Source: a virus (lineage: Duplodnaviria > Heunggongvirae > Uroviricota > Caudoviricetes). From it: a stretch of DNA of 44,826 nt. Positions 1 through 44,826 of this stretch are shown one piece after another. Each line of letters opens with the position of its first letter. Within the stretch, counting starts at the first letter, position 1. Under the pieces are notes generated by a model, which had not been told where the DNA came from, searched no databases, and saw only the letters and a program-made list of their open reading frames with translations. The stretch lies in IMG/VR virus record IMGVR_UViG_2585427971_000012; one strand, given 5' to 3'. Position numbers and translations under genes: made by a program.

Positions 1-91
1 CACAACATCCGAGGACAGCAACACCCGATACTTTTTCCTGGCTTCCAGCAACGGGGTTTCTTCCTCCGTTGCATATACAGCTCACCTTTTT

Positions 92-385
92 TCACCCACG
101 ATTAACCAACAGCCAGACCAGCAGACACGCCACCACCGGCACAGCAAAATCCATCAGGCTTGCCACATCCCAAGCTCGCGGATCAAAACCGCCCCACCAC
201 GGCATATTCATTCGCTTGCCATGCCCGAACATTTCAATCCAGCGATATTCTGCCTGGGTATGTTCACGCGCAATGAAGAACGTACAACCGGCTATCGCTC
301 CGTAAGCCCAGTTTCCGGTAAAAAGACCAACCAGTATCTGCGCAGCCACAGCACAAAGTGCATGAAGTAAGGGGCTTATATCCAT
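92..385 (-). CDS. Hypothetical small membrane protein (97 aa), last gene of the tail-fibre cluster
   Basis: ORF track; hydrophobic stretches suggesting 2-3 TM helices; same strand and 12 nt downstream of the 398..676 ORF. No family recognised. Confidence 0.3.
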   Translation of the reverse strand: MDISPLLHALCAVAAQILVGLFTGNWAYGAIAGCTFFIAREHTQAEYRWIEMFGHGKRMNMPWWGGFDPRAWDVASLMDFAVPVVACLLVWLLVNRG

Positions 386-397
386 TATTTCCTCCTT

Positions 398-676
398 TCA
401 GCTCCATTCCCGAAGCGGTGTTTCCAGCTCCACGACATAATCAGAGAATACAGAAACATCAAACAAGTCATCAAGAATGCGAATGTTGACAAAATAACCG
501 TCATTCCGGACACAGACAGGTTCTCCCTCTTCTGTTACCCCTGTTTCTGTGTAGGTGAAACCAATTTCATCGACTAACAGTTTATTCTGGAGGTCTTCAT
601 CCTCCTCCCAGTCAAGAGATGACAGGAAGGATTTAAACTCTCTGTTACCAGGAAATTTCAAAGTTAAATCTTTCAT
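398..676 (-). CDS. Hypothetical acidic protein (92 aa), possibly a tail-fibre assembly/chaperone factor
   Basis: Start codon overlaps the stf stop (673..676), suggesting translational coupling. Not similar to lambda Tfa as recalled. Function is inferred from position only. Confidence 0.3.
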   Translation of the reverse strand: MKDLTLKFPGNREFKSFLSSLDWEEDEDLQNKLLVDEIGFTYTETGVTEEGEPVCVRNDGYFVNIRILDDLFDVSVFSDYVVELETPLREWS

Positions 677-2694
677 ACTGCCTCCTTGATTTGCCTGTCA
701 TTTAATTCTTTAAACCAGACTCTGAAATTTCTGATGTGTCCAAACAAATGACGCGTTCCTGCTGCGGTCTGCCCACCAAACCGGTACGATGTTGCTGTAA
801 CTCCAAATATTTTACCATTAAGGTTTGTTGTATAATTACCATTGCATATTGCATTTACTGATAAATCAGATTTAGCTCTCACACCCACAATGAACCTTTC
901 TCCATCTGAGGCAATTTGTGGCTGAACCATTCCTACGTTGGCGCTTATCTTTCCTGTTGCAACAAACCCCAGCGATAAATAATTATCATCAATACTGTGC
1001 CCTCCAACATCAAATATCCTTGGCGCAACATTGGGCGGTGTACTCCAGTTCCTGCTTACTTCGCACAATACCGTAAAAGGCCGTGTTGACAGGTTATTCT
1101 GCGATGGGATAGTAACTACATCACTTGCGCGTGTTGTTGGCATTGTAGTTACAATAAATGACGATGCCGTATTGCCCAGTTCAATTTGCGGCGTCGTCAT
1201 GGTTAATGTTGAGTCATCATAGAATGTCTCATTACTTATTTTATTTGTCATATAAAAAGCACAGTTAACGGTATCAATGTCCGTATTAGCTGTATAAGTG
1301 GCCTCATAGTAGGTCCACTCGCCCTGTTGTTCAGCTTTGGCTGTTATAAGGGATGTATTACCGCTTACTGTTGCGATCCGGGTATCCAGATCAAGATAAG
1401 AGTCAGCAGAGAAGGTATCTGTTCCACCAATAATAACTGAAACTCTTAACCTGCATCGTGCTTTAGCGCCTTTAACCCGGCACGAAAAAGTGAAACATTC
1501 ACCACTTGCCAGCGGGAATCTGTCTGCTGCAACCACACCATGCACAGTATAGCCACCTGTTGTTCCCACTATACTTTCCGTGGGTGTCACCGTGGCATAA
1601 TTGAACCCCTGTTTATCAGTGCCAAATGTTTTATTCAGTGCGGAATGAACAGTCCATGAGTCTGGTTTATTTGAGTTCCTCAGATAATTTGTCCTCTGTC
1701 CTTCAATCAATAAGCCATCGCGCTCAAATCGCGGTTCGTCAACTTCAGCAAGCTTGAGTTGGCCGGACTTATTAATATACGTTGCTGTTGAAGCACGTTT
1801 AAACTTAACAATCTTGTCGCCTGGCATTGTTATTTCATCGTCACCAATAACTATCTTTTTATAAGATGGCGAAAAACCCGTAATCATATCCAGTGAATCG
1901 TTAAACGGTATCCACACATCAGGCAGCGGCGGCACTATATTCGCACAGGGCTCTGCAGTCACTTCCGCTGCGGCTTCTGCGCGGTCTGCCGCCTTTTCAG
2001 CTCGTGTCGCTGCCGACAGAGCCTCATCCTTTTTCTGCCCGGCCTTTGTTGCGTCTGCTGCGGCCTCCCGCGCTTTTGTGGTGGCGACTCCGGCATTTTC
2101 AGCGGCTGACTCTGCATTACGGCGGGAAGCCTCTTCACTGTCTGCGGAGGCTTCTTCTGACGCACGGGCATTTGTCTCTGAACGTTCTGCCGCTGTTGCT
2201 GCGTTTTGTGCGGCTGTTTTTGAAGAAGCTGCCGCTTTCGCGCTGTTACCTGCATTCGTCTCTGATGTTTTCGCCGCGTTCCTGGACGATGCCGCTGCTG
2301 TTTCTGATTTCTTTGCTGCCGCTGCGCTCTGAGAGGCGGCTTCAGCGTTGCGTGCCGCCTCTTCCACCATCTTTTCAAAACGATACAGTGCCTCCGGACA
2401 AACATCATCTTCTGTTGCAGCGCCCAGAAAATCATTCAATGTCCCCGGCTTAGAATCCTCATACACGGTGATGGTCCCGGCATGTGAAGGCGGAAAACCT
2501 TCAACCAGCAGGGCGACGCTGTACTGGCCATACTCAACATCCATGCTGTAACGTCCGGCTTCATCCGGATTTTCTGAGGCCACCGTGTTCACCACAACTG
2601 TGGTGCTGTTACGTTTTGCTTTGAGCTGAATGGTGCAGTTCTGTATCGGTTTTCCTGCACCGTCTTTCAGCACACCTGAAATCTGTACTGCCAT
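673..2694 (-). CDS. stf: Side tail fibre protein, Stf-like: lambda-type N-terminus, Ala/Ser-rich repeat region, divergent C-terminal domain
   Basis: N-terminus from the ATG at 2694 (MAVQISGVLKDGAGKPIQNCTIQLKA...) matches lambda Stf as recalled. Track start 2700 is an upstream GTG; GGAG sits 5 nt before the 2694 ATG. C-terminal ~350 aa is unlike lambda. Confidence 0.8.
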   Translation of the reverse strand: MAVQISGVLKDGAGKPIQNCTIQLKAKRNSTTVVVNTVASENPDEAGRYSMDVEYGQYSVALLVEGFPPSHAGTITVYEDSKPGTLNDFLGAATEDDVCPEALYRFEKMVEEAARNAEAASQSAAAAKKSETAAASSRNAAKTSETNAGNSAKAAASSKTAAQNAATAAERSETNARASEEASADSEEASRRNAESAAENAGVATTKAREAAADATKAGQKKDEALSAATRAEKAADRAEAAAEVTAEPCANIVPPLPDVWIPFNDSLDMITGFSPSYKKIVIGDDEITMPGDKIVKFKRASTATYINKSGQLKLAEVDEPRFERDGLLIEGQRTNYLRNSNKPDSWTVHSALNKTFGTDKQGFNYATVTPTESIVGTTGGYTVHGVVAADRFPLASGECFTFSCRVKGAKARCRLRVSVIIGGTDTFSADSYLDLDTRIATVSGNTSLITAKAEQQGEWTYYEATYTANTDIDTVNCAFYMTNKISNETFYDDSTLTMTTPQIELGNTASSFIVTTMPTTRASDVVTIPSQNNLSTRPFTVLCEVSRNWSTPPNVAPRIFDVGGHSIDDNYLSLGFVATGKISANVGMVQPQIASDGERFIVGVRAKSDLSVNAICNGNYTTNLNGKIFGVTATSYRFGGQTAAGTRHLFGHIRNFRVWFKELNDRQIKEAV

Positions 2695-2705
2695 ATTCAC
2701 TCCAC

Positions 2706-2733
2706 AAATAAAAAAGGCACCATTTCTGGTGCC
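2706..2733 (-). terminator. Candidate intrinsic terminator between J and stf
   Basis: Inverted repeat GGCACC(2716..2721)/GGTGCC(2728..2733) with 6-nt loop, followed on the minus strand by a U-run (plus-strand aaataaaaaa 2706..2715). Confidence 0.4.
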
Positions 2734-2752
2734 CGAATTTGGGTTTTAAAAT

Positions 2753-5700
2753 TCAACTGATACTGATGCCGGCTGTTGATTTCTTCATCACGACAACAAG
2801 AAGGTCGCTGATACTGGTCGTTGGCGTCCAGTTATTTGCACCATATGAAGAAACATTGAAAGTCAGGGTGACATGGCCGTGTCCGGCAGGCATATCAATG
2901 ACTGATGAAAATACCCTGCTGACATCCGTCGCGGGTTGCTGAAAGATTTCCTGTCCGTTCTTCAGCACCTGCAGCTTACAGGTTGAATACCAGTATGACT
3001 GTTGGTTGTTGCTGTTGAAGTTTTCATGCTTACCACCGCGAAACAGAACGGGGGGGACGACTATCTGACGGTCAAAAGCCTGGTCATCGTACACAGTGAC
3101 CGTTATTGTACCGCTGGCATAACTGCCATTTCTCGGAAAGGCTTTTCCCACCGTTTTGACAATATCACCTTCAATCTGGTTAGCTGACAGTTTTCCCAGA
3201 ATCCGACAGTTCTGGTTAATCGTGACATTATTGAGCGTCCCGGAGTTCGCATTCACGTTACCGCTGATATCCGCATTTCTCGCAGAAAGTCGACCATCAG
3301 GTGTCAGTGAAAACGTTGGGGGATTGCCACCGCTGGTAATGGTGGGAGCCGTCAGATATTTCAGGAACACTTCGTTCATGAATATCTGATCGCCCTGCCC
3401 AACAAACATCGGCTTTGTATTGCCATTCGCAGGATTAATCATCGCAATCCTGTCCGCCGCCAGCAGCACCTGACTCTGCATACCGTCAGGGGTATTCTCA
3501 ATACCGGCACCAATACCCGCGATATAAAGGCGTCCGTCCTGCATCTGCTGCAGCTTCACAGCCCACATGCTGTTCAGGTTATTATTTGTATCAACCTGAA
3601 CCTTCTGTATCTGCTGGATCGCTGCACTCTGGTCTTCCAGTTTCTTATTGACGGTCTGCGTGATTTCATTGCTGACATCCGTAATGGACGTCCTGATTTC
3701 AGCCAGGTCAGGCGCAAGCTGACCGTTATCAATCTGCGTCCACAACTCCTGAGCCAGATGGGTTTTCCCTATCTCTCCTTTGAAAAAATCCAGATAGCCG
3801 GATGCATCATCACTCGGCTGGCCAACAGCCTCCACAAATGCCGATTTGCCAACGGTGTTCACACTGCGAATGTAAAAATAATAATCATGGCCCGGTTTGA
3901 TATTGATACTGGCGGCTATCCAGTACAGCGCCGTACCAAGATAACGCGCGCTGGCTTCAACCTGCCTGATATCCGCAATCCGCTTTTCCGAGAACCAGAA
4001 CTCAAACTGTACCGTCGGATCATAAACGGCAAGATGCGGCGTTGCGGTTATCTGAAAATAGCCCGGCGTCAGCTCAATCCGCGATGGCGCTGCCGGTGCG
4101 GCAATCCGGAACGATACCGACGCCGGATCCCCCTGCTGCCCCCACGCATTTACCGCCCGGACTGTCAGCCTGTAGTTCCCCAGCGCCAGTTGCCTGAAGC
4201 GGTATGTGGTTTCCGTCGTCCTGGCCGTGCTGACCAGCCGCTCACTGCCGTCATCCGCTGCCACGGTCAGGCGAAGCATAAAGCTCACCCCCTTCACCAC
4301 CTTCGGTGTGTCCCATCGCGCCAGCACCTGATATTCCCCGCTGTCTGCGGTGACTTCTGCGGTCAGGTGCTGCACCGCGGGCGGCGTGACACCATTCACC
4401 GTGCCACTCTGTTCGCCGTCAAAGTGCGCCCCGTTATCCACGATGGTCTCTTTTTCCGGCATATGCTGCACGGCGGTGATGGCATACGTGCCGTCGTCGT
4501 TTTCACGGATACTCACGCAGCGGAACAGTCGCTGGCGCAGCGTCGGCAGCTTCAGCCCCCATACGCTGTATTCAGCAACACCGTCAGGAACACGGCTCAC
4601 TTTCACCTTCACGCCGTCGGTGACGGACTGAACCTCCACGCTGACCGGATTGCCACTTCCGTCAACCAGGCTTATCAGCGTGGTACCGGAGGATGGCAGC
4701 GTGATTTCACGGTCGAGCGTCAGCGTCCGGGTCTGGCTGTTCACCGCCAGCACACGACCACCGGTGCTGATACCGGCATAGTCATCATCGCAGATTTCAA
4801 TGACATCCCCCGGTACATGGCGAAGCCCTTCAGCACCCACGCTGAAGTCCACGGTCTGCGTTTCCAGCAGCTCCGTTTTAATCAGCCACAGCCCGGCGCG
4901 GTGTGCCTGCCCCCGGCTGGTACAGCCAAAGGCATCCATCTTCGTGACGTTACGGCCGTAACGGGCAATGGCCTGCGTATCCTCCACGAGCTCTGTCGCC
5001 GTCTCCCAGCCGTTATCCGGGTCAATCCAGTTCACCTCAACGGCATTATGGCGGTCCTTCAGGGCGCTGAAGCTGTAGCGGAACGGCGCGCCATCATCCG
5101 GCATCACCACATTACTGCGGTTATAGGTCCACACCTTATCTGATGGTCGGTCCTGCACGAACGTCAGCGTCTGCCCGTTCCATACCGGCATACAGCGCAT
5201 CGCCGAGCAGAAATCACTGAGCACATCCCACGCCTTGCGCTGTGTGGTCAGGTACGCATTACAGGTAATGCGCGGCTCCGTGCCGCCAAAGCCGTCCGGC
5301 ACCGACTGGTCGCAGTACTGGCCGATGACATACAGCGCCCATTTATCCACATCCGCCGCACCAAGACGTTTCCCCATGCCGTAGCGCGGATGGGTCAGCA
5401 TATCCCACAGACACCAGGCCATGTTGTTGCTGTATGCCGGTTTTAACGTTCCGTCCCAGATACCGCTGTATTGCCGCGTCTGCGGGTTATAGTTCGACGG
5501 CACCTGCAGAATGCGCCCGCGAAGATGATAATTACGGCTCACCTGCTGGCTGCCGAACTGCTCCGAGTCCACCTGCACGCCAACCAGTGCCGTGTTCGGG
5601 TAGCACTGTTTCACATCGATGATTTCGGTGTATGACGACCAGAGCGTTTTGTTCAGCAGCTGGTCTGTGGTGCTGTCCGGCGTCATCCTGCGCATCCGGA

Positions 5701-6235
5701 TATTAAACGGGCGCGGCGGCAGGTTATCCACCACCACCGAGGCCAGATACTGCGAGGTGGTTTTGCCCTTAATGGTGATGTCTTTTTCCGTCACCCAGCC
5801 ACCGTTACGCTGTATCTGAACCAGCAGGCGAACTTCCGACGGATTCCTGTCTCCCTTTGAGGTGGTTTCCACCAGTGCCTGTACACCGAAGGTAAAGCGC
5901 AGACGGTCGATGTTTGCCGACGTGATGGTCCGGGTGATCGGCGTGTCATATTTCACTTCCGTACCCAGCACCGTCTCGGAGCCGGAGGATTCAAATCCCT
6001 CCGGCGGTGACTGCTCCTGCTCACCGGCCCGGAACACCACCGTGACGCCGGATATATTGGTATTCCCCTCACTGTCCAGCACCGGCGTACTGTTCAGCAG
6101 CACGCTTTTTAATCCATCCACCGGACCTTCAACCGGCCCTTCGCTGATGGCATCGATCACACTCAGCAGCTGCGTGGACTTCAGGTTGTCCTTCGCTTCG
6201 CGCGGGGTATGCCCCTTACTGCTGCCTTTACCCAT
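2753..6235 (-). CDS. J: Tail tip / host specificity protein J (1160 aa)
   Basis: N-terminus [34 protein letters not shown]... and most of the length match lambda gpJ as recalled; C-terminal ~150 aa diverge. Confidence 0.95.
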
Positions 6236-6295
6236 TCGTCATGCTCCATAAACGATAAAACCGCCCGGAGGCGGTTTCACATAAAACGTTTTTCA

Positions 6296-6937
6296 TCAGC
6301 GACCAATCACCACAACCTGACCACCATCACCTTCATCTGCTGTGCTGATCTCCTGAGATACCACACGTGATCCCACGCGCATTTCACCGTACAGAACGGG
6401 CAGAACATTGCCCTGGGCAACCATATTATCCAGTGAAGAAAAATAGGTGTTCTGTTTGCCGTTATCCGTTGTCTGTGTGCGGGGGGTTCTGGGTTTAGGG
6501 GCCAGCATCTGTGCAACACCGCCAAGCGTCATACTGGCACCGAGAGAAAACAGCAGATTACTCGCCATAATTCCTACCCCCGGCATCCATATAGCAACCG
6601 CCATAACAGCCGCCCCCAGCACAGCCTGAAACACACCGCCACTTTTGGCTCCTGCCAGACGCGGCACGATATGGATCACAGCACCATTTGCCAGCGGTTC
6701 ATTAAGACGGGCTGATAATTCCGTTTCACCTGTATCACGCCCGGCAATCCGTACCTGATACCAGCCGTCGCTCAGTTTCTGACGAAACGCCGGGAGCTGT
6801 GTGGCCAGCGCCCGGATGGCTTCAGCCCCCGTTTTCACACGAAGGTCGATGCGGCGGCCAAATCGTTGTAAATCCCCGTAAAGGCAGATGCGCGCCATGC
6901 CCGGTGACGCCAGAGGGAGTGTGTGCGTCGCTGCCAT
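6296..6937 (-). CDS. I: Tail assembly protein I
   Basis: MAATHTLPLASPGMARICLYGDLQRFGRRIDLRVKTGAEAIRALATQLPAFRQ... matches lambda gpI as recalled; sits between K and J. Confidence 0.9.
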   Translation of the reverse strand: MAATHTLPLASPGMARICLYGDLQRFGRRIDLRVKTGAEAIRALATQLPAFRQKLSDGWYQVRIAGRDTGETELSARLNEPLANGAVIHIVPRLAGAKSGGVFQAVLGAAVMAVAIWMPGVGIMASNLLFSLGASMTLGGVAQMLAPKPRTPRTQTTDNGKQNTYFSSLDNMVAQGNVLPVLYGEMRVGSRVVSQEISTADEGDGGQVVVIGR

Positions 6938-7578
6938 TTGTCGGTATACCTCTCTCGTTTGCTCAGTTGTTCAGGAATATGGTGCAGCAGCTCGCCATCA
7001 CCACAGTAAATGGCGGCATGATTCGGCACCGATGAACCAAAACAGCACAGCAGCACATCGCCCGGTTGTGCTGATGACAACGGCACCTGATACAGCCCTG
7101 TGGCCTCCAGATTATCCAGATAGAGATTCTGACCGTGACGCCACCAGTCATCCCCGCGATGAAAATCCGGCATCTCAATCCCCGCCAGATGATAAGCATC
7201 CCGGAACAGCGTGTAACAGTCCGTCACCCCGTGCTCAAAGCACCGCCCGGTAAGATGCGGCACACAGCGGAATTTATGAATCTCACCCCGGCAGACCAGC
7301 CACCACGGCAAATCGCTCTGCACCTGCAGCCGCCTGTCAGCCTCACTCAGCCAGGGCAGACCACCGGGGTGGCTGTGGACCAGCGCCACAATCTCACCCT
7401 GCATCTCTGCCCGCAGCCAGTCCTCCGGCGACATCCGGAAATACGCCTCCGGCTCACCGGAGATATTCACGCAGGGAAAATATCTTTCCCCCTTCGGCGT
7501 TCTCACCACGAAGCCACACGACTCCGCTGGCGCACATCGCCGGGCGTGCGCCAGAATCGCTGATTCTGTCTGTGTCAT
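6835..7578 (-). CDS. K: Tail assembly protein K (NlpC/P60-like)
   Basis: From the ATG at 7578: MTQTESAILAHARRCAPAESCGFVV... matches lambda gpK as recalled. The track ORF extends 14 codons further upstream; the conserved start is preferred. Confidence 0.9.
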   Translation of the reverse strand: MTQTESAILAHARRCAPAESCGFVVRTPKGERYFPCVNISGEPEAYFRMSPEDWLRAEMQGEIVALVHSHPGGLPWLSEADRRLQVQSDLPWWLVCRGEIHKFRCVPHLTGRCFEHGVTDCYTLFRDAYHLAGIEMPDFHRGDDWWRHGQNLYLDNLEATGLYQVPLSSAQPGDVLLCCFGSSVPNHAAIYCGDGELLHHIPEQLSKRERYTDKWQRRTHSLWRHRAWRASAFTGIYNDLAAASTFV

Positions 7579-7582
7579 GGGA

Positions 7583-8281
7583 TTACTGCGAAAGTTTGTT
7601 AATGGAAAGGAAGCCGCCAAAGTTGCCGACGTTATTGCGGAACTTACAACCGCTCAGGCATTTGCTGCATTTATCCTTCGTGATATCGGACGTTGGCTGG
7701 TCATATTCATCCGCGACAGCCGGACCGCTATAACCGCACTCGTCACCGCGATAGGTCCAGGTGCAGGTGTTGGCCAGCATGATACGTCCCGGAAAAACAG
7801 CGCCATCCGTTTCCGTCGGCGTGGACAGTACAAAGGAGGCACTCACCGCGCTCAGTTCGCTGCACTGCTCAATGCGCCAGCGGCTGATCACCTCCTGCTC
7901 CGGATCGGCATAACTGTTTCCGTTGACGAAGTTCACCGCATCCAGAAAACGGGCGTAAACCTTACGCCGGACCACCGTTCCGCCGACCAGACTCTGCAGA
8001 TCTTCCGCCATCCCGGTGACCATACCGTACAGGTTAGAAACCGTCAGCGTGGGGCGCGTACTGGTGCCTTTGCCATTCAGTTCAAAACCGCTCCCCTGAA
8101 TGGGATACGGCTGATACTGTCGCCCCTGCCAGGTGACCGGCTCACCTTTTTCGTTCTGCTCATTACAGAAAAAATAACGTTCTCCACCGACCTCTGTCAG
8201 GTCGATTTCCCAGAGCACCACGCTGGCCGACTGCTCCGCACGGGTGCATTCATTCAGTGTTTCCTGCCGGATATCCTGCAT
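7583..8281 (-). CDS. L: Minor tail protein L (232 aa)
   Basis: MQDIRQETLNECTRAEQSASVVLWEIDLTEVGGERYFFCNEQ... matches lambda gpL as recalled, including the C-terminal Cys cluster. Confidence 0.9.
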   Translation of the reverse strand: MQDIRQETLNECTRAEQSASVVLWEIDLTEVGGERYFFCNEQNEKGEPVTWQGRQYQPYPIQGSGFELNGKGTSTRPTLTVSNLYGMVTGMAEDLQSLVGGTVVRRKVYARFLDAVNFVNGNSYADPEQEVISRWRIEQCSELSAVSASFVLSTPTETDGAVFPGRIMLANTCTWTYRGDECGYSGPAVADEYDQPTSDITKDKCSKCLSGCKFRNNVGNFGGFLSINKLSQ

Positions 8282-8610
8282 CAGTTCACCACCTGTTCAA
8301 ACTCTGCGCTGAACTCAACACGCAGCATACTGACCCGCGACGACCATTTTGCGCAGGTCACCTTTATCTGCTGCCACTCATAAGGCGGCGTCCACAGAAA
8401 GGATTTCCAGCCCCCGTGCTCTTCCAGAAACGACTCCAGTACCGTGGCCTCCTCACGGGGGACAGAAAGCGTCACGCTGTACGTTTTCAGGTTGGCATTC
8501 AGCCCGGCAGGCGCTCGCTGAGAATAGCCATCACCAAAGCGCACCTTTCTTACAGAAGGGACCGAAGCCACATCCATACCGGGTTTCACTTTCCAGCGGA
8601 AGGTCTTCAT
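8281..8610 (-). CDS. M: Minor tail protein M (109 aa)
   Basis: MKTFRWKVKPGMDVASVPSVRKVRFGDGYSQRAPAGLNANLKTY... matches lambda gpM as recalled; overlaps the L start by 1 nt. Confidence 0.9.
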   Translation of the reverse strand: MKTFRWKVKPGMDVASVPSVRKVRFGDGYSQRAPAGLNANLKTYSVTLSVPREEATVLESFLEEHGGWKSFLWTPPYEWQQIKVTCAKWSSRVSMLRVEFSAEFEQVVN

Positions 8611-11168
8611 CGTCCACCTCCGGAGAACAGGCCACCATCACGCATCTGTGTCTGAATTTCATCACGGGCACCCTTGCGGGCCATGTCATACACCGCCTTC
8701 AGAGCAGCCGGACCTATCTGCCCGTTCGTGCCGTCGTTGTTAATCACCACATGGTTATTCTGCTCAAACGTCCCGGACGCCTGCGACCGGCTGTCTGCCA
8801 TGCTGCCCGGTGTACCGACATAACCGCCGGTGGCATAGCCGCGCATCAGCCGGTAAAGATTCCCCACGCCAATCCGGCTGGTTGCCTCCTTCGTGAAGAC
8901 AAACTCACCACGGTGAACAATCCCCGCTGGCTCATATTTGCCGCCGGTTCCCGTAAATCCTCCGGTTGCAAAATGGAATTTCGCCGCAGCGGCCTGAATG
9001 GCTGTACCGCCTGACGCGGATGCGCCGCCACCAACAGCCCCGCCAATGGCGCTGCCGATACTCCCGACAATCCCCACCATTGCCTGCTTAAGCAGAATTT
9101 CTGTCATCATGGACAGCACGGAACGGGTGAAGCTGCGCCAGTTCTGCTCACTGCCGGTCAGCATCGCCGCCATATTCTGTGCAATACCATCAAAGGTCTG
9201 CGTGGCTGCACTTTTTACCTGCGACATACTGTCCGTGGCGCTCTCTTCCCACTCACTCCAGCCGGACTTCAGGCCTGCCATCCAGTTCCCGCGAAGCTGG
9301 TCTTCAGCCGCCCAGGTCTTTTTCTGCTCTGACATGACGTTATTCAGCGCCAGCGGATTATCGCCATACTGTTCCTTCAGGCGCTGTTCCGTGGCTTCCC
9401 GTTCTGCCTGCCGGTCAGTCAGCCCCCGGCTTTTCGCATCAATGGCGGCCCGTTTTGCCCGTTGCTGCTGTGCGAATTTATCCGCCTGCTGCGCCAGCGC
9501 GTTCAGGCGCTCCTGATACGTAACCTTGTCGCCAAGTGCAGCCAGCTGGCGTTTGTACTCCAGCGTCTCATCTTTATGCGCCAGCAGGGATTTCTCCTGT
9601 ACAGACAGCTGGCGACGTTGCGCCGCCTCCTCCAGTACCGCGAACTGACTCTCCGCCTTCCACAAATCCCGGCGCTGCTGGCTGATTTTCTCATTTGCTC
9701 CGGCATGCTTCTCCAGCGTCCGGAGTTCAGCCTGAAGCGTCAGCAGGGCAGCATGAGCACTGTCTTCCTGACGATCGCCCGCAGACACCTTCACGCCGGA
9801 CTGCTTCGGCTTTTTCAGTGTCGTTTCATAGTCCTTTTTCGCTGCCGCCATCAGCGTGTTGTAATCTGCCTGCAGGATTTTTCCGTCTTTCAGGGCCTTA
9901 TTCAGTTCTTCCTGACGGGCGGCATATTTCTCCAGCGGCGTCTGCAGCCGTTCGTAAGCCTTCTGCGCCTCTTCGGTATATTTCAGCCGTGACGCTTCGG
10001 TATCGCTCTGCTGCTGCGCATTTTTGTCCTGTTGACTCTGCTGTTCAGCCTTCTTTCGGGCGGCTTCAAGCGCAAGACGGGCCTTTTCACGATCATCCCA
10101 GTAACGCGCCCGCGCTTCATCGTTAACAAAATAATCATCCTTGCGCAGATTCCAGATGTCGTCTGCTTTCTTAAACGCAGCCTCTGCCTTAATCAGCATC
10201 TCCTGCGCGGTATCAGGACGACCAATATCCAGCACCGCATCCCACATGGATTTGAATGCCCGCGCAGTCCTGTCTGCCCAGGTCTCCAGCGTGCCCATGT
10301 TCTCTTTCAGGCGGCGGGTCTGGTCATCAAACCCTTTCGTTGCGGCCTCGTTCGCCGCCTGCAATGCCCCGGCTTCATCGCCGGAACGCTGCAACTGAGC
10401 AACATACGCAATCTGCTCCGCCGTCACGTTATGGAACTGGCGTGCCATCGCCGTCAGCCCCGACGTCGGGTCTGTGGTCAGCTTCCCGAAGGCTTCAGCG
10501 ACCTTGTCCACCTCCACGCCGGATGCAGAGGAGAAACGCGCCACACTCTGGCTGATGGACGCAATCTGAGCCTCACCGCTTACCCCCGCCTTAACCAGTG
10601 CGCTGAGTGACTCGCTGGTCTGGTTAAACGTCAGCCCTGCCGCCTGCCCGGCTCTGGACAGGACCAGCATACGATCTGCCGTCAGACCCGCCTGATTGCC
10701 GGAAAGGACCAGCGTTTTGTTGAAATCGGACAGGGTTGAGTTGCCCTGATACCAGGCATACGCCAGCGCACCGGTCGCCACCGCCAGCGAGGTGGCCCCC
10801 ACCATCGGCAGGGTGATCGCACCGGCAAGCCCCCTGAACATGGGGATCATCCCGCCGAAGGAGTCCTTCACCTGCCCCCCCTGTTGCAGCAGGATCAGCC
10901 ACGGACTTTGCCCGCCTGCAAGCTGCGTGGCCACGTCGGTGAACTGTGCAGGCAGCATACGCATGGCGGCTTTATACTGCCCGACGGAAATCCCCGCTTT
11001 CTGTGCAGCCAGCGCCTGTCGGCTCAGCGACTGTTCAACGACTGCCGCTGTTTTTTTCGCATCACTTTCCGTACCGGAAAAATGACGCCTGACTCTGGCC
11101 ATCTGCTCGTCAAATCTGGCCGCATCCAGACTCAAATCAACGACCAGATCGCCTACCGGTTCAGCCAT
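8607..11168 (-). CDS. H: Tail tape measure protein H (853 aa)
   Basis: Length equals lambda gpH (853 aa); Ala/Gln-rich coiled-coil middle and Gly-rich C-terminus; position between G-T and M. Confidence 0.95.
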   Translation of the reverse strand: MAEPVGDLVVDLSLDAARFDEQMARVRRHFSGTESDAKKTAAVVEQSLSRQALAAQKAGISVGQYKAAMRMLPAQFTDVATQLAGGQSPWLILLQQGGQVKDSFGGMIPMFRGLAGAITLPMVGATSLAVATGALAYAWYQGNSTLSDFNKTLVLSGNQAGLTADRMLVLSRAGQAAGLTFNQTSESLSALVKAGVSGEAQIASISQSVARFSSASGVEVDKVAEAFGKLTTDPTSGLTAMARQFHNVTAEQIAYVAQLQRSGDEAGALQAANEAATKGFDDQTRRLKENMGTLETWADRTARAFKSMWDAVLDIGRPDTAQEMLIKAEAAFKKADDIWNLRKDDYFVNDEARARYWDDREKARLALEAARKKAEQQSQQDKNAQQQSDTEASRLKYTEEAQKAYERLQTPLEKYAARQEELNKALKDGKILQADYNTLMAAAKKDYETTLKKPKQSGVKVSAGDRQEDSAHAALLTLQAELRTLEKHAGANEKISQQRRDLWKAESQFAVLEEAAQRRQLSVQEKSLLAHKDETLEYKRQLAALGDKVTYQERLNALAQQADKFAQQQRAKRAAIDAKSRGLTDRQAEREATEQRLKEQYGDNPLALNNVMSEQKKTWAAEDQLRGNWMAGLKSGWSEWEESATDSMSQVKSAATQTFDGIAQNMAAMLTGSEQNWRSFTRSVLSMMTEILLKQAMVGIVGSIGSAIGGAVGGGASASGGTAIQAAAAKFHFATGGFTGTGGKYEPAGIVHRGEFVFTKEATSRIGVGNLYRLMRGYATGGYVGTPGSMADSRSQASGTFEQNNHVVINNDGTNGQIGPAALKAVYDMARKGARDEIQTQMRDGGLFSGGGR

Positions 11169-11595
11169 ACCGGACTCCTCCTGCGATCCCTTCTGATACT
11201 GTCATCAGCATTACGTCATCCTCCGTCATGTCCGCCACATCCGGGGAAGCGGGGATAACTTCATTCCCGTCCGGGCCAAAGCGGACACCTCCGGCAAGCC
11301 CTGCCGCTTTCTGCATCAGCACATCATCTTCAGGCTCTTCGTCAGCCTCGCGCCGGTTCAGCAGACTGAAATCCAGCGGATGCATATCCGGATCGCTGAA
11401 AAACAGGCTGAGCACGGTGTACGTCAGCCCGGAAAAGTGCATATCCAGCAGAACATCATGAAAATAATGGGTACTGTAAAAGCGGTGCCAGTCGGCATAC
11501 TCCGTGGATGACATCCCGGCAAGCATGGCACGCCAGTCGGGTCGCCCCATCTCACGCGCCAGTTTCAGGGCAAAACTCAGCTCACCGTCGAACAC
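11161..11595 (-). CDS. T: T segment of the G-T tail assembly chaperone (made by -1 frameshift from G)
   Basis: ORF in the -1 frame relative to G, beginning at the slippery site; translation FDGELSFALKLAREMGRPDWRAMLAG... is lambda gpT-like. Confidence 0.8.
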   Translation of the reverse strand: MFDGELSFALKLAREMGRPDWRAMLAGMSSTEYADWHRFYSTHYFHDVLLDMHFSGLTYTVLSLFFSDPDMHPLDFSLLNRREADEEPEDDVLMQKAAGLAGGVRFGPDGNEVIPASPDVADMTEDDVMLMTVSEGIAGGVRYG

Positions 11596-11999
11596 TTTCC
11601 CGCAGAAACAGGCTCTGCAGGCCCGGCGTCCTCTGCCTGTTCGGGGGCATTATTCACCACAAACTCATACATACCGGACAGCCGGTACACCACGTTTTCA
11701 GCATGAGAAATTGCCTCTGTGGGCCAGGTGGTAAGCACTTCCTGCTCAATCTGTTTAACGGCTTCATTCATGGACGGCATCTGCGTCTTCTTCGGATGGT
11801 TATGCCACAGGGACATCGCCACCAGAAACGCGCCGGTTCTGATGACGTCTTCCACAGTAACCTGCCGGTTGCTGTCGGATCCCGCCGGTTCTGCCTGCCG
11901 TTTCATCAGGGCAAGATGCTCAATACGCTGCAGGGCTGACAGTTCAGAAAGCGTGACGGTCACGCCGTTATATTCAAATGATTCGGTTTTCAGGAACAT
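11577..11999 (-). CDS. G: Tail assembly chaperone G (140 aa)
   Basis: MFLKTESFEYNGVTVTLSELSALQRIEHLALMKRQ... ends ...PVSAGKCSTVS, matching lambda gpG as recalled. Confidence 0.9.
   Translation of the reverse strand: MFLKTESFEYNGVTVTLSELSALQRIEHLALMKRQAEPAGSDSNRQVTVEDVIRTGAFLVAMSLWHNHPKKTQMPSMNEAVKQIEQEVLTTWPTEAISHAENVVYRLSGMYEFVVNNAPEQAEDAGPAEPVSAGKCSTVS
11595..11601 (-). other. Programmed -1 ribosomal frameshift heptamer GGGAAAG (G to G-T)
   Basis: Minus-strand sequence ...CTGCGGGAAAGTGTTCGACGG...: G GGA AAG lies at the G/T frame junction, 5 codons before the G stop, as in lambda. Confidence 0.8.
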
Positions 12000-12014
12000 C
12001 GCTGACTCTCCGGA

Positions 12015-12755
12015 TTAACTGGCGGTGACGGTGATTTCTGCAACCGCAGCAAACTCACCATTACCGGATACAACCGGAATGTTGACCTTGCCTGCAGCAA
12101 CGCCGTTCACGGTGATGGTCATACCGCTGACCGACACGGTGGCTTTTGTTTTATCCGCAGACACCGCACGGAAGCTCTTGTCGGTTGCGCCCTCCGGCTG
12201 GAATGCCACGGTCAGCGTAGTGCTCTGCCCTTTCACTACGGAAGCACTGGCGGGTGTCACCGTCATGCCGGTTGTCGCCGTCACCGTGCTGCGATCTTCT
12301 GCCATCGACGGACGTCCCACGTTGGTGACTTTCACCGTGCGGGTGATCACTTCCTTCGCCGTCACCGCCTTACCGATACTGCTGACCCAGCCGCGGAACA
12401 CATCGACCGTGCCGTTCGGGAAGCGGATTTTATAGGCACGGGTATCCCCTTCATTAAACCACGCCAGCAGCGCCTGCTGCCCCTGCTCTCCGGGCATCCA
12501 CGCCAGCGTGAAGCTGGTATCTCCGGCAGATTTCTGCCCCTGCCCGGTCGCAGTCCAGTCCGCATCTTCATCATCGAGATAGCTGTCGTCATAGGACTCA
12601 GCGCTCAGTTCGCCGGGCGTCAGGTCTTTAACTTTAGCCAGACGCGACCAGTCAACGTCTGAAAGCGGGTTCGCATAAGGGTCACCGTTCCCCTTATAAA
12701 CCCACAGGGTGGTCCCGGCCCCTTTCACCGGCATTACTGGATTTGGTACAGGCAT
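12015..12755 (-). CDS. V: Major tail protein V (246 aa)
   Basis: From the ATG at 12755: [22 protein letters not shown]... matches lambda gpV; C-terminal Ig-like domain present. Track ORF starts 10 codons upstream. Confidence 0.95.
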
Positions 12756-12762
12756 ATCGTCC

Positions 12763-13158
12763 TCACATTTCATAGGTAATGACATAAGTCAGATCGGCTG
12801 AACTCCACAGGCCCGCATCATCGTCGCGCCGGTAGTCATAGCCACTGGCCACCATACTGGTGATCAAATCTGACAGTGCCGGGACATCGCTCATCACCGG
12901 ATAAATCCGGGACTCCATCCACGAATCCAGCTCTGAATCCGGCACCTGAGCAGGCAGGAAAACTTCAATATGCAGCTCCGCCTGCCAGGTATCGCTGTCC
13001 AGCTCTTCGCCCGTGTATTCAGCGCCGGTGAGATAAACGGCAACTGCCGGAAAATCCTCCTCATCAAAAACAGCGGGGCGACCATCAAAAAGCGTCGCCC
13101 CGGTGTCATGTTTTTCCAGTGCATCCAGTACGGCTGCACGGAGTTCTGTATGTTTCAT
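12763..13158 (-). CDS. U: Tail terminator protein U (131 aa)
   Basis: [52 protein letters not shown]... matches lambda gpU as recalled. Confidence 0.9.
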
Positions 13159-13733
13159 CGCTTTATTACCATCCTCAGTTGATGCTGCAGCGCATAGCCC
13201 AGCTCTTTCGGAAGACGTTCACGCCGTATCCGCTCAATATTCTGTTTAAACGCCGTGGTCAGCGGCACTGCCATCGGGATTTTCACCACATCAATGGGGT
13301 AACGGTTTTTCCCGGCCACACGCTGCATGACATGCCATCGGCCATTTTTCAGTTGCTGAATAAACGCGCCGGGAATACGACGGTTTCCCACCACAAGCAC
13401 GCTGTCGCCACCTTTCAGGGATGAACGCTGCCCCTTTTTACGACGCCTGCGTCGGGACAGGACAACCCGCGCGTTACCCAGCCTGATTACGGGCAAATCC
13501 CCCCGGTTAACCTTGATTCTGGCCTGCGGATTTTTGACCGTGGCCCTTTTCAGCCTGGCCCTTTCCTTTACCAGTTTCCGGCGTACCTTTGTCTCACGGG
13601 CAACCTGTGACGCCGACTGCGATATCGCGGATGAAGCAACGCGGTTAATGGCCATTGCGGCGGCACCGGGCACCGCCGTTCTGCTGATACGGCTGAGGTT
13701 TTCAACGGCCTGCTCAAGACCTTTTATGGCCAT
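13155..13733 (-). CDS. Z: Tail completion protein Z (192 aa)
   Basis: MAIKGLEQAVENLSRISRTAVPGAAAMAINRVASSAIS... matches lambda gpZ; 4-nt overlap with U. Confidence 0.9.
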   Translation of the reverse strand: MAIKGLEQAVENLSRISRTAVPGAAAMAINRVASSAISQSASQVARETKVRRKLVKERARLKRATVKNPQARIKVNRGDLPVIRLGNARVVLSRRRRRKKGQRSSLKGGDSVLVVGNRRIPGAFIQQLKNGRWHVMQRVAGKNRYPIDVVKIPMAVPLTTAFKQNIERIRRERLPKELGYALQHQLRMVIKR

Positions 13734-13744
13734 ACATCCCCCCT

Positions 13745-14098
13745 TCAGCGACGACGGTTAACGGCAGGCGGCACGCCACGCCCAAGCCAGAGATGACAGC
13801 TTCCGCCATCATCCGTCGAAATCCGGTCTATCCAGAAGTTTTCCTCACCGATGGTCAGCGTGTCGCCGCGCCGCAGCTGCCGCACATCATCAGTCCGGAC
13901 AAACAGGGACGGGCTGGAGCCTTCAACGCGCACGCCCTGTCCGGCATAGCTGATATTTTCAGGGTCATCAAAAACACCACGTATTACTGCGCCGGACTGC
14001 TCACCGGATGTCATGGTGGCTGACGTTCCCATGTACCCGCGTATCGTTTCATCGGCGCGGACAATGGCAGCATCGAACAGGTTATCGAAATCAGCCAC
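13745..14098 (-). CDS. FII: Head-tail joining protein FII (117 aa)
   Basis: MADFDNLFDAAIVRADETIRGYMGTSATMTSGEQSGAVIRGVFDDPENIS... matches lambda gpFII. Confidence 0.9.
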   Translation of the reverse strand: MADFDNLFDAAIVRADETIRGYMGTSATMTSGEQSGAVIRGVFDDPENISYAGQGVRVEGSSPSLFVRTDDVRQLRRGDTLTIGEENFWIDRISTDDGGSCHLWLGRGVPPAVNRRR

Positions 14099-14109
14099 AG
14101 CGCCTCCCG

Positions 14110-14508
14110 TTATTGCATTCTGGCCAGGCCACGTTCTGTCATTTCGGCTGCCACACCGGCAGAGACACGGAACGCCGTTCCCGGAAGCACAAATGCCACA
14201 GGTTCATCCCGCGTGGCGTGAAGTGCATCAGTATGCAGCGTCACCAGTGCCACGACCGTGACCAGTTCAGACGTATCCAGAATCACGGTATCCGGCTGCG
14301 CTGATCCCACCTCATTTTCATGTCCGGTCAGCACATTTTCCCGGCTGAGAGGGGTGTCCTGACCGGCAGTTTCATCCGTGTCATCAAGCTCCTCTTCCAG
14401 CTCTGCCACACGGAGCGCCAGTTCTTCTTTCGTCCCCGTCAGGCTGACATCACGGTTCAGTTGTTCACCCAGCGAGCGGAGACGGGCAATCAGTTCATCT
14501 TTCGTCAT
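14110..14508 (-). CDS. FI: DNA packaging protein FI
   Basis: From the ATG at 14508: MTKDELIARLRSLGEQLNRDVSLTGTKEELALRVAELEEELDD... matches lambda gpFI; strong GGAGGAG Shine-Dalgarno just upstream. Confidence 0.9.
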   Translation of the reverse strand: MTKDELIARLRSLGEQLNRDVSLTGTKEELALRVAELEEELDDTDETAGQDTPLSRENVLTGHENEVGSAQPDTVILDTSELVTVVALVTLHTDALHATRDEPVAFVLPGTAFRVSAGVAAEMTERGLARMQ

Positions 14509-14549
14509 GGACTCCTCCACAGAGAAACAATGGCCCCGAAGGGCCATGA

Positions 14550-15575
14550 TTACGCCAGTTGTACGGACACGAACTCATCAGGGTCAGCCAGCAGCATCAG
14601 CGGTGCTGACTGAATCATGGTGAACTCACGCGCCGGATCGCCGGTGGTCACCCAGTTTTTCGGGTAACGGGCAGAGGCGTTAATGCCTTCGAGCTGTGCG
14701 TCCGCATCCTGAATGCAGCCATAGGTGCGCAGACCGCGTGCCTGAGTGTTCCCCAGCACCATCGTGTTGTCCGGCAGGAAGTTCTTTTTGACGCCGTTTT
14801 CCACGTACTGTCCGGAATACACGACGATGGCCACATCGCCATACATCCCCTTATAGGACACCGCTTTACCCAGGTCTTTCACCGCTGTCTCCAGCTCGGA
14901 ATTAGAACCACGACGGGTATCCAGCTTCTCCTTGACGGCTTTGAAGGAACGGAACAGCGCCCAGCCTTTCGGATCGAACACGATGATATTCACCACACCG
15001 CTGGCGTTCAGCGCGTAGGCTTCGATATCGTCGGTCGGGTCATACGTGGACTTGTCACGCTTGCTCCACTCCGTGCCGCCGGACTGCGTGATGTTATTCT
15101 CCTCACTGCGGCCCATATCCACCTCAACCGGATCGAAGGCTTCACCGGTCATGGTGTATTTGCCCTTAAGCACGGCAGAAACTGCCTGCATCTCTTCGAC
15201 CTGAGCAATGGCCAGCTCTTCGTCACGCATGTTCTGCATGATGATGCGACGGCGGCGGTAAGCCGGGTCCACCAGATTCTGCGGATCTTCATCCGGCAGG
15301 CGACGCAGGGTCATCTGCGGATTCACTTCATGCTTCGGCTTGACATATCCCGGCGTAAATTCAGAGGTGGAGCCGCCACGGGAACGGATAACCTCACCGG
15401 AAACAATCGGCGAAACGTACAGCGCCATGTTTACCAGTCCCGGAATTTGTGAGAGATAGACTTTCTCCGTGGTGAAGGGATAGCTCTCACGGAAAAAGAG
15501 ACGCAGAAACAGCGGATCAAACTTAAATTTCTGCTCATTTGCCGCCAGCAGCTGGGCGGTTGTGTACATCGACAT
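14550..15575 (-). CDS. E: Major capsid protein E (341 aa)
   Basis: From the ATG at 15575: MSMYTTAQLLAANEQKFKFDPLFLRLFFRESYPFTTEKVYLSQIPGLVNMALYVSP... matches lambda gpE. Track ORF extends 9 codons upstream. Confidence 0.95.
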   Translation of the reverse strand: MSMYTTAQLLAANEQKFKFDPLFLRLFFRESYPFTTEKVYLSQIPGLVNMALYVSPIVSGEVIRSRGGSTSEFTPGYVKPKHEVNPQMTLRRLPDEDPQNLVDPAYRRRRIIMQNMRDEELAIAQVEEMQAVSAVLKGKYTMTGEAFDPVEVDMGRSEENNITQSGGTEWSKRDKSTYDPTDDIEAYALNASGVVNIIVFDPKGWALFRSFKAVKEKLDTRRGSNSELETAVKDLGKAVSYKGMYGDVAIVVYSGQYVENGVKKNFLPDNTMVLGNTQARGLRTYGCIQDADAQLEGINASARYPKNWVTTGDPAREFTMIQSAPLMLLADPDEFVSVQLA

Positions 15576-15630
15576 AAAAAAATCCCGTAAAAAAAGCCGC
15601 ACAGGCGGCCTTTAGTGATGAAGGGTAAAG

Positions 15631-15963
15631 TTAAACGATGCTGATTGCCGTTCCGGCAAACGCGGTCCGTTTTTTCGTCTCGTCGCTGGCAGCCTCCGGC
15701 CAGAGCACATCCTCATAACGGAACGTGCCGGACTTGTAGAACGTCAGCGTGGTGCTGGTCTGGTCAGCAGCAACCGCAAGAATGCCAACGGCAGCACCGT
15801 CGGTGGTGCCATCCCACGCAACCAGCTTACGGCTGGAGGTGTCCAGCATCAGCGGGGTCATTGCAGGCGCTTTCGCACTCAATCCGCCGGGCGCGGTTGC
15901 GGTATGAGCCGGGTCACTGTTGCCCAGCGGCTGGTAATGGGTAAAGGTTTCTTTGCTCGTCAT
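15631..15963 (-). CDS. D: Capsid decoration protein D (110 aa)
   Basis: [52 protein letters not shown]... matches lambda gpD; start chosen at the conserved ATG (15963). Confidence 0.9.
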
Positions 15964-15972
15964 AAACATCCC

Positions 15973-16368
15973 TTACACTGGTGTGTTCAGCAAATCGTTA
16001 ACGGCATCAGATGCCAGGTTACCTGCAGCCAGCGGTGCCGGTGCCCCCTGCATCAGACGATCCAGCGCAGTGTCACTGCGCGCCTGTGCACTCTGTGGTG
16101 CAACTGCCAGAATGCGGCGGGCCGTTTCCACGGTCATACCAGGGGTTTCGGCCAGCACGCGTGCCTGTTCTTCGCGTCCGTGAGCTTCCTCACAGTTGAG
16201 GATCCCCATAATGCGACTGTTTTCTGCCGCAACCGCTGCGGTGATCTGCGCGTTCACGTCCGGCTGCGCAGCGCTGGCGTTCTCGCCCTCCGTCGCTGGC
16301 ACCACGCCAGTAACGTCAGCCTGCGAAGCAGTGGCTGAAACAGTTGTTGATTGAGTCTCTTTGGTCAT
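15973..16368 (-). CDS. Nu3: Scaffolding protein Nu3 (131 aa), nested in-frame in the 3' end of C
   Basis: Internal ATG at 16368 gives MTKETQSTTVSATASQADVT...DAVNDLLNTPV, the lambda Nu3 arrangement as recalled. Confidence 0.7.
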   Translation of the reverse strand: MTKETQSTTVSATASQADVTGVVPATEGENASAAQPDVNAQITAAVAAENSRIMGILNCEEAHGREEQARVLAETPGMTVETARRILAVAPQSAQARSDTALDRLMQGAPAPLAAGNLASDAVNDLLNTPV

Positions 16369-17272
16369 TCGCCCTCCTGAGAGACGGGATTTACGTGCAT
16401 CCAGTGCATCACGCATGACGGTGATCGCATCGGTACTGTTAACAAGTTCATCAGCCAGTCCGGCATCAATGGCCTCCTGACCGCTGTACACTGCAGCCTC
16501 GGTATCCAGCACAGCCTGCACGGACAGGCCGGTATATGCCGACACCTTCTGTGCAAACATCCGGCGGGTTGCATCCATCCGGGACTGCAGTGTTTCCCGG
16601 ACATCATCCGGTAGATGGCTGTAGGGGTTGCCATCCACCTTATGGCTGCCGCTGTAAATCAGCGTGATTTCCACGCCCTGTTTCTCCAGCGCAGCACCGT
16701 AATTACTGTGAGCCATCATGACGCCGATGGAGCCTGTCCGGGCGGTCTGCGTGACCAGACGTCGGGAGGCGGCGCTGGCAAGCAACTGACCTGCACTGCA
16801 GTTCATGTCGTTGGCCAGCGCCCATACCGGCTTTATGTCACGCACACGGGCGATGATGTCAGCGCAGTCAAATGCCCCTGCCACCATCCCGCCTGGCGTA
16901 TCCATATCGAGCAGAATGCCGTCCACCATCGGGTCGCTGGCAGCCTGTTGCAGACGGGCGATAATGCCGTTGTAACCGGTCATCCCCGAATACGGCTGCA
17001 GCGCTCGCGTCCGACTGACCAGCGTGCCGGACACCGGCAGCACGGCGATGCCGTTCATGACCTGATAACTGCGGGCCTGTCGTGGTCCGTCATCATCAAC
17101 GGATAACGCCAGCGCCGCGGGTGCCTCTCCGGCAGTCAGGCTGTCGCCGGATACCGCATCCGTCAGGCGGCTGATCCCAAGCTGGCCTGCAAGCGCACAA
17201 AAGAAAACCCGCGCATAGGCGGGTTCAAGCATCAGCGGCTCATTAAAGGCCATACTGGCAATATGCGGGAGA

Positions 17273-17292
<20 letters not shown>
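15973..17292 (-). CDS. C: Prohead protease/scaffold protein C (439 aa, GTG start)
   Basis: From the GTG at 17292: (M)TAELRNLPHIASMAFNEPLMLEPAYARVFFCALAGQLGI... matches lambda gpC; 439 codons, the same length as lambda C. Confidence 0.85.
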
Positions 17293-20973
<3,681 letters not shown>

Positions 20974-20999
<26 letters not shown>

Positions 21000-21519
21000 T
21001 CAGCAACCCCGGTATCAGTTCATCCAGCGCGGCTGCTTTGTTCATGGCTTTGATGATATCCCGTTTCAGGAAATCAACATGTCGGTTTTCCAGTTCCGGA
21101 AAACGCCGCTGCACCGACAGGGGGATCCCGTCGAGAATACTGGCAATTTCACCTGCGATCCGCGACAGCACGAAAGTACAGAATGCGGTTTCCACCACTT
21201 CAGCGGAGTCTCTGGCATTTTTCAGCTCCTGTGCGTCGGCCTGCGCACGCGTAAGTCGATGGCGTTCGTACTCAATAGTCCCTGGCTGGAGATCTGTCTC
21301 GCTGGCCTGTCGCAGTTCTTCAACCTCCCGGCGCAGCTTTTCGTTCTCAATTTCAGCATCCCTTTCGGCATACCATTTTATGACGTCGGCAGAGTCATAA
21401 AGCACCTCATTACCCTTCCCACCGCCTCGCAGAACGGGCATTCCCTGCTCCTGCCAGTTCTGAATAGTACGGATACTCGCGCCGAAAATGTCAGCCAGCT
21501 GCTTTTTGTTGACTTCCAT
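20974..21519 (-). CDS. nu1: Terminase small subunit Nu1 (181 aa)
   Basis: MEVNKKQLADIFGASIRTIQNWQEQGMPVLRGGGKGNEVLYDSADVIKWYAERDAEIENEKLRREVEEL... matches lambda Nu1; overlaps the A start as in lambda. Confidence 0.95.
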
Positions 21520-21529
21520 TGTTCATTCC

Positions 21530-21708
21530 ACGGACAAAAACAGAGAAAGGAAACGACAGAGGCCAAAAAGCCCGTTTTCAGCACCTGTCGTTTCCTTTCT
21601 TTTCAGGGAGTGTTTTAAATAAAAACATTAAGTTACGGCGAAGAAGAACGGAAACGCCTTAAACCGGAAAATTTTCATAAATAGCGAAAACCCGCGAGGT
21701 CGCCGCCC
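21530..21708. other. cos region: cosN 12-nt cohesive end at 21697..21708, cosB (Nu1/IHF sites) between cosN and nu1
   Basis: Reverse complement of 21530..21708 reads GGGCGGCGACCTCGCGGGTTTTCGCTATTTATGAAAATTTTCCGGTTTAAGGCGTTTCCGTTCTTCTTCG..., the lambda left-end sequence as recalled, directly upstream of nu1. Confidence 0.85.
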
Positions 21709-21856
21709 CGTAACCTGTTGGATCGACGGAAAGGACCCGAAAACGAGAATAATTATCACTTACAGCAAGAATCGAATCTGATCTATTATGGTGCTTGCTA
21801 TTATGTGCCGGCACAAGTGCGTCGTTTACCGTCATTTCACACAGAGGCATCATCAA

Positions 21857-22108
21857 ATGAAAATCAGAAATATTCTCGCTATCTCCCTTGCGACATCATC
21901 CTTCAGTTGCCTGGCATTTAAATCCTCGCCCAATGTGCTACCAGGACCAACGAATCAACTAACTGCGGTAGAAAGTAAAATTATCGGACATTTTTATGCC
22001 CCACACAGTACATTACCCGGAACAACCATCACAGGGACATGTGACGCCTCCCCCGTCCCGGGATGCACCTGTCCGTTTTGTACTATGCTGCGTAGCCAAA
22101 ACCGATAA
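21857..22108 (+). CDS. Small predicted secreted protein (83 aa) with Cys-rich C-terminus
   Basis: ATG at 21857 preceded by GAGG; N-terminus MKIRNILAISLATSSFSCLAF looks like a signal peptide; C-terminal CDASPVPGCTCPFC motif. No homolog recognised; could be non-coding. Confidence 0.25.
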   Translation: MKIRNILAISLATSSFSCLAFKSSPNVLPGPTNQLTAVESKIIGHFYAPHSTLPGTTITGTCDASPVPGCTCPFCTMLRSQNR

Positions 22109-22169
22109 CATCCGCATTTACCTGGTATTCCATGATGAGTTCACGCAGCGACTGATAGAGGAAGGAAAG

Positions 22170-22349
22170 ATGGTTAGTAAAAGCAAGGCGCATTGCCGCC
22201 GCATGCTGCAGGCATTGCAACAGACGAGAGCAGGTATTTTTGACCAGTTGGAAAACTGCCAGCATACTTTGCCCGAGTATATCGCCATCTCATCGGAAAC
22301 CAGTGCAACTCTTATTCATCGGGTTCCACCAGAGAAAAAGAAGAAATGA
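22170..22349 (+). CDS. Small hypothetical protein (59 aa)
   Basis: ATG at 22170 preceded by GGAAGGAAAG; MVSKSKAHCRRMLQALQQTRAGIFDQLENCQHTLPEY...; followed by a 9-bp stem hairpin at about 22357..22382. Confidence 0.2.
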   Translation: MVSKSKAHCRRMLQALQQTRAGIFDQLENCQHTLPEYIAISSETSATLIHRVPPEKKKK

Positions 22350-22471
22350 ACAGTGAGGCGTTGTGTGGCATACAACGCCTTCTTCCATCATTCCTCGTCA
22401 GCCATGACAAAAATATAACCGCTGGCTCTTTCATTTTTCTCCTGCTTCCAGCCCCTCTCTACCTGGAAGCA

Positions 22472-22798
22472 TCAAGGACGTGACGGCGTAAAGATAAATT
22501 GTCTCTTCACTCCCTGACAGGGGCGATTCTTTTCAAATCGCCATTTCGCCATGGCCTTCACCACTTCATCACGAAACAAATTATGAGGCTCTGAGCGGAG
22601 AAAAACGATCCGTGTCACAGTCCCATCAGCACCAATATCGAACTTAACCTCAACCAGCCCCTTGATATAATTTGCTGCAGCATATTCCGGATATCGTGGA
22701 TACACCGTCACTAATTGCCGGGGCTCATCAGCTTTTTGCTGCGAGCATCCCACTGCCAGGACAGATAACAGAAAAAGTAGTAAAAGGCGTCTTTTCAT
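22472..22798 (-). CDS. Lipoprotein with TonB C-terminal-like domain (108 aa)
   Basis: From the ATG at 22798: MKRRLLLLFLLSVLAVGCSQQ (signal peptide plus lipobox Cys) then YPRYPEYAAANYIKGLVEVKFDIGADGTVTRIVFLRSEPHNLFRDEVVKAMAKWRFE, which fits the TonB C-terminal domain pattern (YP..A....G.V.V.F.I...G.V, ...W.F). AGGA Shine-Dalgarno upstream. Confidence 0.6.
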   Translation of the reverse strand: MKRRLLLLFLLSVLAVGCSQQKADEPRQLVTVYPRYPEYAAANYIKGLVEVKFDIGADGTVTRIVFLRSEPHNLFRDEVVKAMAKWRFEKNRPCQGVKRQFIFTPSRP

Positions 22799-23278
22799 TT
22801 TTATTCCTACGGGTCTTATTCTGACAATATATCCTGTGTTCCAGACTGCCACATCACCACATCCTGTGCCATTATCTGACTCACATTACATACATCGCAT
22901 CGGGATACAGTAGTAGCACTTTCTGTAATACAGCTTCCTGTTTCTTCCACCATCGCACCGGGATAAACCCGCGAATCATTAACGCGGTAAAAACCCGGTG
23001 TGCATCGTTTTTAATTATTCCCGCACACTCACGCAGAAGGAATTCCCCGTCGGGCTACGGTCATGGTTAATGCGGGAATACGGCGACGATACAGCGCAGC
23101 TAAAAGGGTAATGGACGGATAGACCGGTTTATTTCATTCCACAGGATTCTGAGTGTCCCCAACTTCCTCCAATAGTCTGAGCCCACCTGTGTAGTTTTAA
23201 TTTTCATCAATCCATTTAACTATCGTTTAATTGTTGTCACATAGGATTCTGCCGTTTTTAACAATGCAGGATAATAAG

Positions 23279-23572
23279 ATGAAAAAAATGTTGTTTTCTG
23301 CCGCTCTGGCAATGCTTATTACAGGATGTGCTCAACAGACGTTTACTGTTGGAAACAAACCTACAGCAGTAACACCAAAGGAAACCATCACCCATCATTT
23401 CTTCGTTTCGGGAATTGGGCAGAAGAAAACTGTCGATGCAGCAAAAATTTGTGGTGGTGCAGAAAATGTTGTTAAAACAGAAACCCAGCAAACATTCGTA
23501 AATGGATTGCTCGGTTTTATTACTTTAGGCATTTATACTCCGCTGGAAGCGCGTGTGTATTGCTCACAATAA
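23279..23572 (+). CDS. bor: Bor lipoprotein (serum-resistance lipoprotein, 97 aa)
   Basis: From the ATG at 23279: MKKMLFSAALAMLITGCAQQTFTVGNKPTAVTPKETITHHFFVSGIGQKKTVDAAKICGGAENVVKTETQQTFVNGLLGFITLGIYTPLEARVYCSQ matches lambda Bor; antisense to the late genes as in lambda. Confidence 0.95.
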   Translation: MKKMLFSAALAMLITGCAQQTFTVGNKPTAVTPKETITHHFFVSGIGQKKTVDAAKICGGAENVVKTETQQTFVNGLLGFITLGIYTPLEARVYCSQ

Positions 23573-23582
23573 TTGCATGAGT

Positions 23583-23600
23583 TGCCCATCGATATGGGCA
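23583..23600. terminator. Perfect palindrome TGCCCATcgatATGGGCA between the convergent bor and Rz genes; candidate bidirectional terminator
   Basis: 7-bp arms with 4-nt loop, read directly at 23583..23600; no strong U-tract on either side, so the terminator role is tentative. Confidence 0.35.
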
Positions 23601-23603
23601 GCT

Positions 23604-24065
23604 CTATCTGCACTGCTCATTAATATACTTCTGGGTTCCTTCCAGTTGTTTTTGCATAGTGATCAGCCTCTCTCTGAGGGTGAAATAATCCCGTTCAGCG
23701 GTGTCTGCCAGTCGGGGGGAGGCTGCATTATCCACGCCGGAGGCGGTGGTGGCTTCACGCACTGACTGACAGACTGCTTTGATGTGCAACCGACGACGAC
23801 CAGCGGCAACATCATCACGCAGAGCATCATTTTCAGCTTTCGCATCAGCTAACTCCTTCGTGTATTTTGCATCGAGCGCAGCAACATCACGCTGACGCAT
23901 CTGTATGTCAGTAATTGCCGCGTTCGCCAGCGTCAGTTCTCTGGCATTTTTGTCGCGCTGGGCTTTGTAGGTAATCGCGTTATCGCGGTAATGATTAACC
24001 GCCCATGAAAGGCAGACGATGACGCAGATAACCAGAGCGGAGATAATCGCGGTTATTCTGCTCAT
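23604..24065 (-). CDS. Rz: Spanin inner-membrane subunit Rz (153 aa)
   Basis: [53 protein letters not shown]... matches lambda Rz. Confidence 0.95.
23663..23845 (-). CDS. Rz1: Spanin outer-membrane lipoprotein Rz1 (60 aa), embedded in Rz in the +1 frame
   Basis: [60 protein letters not shown]; lipobox and proline-rich tail as in lambda Rz1. Confidence 0.9.
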
Positions 24066-24538
24066 ACCTCACTCTCTCTGAGCGTTCCGCCAGCTTCTTT
24101 GAATTTTGCAATCAGGCTGTCAGCCTTATGCTCGAACTGACCATAACCAGCGCCCGGCAGTGAAGCCCAGATATTGCTGCAACGGTCGATTGCCTGACGG
24201 ATATCACCGCGATCAATCATCGGTAAAGCACCACGCTCTTTAATCTGCTGTAATGCCACTGCGTCCTGGCTTTTGGGGGAGAAGTCTTTCAAACCAAGCT
24301 GTTTACGGTAAGCATCCCACCAGCGTGAAAGAAGCTGATAACGTCCGGCGGCTGTTGATTTGAGTTTGGGGTGTAGCGTGACAAGTTTGCGAGGGTGATC
24401 GGAGTAATCAGTAAACAGTTCGCCGCCAACAATAACATCATAACCGTGGTTACGTGTCGGTTGTCGCCCGTTATCCGTTCCTTCTGACCACGCCAACATA
24501 TCGAGGAAGGCTTTACGCTGAGGATTAAGATTTTGCAT
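24062..24538 (-). CDS. R: Endolysin R (lambda-type lytic transglycosylase, 158 aa)
   Basis: ...[48 protein letters not shown]... matches lambda R as recalled. Confidence 0.95.
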
Positions 24539-24842
24539 TTTTCACCCCTGTCAGTCGTTCCCAGAAGTACGTCAGTGCAACCGAACCCATCGCACCACTA
24601 ATCCCCGCTGTCGCGAGAATCATGTAAATACTGAATCCACTTTCGATGCTGATCAGGCCACCAATAACACCGGTGAATCCTGATACCACTATTTGAGCCA
24701 GAGCATTTATCCAACTCCACGTTGCTTTACTCTGCTTCACATCTATCAGGTAGCGGACCAGACCGCCCCAACCTGCGATGATCAGCAAAACGAGCCAGAA
24801 CGCTCCGGCAAGGCTCTCTTTTTCGTGCATATGAATAGCCAA
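24525..24842 (-). CDS. Holin (105 aa, multi-TM), not lambda S-type
   Basis: Immediately upstream of and overlapping R; hydrophobic helices; N-terminus MAIHMHEK has two Met codons 4 residues apart, compatible with a holin/antiholin dual start. Sequence unlike lambda S as recalled. Confidence 0.7.
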   Translation of the reverse strand: MAIHMHEKESLAGAFWLVLLIIAGWGGLVRYLIDVKQSKATWSWINALAQIVVSGFTGVIGGLISIESGFSIYMILATAGISGAMGSVALTYFWERLTGVKNAKS

Positions 24843-25044
24843 TGTTTCGCCGCCGACAAAAGGCCGGGACGTTAAATGTCAGAAATCAGGCTCACGGGGT
24901 AATTTAACGACAAAGCACGGAGTTGATGCTCCCCGCAAGCCTGGAATAAAAAAGCCAGCATGTAGCTGGCAACAGAGGGTTAAGCAATATCAACTCAACA
25001 GCTGAAGACACCCTGGCTGGGGTAGGTTGGAAGGCTACTCACCG

Positions 25045-25084
25045 TTCAGAAACAGAAAAGCCCAAGGCTTTAAACCTCGGGCTT
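25045..25084 (-). terminator. Candidate tR'-like terminator between Q and the lysis genes
   Basis: Minus strand: AAGCCCGAGGUUUAAAGCCUUGGGCUU hairpin (25058..25084) followed by UUUUCUGUUUCUG (plus 25047..25059). Confidence 0.45.
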
Positions 25085-25151
25085 GAATTTGGATTACTGC
25101 CAGTGCGTACAACATTGGCAAAATATCAGATTTACATAAAATATATGATTT

Positions 25152-25841
25152 TTAATCCAGTTTTGCAATATCTTGCTGTGAAAATATGGTCTTTTGTTTT
25201 GAACGTGTTTTCGTTAAAAGCAATAAAGCTTGGCTATCAAGCTGTAGAAAAATGTGCTTCATTGCAACCCAGCGTTCAGTAAATGTCTCAGACCAGTTTT
25301 TTGATGTCACTCCCACCAGTGATGCCAGCTCCTGGTATTCATAGGTCTTACGCCCTGCCAGCTCGTTCTTCACATCCTGTGCCGCCAGCCAGATCAACTT
25401 CTTCAAACGTTCCAGTGTTTTACCTGCAATTTTCCTGGTACCCAACAGAGTCTTAAACTCGCTCCATGCCCACTGCGTTATGGTGACCTGATGTTCCCAG
25501 CGAACACTTTCGCTGTAACTCCACAGCAACCACGCTTTCTGATGTTCTTCGAGAGACAGAACCGCGCGGCGCCATGACGAGGTTGAGAACTCAACCTGGC
25601 TGACCAGTGCAATGGATGAACCTTTTGCGTACAACTGCTTACCGGAAATCGGCGGATTATCCAGCGTAATCATCCTGCCAGTTACCTCATCCAGAATGCG
25701 CGGCTTCTTTCGTTTGTATGTACCAGTATCAAATTGTGCATGCTCCAGCCAGGCTTCAAGCTGTCCTTTCGTTGCTCCGCTCAAATCAGCGGTAGCCACA
25801 ATGAGTTGCTCGCGGACATACTGTAAATATTGGGTATTCAT
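25152..25841 (-). CDS. Late-gene regulator in the Q position (229 aa); family not assigned
   Basis: Sits between the nin region and the holin, about 300 bp upstream of the lysis cassette. Contains no cysteine, so no lambda-Q-type zinc finger; HTH-like segment YQELASLVGVTSKNWSE. Assignment is by position only. Confidence 0.5.
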   Translation of the reverse strand: MNTQYLQYVREQLIVATADLSGATKGQLEAWLEHAQFDTGTYKRKKPRILDEVTGRMITLDNPPISGKQLYAKGSSIALVSQVEFSTSSWRRAVLSLEEHQKAWLLWSYSESVRWEHQVTITQWAWSEFKTLLGTRKIAGKTLERLKKLIWLAAQDVKNELAGRKTYEYQELASLVGVTSKNWSETFTERWVAMKHIFLQLDSQALLLLTKTRSKQKTIFSQQDIAKLD

Positions 25842-25960
25842 GCGGCAGCTCCTTTCAGTGTTTTGGCGTAATTCTTCAGTATCCGGTAATCGGTCAAAAC
25901 AGAACTAGGAAAACGATATAAGCGCAGGCGCACCCAGCGGCGGCGAAGACGTTCTGCCAT
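25838..25960 (-). CDS. ylcG: YlcG-like small protein (40 aa)
   Basis: ATG at 25960; MAERLRRRWVRLRLYRFPSSVLTDYRILKNYAKTLKGAAA; stop overlaps the start of the Q-position gene (ATGA); between rusA and Q as in DLP12. Confidence 0.4.
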   Translation of the reverse strand: MAERLRRRWVRLRLYRFPSSVLTDYRILKNYAKTLKGAAA

Positions 25961-25974
25961 ATAAGACTCAAACA

Positions 25975-26337
25975 TCATTCATCTCCCAGTTCAGTGATAG
26001 TCAGCTCCAGCTTCCCACCTTTGGTAACGGGCATCTTCACAACGCGGTAATCAACGACCTGAGCATCATCCAGCCAGAAACCTGCTTTGGTGAGTGCGTC
26101 AAAAGCGGCCTTTTGCAGATTATCAAGGTCACGGCGACGGCGATCCGGCATGTGGCACTCAATGCTGATTTTCACAGGAATAGCCAGGCCGATATCCAGC
26201 ATTGCGTTTTTAATGATTCGGGCGACATTATCGCGGTATGCCTGCCCCTCTGCGCTGATATGCGTGCGTCCGCGATTATGGCGGTAATAGCGATTATTGC
26301 TCGGCGGCCAGGGTAGTGTGATGCAGTAAGTATTCAC
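25975..26337 (-). CDS. rusA: RusA Holliday junction resolvase (120 aa)
   Basis: [103 protein letters not shown]... matches RusA as recalled. Confidence 0.95.
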
Positions 26338-26624
26338 GCCTTAATTACCCCCTCTTTCAGCCAGATAACCTGTGTTCTCGCCATACCTTCCAGCGCACAT
26401 TCTTTTGCATATCCAGCGTCAACAAAATGCGTGCGACGGTCGATTTCGTCGTGGCAGGCAGAACATGCAATGGTGGCAATCAGGTCTGGCGGTTTGATAC
26501 CGGTACCGCACAATCCAGCCAGCCGGATATGTGCCAGTACTGACGTTTCAGGATTGCCATTACATACGCCAGGGATTCTTACCTGGCATTCCCGACCACG
26601 CGCTGCTTTTCTCAAGTCAGCCAT
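26334..26624 (-). CDS. ybcO: YbcO-like protein (DUF1364-type Cys-rich putative nuclease, 96 aa)
   Basis: From the ATG at 26624: [64 protein letters not shown]...; AAGGAGG Shine-Dalgarno; DLP12 nin-region order. Confidence 0.8.
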
Positions 26625-26787
26625 GATTCCTCCTTGCTGCCAGTCGCAACCATTTTTTATCAACCAGGCTGGCGGTATATCCGAGCAGTGTTGGTATTTC
26701 GGATGGTTTCAGCTCAGGCTTACGCTTACGACGATTTGGTACTCTGTAGATGTGTCCGTTCATGACACGAATAAGCGGTGTAGCCAT
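26617..26787 (-). CDS. ninE: NinE-like protein (56 aa)
   Basis: Not in the ORF track (<60 aa). ATG at 26787 overlaps the ybcN stop (TAATG); [56 protein letters not shown]; stop overlaps the ybcO start. Confidence 0.7.
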   Translation of the reverse strand: MATPLIRVMNGHIYRVPNRRKRKPELKPSEIPTLLGYTASLVDKKWLRLAARRNHG

Positions 26788-27242
26788 TACGCCTCCTGCT
26801 TGTCGCGCAGCAGCTGGAACTCGCAGCTCTGCGGAATAGTCAGGTGGCAGCCAATATTCACCGCCCAGGCTTCAACCTTACACAGGAAGACATACATCTC
26901 TCCGGTATCGAGATCGGAGGTATGGCGTAACGACTGGATAGTAGTGATTTCGCCGGTTACGACATCAACCAGGTCCTTGGTTTCATAACCGAGGTATGTG
27001 TGTTTGAGAGCATCTTTTACCCATGCTGCGGTAGCGAACGATTTCCCCCTGCTGATGAGGTATTCACTGATTTCGCTGTACCACATGTGGCTGAGTGCAT
27101 TCTGGGAAAGACTGCGTTTCTCACGCCACGGTTTAAGCACCATGCGAAAGCATTTTCCGTTCTCCAGATAAGGCTGGATCTGCTGGCCGATAGCGATGAA
27201 GTTACCGCGATGCAGTTTGATGCCATCTTGTGGTAGGTTCAC
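26787..27242 (-). CDS. ybcN: YbcN-like protein (151 aa)
   Basis: [62 protein letters not shown]... matches DLP12 YbcN as recalled; first gene of the nin cluster. Confidence 0.8.
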
Positions 27243-28545
27243 GCTTCACCTCCACAGAGGTCAGACGCTAGATGCAAAAAAACGCAGGTGCATTTCTGCA
27301 TCTGTGAAGGGAGAAGAGAGTTTGGATTGTGTGTGCGCATAAACGTCCCCGTTTAGCGCAGAAGTCACCGGAGTTGTTCAGGCTCCGGTGATACAATTAT
27401 GGCGAATTGATTATTCATAATCAAACAAGATAAGGTCTCAAACTTCATGCAAGCCAAGATTTATTTCTGACAGAATTATACAAAGAAGCTATTGGTCAGA
27501 ATCTACTCGGACTGTAAAACATACGCATAACCTTAAGCTCTCACTTTAAGCATTGTTGAAATAATAGCCGTCAAGTACAACCTTAACCACGACTGGGATA
27601 TTTCCCTGGCTACCACGAGTTGTACGGCTATTAAACTGCCGTTAAATTTAGTAAGAGAATTTCATCCGATAAGTCAAGGCATGTAAAACATGAAAATTAA
27701 CAAGATATTATCATCTGCAACACTATTGTATGGTATGTCAATGGCCATGTCGGTCGGGAGTTGTGCAACACCTGTCCAGACTAATCTTCCTGGTTACACC
27801 CCGGGTGCAGATATCATTAGTGTTTCACCGACCAGAAACCAGGTCGATCTCATTGGTGATGTTGTTTATTCCCAGATAAAAGGAACTCGTTCTGTCAGAC
27901 AGCTTCACATGTCAGTTCTTGTCCCGCGAACAAATGATTTAAAACCAGCCATTATTTATTATCCCGGCGGCGGATTCATGTCTTCTGAACATGACAAATT
28001 TATTGAAATGAGAATGGCTCTGGCAGAAGCTGGTTTTGTTGTGGCCGCTGTAGAATACAGAACAATTCCTGATACATTTCCAGCACCAGTTGAGGATGGA
28101 AAAGCTGCAATACGTTACCTGAGAGAGCATGCCAGCAATTATGGGATTGATCCTCAAAGAATCGGAGTTCTGGGTGACTCTGCCGGTGGATGGCTTGCCC
28201 AGATGATGGGAACTACAAATGGTGACAAAACCTTTGATAAAGGTGACTTTCTTCAGCAATCCTCAGATGTTCAGGCAGTTGCCACACTTTATGGGATTTC
28301 TGACTTGTTGAATATTGGCGAGGGGTTCCCTGAATCAGTGCAGGAGGTTCATCGCTCTCCTGCCGTAACCGAAGCCTTAATGATCAATGGCCCTGCATTC
28401 AGAAATTTTGCGGGAGCCCCCATCACAGCGTCAAAAGAAAAAGCGCTAAACGCCAGTCCAATCGGACATATGAAAGGAGTAAAACCCCCATTTCTTATTA
28501 TGCATGGTAGCAAAGACACTCTGGTTTCACCTGAGCAAAGCGCCA

Positions 28546-28553
28546 AACTATTC
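28546..28553. repeat. Target-site duplication, left copy (AACTATTC)
   Basis: Exact 8-bp direct repeat abutting the IS left end; IS66-family elements make 8-bp TSDs. Confidence 0.8.
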
Positions 28554-28638
28554 GTAAGCGTAAACTGACCGCCGTATGTAGCCATCAGACGAGAATTGGT
28601 AACTTAGACGCCCATCTGATATAGACGGACATCTAAGT

Positions 28639-29064
28639 ATGGAATTACAGGACTGGCGAAAAGAACCTCGTAAAAACTATTCGAATGAATTCAAACTTCG
28701 TATGGTGGAACTGGCATCACAACCTGGAGCTTGTGTTGCACAGATTGCACGTGAAAATGGCGTCAATGATAATGTTATTTTCAAATGGCTCAGGCTCTGG
28801 CAGAACGAAGGGCGTGTTTCGCGGCGTCTTCCGGTAACGACCTCTTCTGACACTGGCGTTGAATTATTACCTGTAGAAATAACGCCGGATGAGCAGAAAG
28901 AACCTGTGGCGGCCATTGCGCCGTCTTTATCCACTTCCACTCAGACCAGAGTCAGTGCCAGTTCCTGCAAGGTGGAATTCCGTCACGGTAACATGACGCT
29001 GGAAAATCCATCGCCAGAGCTGCTCACAGTGTTGATCCGTGAACTGACCGGGAGGGGAAGATGA
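28639..29064 (+). CDS. tnpA: IS66-family accessory protein TnpA (141 aa)
   Basis: ORF track; first of three co-oriented IS ORFs; N-terminal HTH-like segment. Confidence 0.8.
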   Translation: MELQDWRKEPRKNYSNEFKLRMVELASQPGACVAQIARENGVNDNVIFKWLRLWQNEGRVSRRLPVTTSSDTGVELLPVEITPDEQKEPVAAIAPSLSTSTQTRVSASSCKVEFRHGNMTLENPSPELLTVLIRELTGRGR

Positions 29065-29411
29065 TCTCACTCCCATCAGGTACCCGTATCTGGCTCGTTG
29101 CCGGCGTTACCGATATGCGTAAATCCTTCAACGGACTGGGAGAACAGGTACAACATGTGCTGAATGATAATCCCTTCTCCGGTCACCTGTTTATCTTCCG
29201 TGGCCGACGGGGTGACACCGTCAAAATTCTTTGGGCTGATGCTGATGGTCTGTGCCTGTTCACCAAACGCCTGGAGGAAGGCCAGTTTATCTGGCCTGCG
29301 GTACGTGACGGCAAGGTATCCATTACCCGCTCGCAACTGGCAATGCTCCTCGATAAGCTGGACTGGCGTCAGCCAAAAACATCCAGCCGTAACTCACTGA
29401 CAATGTTGTAA
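29061..29411 (+). CDS. tnpB: IS66-family accessory protein TnpB (116 aa)
   Basis: ORF track; overlaps the tnpA stop by 4 nt; MISLPSGTRIWLVAGVTDMRKSFNGLGEQV... is the characteristic IS66 orfB N-terminus as recalled. Confidence 0.8.
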   Translation: MISLPSGTRIWLVAGVTDMRKSFNGLGEQVQHVLNDNPFSGHLFIFRGRRGDTVKILWADADGLCLFTKRLEEGQFIWPAVRDGKVSITRSQLAMLLDKLDWRQPKTSSRNSLTML

Positions 29412-29441
29412 AAAACTCCTGACCGCATTATAAAAACGGTC

Positions 29442-31055
29442 ATGAGTCAGAAATACCTCATTCGCATCGCAGAGCTGGAAAGGTTGCTCTCTGAGCAGGC
29501 TGAAGCCCTCCGTCAGAAAGACCAGCAACTGAGTCTGGTTGAAGAGACGGAAGCCTTCCTGCGCTCTGCACTGACACGTGCCGAAGAAAAGATCGAAGAA
29601 GATGAACGGGAAATAGAACATCTGCGGGCTCAGATAGAAAAACTGCGCCGGATGCTGTTCGGTACCCGTTCTGAAAAACTGCGTCGTGAAGTTGAACTGG
29701 CTGAGGCTCTGCTGAAACAACGTGAACAGGACAGCGATCGTTACAGTGGGCGGGAAGACGATCCTCAGGTTCCCCGCCAGTTGCGACAGTCGCGCCATCG
29801 TCGTCCGTTACCGGCACACCTTCCCCGTGAAATACACCGCCTGGAGCCAGAAGAAAGCTGTTGCCCGGAGTGTGGCGGTGAGCTGGATTATCTGGGGGAA
29901 GTCAGCGCTGAACAGCTGGAACTGGTGAGCAGTGCCCTGAAAGTGATCCGCACAGAACGGGTAAAAAAAGCCTGTACAAAATGTGACTGTATTGTTGAAG
30001 CACCGGCGCCGTCCCGCCCGATAGAGCGTGGTATCGCGGGCCCCGGATTACTTGCCCGCGTGTTAACGGGAAAATACTGCGAACATCTGCCACTGTATCG
30101 TCAGAGTGAAATCTTTGCCCGCCAGGGTGTCGAACTGAGCCGGGCCTTACTCTCCAACTGGGTTGACGCGTGCTGCCAGTTAATGACACCGGTGAATGAT
30201 GCCCTGTACCGTTATGTAATGAACACCCGCAAGGTTCACACTGATGACACACCGGTAAAGGTACTGGCACCGGGTCAGAAAAAGGCGAAAACAGGGCGTA
30301 TCTGGACGTATGTCCGGGATGATCGCAATGTGGGTTCGTCATCTCCTCCAGCGGTCTGGTTCGCGTACTCGCCGAACCGGCAGGGGAAACACCCGGAGCA
30401 ACACCTCCGCCCCTTCCGGGGTATCCTGCAGGCGGATGCGTTCACAGGTTACGACAGGTTGTTCAGTGCAGAACGTGAAGGTGGTGCACTGACAGAAGTT
30501 GCGTGCTGGGCCCATGCCCGGCGAAAAATCCACGATGTATACATCAGCAGCAAAAGTGCGACGGCAGAAGAAGCCCTGAAGCGAATCAGTGAACTGTACG
30601 CCATCGAGGATGAAATACGGGGATTACCGGAGTCAGAGCGTCTTGCCGTCAGGCAGCAGCGAAGCAAAGTGTTACTGACGTCGCTGCATGAATGGATGGT
30701 GGAGAAGAATGGTACGCTGTCGAAAAAATCCAGACTGGGCGAAGCGTTCAGCTATGTACTGAATCAGTGGGATGCCCTCTGTTATTACAGTGATGACGGT
30801 CTGGCGGAGGCGGATAATAATGCTGCGGAAAGAGCGCTTCGTGCAGTCTGTCTCGGAAAGAAAAACTTTATGTTCTTTGGCAGCGATCACGGCGGCGAGC
30901 GTGGAGCACTGTTGTACGGGCTGATCGGCACCTGCCGTCTGAACGGTATCGATCCGGAAGCGTATCTGCGCCATATCCTGAGCGTACTGCCGGAATGGCC
31001 TTCCAACCGAGTTGACGAACTCCTGCCATGGAACGTAGTACTCACCAATAAATAA
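29442..31055 (+). CDS. tnpC: IS66-family transposase TnpC (537 aa)
   Basis: ORF track; leucine-zipper-like N-terminus, CxxC...CxxC zinc-finger-like segment (CCPECGGE...CTKCDC), large DDE-type core. Confidence 0.85.
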   Translation: MSQKYLIRIAELERLLSEQAEALRQKDQQLSLVEETEAFLRSALTRAEEKIEEDEREIEHLRAQIEKLRRMLFGTRSEKLRREVELAEALLKQREQDSDRYSGREDDPQVPRQLRQSRHRRPLPAHLPREIHRLEPEESCCPECGGELDYLGEVSAEQLELVSSALKVIRTERVKKACTKCDCIVEAPAPSRPIERGIAGPGLLARVLTGKYCEHLPLYRQSEIFARQGVELSRALLSNWVDACCQLMTPVNDALYRYVMNTRKVHTDDTPVKVLAPGQKKAKTGRIWTYVRDDRNVGSSSPPAVWFAYSPNRQGKHPEQHLRPFRGILQADAFTGYDRLFSAEREGGALTEVACWAHARRKIHDVYISSKSATAEEALKRISELYAIEDEIRGLPESERLAVRQQRSKVLLTSLHEWMVEKNGTLSKKSRLGEAFSYVLNQWDALCYYSDDGLAEADNNAAERALRAVCLGKKNFMFFGSDHGGERGALLYGLIGTCRLNGIDPEAYLRHILSVLPEWPSNRVDELLPWNVVLTNK

Positions 31056-31085
31056 GCGTCAATACGGTGCTCCGTTGACGCTTAC

Positions 31086-31093
31086 AACTATTC
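31086..31093. repeat. Target-site duplication, right copy (AACTATTC)
   Basis: Exact 8-bp direct repeat abutting the IS right end. Confidence 0.8.
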
Positions 31094-31275
31094 AGGATGT
31101 TGAAGAAGAACGGTGATAACGCTGAGTACGTGCTGGTAGAAGGGGCCGAGCATGGCGATAAGACATGGTATCAGCCAATTATTATAAACAGAGTCGTTGA
31201 GTGGTTTACTAAAAACCTGGGAGCGCCTATAAAAACAGCTCCCCAACAACAAAACCCAAACGCTAACCTGTAAAA

Positions 31276-31309
31276 AGAGGGAGGGCTAAGCCCTCCCCAT
31301 TCAATTTTG
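31276..31309. terminator. Candidate bidirectional intrinsic terminator between the esterase 3' end and the adhesin 3' end
   Basis: GGGAGGGC(31279..31286)/GCCCTCCC(31290..31297) stem with 3-nt loop; U-rich flank on both strands (plus ATTCAATTTTGTT; minus UCUUUUUA). Confidence 0.5.

Positions 31310-44826: not shown

What the first reader, a model, noticed from the sequence alone, without database searches (positions are those of the whole stretch)
92..2694. Tail-fibre specificity module: lambda-type Stf N-terminus with a different C-terminal domain and two small coupled genes instead of Tfa
The Stf N-terminal anchor and Ala/Ser-rich shaft are lambda-like, but the distal ~350 aa differ, as do the last ~150 aa of J. 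Downstream are a 92-aa acidic protein translationally coupled to stf and a 97-aa membrane protein, neither resembling lambda Tfa. This implies a different receptor and chaperone system; the membrane protein could equally be a superinfection-exclusion factor. A further basic ORF starts at 74 and runs off the window.
Basis: partly seen in the sequence, partly recalled or inferred. Interest (0 to 1): 0.4.

Follow-up and report, generated by a model that had tools for sequence, protein, structure and literature searches.

The report
Mosaic lambdoid side-tail-fibre module
This is the side-tail-fibre end of a common phage-21-like E. coli prophage: a lambda-type fibre carrying a sugar-binding tip, with a small partner gene that always accompanies that tip and an unrelated small membrane gene of unknown function; the DNA is already in public phage genomes.

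Summary
On the minus strand lie J (2753-6235), stf (673-2694), a 92-aa acidic gene (398-676, ATGA overlap with stf) and a 97-aa membrane gene (92-385).

The Stf N-terminus is 73% identical to lambda's. The distal 420 aa have no lambda similarity. They consist of a domain homologous to the RcGTA head-spike fibre (Rcc01080, a capsule-polysaccharide binder) plus a LamG/ConA-like lectin domain.

The region is 100% identical to a dozen sequenced lambdoid phages and is present in about 510 complete E. coli genomes, so the DNA is not new.

The two small genes behave differently:
- **p92** always follows this distal-domain family, with overlapping stop and start codons. This holds in lambdoid, T1-like, T5-like and Dhillonvirus coliphages and in Comamonas and Pantoea prophages. 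It shares the low GC of the distal domain. It is most likely a dedicated fibre accessory (chaperone or distal adaptor), but it is not a Tfa homologue.
- **p97** belongs to a highly conserved three-helix membrane family. It sits just after unrelated tail-fibre and tailspike genes in sipho-, myo- and podoviruses, and also in non-phage chromosomal contexts. It is independent cargo, probably a conversion or exclusion-type gene. Its biochemical function is unknown.

The 'basic ORF at 74' is spurious.

The parts
2753..6235 (-). Tail-tip attachment protein J (1160 aa). Context gene. Diverged from lambda J at residues ~826-870 and in the last ~150 aa.
   Evidence: NCBIfam lambda_TipJ 2386 bits. 83% identity to lambda J, with divergence localised to those two stretches. 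Pfam Ig_GpJ_C at 1038-1160.
2715..2734 (-). Terminator-like GC hairpin followed by a T-run, between J and stf.
   Evidence: Consensus scan. Phage 21 has a terminator annotated at the same place. The number of terminator-like sites in the region is no higher than in shuffled sequence, so on its own this is weak.
2302..2694 (-). Stf N-terminal anchor domain (lambda-type). The ATG at 2694 is the likely start.
   Evidence: Pfam phage_tail_N PF08400, E 2.8e-67. 73% identity to lambda orf-401. PhiR47_2 annotates the equivalent start.
1936..2301 (-). Stf Ala/Ser-rich shaft, variable in length between relatives.
   Evidence: Aligns with the lambda orf-401 shaft at 53%. Relatives whose distal part is identical have total lengths of 545-675 aa, and stop-to-stop reading frames in related loci are 596-775 codons. 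TRF finds no exact tandem repeat.
1126..1710 (-). Stf distal domain 1: beta-sandwich of the RcGTA head-spike-fibre type (CBM-like).
   Evidence: NCBIfam GTA_spike_fiber NF048003, 65.7 bits against a cut-off of 36. Family profile against the PDB: 6TB9 Rcc01080, E 3.1e-34. CBM_4_9 hits in 4 of 7 relatives, all below the Pfam threshold.
685..1125 (-). Stf distal domain 2: LamG / concanavalin-A-like lectin domain.
   Evidence: Pfam Laminin_G_3 in 5 of 7 family members, best E 9.6e-10. For this protein E is 6.5e-4, below the curated cut-off.
398..676 (-). p92: a 92-aa acidic alpha/beta protein, translationally coupled to stf. Candidate dedicated accessory of the distal fibre module.
   Evidence: ATGA overlap with stf. 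phrog_1361, function unknown. AF2 pLDDT 91. Always follows the distal-domain family. Shares its low GC.
92..385 (-). p97: a 97-aa membrane protein with three predicted helices and the invariant motif AREHTQAEYRWI...G.GKR.NMPWWGGFD. Independent cargo gene.
   Evidence: phrog_1443, function unknown. 577 clusters of homologues. Invariant columns. AF2 pLDDT 93 with helices 4-23, 26-52 and 74-96. Contexts.
1..91 (.). Spacer between the p97 stop and the convergent sitD stop, which lies just off the window. It contains the spurious 'basic ORF' starting at 74.
   Evidence: In relatives sitD ends at window position 0. The minus-strand ORF is only 25-32 codons long.

Best explanation
This is the host-recognition end of the late operon of a phage-21-like, sitABCD-carrying lambdoid prophage.

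**Stf.** Stf is a mosaic side tail fibre. A lambda-type N-terminal anchor and an Ala/Ser-rich shaft attach it to the tail tip. Each chain ends in two beta-sandwich lectin-type domains: one of the RcGTA head-spike-fibre type and one LamG/ConA-like. By inference these bind a surface polysaccharide (O-antigen, capsule or LPS) reversibly, speeding adsorption before J engages its outer-membrane receptor.

**p92.** It is made in step with Stf through an overlapping stop/start. It is a dedicated partner of this distal-domain family, either a folding or assembly chaperone or a small distal adaptor or cap. The linkage is shown; the activity is inferred.

**p97.** It is not part of the fibre. It is a conserved three-helix inner-membrane protein that rides at the 3' end of receptor-binding-protein cassettes and at classical conversion or moron sites. 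It most likely acts on the cell envelope or on phage entry (superinfection exclusion or lysogenic conversion). That role is inferred from position and distribution only.
For: **Identity of the locus.** 100% identical over 2.8 kb to 11 phage records, 99.8% to a twelfth (Lambda_2E9, 1H12, ev087, PhiR47_2 and others), and ~94% over the distal fibre and small genes to phage 21. Present at >=80% coverage in 512 of 5426 complete E. coli genomes. sitABCD lies convergent just beyond position 1.

**Stf.**
- PF08400 anchor and 73% identity to lambda.
- The distal part matches NF048003 above its cut-off and Rcc01080 in the PDB at E 3e-34, plus Laminin_G_3 and CBM_4_9 in the family.
- Rcc01080 binds the capsule polysaccharide of R. 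capsulatus (PMC7296036).
- Lateral fibres of T5-like phages bind O-antigen, and those of T1-like phages are thought to do the same (PMC8594841).

**p92.**
- The full distal-domain profile (E 1e-108 to 1e-134) is followed directly by a p92 homologue with a 1- or 4-nt overlap of stop and start in virulent T5-like IrisVonRoten, Dhillonvirus KarlBarth and T1-like tuinn.
- The same holds in a metagenomic contig and in Comamonas and Pantoea prophages.
- Every Escherichia locus examined that has this Stf type has a p92-like ORF.
- GC is 41.9% for p92 and 42.9% for the distal Stf, against 52.7% for p97 and 58.5% for J.
- p92 stays ~90% identical while the distal domain drops to 29-53%. It therefore acts on conserved features of the family, not on the receptor site.

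**p97.**
- 95-100% conserved in 80 IMG/VR loci, whatever Stf type lies upstream.
- Found directly after a P2-type fibre with an S74 domain, pectate-lyase tailspikes, a P22-like tailspike next to int and the P2-like tfa next to sheath FI.
- Absent from the virulent phages that carry the Stf-distal/p92 cassette.
- Chromosomal copies sit among housekeeping genes in Aeromonas, Leclercia and sphingomonads.
Against: - No binding, assembly or exclusion activity is shown for any of the three proteins.
- p92 has no sequence or fold match to Tfa or any chaperone.
- In many phages p92 is followed by a second short fibre gene. This fits an adaptor role at least as well as a chaperone role.
- One relative (Chelativorans, L033) has the distal-domain gene directly next to p97 with no p92.
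- p97 has no promoter-like site of its own. It is only 12 nt from p92, and in some other phages it overlaps the RBP gene or follows it without a gap, which is unlike classical morons.
- An intact p97 copy sits between tailspike genes of a virulent Ackermannviridae genome.
- p97 matches no known exclusion, holin or defence family.
Confidence: 0.62

Rival explanations
1. p92 is a structural adaptor rather than a chaperone. It stays on the distal end of Stf and docks a second, short fibre, giving a branched fibre. In this prophage the second fibre gene has been lost and p92 is retained as a cap or a vestige.
For: A second fibre-like gene follows p92 in IrisVonRoten (574 aa), KarlBarth (98 + 196 aa) and tuinn (166 aa). 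The same is true in about half of the E. coli prophage loci (orf346 or orf234, tail-fibre PHROGs with an S74-type C-terminus) and in a metagenomic contig. Three of these second fibres share the N-terminal motif MATxTVIPxDIT.LK, and KarlBarth's has a looser version of it, which suggests a common docking site. Branched LtfA/LtfB fibres are known in T5-like phages (PMC4728585).
Against: The window type and about 40 related loci keep p92 at 90-100% identity with no second fibre gene. Comamonas kerstersii also has p92 with no second fibre. DT57C, the characterised branched case, has no such small gene between ltfA and ltfB (gp108 and gp107).
Confidence: 0.3
2. p97 is functionally tied to receptor-binding proteins. 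For example, it could be a late membrane factor that helps phages with glycan-binding or glycan-degrading RBPs, by altering envelope glycan display late in infection or by protecting progeny from debris. On this view it is not free cargo.
For: It sits immediately downstream of the RBP gene in six or more unrelated tail architectures, often with an overlapping stop/start or a spacer of under 20 nt. No own promoter was detected. An intact copy lies between tailspikes of a virulent Ackermannviridae genome. All the associated RBPs are of glycan-targeting types (pectate-lyase, S74 fibres, lectin domains).
Against: Most of the 70 genomic loci lack the Stf-distal gene upstream. About ten of the twenty upstream genes annotated are housekeeping genes such as ligA, pnp, a pirin gene and a DAHP-synthase gene; sphingomonads, by general knowledge, lack LPS. 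Virulent phages with the same Stf-distal/p92 cassette do without it. Kuttervirus KFSST3 holds only a truncated, unannotated remnant. p97 is 95-100% conserved while the RBPs differ completely.
Confidence: 0.2
3. p97 is a holin-like or lysis-timing membrane protein.
For: It is small, has 2-3 transmembrane helices and is co-expressed with late genes. From general knowledge, the T4 holin gene t lies just downstream of the tail-fibre genes. In a Comamonas prophage p97 heads a run of small overlapping genes after J.
Against: It matches no holin PHROG or Pfam family. The Comamonas neighbours match no lysis family. It has chromosomal housekeeping contexts. The very strong conservation of a 35-residue polar loop is atypical for holins.
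Confidence: 0.05

Closest known systems
Phage lambda (Ur-lambda) side tail fibre Stf with its assembly protein Tfa
   Same: The fibre gene lies downstream of J in the late operon. The N-terminal anchor is homologous (73% identity, PF08400) and so is the Ala/Ser-rich shaft. A small gene is translationally coupled to the 3' end of stf.
   Different: There is no lom gene between J and stf. The distal 420 aa are unrelated to lambda's gp37-like tip. The coupled gene is unrelated to Tfa in sequence and gives no significant fold match to any solved structure; it is 92 aa against 194 aa.
Rhodobacter capsulatus GTA head-spike fibre Rcc01080 (GhsB; PDB 6TB9 and related entries)
   Same: The central distal domain is homologous (profile E 3e-34; NF048003 above its cut-off). 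That protein binds capsule polysaccharide.
   Different: Rcc01080 is a single chain attached to a capsid pentamer by an N-terminal Leu/Gly peptide. Here the domain is fused to a tail-fibre anchor and shaft and is followed by a LamG-like domain.
Lateral tail fibres of T1-like, Dhillonvirus and T5-like coliphages (for example tuinn, KarlBarth/Bas17, IrisVonRoten/Bas32)
   Same: They have the same full-length distal module, followed by a p92 homologue whose start overlaps the fibre gene's stop. Those of T5-like phages bind O-antigen as a non-essential primary receptor, and the T1-like ones are thought to do the same.
   Different: Their N-terminal anchors differ. They are usually followed by a second short fibre gene. 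None carries p97.
Lysogenic-conversion or moron loci next to RBP genes (P22 gtrABC and Sf6 oac after the tailspike; P2 Z/fun between G and FI; phi80/N15/T1 cor; T5 llp)
   Same: p97 occupies exactly these positions: tailspike-to-int in a P22-like phage and tfa-to-FI in a P2-like phage. It is a small membrane protein. The comparison loci themselves are recalled from general knowledge.
   Different: It has no sequence relationship to any of them. No promoter of its own was detected. Its sequence does not vary with the RBP type. It also occurs in non-phage chromosomal sites.

Membership tests
Lambda-type side tail fibre (Stf) | N-terminal 'prophage tail fibre N-terminal' domain (PF08400) that anchors the fibre to the tail tip | tested here: met
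   PF08400, E 2.8e-67, residues 3-133. 73% identity to lambda orf-401.
Lambda-type side tail fibre (Stf) | Gene position downstream of J in the late operon | tested here: met
   stf starts 58 nt after the J stop, on the same strand.
Lambda-type side tail fibre (Stf) | Distal T4 gp37-like receptor-binding tip homologous to lambda orf-314 | tested here: not met
   BLASTP best E 0.22. The distal part belongs to a different family.
Lambda-type side tail fibre (Stf) | Trimeric fibre present on virions | not testable with these tools
   Needs virion proteomics or electron microscopy.
GTA head-spike-fibre domain proteins (NCBIfam NF048003; Rcc01080) | Sequence match to the family model above its curated cut-off | tested here: met
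   65.7 bits against a cut-off of 36, residues 331-525. Profile against PDB 6TB9, E 3.1e-34.
GTA head-spike-fibre domain proteins (NCBIfam NF048003; Rcc01080) | Binds a surface polysaccharide | not testable with these tools
   Known for Rcc01080. Inferred here from homology and from the added lectin-type domain.
Tail-fibre assembly proteins (lambda Tfa / P2 G / Mu U type) | Sequence or fold similarity to Tfa-family proteins | tested here: not met
   p92 has no Pfam or NCBIfam hit and no BLASTP alignment to lambda Tfa. Foldseek against the PDB gives no hit with E<=0.001.
Tail-fibre assembly proteins (lambda Tfa / P2 G / Mu U type) | Gene immediately downstream of, and co-inherited with, the distal part of the fibre gene | tested here: met
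   ATGA overlap. Co-occurrence across phage families. Shared GC content.
Tail-fibre assembly proteins (lambda Tfa / P2 G / Mu U type) | Required for folding or assembly of the fibre tip | not testable with these tools
   Needs genetics or co-expression.
Prophage morons / superinfection-exclusion or conversion genes | Located at known accessory-gene hot spots and dispensable for virion structure | tested here: met
   The positions after the tailspike next to int, between tfa and FI and at the end of the lambdoid late operon are met. Dispensability is shown only indirectly: phages with the same fibre cassette lack p97.
Prophage morons / superinfection-exclusion or conversion genes | Own promoter and terminator (autonomous expression in the lysogen) | tested here: not met
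   No sigma-70-like site upstream of p97 and no terminator-like site downstream. The spacer to p92 is only 12 nt. A consensus scan cannot exclude a weak internal promoter.
Prophage morons / superinfection-exclusion or conversion genes | Homology to a characterised exclusion, immunity or defence family | tested here: not met
   PHROG hits only to families of unknown function. PADLOC gives none. Pfam gives only a sub-threshold PhoR transmembrane match.
Prophage morons / superinfection-exclusion or conversion genes | Confers a phage-resistance or surface-conversion phenotype | not testable with these tools
   Needs expression and plating assays.
Holins | Match to a holin family, or position in a lysis cassette | tested here: not met
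   No holin PHROG or Pfam hit. The neighbours are fibre genes and sitD.

The most novel reading that the evidence does not exclude
p97 would define an uncharacterised, very strongly conserved family of three-helix inner-membrane proteins (phrog_1443; absent from Pfam and NCBIfam). Siphoviruses, myoviruses and podoviruses of alpha-, beta-, gamma- and deltaproteobacteria (Desulfovibrio) have repeatedly captured it directly behind their receptor-binding genes. It would act as a broad, RBP-independent envelope or entry factor, for example a general block to DNA entry or an inhibitor of a conserved envelope-biogenesis step. In parallel, p92 would be the first member of a new class of tail-fibre chaperone or adaptor, specific for GTA-spike-type lectin fibres.
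Probability: 0.3. Interest if true: 0.6.

Novelty: already known. Interest (0 to 1): 0.3.

Why it matters
The module itself is ordinary phage mosaicism and is already in GenBank, so nothing changes for lambda biology. Two practical points follow.

1. The 'Stf-distal plus p92' unit is a portable host-range cassette shared by temperate and virulent coliphages. Anyone grafting this distal domain onto lambda-type delivery particles or therapeutic phages should probably move p92 with it.

2. p97 is a cheap and testable candidate for a widespread phage-borne envelope or exclusion function. It is a 97-codon gene, nearly invariant, present in hundreds of clinical E. coli genomes (including ST131-type sit prophages) and in many other Proteobacteria, with no assigned function.

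A side benefit concerns annotation. RefSeq currently splits this intact fibre gene into two 'pseudogenes' in at least one genome, which will mislead prophage-integrity calls.

Tried and rejected
- **Structure of the Stf distal region.** The third homologue search returned only rows 100% identical in the distal part. No structure of the distal region was therefore predicted, and its fold assignment rests on sequence profiles.
- **p92 fold.** Foldseek of the p92 model against the PDB gave only weak beta-hairpin look-alikes (ribosomal S10, PII, NusG; TM <=0.44, E >=0.05). The viral structure library gave only uncharacterised phage proteins.
- **Family libraries.** Pfam at lax thresholds on 23 p97 relatives gave only a sub-threshold PhoR transmembrane match. 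PADLOC gave nothing.
- **Literature.** A search for the protein accessions, FIG ids or PHROG ids found no paper.
- **First impression that Stf-distal and p92 co-vary.** This was rejected. p92 stays ~90% identical while every distal sub-domain drops to 29-53%.
- **First impression that p97 always follows the Stf-distal family.** This was rejected. Only 9 of the roughly 70 genomic loci have it.
- **'p97 occurs only in temperate phages'.** This was softened after finding an intact copy in an Ackermannviridae contig.
- **p97 topology.** I first assumed a periplasmic loop. K+R counts favour a cytoplasmic loop instead, so topology is left open.
- **Tandem repeats in the shaft.** TRF found none.
Full report
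**What is there**

The left end of the window carries, all on the minus strand:
- J at 2753-6235;
- a GC hairpin with a T-run at 2734-2715;
- stf at 673-2700, counted from the first GTG, with the lambda-equivalent ATG at 2694;
- a 92-aa ORF at 398-676;
- a 97-aa ORF at 92-385.

The stf stop and the p92 start overlap as ATGA behind an AGGAGG. p97 starts 12 nt after the p92 stop behind AAGGAGG. p92 is acidic (pI 4.05) and p97 is hydrophobic.

The exception is the 'basic ORF starting at 74'. In relatives that extend further it is only 25-32 codons long and lies in the 91-nt spacer before the convergent sitD gene. It is not a gene.

**Where it comes from**

The 2.8 kb are 100% identical to 11 sequenced lambdoid phage records and 99.8% identical to a twelfth (Lambda_2E9, 1H12, ev087, PhiR47_2 and others). 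They are about 94% identical, over the distal fibre and both small genes, to classical phage 21. In all of these the sitABCD transporter operon follows in convergent orientation. The region is present at >=80% coverage in 512 of 5426 complete E. coli genomes. In the deposited records the three genes are called 'side tail fiber', 'hypothetical protein' and 'hypothetical' or 'putative membrane protein'. As a sequence, then, this is already known.

**The fibre**

- Residues 3-133 are the PF08400 anchor (E 2.8e-67).
- Residues 3-160 are 73% identical to lambda orf-401, and the Ala/Ser-rich shaft aligns too.
- The distal 420 residues have no similarity to lambda orf-314.
- Residues 331-525 pass the curated NCBIfam model for the GTA head-spike-fibre domain (65.7 against 36 bits).
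- A profile of seven relatives finds the solved RcGTA head-spike fibre Rcc01080 at E 3e-34, and also baseplate and fibre chains of other phages.
- The last ~150 residues are a LamG/ConA-like lectin domain. Laminin_G_3 matches 5 of 7 relatives (best E 9.6e-10). For this protein the match is below threshold.

Rcc01080 binds capsule polysaccharide. My inference is that this Stf binds a surface glycan, not the protein or LPS target of lambda's gp37-like tip.

J is 83% identical to lambda J. It has a replaced segment at about 826-870 and a diverged, but still Ig_GpJ_C-type, C-terminus.

**p92 belongs to the distal fibre cassette**

p92 has no Pfam, NCBIfam or PADLOC match. It falls in phrog_1361, function unknown. 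It has no BLASTP similarity to lambda Tfa. Its AlphaFold model is confident (pLDDT 91): one strand, two helices and a long beta-hairpin. The model matches nothing informative in the PDB or in the viral structure library.

Its distribution is more informative:
- A tblastn search finds it in 144 phage records.
- In virulent T5-like IrisVonRoten, Dhillonvirus KarlBarth and T1-like tuinn, the lateral-fibre protein carries the complete distal module (profile E 1e-108 to 1e-134). It is followed by a p92 homologue whose start overlaps its stop by 1-4 nt.
- The same pair occurs in a metagenomic contig reached through a distant p92 relative.
- It also occurs in Comamonas and Pantoea prophages, where the p92-like ORF was found by eye and by PHROG 18574.
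- Stf-distal and p92 share a low GC content (42.9% and 41.9%). The values are 52.7% for p97, 52-59% for the Stf anchor and shaft, and 58.5% for most of J.
- p92 does not track the receptor-binding surface. In one large group of prophages every distal sub-domain is only 29-53% identical to the window's, while p92 is 90-93% identical.

A small protein that always accompanies one RBP family, also in compact virulent genomes, and that tolerates divergence of that RBP, is best explained as an assembly chaperone or a distal structural adaptor. I cannot separate these two roles. Many relatives have a second short fibre gene right after p92, which favours an adaptor. The window type and Comamonas kerstersii have none, which favours a chaperone or cap.

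**p97 is something else**

The family is large: 577 clusters at 90% identity. It is remarkably conserved. About 25 columns are invariant across Escherichia, Aeromonas, Comamonas, Leclercia, Citrobacter and Salmonella, centred on AREHTQAEYRWI..FG.GKR.NMPWWGGFD.R.W.

Phage contexts:
- In 80 IMG/VR loci p97 is 95-100% identical, whatever Stf-distal variant or p92 type lies upstream. An extra fibre gene can sit between p92 and p97.
- It lies immediately behind a giant J-like protein in Comamonas.
- It follows a P2-type fibre with an S74 domain in Leclercia.
- It follows pectate-lyase tailspikes in a Citrobacter lambdoid prophage and in an Ackermannviridae genome.
- It follows the tailspike of a P22-like phage just before int.
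- It follows the tail-fibre assembly gene of P2-like phiHAP-1 just before sheath gene FI.
- It follows an S74 tailspike in Desulfovibrio.

From general knowledge, the tailspike-to-int and G-to-FI positions are the classical conversion or moron sites of P22-like and P2-like phages.

Other contexts:
- Only 9 of the roughly 70 genomic loci from distinct species have the Stf-distal family upstream.
- About ten of the twenty upstream genes annotated are housekeeping genes (a pirin gene, ligA, pnp, a fumarate-reductase/aspartate-oxidase-type flavoprotein gene, a DAHP-synthase gene) in Aeromonas, Leclercia and sphingomonads.
- The virulent phages that share the Stf-distal/p92 cassette lack p97.
- Kuttervirus KFSST3 retains only a truncated, unannotated remnant behind a gene next to its annotated tailspike.

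I conclude that p97 works on its own in the cell and travels with the 3' ends of RBP cassettes. It is not a fibre factor. An exclusion or conversion-type role is the most economical reading.

That reading rests on position and distribution only, and several facts argue against it. No promoter of its own was detected. It is tightly coupled to the upstream late gene. One intact copy sits in a virulent phage. A direct RBP-linked late function (about 0.2) and a lysis-related role (about 0.05) remain open.

**Comparison and verdict**

The locus works like the lambda stf-tfa unit and like the lateral-fibre loci of T1-like and T5-like phages. It is a member of the lambda Stf family only by its N-terminal half. 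Its distal half is a member of the GTA head-spike-fibre family. p92 is not a member of the Tfa family, although it may do a similar job. p97 is not a member of any named family.

A different receptor is very likely. 'Two coupled genes instead of Tfa' is really one fibre partner plus one unrelated cargo gene.

Novelty as a genomic object is nil, because identical sequences are published. What I could not find in the literature searched is any statement of the p92-RBP linkage or of the p97 family's distribution.

Interest is modest, at 0.3.

Noticed in passing
window 673-2694 (compare L003 4673-6694): In RefSeq genome NZ_CP023844, which is 100% identical to the window here, PGAP annotates this intact 673-codon stf as two partial pseudogenes: 'phage head spike fiber domain-containing protein, missing N-terminus' and 'prophage tail fiber N-terminal domain-containing protein, missing C-terminus'. 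The low-complexity shaft between them is left unannotated. This looks like an annotation artefact, not a broken gene.
   Followed up: partly
window 1-91 and the sequence just left of position 1: The window starts exactly one base after the stop codon of sitD. In all close relatives the sitABCD iron/manganese transporter operon lies convergent to the late operon, so this is the sit-carrying phage-21-like prophage type.
   Followed up: partly
window ~1936-2301 (Stf shaft): The shaft length is polymorphic. Relatives with a 100% identical distal part range from 545 to 675 aa, and many are flagged 'partial'. Stop-to-stop reading frames in related loci are 596-775 codons. TRF finds no exact tandem repeat.
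   Followed up: partly
relatives of window 673-2700 (hits H1, H26-H28): Several otherwise identical copies have an insertion sequence inside or next to stf: IS4 in phage Lambda_4B5 and ISEc52 in clinical E. coli strains. The fibre is therefore often inactivated in nature.
   Followed up: no
L008 4918-5958; L010 5286-5990; L163 5292-5792: A second short tail-fibre gene lies between p92 and p97 in about half of the related prophages and after p92 in T1-like phages. It has the conserved N-terminus MATxTVIPxDIT.LK and, in the prophage copies, an S74-type intramolecular-chaperone C-terminus. This suggests a branched fibre.
   Followed up: partly
L027 5432-5998, L034 and L023 (Comamonas, Pantoea): In these prophages the p92-like domain is fused to a C-terminal extension of about 95 aa, giving proteins of 171-188 aa. 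The extension weakly matches PHROGs 6034 and 14311 (function unknown).
   Followed up: no
window 2753-3745 (J C-terminal third): J carries a replaced and longer segment at residues ~826-870 and a diverged receptor-binding C-terminus relative to lambda. The GC content of this part (49%) is lower than that of the rest of J (58.5%), which points to a separate recombination event affecting the primary receptor specificity.
   Followed up: partly
one search hits P0306, P0316, P0330, P0332, P0339: The beta-hairpin region of the p92 profile (positions ~34-67) matches multiple repeats in several very large proteins (985-2744 aa) of unknown origin. These may be YD/RHS-like hairpin repeats, and the match may be chance similarity.
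   Followed up: no

Follow-up and report, generated by a model that had tools for sequence, protein, structure and literature searches.

What does a 108-aa reading frame set between the lysis genes and cos of a lambdoid prophage encode, and what might its product do for the lysogen? The question is raised by IMG/VR record IMGVR_UViG_2585427971_000012, a DNA of 44,826 nucleotides (the window, meaning the whole stretch that was analysed) which constitutes a complete lambdoid prophage. An initial annotation, made from the sequence alone, had described the product as a small lipoprotein consisting essentially of a TonB C-terminal domain (CTD) and had suggested that it could compete with host TonB at TonB-box receptors.

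Position of the gene and existing annotation

On the minus strand, the genes of the prophage are arranged in the order tail fibres, J, tail and head genes, A, Nu1, cos, a short accessory region, Rz/Rz1, R, S and Q, with the integrase at the far end of the stretch. The coordinates are collected in Table 1. The 108-aa reading frame is real, with an ATG start preceded by an AGGA sequence. The end of the gene lies 763 bp from cos, and bor and 800 bp separate it from the Rz/Rz1 pair. The initial annotation placed the gene between cos and bor in a non-essential region, and this agrees with the mapped cosN and bor coordinates and with a location between the lysis genes and cos. It was mistaken, however, in calling the gene antisense to the late genes like bor, since the gene shares its strand with Nu1, A, Rz, R and S and is divergent from bor.

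Table 1. Positions of the TonB_C gene, its parts and the other prophage features named in the text, numbered along the window.
Feature	Position	Strand	Basis or remark
A	19074–20999	−	
Nu1	20974–21519	−	
Mosaic junction at cos	21480–21709		comparison with phage 21
cosN, cohesive end GGGCGGCGACCT, nick between 21709 and 21708	21697–21709		alignment to both ends of the phage 21 record
83-aa ORF between cos and the TonB_C gene	21857–22108	+	opposite to the late genes
CDS of the 108-aa TonB_C lipoprotein, stop codon included	22472–22798	−	ORF list and sequence
TonB C-terminal domain, residues 26–104 (E. coli TonB 153–231)	22487–22723	−	PF03544, TIGR01352, PDB alignment, AlphaFold2/Foldseek
Cassette (upstream region and gene) shared with JLK-2012/Stx1a phages	22489–23098	−	blastn; flanks unrelated
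Signal peptide (residues 1–17) and lipidated Cys18 (codon 22747–22745), predicted; lipobox AVGC, Ser at +2	22745–22798	−	PROSITE-style lipobox pattern
Shine-Dalgarno AGGA, 5 nt upstream of ATG	22804–22807	−	read from sequence; annotated RBS in phage 21
Candidate extended −10 element TGtCAGAAT (TGtTAGAAT in JLK-2012)	22818–22826	−	island conserved between two diverged upstream regions
GATAAT	22876–22871		second conserved island
Conserved lambdoid block with two long hairpins, upstream border of the cassette	22940–23100		downstream of lysis genes; ~95% identical to JLK-2012
bor/iss lipoprotein gene, divergent neighbour	23279–23572	+	PF06291 at 1e-30; phage 21 and Nissle annotations
Rz	23604–24065	−	
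Rz1, embedded	23663–23845		
Alpha/beta hydrolase near the inverse autotransporter	27690–28568	+	
Three consecutive ORFs (141, 116 and 537 aa)	28639–31055	+	in an otherwise minus-strand early region
Inverse autotransporter, intimin/invasin family, 1421 aa	31310–35575	−	IAT_beta 6e-101, multiple Big_1/Invasin_D3 repeats

A search for the same DNA elsewhere found 701 bp around the gene to be 100% identical in phage 21, in ev017 and in three ECOR phages. The region is 99.9% identical in Perceval, a prophage of strain LF82, where the protein is matched over its full length at 100%. Among 5426 complete E. coli genomes, 1225 contain the same DNA, in nearly all cases with at least 99% identity, and the carriers include the probiotic strain Nissle 1917, the adherent-invasive strain LF82 and strains labelled as ExPEC. 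In Nissle 1917 the gene is found between iss and the terminase small subunit gene.

Several names have been attached to this sequence, contrary to the initial statement that it could not be assigned to a known named protein. In phage 21 the identical DNA is labelled CPT_21_73, "TonB C-terminal domain protein", and in RefSeq the product is WP_000830178.1, "TonB family protein". Other database labels are "TonB fragment", "partial tonB-like membrane protein" and "truncated TonB-like". Misson et al. (PLoS Pathog 2023, PMC9928086) also count the gene, as LF82_160/PERCE_65 and under the name "TonB fragment", as one of the morons carried by prophage Perceval. Databases and one paper thus already record the gene, its domain and the fact that it behaves as a moron, and observing them is not new. 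A search of the literature on prophages, TonB, superinfection exclusion, phage 21 and lambdoid morons returned no functional study of the protein, nor did a 2024 review of superinfection exclusion describe one. What is new is the corrected description of the product as a complete, selected and, by prediction, outer-membrane lipoprotein of a distinct family that is neither a fragment nor a spanin.

Other parts of the prophage merit brief description. The DNA around cos forms a mosaic junction, being identical to phage 21 from bor through cosN and diverging from it at once past the cohesive end, in cosB and Nu1. The 83-aa ORF between cos and the TonB_C gene would encode a Sec-type signal peptide (MKIRNILAISLATSSFSCLAF) and a Cys-rich C-terminus (GTCDASPVPGCTCPFC). 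It matches a "hypothetical protein" in phage 21 and nothing in Perceval, and the PGAP annotation of Nissle places no plus-strand CDS there. The copies found in phage records are all identical, which leaves this ORF a putative coding sequence. The early region carries as cargo an inverse autotransporter of the intimin/invasin family, along with a neighbouring alpha/beta hydrolase and three consecutive ORFs that are reminiscent of an insertion sequence. Finally, in an actinobacterial assembly attributed to Modestobacter excelsi, a 418-bp contig (NZ_SJEX01000172.1) reproduces the initial 67 codons of the TonB_C gene with 100% identity and is almost certainly a contaminant.

Lipoprotein signal and TonB C-terminal domain

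The amino terminus of the protein, MKRRLLLLFLLSVLAVGC followed by SQQ, satisfies the PROSITE-style lipobox rule. A positive n-region and a hydrophobic h-region precede the invariant cysteine, and the residue at position +2 is not aspartate. The cysteine of the lipobox is invariant in every family alignment that was made, and in the 23 family members that fit the pattern, position +2 is occupied by Ser, Thr or Ala and never by Asp. Essentially all family members have kept the lipobox with a non-Asp +2 residue. By the established +2 rule, a residue other than Asp at this position directs a lipoprotein to the outer membrane. The Ser, Thr or Ala found across the family thus predicts transfer to the outer membrane, and the phage protein is likewise predicted to be lipidated and sorted there. 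About eight residues lie between Cys18 and the start of the TonB_C domain. The mature protein is basic, with a pI of 9.6, as is the TonB CTD with a pI of 10.4.

The remainder of the protein is a TonB C-terminal domain. The Pfam model PF03544 was matched with 49.2 bits (cut-off 24.6, E = 7e-13) and TIGR01352 with 47.4 bits (cut-off 27.1); no other Pfam domain was detected in the protein. A phmmer search of the PDB aligned residues 24–103, 80 positions in all, without gaps to residues 151–230 of E. coli TonB (E ~1e-14, ~38–40% identity). A first structure prediction calculated from seven close relatives had a pLDDT of 59 and was discarded. From an alignment of 13 sequences, AlphaFold2 returned a model with a pLDDT of 86 overall and above 94 across the domain. 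The predicted secondary structure comprises a short helix (38–42), strands at 47–55 and 60–70, a second helix (76–84) and a final strand at 94–103 that corresponds to β3. In the model, a three-stranded sheet is packed on two helices with an exposed β3 edge, as in the TonB CTD fold. When the model was submitted to Foldseek, only TonB CTD structures were returned, with a probability of 1.00 to 1u07, 2gsk_B and 2grx_C and an RMSD of 0.9–1.5 Å. The superposition is close for both receptor-bound forms of TonB (TM ~0.9), with an RMSD of 1.1 Å to the BtuB-bound form (2gsk_B) and 0.9 Å to the FhuA-bound form (2grx_C). The domain search and the structure prediction that had been suggested from the sequence alone both came out in favor of the original description of a 108-aa lipoprotein that is essentially a TonB CTD, in agreement with the lipobox, the Pfam match, the PDB alignment and the Foldseek result.

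The residues that form the core of the fold are well conserved. Counterparts of Y163-P164, G174, G186, P198, F202 and W213 of TonB are invariant in the family, and the counterparts of F180, Y215 and F230 are still aromatic in the phage protein. In place of both Q160 and R166, the phage protein has a Tyr. R166 of TonB reportedly contacts FhuA, and Q160L is a change in TonB that restores activity to TonB-box mutants. The phage protein ends at the equivalent of TonB residue 235, with prolines at positions 105 and 108 just past the predicted β3 strand.

The likeness to TonB is confined to this domain. Full-length TonB equivalog models from NCBIfam reached at most 69 bits against cut-offs of 265–448, and the best of these scores, 69 bits to PRK10819 (cut-off 315), arose from the C-terminal ~85 profile positions only. 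The N-terminal inner-membrane anchor for ExbB/ExbD and the proline-rich spacer are absent, and in their place is the 18-residue lipoprotein signal peptide. With neither a transmembrane helix nor the spacer, there is no link to ExbB/ExbD or to the proton-motive force. Judged by these sequence features, the phage protein cannot transduce energy and is not a TonB energy transducer.

Cassette, protein family and transcription in the lysogen

A 72%-identical variant of the protein is encoded in JLK-2012, Lys8385Vzw and Stx1a phages, and a 41%-identical one in a Klebsiella phage. The length of 108 aa is kept across the variants. A comparison with the JLK-2012 gene yielded a dN/dS of 0.12 (0.11 in the domain core) at a dS of ~1.5, which is near saturation, indicating purifying selection. 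Homologues occur on three unrelated phage backbones in the same slot and orientation, past the holin, endolysin and spanin genes, ahead of terminase and on the late-gene strand; the terminases and neighbouring genes of the three backbones differ. Since homology to JLK-2012 is confined to the interval that ends just inside the downstream end of the gene, the mobile unit is a cassette of the upstream region and the gene.

The upstream border of this cassette is a conserved block of ~160 bp that was identified in 432 phage records, lambda, 434, 933W and VT2-Sakai among them, with 76–100% identity and in all of them downstream of the lysis genes. In comparison, only 15 phage records contain a homologue of the TonB_C gene, as expected of a moron that is a discrete insertion. 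The hairpins of the block, ATTCCCGCA...TGCGGGAAT and CACCGGG...CCCGGTG, are imperfect, the fold z-score on the late-gene strand is a modest −1.95, and no Rfam family was matched by the block. A function as a regulatory RNA specific to the gene was rejected because the block is a general lambdoid element and most of the 432 records lack the TonB_C gene. The block may instead be a recombination junction or an element of the late transcript.

The protein also belongs to a family that extends beyond phages. A HMMER search of 1.8 billion representative proteins identified about twenty proteins of 105–133 aa with 35–46% identity over residues 1 to ~104, almost all of which carry a lipobox. The species-wide scan of the locus took one genome per species, and its query was drawn from a narrower alignment since the widest one had no conserved stretch. 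The chromosomal members are found beside lacZ-lacI in Klebsiella and Raoultella, near nhaB in Serratia and near araA in Erwinia, and in these four genera none is in a prophage or beside transporter or colicin genes. Over the shared domain, the family members are 45–58% identical to each other and 34–42% identical to TonB. As the members are closer to each other than to TonB, the phage gene arose from, or was the source of, a lineage of stand-alone TonB_C lipoproteins. On this sequence comparison, the phage gene was not recently derived from E. coli tonB. The representative search also returned a 152-aa protein (P0139) that has the lipobox LAGC followed by S, a long linker and a CTD that is 60% identical to the E. 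coli TonB CTD and includes its full C-terminus. These features suggest that lipid-anchored TonB CTDs arose more than once.

Published RNA-seq data from LF82 bear directly on expression (PMC9928086). In LB, PERCE_65 was transcribed 8-fold above the prophage background. Its log2 values were 5.0–6.6 in all five conditions, including macrophages, compared to 2.3–3.7 for Rz and 2.3–4.3 for the small terminase gene (PMC9928086). Within macrophages PERCE_65 did not change significantly, whereas bor rose from a log2 value of ~4 to 11, or about 100-fold (PMC9928086). The gene behaves as a moron with transcription of its own in the lysogen, as first proposed; the measurement comes from Perceval of LF82, whose DNA in this region is 99.9% identical. 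Being placed among the late genes on their strand, the gene is necessarily part of the Q-dependent late transcript as well.

A scan of the upstream region with a strict sigma-70 consensus identified no minus-strand promoter, and no terminator was found. Two short islands are conserved between the otherwise diverged upstream regions of the window and JLK-2012. The first, TGtCAGAAT, may be an extended −10 promoter element, which would put the transcription start near 22811. The second, GATAAT, was considered as a Fur box and dropped, since it consists of one hexamer only and transcription is flat over LB, DMEM and macrophages.

Possible roles and known systems

The reading preferred here, although held tentatively and rated just short of even, is that the protein is a decoy in which a TonB CTD tethered to the outer membrane competes with host TonB at TonB boxes. 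As a self-contained moron product, the protein would have a tether of ~8–10 residues that keeps its TonB CTD close beneath the outer-membrane barrels, on their periplasmic side. The exposed edge of β3 would then pair with TonB boxes by β-augmentation, as authentic TonB does, either on TonB-dependent transporters or on incoming group B colicins. The outcome would be an unproductive competitor of host TonB. A lysogen might be expected to show less sensitivity to TonB-requiring agents, namely phages such as T1 and phi80, group B colicins and siderophore-microcins, at the cost of some loss of siderophore and B12 uptake. Studies of TonB itself are consistent with such a scheme. The TonB boxes of transporters and of TonB-dependent colicins pair with β3 of the CTD by β-augmentation, for which secondary structure matters more than side chains; the affinity of soluble TonB fragments for FhuA is 20–200 nM (PMC11658791). 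According to Howard et al. 2001 as cited in PMC9841981, iron import that depends on TonB is inhibited in E. coli when a periplasmic TonB domain is overexpressed. Competition by a tethered domain at TonB boxes is plausible and has this engineered precedent. The domain match and fold, the conserved lipobox, the purifying selection and the transcription in the lysogen also count in favor of this reading.

Some observations argue against a decoy. One is the change of the Q160 and R166 counterparts to Tyr. Furthermore, general antagonism of TonB should impose a cost where iron is scarce, yet the gene is widespread and constitutively transcribed. The housekeeping contexts of the chromosomal relatives suggest that the role of the family is something other than exclusion. 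With respect to the target of any exclusion, the C-terminus of the J tail-tip protein is of the lambda/Stx type and resembles phi80 only in its first ~98 residues. Exclusion would therefore affect other phages, and self-exclusion at the receptor of the phage itself was rejected. PADLOC matched no defence-system model.

The first alternative to a decoy, which is rated as rather unlikely, is that the protein serves as an envelope or virulence accessory with another partner, the TonB_C domain being a strand-binding or peptidoglycan-binding module on the outer membrane. In this capacity it might stabilise the envelope, aid serum or macrophage survival alongside Bor/Iss, or tune iron uptake for the lysogen. 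The relatives at 39–49% identity are ordinary chromosomal genes unlinked to phage, colicin or transporter genes, which agrees with an accessory role, as do the proximity to the serum-resistance lipoprotein gene bor/iss, the constitutive transcription over LB, DMEM and macrophages (PMC9928086) and the same two Tyr substitutions. However, all of the close solved structural matches are TonB-type CTDs whose known job is to bind TonB boxes, and the core residues and the β3 strand have been kept. The flat expression in macrophages, against the ~100-fold rise of bor (PMC9928086), also speaks against an accessory role, and no result points to a specific alternative partner.

A late-lytic role is very improbable. 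The protein could be thought to shut down TonB-dependent transporters on the dying cell or to disrupt the envelope, as implied by PHROG 1267. This group, labelled "Rz-like spanin" in the category lysis, matches the protein over its full length at 5e-43; it and phrog_34172 were the significant matches in PHROGs, all others being weaker than E = 0.1. In three phage lineages the gene also follows the lysis cassette directly, on the late-gene strand, and here it lies in the Q-dependent transcript between Rz and cos. Yet the phage already has a complete Rz with an embedded Rz1. An o-spanin is a short proline-rich lipoprotein whose gene is paired with, or embedded in, that of the i-spanin, whereas this protein is a globular TonB_C domain. 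The gene is transcribed in the lysogen while the flanking late genes are silent (PMC9928086), and lambda, which has the upstream block and no protein match to the gene, lyses normally. The PHROG label looks to have been carried over from gene position and lipoprotein character. It appears to be an annotation error that is liable to spread through phage genome annotations.

Lastly, that the gene is a non-functional remnant of a captured tonB, as its "fragment", "partial" and "truncated" labels and its coverage of only the last third or so of TonB might convey, is effectively refuted by the low dN/dS at near-saturated dS, the conserved signal peptide and ribosome binding site of its own, the greater closeness to stand-alone lipoproteins than to any TonB, the transcription in the lysogen and the constant length of the variants.

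If the decoy reading is correct, exclusion would act at the energy-coupling step that is common to all TonB-dependent transporters and not at one receptor, which has not been described so far. Siderophores and vitamin B12 enter the cell through these transporters, as do many phages, group B colicins, microcins and siderophore-antibiotic conjugates. In much of E. coli, the iron economy and the susceptibility to phages and bacteriocins would then be altered, "Trojan horse" antibiotics could change in efficacy, and a mechanism would be added to the short list of receptor-level exclusion devices. A broader proposal, possible but to be regarded with some doubt, is that the protein is a natural dominant-negative TonB mimic carried in lambdoid prophages of about a fifth of sequenced E. 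coli, where it would make lysogens broadly tolerant of phages that depend on TonB, of group B colicins and of siderophore-microcins. On the same proposal, the relatives on the chromosomes of other Enterobacterales would be host-owned regulators of TonB traffic. A practical gain already at hand is the corrected annotation, which is neither tonB "fragment" nor spanin.

Four known systems provide points of comparison. The E. coli TonB CTD (~150–239; PDB: 1U07, 1XX3, 2GSK, 2GRX) resembles the phage protein in its fold, YP motif, glycines, aromatic core, β3 strand and basicity. The phage protein differs from TonB by the absence of the N-terminal transmembrane helix, the Pro-rich spacer and the last TonB residues, and by Tyr in place of Q160 and R166. 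While TonB is anchored in the inner membrane, the phage protein is predicted to be anchored in the outer membrane instead.

The stand-alone TonB_C lipoproteins of Enterobacterales chromosomes and of Klebsiella phage ST13-OXA48phi12.4 are closest in architecture, having ~105–130 aa, a lipobox, a short tether and the TonB_C domain. Identity is 35–58%, and the family motifs SEPxHLFD and AKWRFE-NKP are shared. Unlike the phage-borne gene, most members are chromosomal, and the family has no described function to transfer.

The periplasmic TonB fragments of Howard et al. (2001, J Bacteriol 183:5885), as they are described in the citing work, are likewise an anchor-free C-terminal portion of TonB in the periplasm. 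Those fragments were soluble laboratory constructs of E. coli TonB that were overexpressed. In contrast, the phage protein is natural, diverged, by prediction lipid-anchored, and modestly expressed from a prophage.

A precedent for exclusion by a small phage lipoprotein is Llp of T5, along with Cor of phi80 and N15. These proteins are located at the inner leaflet of the outer membrane and inactivate FhuA from the periplasmic side. In the case of Llp, FhuA is shut down from the periplasm such that phages, colicin M and ferrichrome are blocked (bioRxiv 10.64898/2026.03.26.714494). Homology to Llp or Cor was not detected, as TonB_C was the only Pfam match and PADLOC gave none. Llp is a 7-kDa disulphide-bonded β protein that is specific to FhuA and acts allosterically on its plug and loops, and it bears no relation in sequence or fold to the phage protein. 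A TonB mimic, unlike the allosteric Llp, would act by competition and on TonB boxes in general.

What the first reader, a model, noticed from the sequence alone, without database searches (positions are those of the whole stretch)
25152..25841. Q-position regulator with no cysteines
The gene occupies the exact Q slot, downstream of rusA-ylcG and about 300 bp upstream of the holin with an intervening terminator-like hairpin. The 229-aa product has no Cys (so no lambda-Q zinc finger) and does not look like the short DLP12 QuuD as I recall it; it has an HTH-like segment near residue 150. It may be a distinct antiterminator family or a late-gene activator.
Basis: partly seen in the sequence, partly recalled or inferred. 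Interest (0 to 1): 0.4.

Follow-up and report, generated by a model that had tools for sequence, protein, structure and literature searches.

The report
Phage 82-type Q late-gene antiterminator
This gene is a near-identical copy (97% of amino acids) of the well-studied Q protein of phage 82, which lets RNA polymerase read through a terminator to switch on a prophage's lysis and structural genes, so it is ordinary and already known.

Summary
The ORF is real. It lies at 25152..25841 on the minus strand, encodes 229 aa with no cysteine, and sits between ylcG/rusA and the holin. It is not a new family. It matches Pfam PF06323 over its full length (E 2.6e-93); the literature calls PF06323 the Q82 family, the third known Q family beside Q-lambda and Q21. 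It is 223/229 identical to the prototype phage 82 Q (GenBank X92588), and the whole ninB-ninE-ybcO-rus-orf45-Q block is collinear with phage 82. The same DNA is annotated 'bacteriophage antitermination protein Q' in hundreds of E. coli genomes.

The downstream DNA carries the expected control elements:
- a promoter whose -35 overlaps the end of Q;
- a TGnTATTTT sigma-70 pause element, with GCC at +15-17 and T at +25, as published for 82 pR';
- a 12-bp terminator hairpin, followed by the holin.

The parts
25152..25841 (-). Q gene: 229-aa Q82-family transcription antiterminator
   Evidence: ORF; PF06323 E 2.6e-93 over residues 4-219; PHROG 304 E 2.6e-107; 223/229 identical to phage 82 Q, X92588
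25849..25854 (-). Ribosome-binding site AAGGAG, 7 nt before the ATG; the ATG overlaps the ylcG stop codon (ATGA), suggesting translational coupling
   Evidence: Read directly from the sequence
25838..25978 (-). ylcG (phage 82 orf45), the upstream neighbour that overlaps the Q start
25163..25168 (-). Late promoter pR' -35 hexamer TTGCAA, inside the last codons of Q
   Evidence: Promoter scan; TTGCAAAA conserved in 6 of 7 Q82-family phages, with phiES15 reading TTGAAAAA, and upstream of Gifsy-1 isrJ
25146..25162 (-). 17-bp promoter spacer AACTGGATTAAAAATCA, the presumed Q-binding element (QBE); contains the Q stop codon
   Evidence: Inferred: the QBE of Q proteins lies between -35 and -10 (PMC4914094); the spacer is well conserved among relatives. 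Not tested.
25140..25145 (-). pR' -10 hexamer TATATT
   Evidence: conserved
25133..25133 (-). Inferred transcription start (+1, A)
   Evidence: It lies 7 nt after the -10. This choice puts GCC at +15-17 and T at +25, exactly as published for 82 pR' (PMC5001585). The Rfam isrJ match begins 3 nt upstream, at 25136.
25120..25128 (-). Sigma-70-dependent pause element: extended -10-like TGaTATTTT (+6 to +14)
   Evidence: Sequence; fits the description of the 82 pR' pause element with an extended -10; the T-TG-TAT core is invariant in 7 family members
25117..25119 (-). GCC discriminator-like element at +15 to +17
   Evidence: Sequence against PMC5001585
25108..25109 (-). Predicted pause / Q-loading site (+25 T, +26 A)
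   Evidence: Inferred from PMC5001585: pause at +25/+26 with a U at +25
25049..25084 (-). Intrinsic terminator tR': 12-bp stem AAGCCCGAGGTT/AGCCTTGGGCTT plus TTCTGTTTC. It ends an ~80-nt leader RNA when Q is absent.
   Evidence: Terminator scan; in the MFE and centroid folds of the leader; hairpin plus T-run at the same place in relatives
24945..24970 (-). Second terminator-like hairpin GCCAGC-TACAT-GCTGGC plus TTTTTTATT, between tR' and the holin
   Evidence: function not tested
24525..24830 (-). Holin, the first late gene under Q control (followed by endolysin 24062..24538 and Rz 23604..24065)

Best explanation
The gene encodes the late-gene antiterminator Q of a phage 82-like lambdoid prophage of E. 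coli. The mechanism below is inferred from work on phage 82 Q.

1. Host sigma-70 RNA polymerase starts at pR', whose -35 lies in the last codons of Q.
2. About 25 nt downstream the polymerase pauses, because sigma-70 re-binds the -10-like TGaTATTTT element in the early transcribed region.
3. Q binds its DNA site in the promoter spacer through its C-terminal helix-turn-helix. With help from NusA, it transfers onto the paused polymerase.
4. Q then travels with the polymerase and makes it resistant to the terminator at 25084..25049 and to later terminators and pauses. The holin, endolysin, Rz and the head and tail genes are then transcribed.
5. Without Q, the promoter yields only an ~80-nt terminated leader RNA.

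Shown here: family membership, near-identity to the prototype, gene position, and the promoter, pause element and terminator in the sequence.
Inferred: the start site, the QBE location, and the activity itself.
For: - PF06323 matches over the full length at E 2.6e-93, and PHROG 304 'anti-termination protein Q-like' at E 2.6e-107.
- PF06323 is the Q82 family according to PMC9388147.
- The protein is 223/229 identical to phage 82 Q. The Q gene DNA is 98.4% identical to X92588. The 2.1-kb ninB-ninE-ybcO-rus-orf45-Q block is collinear with X92588.
- 398 E. coli records carry >=99% identical DNA, and the listed 100% matches are annotated 'bacteriophage antitermination protein Q'. The exact protein is on >=1000 contigs.
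- The region is 99.9% identical in the isolated phage PhiR47_2.
- The promoter, extended -10-like pause element, GCC at +15-17 and T at +25 fit the published 82 pR' description position for position.
- The terminator hairpin is present.
- The same -35, spacer, -10 and TGnTAT elements are conserved downstream of Q in 6 other family phages whose Q is 48-87% identical.
- 82Q antitermination, its QBE dependence and NusA stimulation are experimentally established (PMC4914094).
Against: There is no direct functional test of this allele. It differs from the prototype at six residues (L70S, Q204E, K211R, T218A, I219T, D224N), none in the predicted HTH. The phage 82 record ends at the Q stop codon, so identity of pR' with the real 82 pR' rests on a verbal description in a paper, not on an aligned sequence. 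NCBIfam returned no family. The mechanism of the Q82 family after loading is unsolved, and PMC9388147 doubts a closed nozzle.
Confidence: 0.95

Rival explanations
1. It is a classical transcription activator of the late promoter (recruiting polymerase), not an antiterminator.
For: It has an HTH, and its presumed binding site overlaps the promoter.
Against: The pR' -35 and -10 are already good sigma-70 hexamers (9 of 12). A sigma-dependent pause element and a strong terminator follow directly. The 97%-identical phage 82 protein acts by terminator read-through in vitro (PMC4914094).
Confidence: 0.02
2. It is a decayed, non-functional remnant in a cryptic prophage.
For: The window's prophage carries an IS66 insertion at 28639..31055, so some decay has occurred.
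Against: The ORF is intact with its RBS and full-length profile match. The Q-to-holin region is 99.9% identical to that of an isolated phage, PhiR47_2. Identical copies sit in prophages with complete int-to-J gene sets.
Confidence: 0.03
3. Besides its phage role, it acts as a host-wide antiterminator that is toxic when expressed, like Gifsy-1 AntQ.
For: Gifsy-1 AntQ is 67-69% identical to this protein. AntQ causes growth arrest in Salmonella and E. coli that Rho or RNase H rescues (PMC4825925).
Against: This was shown only with overexpression of another family member. It adds to the main explanation rather than replacing it. Nothing in this window bears on it.
Confidence: 0.3

Closest known systems
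Phage 82 Q (82Q, REGQ_BP82; GenBank X92588, CAA63332)
   Same: 229 aa with 223 identical residues; the same upstream genes (orf151/ninB, orf56/ninE, orf96/ybcO, rus, orf45/ylcG); pause-element features as published for 82 pR'.
   Different: Six substitutions, five of them in the last 26 residues. The host prophage also carries moron genes (inverse autotransporter, hydrolase) and an IS66 element.
Phage 434 Q and Gifsy-1 AntQ (other Q82-family members)
   Same: Same family, length and position. They are 87% and 67-69% identical. The pR' core is conserved.
   Different: In Gifsy-1 an isrK-orf45-anrP module separates antQ from the late promoter and isrJ. Phage 434 has different genes after the terminator.
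Lambda Q (PF03589)
   Different: There is no detectable sequence relationship (Pfam; hhalign probability 1.6%). This protein has no zinc ribbon and no Cys. Lambda pauses at +16/17, phage 82 at +25/26.
Q21 / QuuD (PF06530) and Pseudomonas AlpA
   Different: No sequence match. Q21-type proteins are shorter and, unlike lambda Q and 82Q, do not need NusA as a cofactor.
N15 gp40 and VP882 Q (distant PF06323 members of linear plasmid-prophages)
   Same: Same family at 24-28% identity, with the same invariant residues (R10, R92, W104, Y109, W126, Q155, V178, W183, W191).
   Different: Different genome context: N15 gp40 lies next to cro and the repressor.

Membership tests
Q82 family (Pfam PF06323) | Full-length match to the family profile above the curated cut-off | tested here: met
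   312 bits against a cut-off of 25; residues 4-219 cover profile positions 1-216 of 220. PHROG 304 gives 359 bits.
Q82 family (Pfam PF06323) | Homology to the type protein, phage 82 Q | tested here: met
   223/229 identical with no gaps
Q82 family (Pfam PF06323) | Gene lies at the end of the nin region, directly upstream of the late promoter and lysis genes | tested here: met
Q82 family (Pfam PF06323) | 82-type pR': extended -10-like pause element, GCC at +15-17, pause at +25 (U) | tested here: met
   With +1 at 25133 all published positions fit, and the element is conserved in relatives. The start site itself is inferred.
Q82 family (Pfam PF06323) | Intrinsic terminator between pR' and the late genes | tested here: met
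   12-bp hairpin plus T-rich tail at 25084..25049
Q82 family (Pfam PF06323) | QBE-dependent, NusA-stimulated terminator read-through | not testable with these tools
   Known for 82Q from PMC4914094; needs in vitro transcription or a reporter assay for this allele
Q-lambda family (Pfam PF03589) | Match to the family profile | tested here: not met
   No PF03589 hit at E<=1. Profile-profile comparison against 9 lambda-Q-family proteins gives probability 1.6% over 23 columns.
Q-lambda family (Pfam PF03589) | Zinc ribbon 'arm' with conserved Cys pairs | tested here: not met
   This protein has zero Cys, whereas the lambda family has invariant C118, C121, C144 and C147.
Q-lambda family (Pfam PF03589) | Four-helix body with a canonical HTH | tested here: inconclusive
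Q21 family (Pfam PF06530; includes DLP12 QuuD) | Match to the family profile | tested here: not met
   No PF06530 hit at E<=1

The most novel reading that the evidence does not exclude
The ~80-nt RNA that pR' makes when Q is absent (about 25133..25052, minus strand) may be the E. coli counterpart of the Salmonella 'island sRNA' IsrJ. If so, IsrJ-type RNAs are terminated leaders of Q82-type late promoters, made constitutively in lysogens. They might act in trans on host genes, as shown for StxS from Shiga-toxin phage pR'. The homology and the leader status are well supported here; the trans-acting role is speculation.
Probability: 0.2. Interest if true: 0.35.

Novelty: already known. Interest (0 to 1): 0.06.

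Why it matters
It matters little as a discovery. It is a textbook regulator, already named in RefSeq, and practically the type protein of its family. It is useful for annotation: it fixes the late promoter, pause site and terminator of this prophage. The only open question it touches is general to the family. No Q82-family structure has been solved, and whether these proteins form the 'nozzle' seen for Q21 and lambda Q is unsettled (PMC9388147).

Tried and rejected
- A first AlphaFold run with 30 close homologues (74-95% identical) gave pLDDT 46 and was discarded. A second run with 69 diverse sequences was usable.
- Sequence searches of the PDB, with the single protein and with a 69-sequence profile, found nothing at E<=10.
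- Foldseek against the PDB and against viral predicted structures gave no significant hit outside the family.
- hhalign of the Q82 profile against lambda Q alone, and against a 9-member lambda-Q alignment, was not significant (probability 0.2% and 1.6%). Both runs aligned the same stretch, Q82 177-199 with lambda Q 170-192.
- I considered reporting the fold resemblance between Q82 and lambda Q/AlpA as new. I rejected that because PMC9371919 already states it from AlphaFold models.
- A literature search for the literal 82 pR' sequence returned only unrelated papers among those listed, and no supplement text was held.
- NCBIfam gave no family.
- A CII-box-like TTGCN6TTGC lies antisense at 25163..25176. 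It is the only copy in the window, but 3.3 are expected by chance, so it is not evidence by itself.

Full report
**Observation.** Window 25152..25841 holds a 229-aa ORF on the minus strand with an ATG start and a TAA stop. An AAGGAG ribosome-binding site lies 7 nt before the ATG, and the ATG overlaps the stop codon of the upstream ylcG gene. The product has no cysteine and four histidines. Lack of Cys in a protein this long is not unusual: about 7% would lack it by chance (my assumed 1.15% Cys frequency). The close homologue in phage 434 has one Cys, so the meaningful point is that the family has no conserved Cys cluster. On the minus strand the gene order is ninB, ninE, ybcO, rusA, ylcG, this gene, a 321-bp gap, holin (ATG at 24830), endolysin and Rz/Rz1; bor/iss follows on the other strand.

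**Identity.** Pfam gives one hit, PF06323 (Phage_antiter_Q), at E 2.6e-93. It covers residues 4-219 against profile positions 1-216 of 220. Neither PF03589 (lambda Q) nor PF06530 (Q21/QuuD) appears, even at E<=1. PHROG 304 'anti-termination protein Q-like' matches at E 2.6e-107. Yin et al. 2022 (PMC9388147) list three Q families, Q21 = PF06530, Q-lambda = PF03589 and Q82 = PF06323, with no obvious sequence similarity among them.

A blastn search of phage records found GenBank X92588, 'Bacteriophage 82 orf33, orf151, orf56, orf96, rus, orf45, and Q genes', at 98.4% identity over the whole gene. The proteins are 223/229 identical without gaps. The 2.1-kb block from ninB to Q is collinear with phage 82. 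The gene is therefore an allele of the family's type protein.

The same 1.3 kb is 100% identical in the listed complete E. coli genomes, where it is annotated 'bacteriophage antitermination protein Q'; 398 records match at >=99% and 2,391 match in all. The exact protein occurs on at least 1000 contigs. The region is 99.9% identical in the isolated phage PhiR47_2. In strain 4/1-1 it lies in a complete lambdoid prophage next to icd.

**Control elements.** Read on the minus strand, the end of Q and the gap contain the following.
- A promoter, TTGCAA (25168..25163), a 17-bp spacer and TATATT (25145..25140).
- An early transcribed region, AAATCTGATATTTTGCCAATGTTGTA.
- If transcription starts at A 25133, then TG falls at +6/+7, TATTTT at +9..+14, GCC at +15..+17 and T at +25.

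PMC5001585 describes the phage 82 late promoter in these terms: a -10-like pause element with an extended -10, a GCC 'discriminator' at +15-17, an AT-rich stretch, and a pause at +25/+26 with U at +25. The fit is positional on every point, but the start site is my inference, because the phage 82 record stops at the Q stop codon.

The promoter core and the TGnTAT element are conserved downstream of Q in phage 434, two E. coli phages, and Klebsiella, Enterobacter and Cronobacter phages. Their Q proteins are 48-87% identical to this one, and each has a hairpin plus T-run within about 60 nt. A second terminator-like hairpin lies at 24970..24945.

**Mechanism.** By inference from phage 82 Q, sigma-70 polymerase starts at pR' and pauses at about +25 when sigma re-binds the -10-like element. 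Q bound to its site in the promoter spacer then engages the paused complex with NusA's help. The modified polymerase reads through tR' into the lysis and morphogenesis genes (PMC4914094; PMC12360218). Without Q, an ~80-nt leader RNA is made.

**Structure.** No solved structure matches by sequence, either with the single protein or with a 69-sequence profile, and I found no paper reporting one. An AlphaFold run with only close homologues failed (pLDDT 46). After a second database search seeded with distant members, a 69-sequence alignment gave mean pLDDT 79, with about 90 or more over residues 85-220.

The model has N-terminal helices (3-17, 21-34), then a poorly defined segment up to about residue 80 containing two short strands. 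A helical domain follows (82-95, 99-109, 115-133, 140-161), ending in a helix-turn-helix (169-176, then 180 onward). The invariant V178, W183 and W191 sit in that motif. The HTH is therefore real but lies at about 169-195, not near 150.

This resemblance is not new. Wen et al. [quoted passage not shown] Yin et al. 2022 caution that 82Q may not form a closed nozzle.

**Comparison and membership.** Every sequence-testable defining feature of the Q82 family is met; only the biochemical activity could not be tested. Membership of the lambda-Q and Q21 families fails on sequence, and for lambda Q also on the zinc ribbon. The protein works like them but is not one of them.

**Side findings.**
- Rfam's isrJ model matches the predicted leader RNA over its full length, below threshold (25136..25057, 30.4 bits against a cut-off of 37, E 7e-4).
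- In Gifsy-1 the true isrJ (100 bits) sits after the isrK-orf45-anrP insert. It is preceded by the same ATTGCAAAACTGGATTAAAA...TATATTTTATGTAAATCTGATA sequence as this window's pR', including remnants of the last Q codons.
- IsrJ therefore looks like the terminated leader of a Q82-type late promoter, comparable to lambda 6S RNA and StxS (PMC7547250). The papers I read do not say this.
- The window also carries an IS66 element that truncates a hydrolase moron gene.

**Verdict.** This is a correct sighting of a real gene with a sensible functional guess, but the 'distinct family' is the long-known Q82 family and the protein is nearly its prototype. It is already known and of low interest.

Noticed in passing
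window 25057..25136 (-): Rfam isrJ (RF01393, a Salmonella 'island' sRNA) matches the predicted pR' leader RNA over the full model, below threshold (30.4 bits against 37; E 7e-4 in a 351-nt search). The shared 5' part, UGUAAAUCUGAUAU, contains the sigma-dependent pause element.
   Followed up: yes
L025 (Gifsy-1, NC_010392) 1907..2030 (-): The true isrJ (100 bits) lies downstream of antQ-isrK-orf45-anrP and upstream of tRNA-Arg and the lysis genes. It is preceded by the same -35, spacer and -10 as this window's pR', including remnants of the last Q codons. IsrJ therefore looks like the terminated leader of Gifsy-1's Q82-type late promoter, displaced from antQ by the inserted isrK/C4-antirepressor module. 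I did not find this stated in the papers read.
   Followed up: partly
window 24945..24970 (-): A second, canonical-looking terminator (GCCAGC-TACAT-GCTGGC plus T6) lies about 80 nt after tR' and before the holin, so the late leader may carry tandem terminators.
   Followed up: no
window 25163..25176 (+) and 25115..25142 (+): Antisense to the end of Q there is a TTGCN6TTGC repeat, the CII-box consensus that the phage 434 record annotates as paQ at the same place. A good promoter-like site (TTGGCA-16-TAAAAT, 10 of 12) points into Q. The repeat is the only copy in the window but is not more than chance expects (3.3 expected).
   Followed up: partly
window 28639..31055 (+): An IS66-family element (three ORFs of 141, 116 and 537 aa; the last has the IS66 DDE transposase domains) is inserted after position ~28568. 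It cuts the 3' end of an alpha/beta-hydrolase (BD-FAE) moron gene that is intact (347 aa) in strain 4/1-1.
   Followed up: partly
window 31310..35575 (-): A 1421-aa ORF lies on the same strand as the phage early-right genes. It is the same length as the 'inverse autotransporter beta domain-containing protein' annotated between replication gene P and ninB in the matching prophage of strain 4/1-1, so it looks like a large moron. I did not scan the window copy itself.
   Followed up: no
proteins P0122, P0127: The 90%-identity cluster that contains this Q is represented by 313-aa versions from Cedecea and Enterobacter, about 84 residues longer. This could be an extension, a fusion or a mis-called start.
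   Followed up: no
L001 (phage 434, OL657226) 860..3190: Phage 434 keeps a 30-codon N-terminal fragment of a lambda-type Q, followed by an lpxR-like moron, ylcG and then a complete Q82-type Q (87% identical to this one). This is a visible scar of Q-module replacement.
   Followed up: no
window 25152..25841 (-): NCBIfam release 20 returns no family for this protein even at E<=1, although RefSeq/PGAP names identical copies 'bacteriophage antitermination protein Q'.
   Followed up: no

What the first reader, a model, noticed from the sequence alone, without database searches (positions are those of the whole stretch)
27690..31273. Lipoprotein alpha/beta-hydrolase gene split by an IS66-family element with intact 8-bp target duplication
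The insertion falls between the Ser/Asp region (GDSAGG, HGSKDTLV) and the catalytic His (EGAEHGD), so the encoded esterase is inactivated. Both flanks and the perfect AACTATTC duplication are preserved, indicating a recent event with a reconstructible pre-insertion allele. The gene is a second cargo gene, on the opposite strand to and convergent with the adhesin, sharing its terminator.
Basis: seen in the sequence. Interest (0 to 1): 0.5.

Follow-up and report, generated by a model that had tools for sequence, protein, structure and literature searches.

The report
ISEc23 splits a prophage esterase gene
A common E. coli jumping gene (ISEc23) has recently landed in an esterase gene carried by a lambda-like prophage of the ST131 lineage and cut off its catalytic histidine, which is an ordinary event, although this small stretch of the prophage is hit by the same element unusually often.

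Summary
Window 28554-31085 is a complete 2,532-bp ISEc23 (IS66 family: tnpA, tnpB, tnpC; 20/24 terminal inverted repeats). It is flanked by a perfect 8-bp duplication, AACTATTC (28546-53 and 31086-93). Removing the IS and one repeat copy restores a 347-aa gene. That restored locus matches hundreds of E. coli genomes at 100% (EC958, JJ1886 and other ST131; WP_000700202.1) and eight lambda-like phages at 99%.

The protein is a BD-FAE/PHROG-3341 alpha/beta-hydrolase esterase with a lipobox (Cys25). Its triad Ser164/Asp276/His308 aligns residue for residue with that of crystallised BD-FAE. The IS sits after codon 288, so the 292-aa product lacks His308. RefSeq already annotates this insertion as a pseudogene in strain AZ148, the only one of 5,426 complete genomes with this junction.

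The finding is therefore real, recent, correctly interpreted and ordinary.

One thing was noticed in passing. This locus carries at least 20 different ISEc23 insertion sites across ST131 genomes (101 genomes), against 2 genomes for a GC-matched control region of the same prophage. Nineteen of the sites lie within about 2 kb around the convergent 3' ends of the esterase and inverse-autotransporter genes. This is a regional hot spot of unknown cause.

The parts
27690..28553 (+). 5' part of the esterase gene (codons 1-288). It holds the signal peptide with lipobox Cys25, the PGGG oxyanion motif at 92, the nucleophile Ser164 in GDSAGG and the acid Asp276 in HGSKDTLV. As it now stands, the ORF reads on to 28568 and gives 292 aa (288 native residues plus VSVN from the IS).
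   Evidence: Pfam BD-FAE 153.9 bits; PHROG 3341 'esterase' E=1.9e-129; annotated as a pseudogene in AZ148
28546..28553 (.). Left copy of the 8-bp target-site duplication AACTATTC
   Evidence: a single copy in the empty site
28554..31085 (+). Complete ISEc23 (IS66 family), 2,532 bp
   Evidence: 100% identical full-length copies annotated as ISEc23 in many E. coli records; the same unit at 20 other sites
28554..28577 (+). Left terminal inverted repeat (GTAAGCGTAAACTGACCGCCGTAT)
   Evidence: 20/24 match to the right end
28639..29064 (+). tnpA (141 aa), HTH accessory protein
   Evidence: PF01527; NF047595 83 bits against a cut-off of 74
29061..29411 (+). tnpB (116 aa), IS66 Orf2; its ATG overlaps the tnpA stop codon (ATGA)
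   Evidence: PF05717 125 bits; NF033819 121 bits
29442..31055 (+). tnpC (537 aa), DDE transposase with leucine-zipper, zinc-finger, DDE_Tnp_IS66 and IS66_C domains
   Evidence: PF03050 327.6 bits; NF033517 452 bits
31062..31085 (-). Right terminal inverted repeat
31086..31093 (.). Right copy of the 8-bp target-site duplication AACTATTC
31094..31273 (+). 3' part of the esterase gene (codons 289-347 plus stop). It holds the catalytic His308 in EGAEHGD and is now separated from its promoter and 5' part.
31278..31298 (.). GC-rich hairpin between the two convergent stop codons. It is terminator-like on both strands, with a good T-run only on the minus (adhesin) strand.
31310..35575 (-). Convergent neighbour: a 1,421-aa inverse autotransporter adhesin (IAT_beta barrel plus Big_1/Invasin_D3 repeats), intact in this window
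   Evidence: WP_022645049.1 in EC958 and AZ148

Best explanation
The window is the lambda-like prophage integrated next to icd in E. coli ST131. Between replication gene P and the nin genes it carries two convergent cargo genes: a lipoprotein esterase of the BD-FAE type and an inverse-autotransporter adhesin. A copy of ISEc23 transposed into the esterase gene by the usual DDE mechanism, with staggered cuts 8 bp apart that were repaired into the AACTATTC duplication. It entered after codon 288. The gene now encodes a 292-aa product that keeps the signal peptide, Ser164 and Asp276 but lacks His308 and the last 59 residues, so it cannot act as a serine hydrolase. The event is very recent and confined to one sublineage. 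The adhesin gene, its terminator and the phage genes are untouched. Shown here: the identity, ends and duplication of the IS, the intact ancestral allele, and the position relative to the triad. Inferred: loss of enzyme activity, lipoprotein export to the outer membrane, and the substrate (an ester on a carbohydrate or lipid at the cell surface).
For: - IS anatomy and duplication.
- IS66 family membership of all three ORFs.
- Full-length ISEc23 copies at 100% identity in many genomes.
- Reconstructed locus 100% identical, in one piece, in EC958, JJ1886 and others; 650 records at >=99% identity.
- The same esterase at 99% identity in 8 lambda-like phages.
- Prophage context (P, esterase, adhesin, ybcN/ninE/rusA/Q, int next to icd).
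- Identical junction in AZ148, where PGAP marks both gene halves as pseudogene.
- The window differs from AZ148 by 3 nt in 37,427, and from EC958 by 1 nt outside the IS.
- Triad alignment to BD-FAE (6XYC/6TKX), GH43-CE (6MLY) and Lip_vut4 (6NKF, E=1.6e-37). Published triad Ser128/Asp237/His269.
- 8-bp duplications at 19 of 20 hot-spot sites and 6 of 7 unrelated sites of the same element.
Against: Nothing in the sequence contradicts this explanation. There are four caveats. No transcript, protein or activity data exist for either allele. The truncated lipoprotein could keep a non-catalytic role. The lipoprotein call rests on inspection of the lipobox only. The enzyme's substrate is unknown, because all NCBIfam equivalog models score far below their cut-offs.
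Confidence: 0.95

Rival explanations
1. The insertion is one instance of a regional ISEc23 hot spot caused by how the element chooses targets, not a random hit. Some property of the DNA around the convergent 3' ends of the esterase and adhesin genes (topology, termination zone or bound proteins) attracts IS66-family transposition. This concerns why the IS landed here and is compatible with the main explanation.
For: - Genomes with ISEc23 within about 2.5 kb of the esterase locus: 27 in one orientation plus 74 in the other, so 101.
- The same search design at a GC-matched control region of the same prophage gave 0 and 2 genomes.
- 20 distinct sites were found in 21 sequenced loci, 19 of them within 2,056 bp and 13 within about 590 bp around the terminator.
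- Several sites clip only the last 5-27 codons of either gene, which would hardly select as loss of function.
- Both orientations occur.
- The duplicated base next to the left IS end is C at 12 of 14 sites of one orientation.
Against: - Only one control region was tested.
- The count of independent events is not corrected for phylogeny.
- About 60-68 of the 74 opposite-orientation genomes share one clonal site.
- AT-richness alone does not explain the difference (42.5% against 44.8% GC), but no specific feature was identified.
- The terminal-C bias is absent at opposite-orientation sites and weak at unrelated sites.
- IS1 and ISEc52 also hit the locus, which fits selection equally well.
Confidence: 0.45
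2. The insertion was fixed because losing the esterase, or altering the esterase/adhesin pair, is advantageous in ST131, for example by shedding a surface antigen or a costly cargo gene. The many insertions at the locus would then reflect repeated selection.
For: - Seven different ISEc23 sites lie in the esterase gene and 12 in the adhesin gene.
- Other IS families also disrupt the locus: IS1 in the esterase in AVS0051 (H21), and ISEc52 in the adhesin gene in d1-7 and beside it in A1.S1.126.
- Both products are predicted to be surface-associated.
Against: - About 650 of 734 genomes with the locus keep a >=99% identical intact-length match.
- The commonest insertion changes only the last few residues, giving a 343-aa variant, and others clip the last codons of the adhesin.
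- Within the adhesin gene, all sites lie in the 3' 1.45 kb of the 2.6 kb surveyed. Loss-of-function selection would not favour that part.
- This particular insertion is found in 1 of 5,426 complete genomes, so there is no sign of a sweep.
Confidence: 0.15
3. The split gene is an artefact or a rearrangement: either an IS copy placed wrongly by the assembler, or two different ISEc23 copies recombined so that the flanks were not originally adjacent.
For: ISEc23 is multicopy (median 3 places per genome, up to 47). One related genome, strain 21335 (L014), does show an ISEc23 at this locus without a duplication and with a foreign left flank.
Against: In this window both flanks are colinear with the intact allele and carry a perfect 8-bp duplication. 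The identical junction is present in an independent complete genome, AZ148.
Confidence: 0.02

Closest known systems
ISEc23 (IS66 family), as annotated by NCBI PGAP in E. coli genomes and plasmids
   Same: 100% nucleotide identity over all 2,532 bp, with the same three proteins (WP_000422741.1, WP_000624722.1, WP_000080195.1) and 8-bp duplications.
   Different: Nothing differs. This is a copy of that element. A direct comparison with the ISfinder reference entry could not be run with these tools.
IS66 / IS679 (family prototypes; from general knowledge of the family)
   Same: The tnpA-tnpB-tnpC layout with overlapping tnpA/tnpB, a DDE TnpC, imperfect terminal repeats of about 20-30 bp that begin GTAAGCG, and 8-bp duplications.
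   Different: It is a different member, and protein identities to the prototypes were not measured here.
The same locus in E. coli AZ148 (NZ_CP184080.1)
   Same: Identical junctions, IS and prophage (3 mismatches in 37,427 nt). The esterase halves are annotated there as pseudogenes.
   Different: Three substitutions in the tail-gene region (window 7871, 7910, 7912), so the window may come from a sister isolate or another assembly.
BD-FAE, the bifunctional feruloyl/acetyl-xylan esterase of a Bacteroidetes polysaccharide utilisation locus (PDB 6TKX/6XYC; Pfam PF20434)
   Same: The Pfam family is matched at 153.9 bits. The Ser-Asp-His triad aligns exactly, with the same GxSxG and HGxxD motifs.
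   Different: The relationship is distant (E about 3e-21). The E. coli protein has a lipoprotein signal peptide and a phage context rather than a xylan locus. Its substrate is unknown.
Lip_vut4 (PDB 6NKF)
   Same: It is the closest solved relative, E=1.6e-37 over residues 48-330, with GDSSGG, HGDQDDVV and GAGH aligned to the triad motifs.
   Different: No paper on it was found in the library, so it gives no functional information.
NanS-p O-acetylesterases of Stx prophages (recalled from memory, not tested)
   Same: They are prophage-borne esterase cargo genes of pathogenic E. coli, thought to act on host or surface glycans. This is a possible functional parallel.
   Different: They belong to a different fold family (SGNH/DUF1737 rather than alpha/beta-hydrolase BD-FAE). 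No sequence relationship was looked for.

Membership tests
IS66 family insertion sequence | Three ORFs: tnpA (HTH), tnpB (IS66 Orf2) and tnpC (DDE_Tnp_IS66) | tested here: met
   PF01527, PF05717 and PF03050 with zf-IS66, LZ and IS66_C are all above the gathering scores. NF047595, NF033819 and NF033517 are above their cut-offs.
IS66 family insertion sequence | Imperfect terminal inverted repeats starting GTAAGCG | tested here: met
   20/24 match; both ends begin GTAAGCGT.
IS66 family insertion sequence | 8-bp target-site duplication | tested here: met
   AACTATTC on both sides. 25 of 27 further sites of the same element also carry 8-bp duplications.
ISEc23 (named element) | Near-identity to the reference element | tested here: met
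   100% identity over 2,532 bp to copies that RefSeq names 'IS66-like element ISEc23 family'. The ISfinder entry itself is not available in these tools.
ISEc23 (named element) | Demonstrated mobility | tested here: met
   Identical copies at more than 25 different sites with different duplications in closely related genomes. This is comparative evidence, not an assay.
BD-FAE alpha/beta-hydrolase (Pfam PF20434) | Profile match above the gathering score | tested here: met
   153.9 bits against 26.8, covering residues 80-290 and profile positions 7-214 of 215.
BD-FAE alpha/beta-hydrolase (Pfam PF20434) | Ser-Asp-His catalytic triad in the reconstructed protein | tested here: met
   Ser164, Asp276 and His308 align with Ser128, Asp237 and His269 of 6TKX (PMC8165983). 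In the window's interrupted allele His308 is absent.
BD-FAE alpha/beta-hydrolase (Pfam PF20434) | Feruloyl or acetyl-xylan esterase activity | not testable with these tools
   This needs an enzyme assay. There is no xylan-utilisation context.
Hormone-sensitive-lipase-type esterases (NCBIfam GxSAG subfamilies; Abhydrolase_3) | Score above the subfamily cut-off and an HGGG oxyanion motif | tested here: not met
   The best subfamily scores are 47-55 bits against cut-offs of 380-430. The motif is PGGG, not HGGG. Abhydrolase_3 matches as a weaker overlapping family (81 bits).
Bacterial lipoprotein | Signal peptide ending in a lipobox with an invariant Cys | tested here: inconclusive
   MKINKILSSATLLYGMSMAMSVGS|C25 fits the lipobox pattern by inspection, and residue +2 is Ala. 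No signal-peptide predictor was available.
Inverse autotransporter adhesin (the neighbouring gene) | N-terminal IAT_beta barrel plus a C-terminal Ig-like passenger | tested here: met
   PF11924 at 338 bits over residues 57-334; Big_1 and Invasin_D3 repeats.

The most novel reading that the evidence does not exclude
The roughly 2-kb zone around the convergent 3' ends of the esterase and inverse-autotransporter genes in the ST131 icd prophage is a true regional insertion hot spot for ISEc23. It has at least 20 independent sites in both orientations, against 2 genomes at a GC-matched control. The cause would be a so far undescribed target-choice property of IS66-family transposition, such as attraction to a zone of convergent transcription or termination, rather than selection.
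Probability: 0.3. Interest if true: 0.55.

Novelty: already known. Interest (0 to 1): 0.22.

Why it matters
The finding itself matters little. It is a textbook gene disruption by a catalogued IS in a catalogued prophage gene, and it is already annotated in a public genome. It can serve as a sublineage marker within ST131, and it gives a natural knock-out of a prophage esterase whose function is untested. The by-product is of more interest. IS66-family elements are very common in enterobacteria, and I am not aware of a defined rule for how they choose targets. A compact locus that has collected at least 20 independent insertions would be a convenient substrate for studying that choice, or for asking whether ST131 is shedding these two surface proteins.

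Tried and rejected
- Orientation bias. The first 15 related loci all had ISEc23 in the same orientation as the window. This came from the search tool, which joins pieces only on the same strand. A query with the IS flipped found 74 genomes with the opposite orientation, so the idea was dropped.
- One-query control. A query of flank + IS + reverse-complemented IS failed, because records with two inverted IS copies filled the list. It was replaced by two separate control searches.
- Target consensus. TSDs ending in TC next to the left IS end are strongly enriched at same-orientation hot-spot sites (8/14, p=5e-7). They are not enriched at opposite-orientation sites (0/5) or at unrelated sites (1/6). 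No consensus is claimed.
- AT-richness as the cause of the hot spot. The control region has nearly the same GC content (44.8% against 42.5%) and almost no insertions.
- Literature. Searches for ISEc23 target preference, for a hot spot at this locus, for Lip_vut4, and for the name of the icd prophage or of this adhesin in the inverse-autotransporter survey (PMC6714894) gave nothing usable.
- Not run. Structure prediction and the large protein-database searches were skipped, because the Pfam, PHROG and PDB alignments and the 100% identical intact alleles already answered the question.
Full report
**Observation.**
- A 2,532-bp element occupies 28554..31085.
- Its ends are imperfect inverted repeats, GTAAGCGTAAACTGACCGCCGTAT and GTAAGCGTCAACGGAGCACCGTAT, matching at 20 of 24 positions.
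- It is flanked by AACTATTC at 28546-28553 and 31086-31093.
- It carries three ORFs on the + strand: 28639-29064, 29061-29411 (its ATG overlaps the preceding stop) and 29442-31055.
- The same 8-mer also occurs by chance at 28675, so its mere presence is not evidence. What counts is its position against both IS ends, together with the empty-site test below.

**Identity of the element.**
- The three products pass the curated cut-offs for the IS66 TnpA accessory protein, IS66 TnpB/Orf2 and the IS66 DDE transposase. The transposase has its leucine-zipper, zinc-finger and C-terminal domains.
- The DNA is 100% identical over its full length to copies in many E. coli chromosomes and plasmids that RefSeq names ISEc23. 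2,095 records hold a copy at >=99% identity.
- The same 2,532-bp unit, base for base, was recovered at more than 25 other sites with different 8-bp duplications. This fixes the ends of the mobile unit independently of this locus.

**The interrupted gene.**
- Joining 27690..28553 to 31094..31273 gives a 347-aa ORF.
- The 1,461-nt reconstructed locus is 100% identical, in a single aligned piece, in EC958, JJ1886 and many other genomes. 734 of 5,426 complete genomes carry it, 650 at >=99% identity.
- The gene is annotated there as alpha/beta hydrolase WP_000700202.1.
- Eight lambda-like phage genomes (4A7, Lambda_4C10, Perceval, D2, 1W, 3W, PhiR47_2) carry it at 99.1-99.2% identity, without the adhesin.
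- The protein matches Pfam BD-FAE (153.9 bits) and, more weakly, Abhydrolase_3 and the C-terminal part of Peptidase_S9. It matches PHROG 3341 'esterase' at E=1.9e-129.
- No NCBIfam equivalog model comes near its cut-off, so the substrate is not known.

**Catalytic triad and lipobox.**
- The closest solved relatives are Lip_vut4 (6NKF, E=1.6e-37), a GH43-CE protein (6MLY) and BD-FAE (6XYC/6TKX).
- In the printed alignment to 6XYC (BD-FAE lacking residues 1-7), G162-D-S164-A-G aligns with G-F-S-S-G, H272-G-S-K-D276 with H-G-D-A-D, and A-E-H308 with G-G-H.
- After adding the 7-residue offset, these are Ser128, Asp237 and His269, the triad defined in the crystal structure (PMC8165983).
- The reconstructed protein therefore has an intact triad.
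- The N-terminus MKINKILSSATLLYGMSMAMSVGS|C25 fits the lipobox pattern by inspection. Ala at +2 predicts outer-membrane sorting. This step is inferred.

**Effect of the insertion.**
- The IS follows codon 288, between Asp276 and His308.
- The ORF now ends four codons into the IS, giving 292 aa, and lacks the histidine and the C-terminal 59 residues.
- Loss of hydrolase activity is a strong inference from the serine-hydrolase mechanism but was not measured.
- The gene is monocistronic and convergent with its neighbour, so no polar effect on phage genes is expected.
- The hairpin at 31278-31298 between the two stop codons is outside the IS. It is terminator-like on both strands, with a proper T-run only on the adhesin strand.

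**Context and age.**
- The window is the whole lambda-like prophage next to icd. The gene order is tail and head genes, terminase, iss, lysis genes, Q, rusA, ninE and ybcN, then the esterase, the adhesin, P, O, the repressor region, the recombination genes, xis and int. The window's last base coincides with the end of the int gene.
- The adhesin is a 1,421-aa inverse autotransporter.
- Outside the IS, the window differs from EC958 by one base.
- It differs from AZ148 (NZ_CP184080.1) by three bases in 37,427.
- AZ148 is the only complete genome with the identical 140-nt junction in one piece. PGAP annotates the two gene halves there as pseudogenes flanking ISEc23.
- A perfect duplication, an IS identical to its sister copies and a single carrier among 5,426 genomes all point to a very recent, sublineage-specific event.

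**Rivals to the main reading.**
- An assembly artefact or IS-IS recombination is excluded for this window by the colinear flanks, the duplication and the independent AZ148 assembly.
- One related genome (strain 21335, L014) shows what the alternative looks like. It has no duplication, and its left flank belongs to another ISEc23 site.

**Noticed while searching for empty alleles.**
- Many ST131 genomes carry ISEc23 near this gene at other positions.
- With a query of flank + IS + flank (catchment about 2.5 kb either side), 27 genomes have the IS in the window's orientation.
- With the IS flipped in the query, 74 genomes have the opposite orientation. About 60-68 of these share one clonal site 16 nt before the esterase stop codon.
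- An apparent orientation bias in the first batch was an artefact of same-strand joining and was refuted.
- In 21 loci read at base level there are 20 distinct sites, 19 of them with perfect 8-bp duplications:

| Location | Distinct sites |
|---|---|
| Esterase gene | 7 |
| 3' 1.45 kb of the adhesin gene | 12 |
| Between Q and the holin gene | 1 |

- Nineteen sites lie within 2,056 bp, and 13 lie within about 590 bp around the convergent terminator.
- The same search design at a control region of the same prophage with similar GC content (window 42000-43460; 44.8% against 42.5%) found 0 and 2 genomes.
- IS1 and ISEc52 have also landed in the locus.
- Several ISEc23 sites remove only the last few codons of either gene, and sites within the adhesin gene are confined to its 3' part. 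This fits regional targeting better than selection for loss of function, but neither was tested.
- The duplicated base next to the left IS end is C at 12 of 14 same-orientation sites, and TC at 8 of 14 (p=5e-7). This does not hold for opposite-orientation or unrelated sites and remains unexplained.
- No description of this hot spot was found in the searchable literature.

**Verdict.**
The finding is real, and its interpretation is right in every part that could be tested. It is an ordinary, already annotated IS disruption of a prophage cargo gene. Its interest is low. The recurrent ISEc23 targeting of this locus is the only aspect that may deserve follow-up.

Noticed in passing
window-equivalent 28163-32758 (EC958 locus L001 20764-22819); loci L002-L022: Regional ISEc23 hot spot. 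There are 20 distinct insertion sites in 21 ST131 loci, and 101 genomes have ISEc23 within about 2.5 kb of the esterase, against 2 genomes at a GC-matched control region of the same prophage. The sites cluster around the convergent 3' ends of the esterase and adhesin genes.
   Followed up: partly
L001 position 21318 (window-equivalent 31257); L019, L020: One ISEc23 insertion 16 nt before the esterase stop codon, in the opposite orientation, is shared by about 60-68 complete genomes. It produces a 343-aa variant (WP_029700859.1) and is probably a clade marker within ST131.
   Followed up: partly
target-site duplications at L002-L022 and L023-L029: The duplicated base abutting the left IS end is C at 12 of 14 same-orientation hot-spot sites, and TC at 8 of 14 (expected 6%). 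The bias is absent at opposite-orientation sites (1/5 C) and weak at unrelated sites (3/6 C). It is unexplained.
   Followed up: partly
L014 (strain 21335, NZ_CM190149.1) 9399-11930: An ISEc23 in the adhesin gene has no target duplication. Its left flank (..GTGACCAGTTTTTG) is the flank of a different ISEc23 copy seen in L024 and L027, which indicates recombination or inversion between two IS copies.
   Followed up: partly
H21 (AVS0051), L012 (d1-7) 8042-9211, L020 (A1.S1.126) 5400-6569: Other IS families hit the same locus: IS1 inside the esterase gene, and ISEc52 inside or next to the adhesin gene.
   Followed up: no
window 31310-35575 (- strand): The adhesin contains three nearly identical tandem repeats of about 119 aa (DSDVSTADSSFTLDGDSSPTISADSQ...). 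Strain AZ191 has a shorter 3,552-nt allele, which suggests variation in repeat copy number.
   Followed up: no
window about 22470-23570: A second cargo cluster lies between the lysis and terminase genes: the iss serum-survival lipoprotein and a TonB-family protein, as annotated in AZ148 and EC958.
   Followed up: no
window 7871, 7910, 7912: The only three differences from AZ148 over 37.4 kb are clustered within 42 nt in the minor-tail-protein L region. This looks like a small recombination patch or an assembly difference.
   Followed up: no
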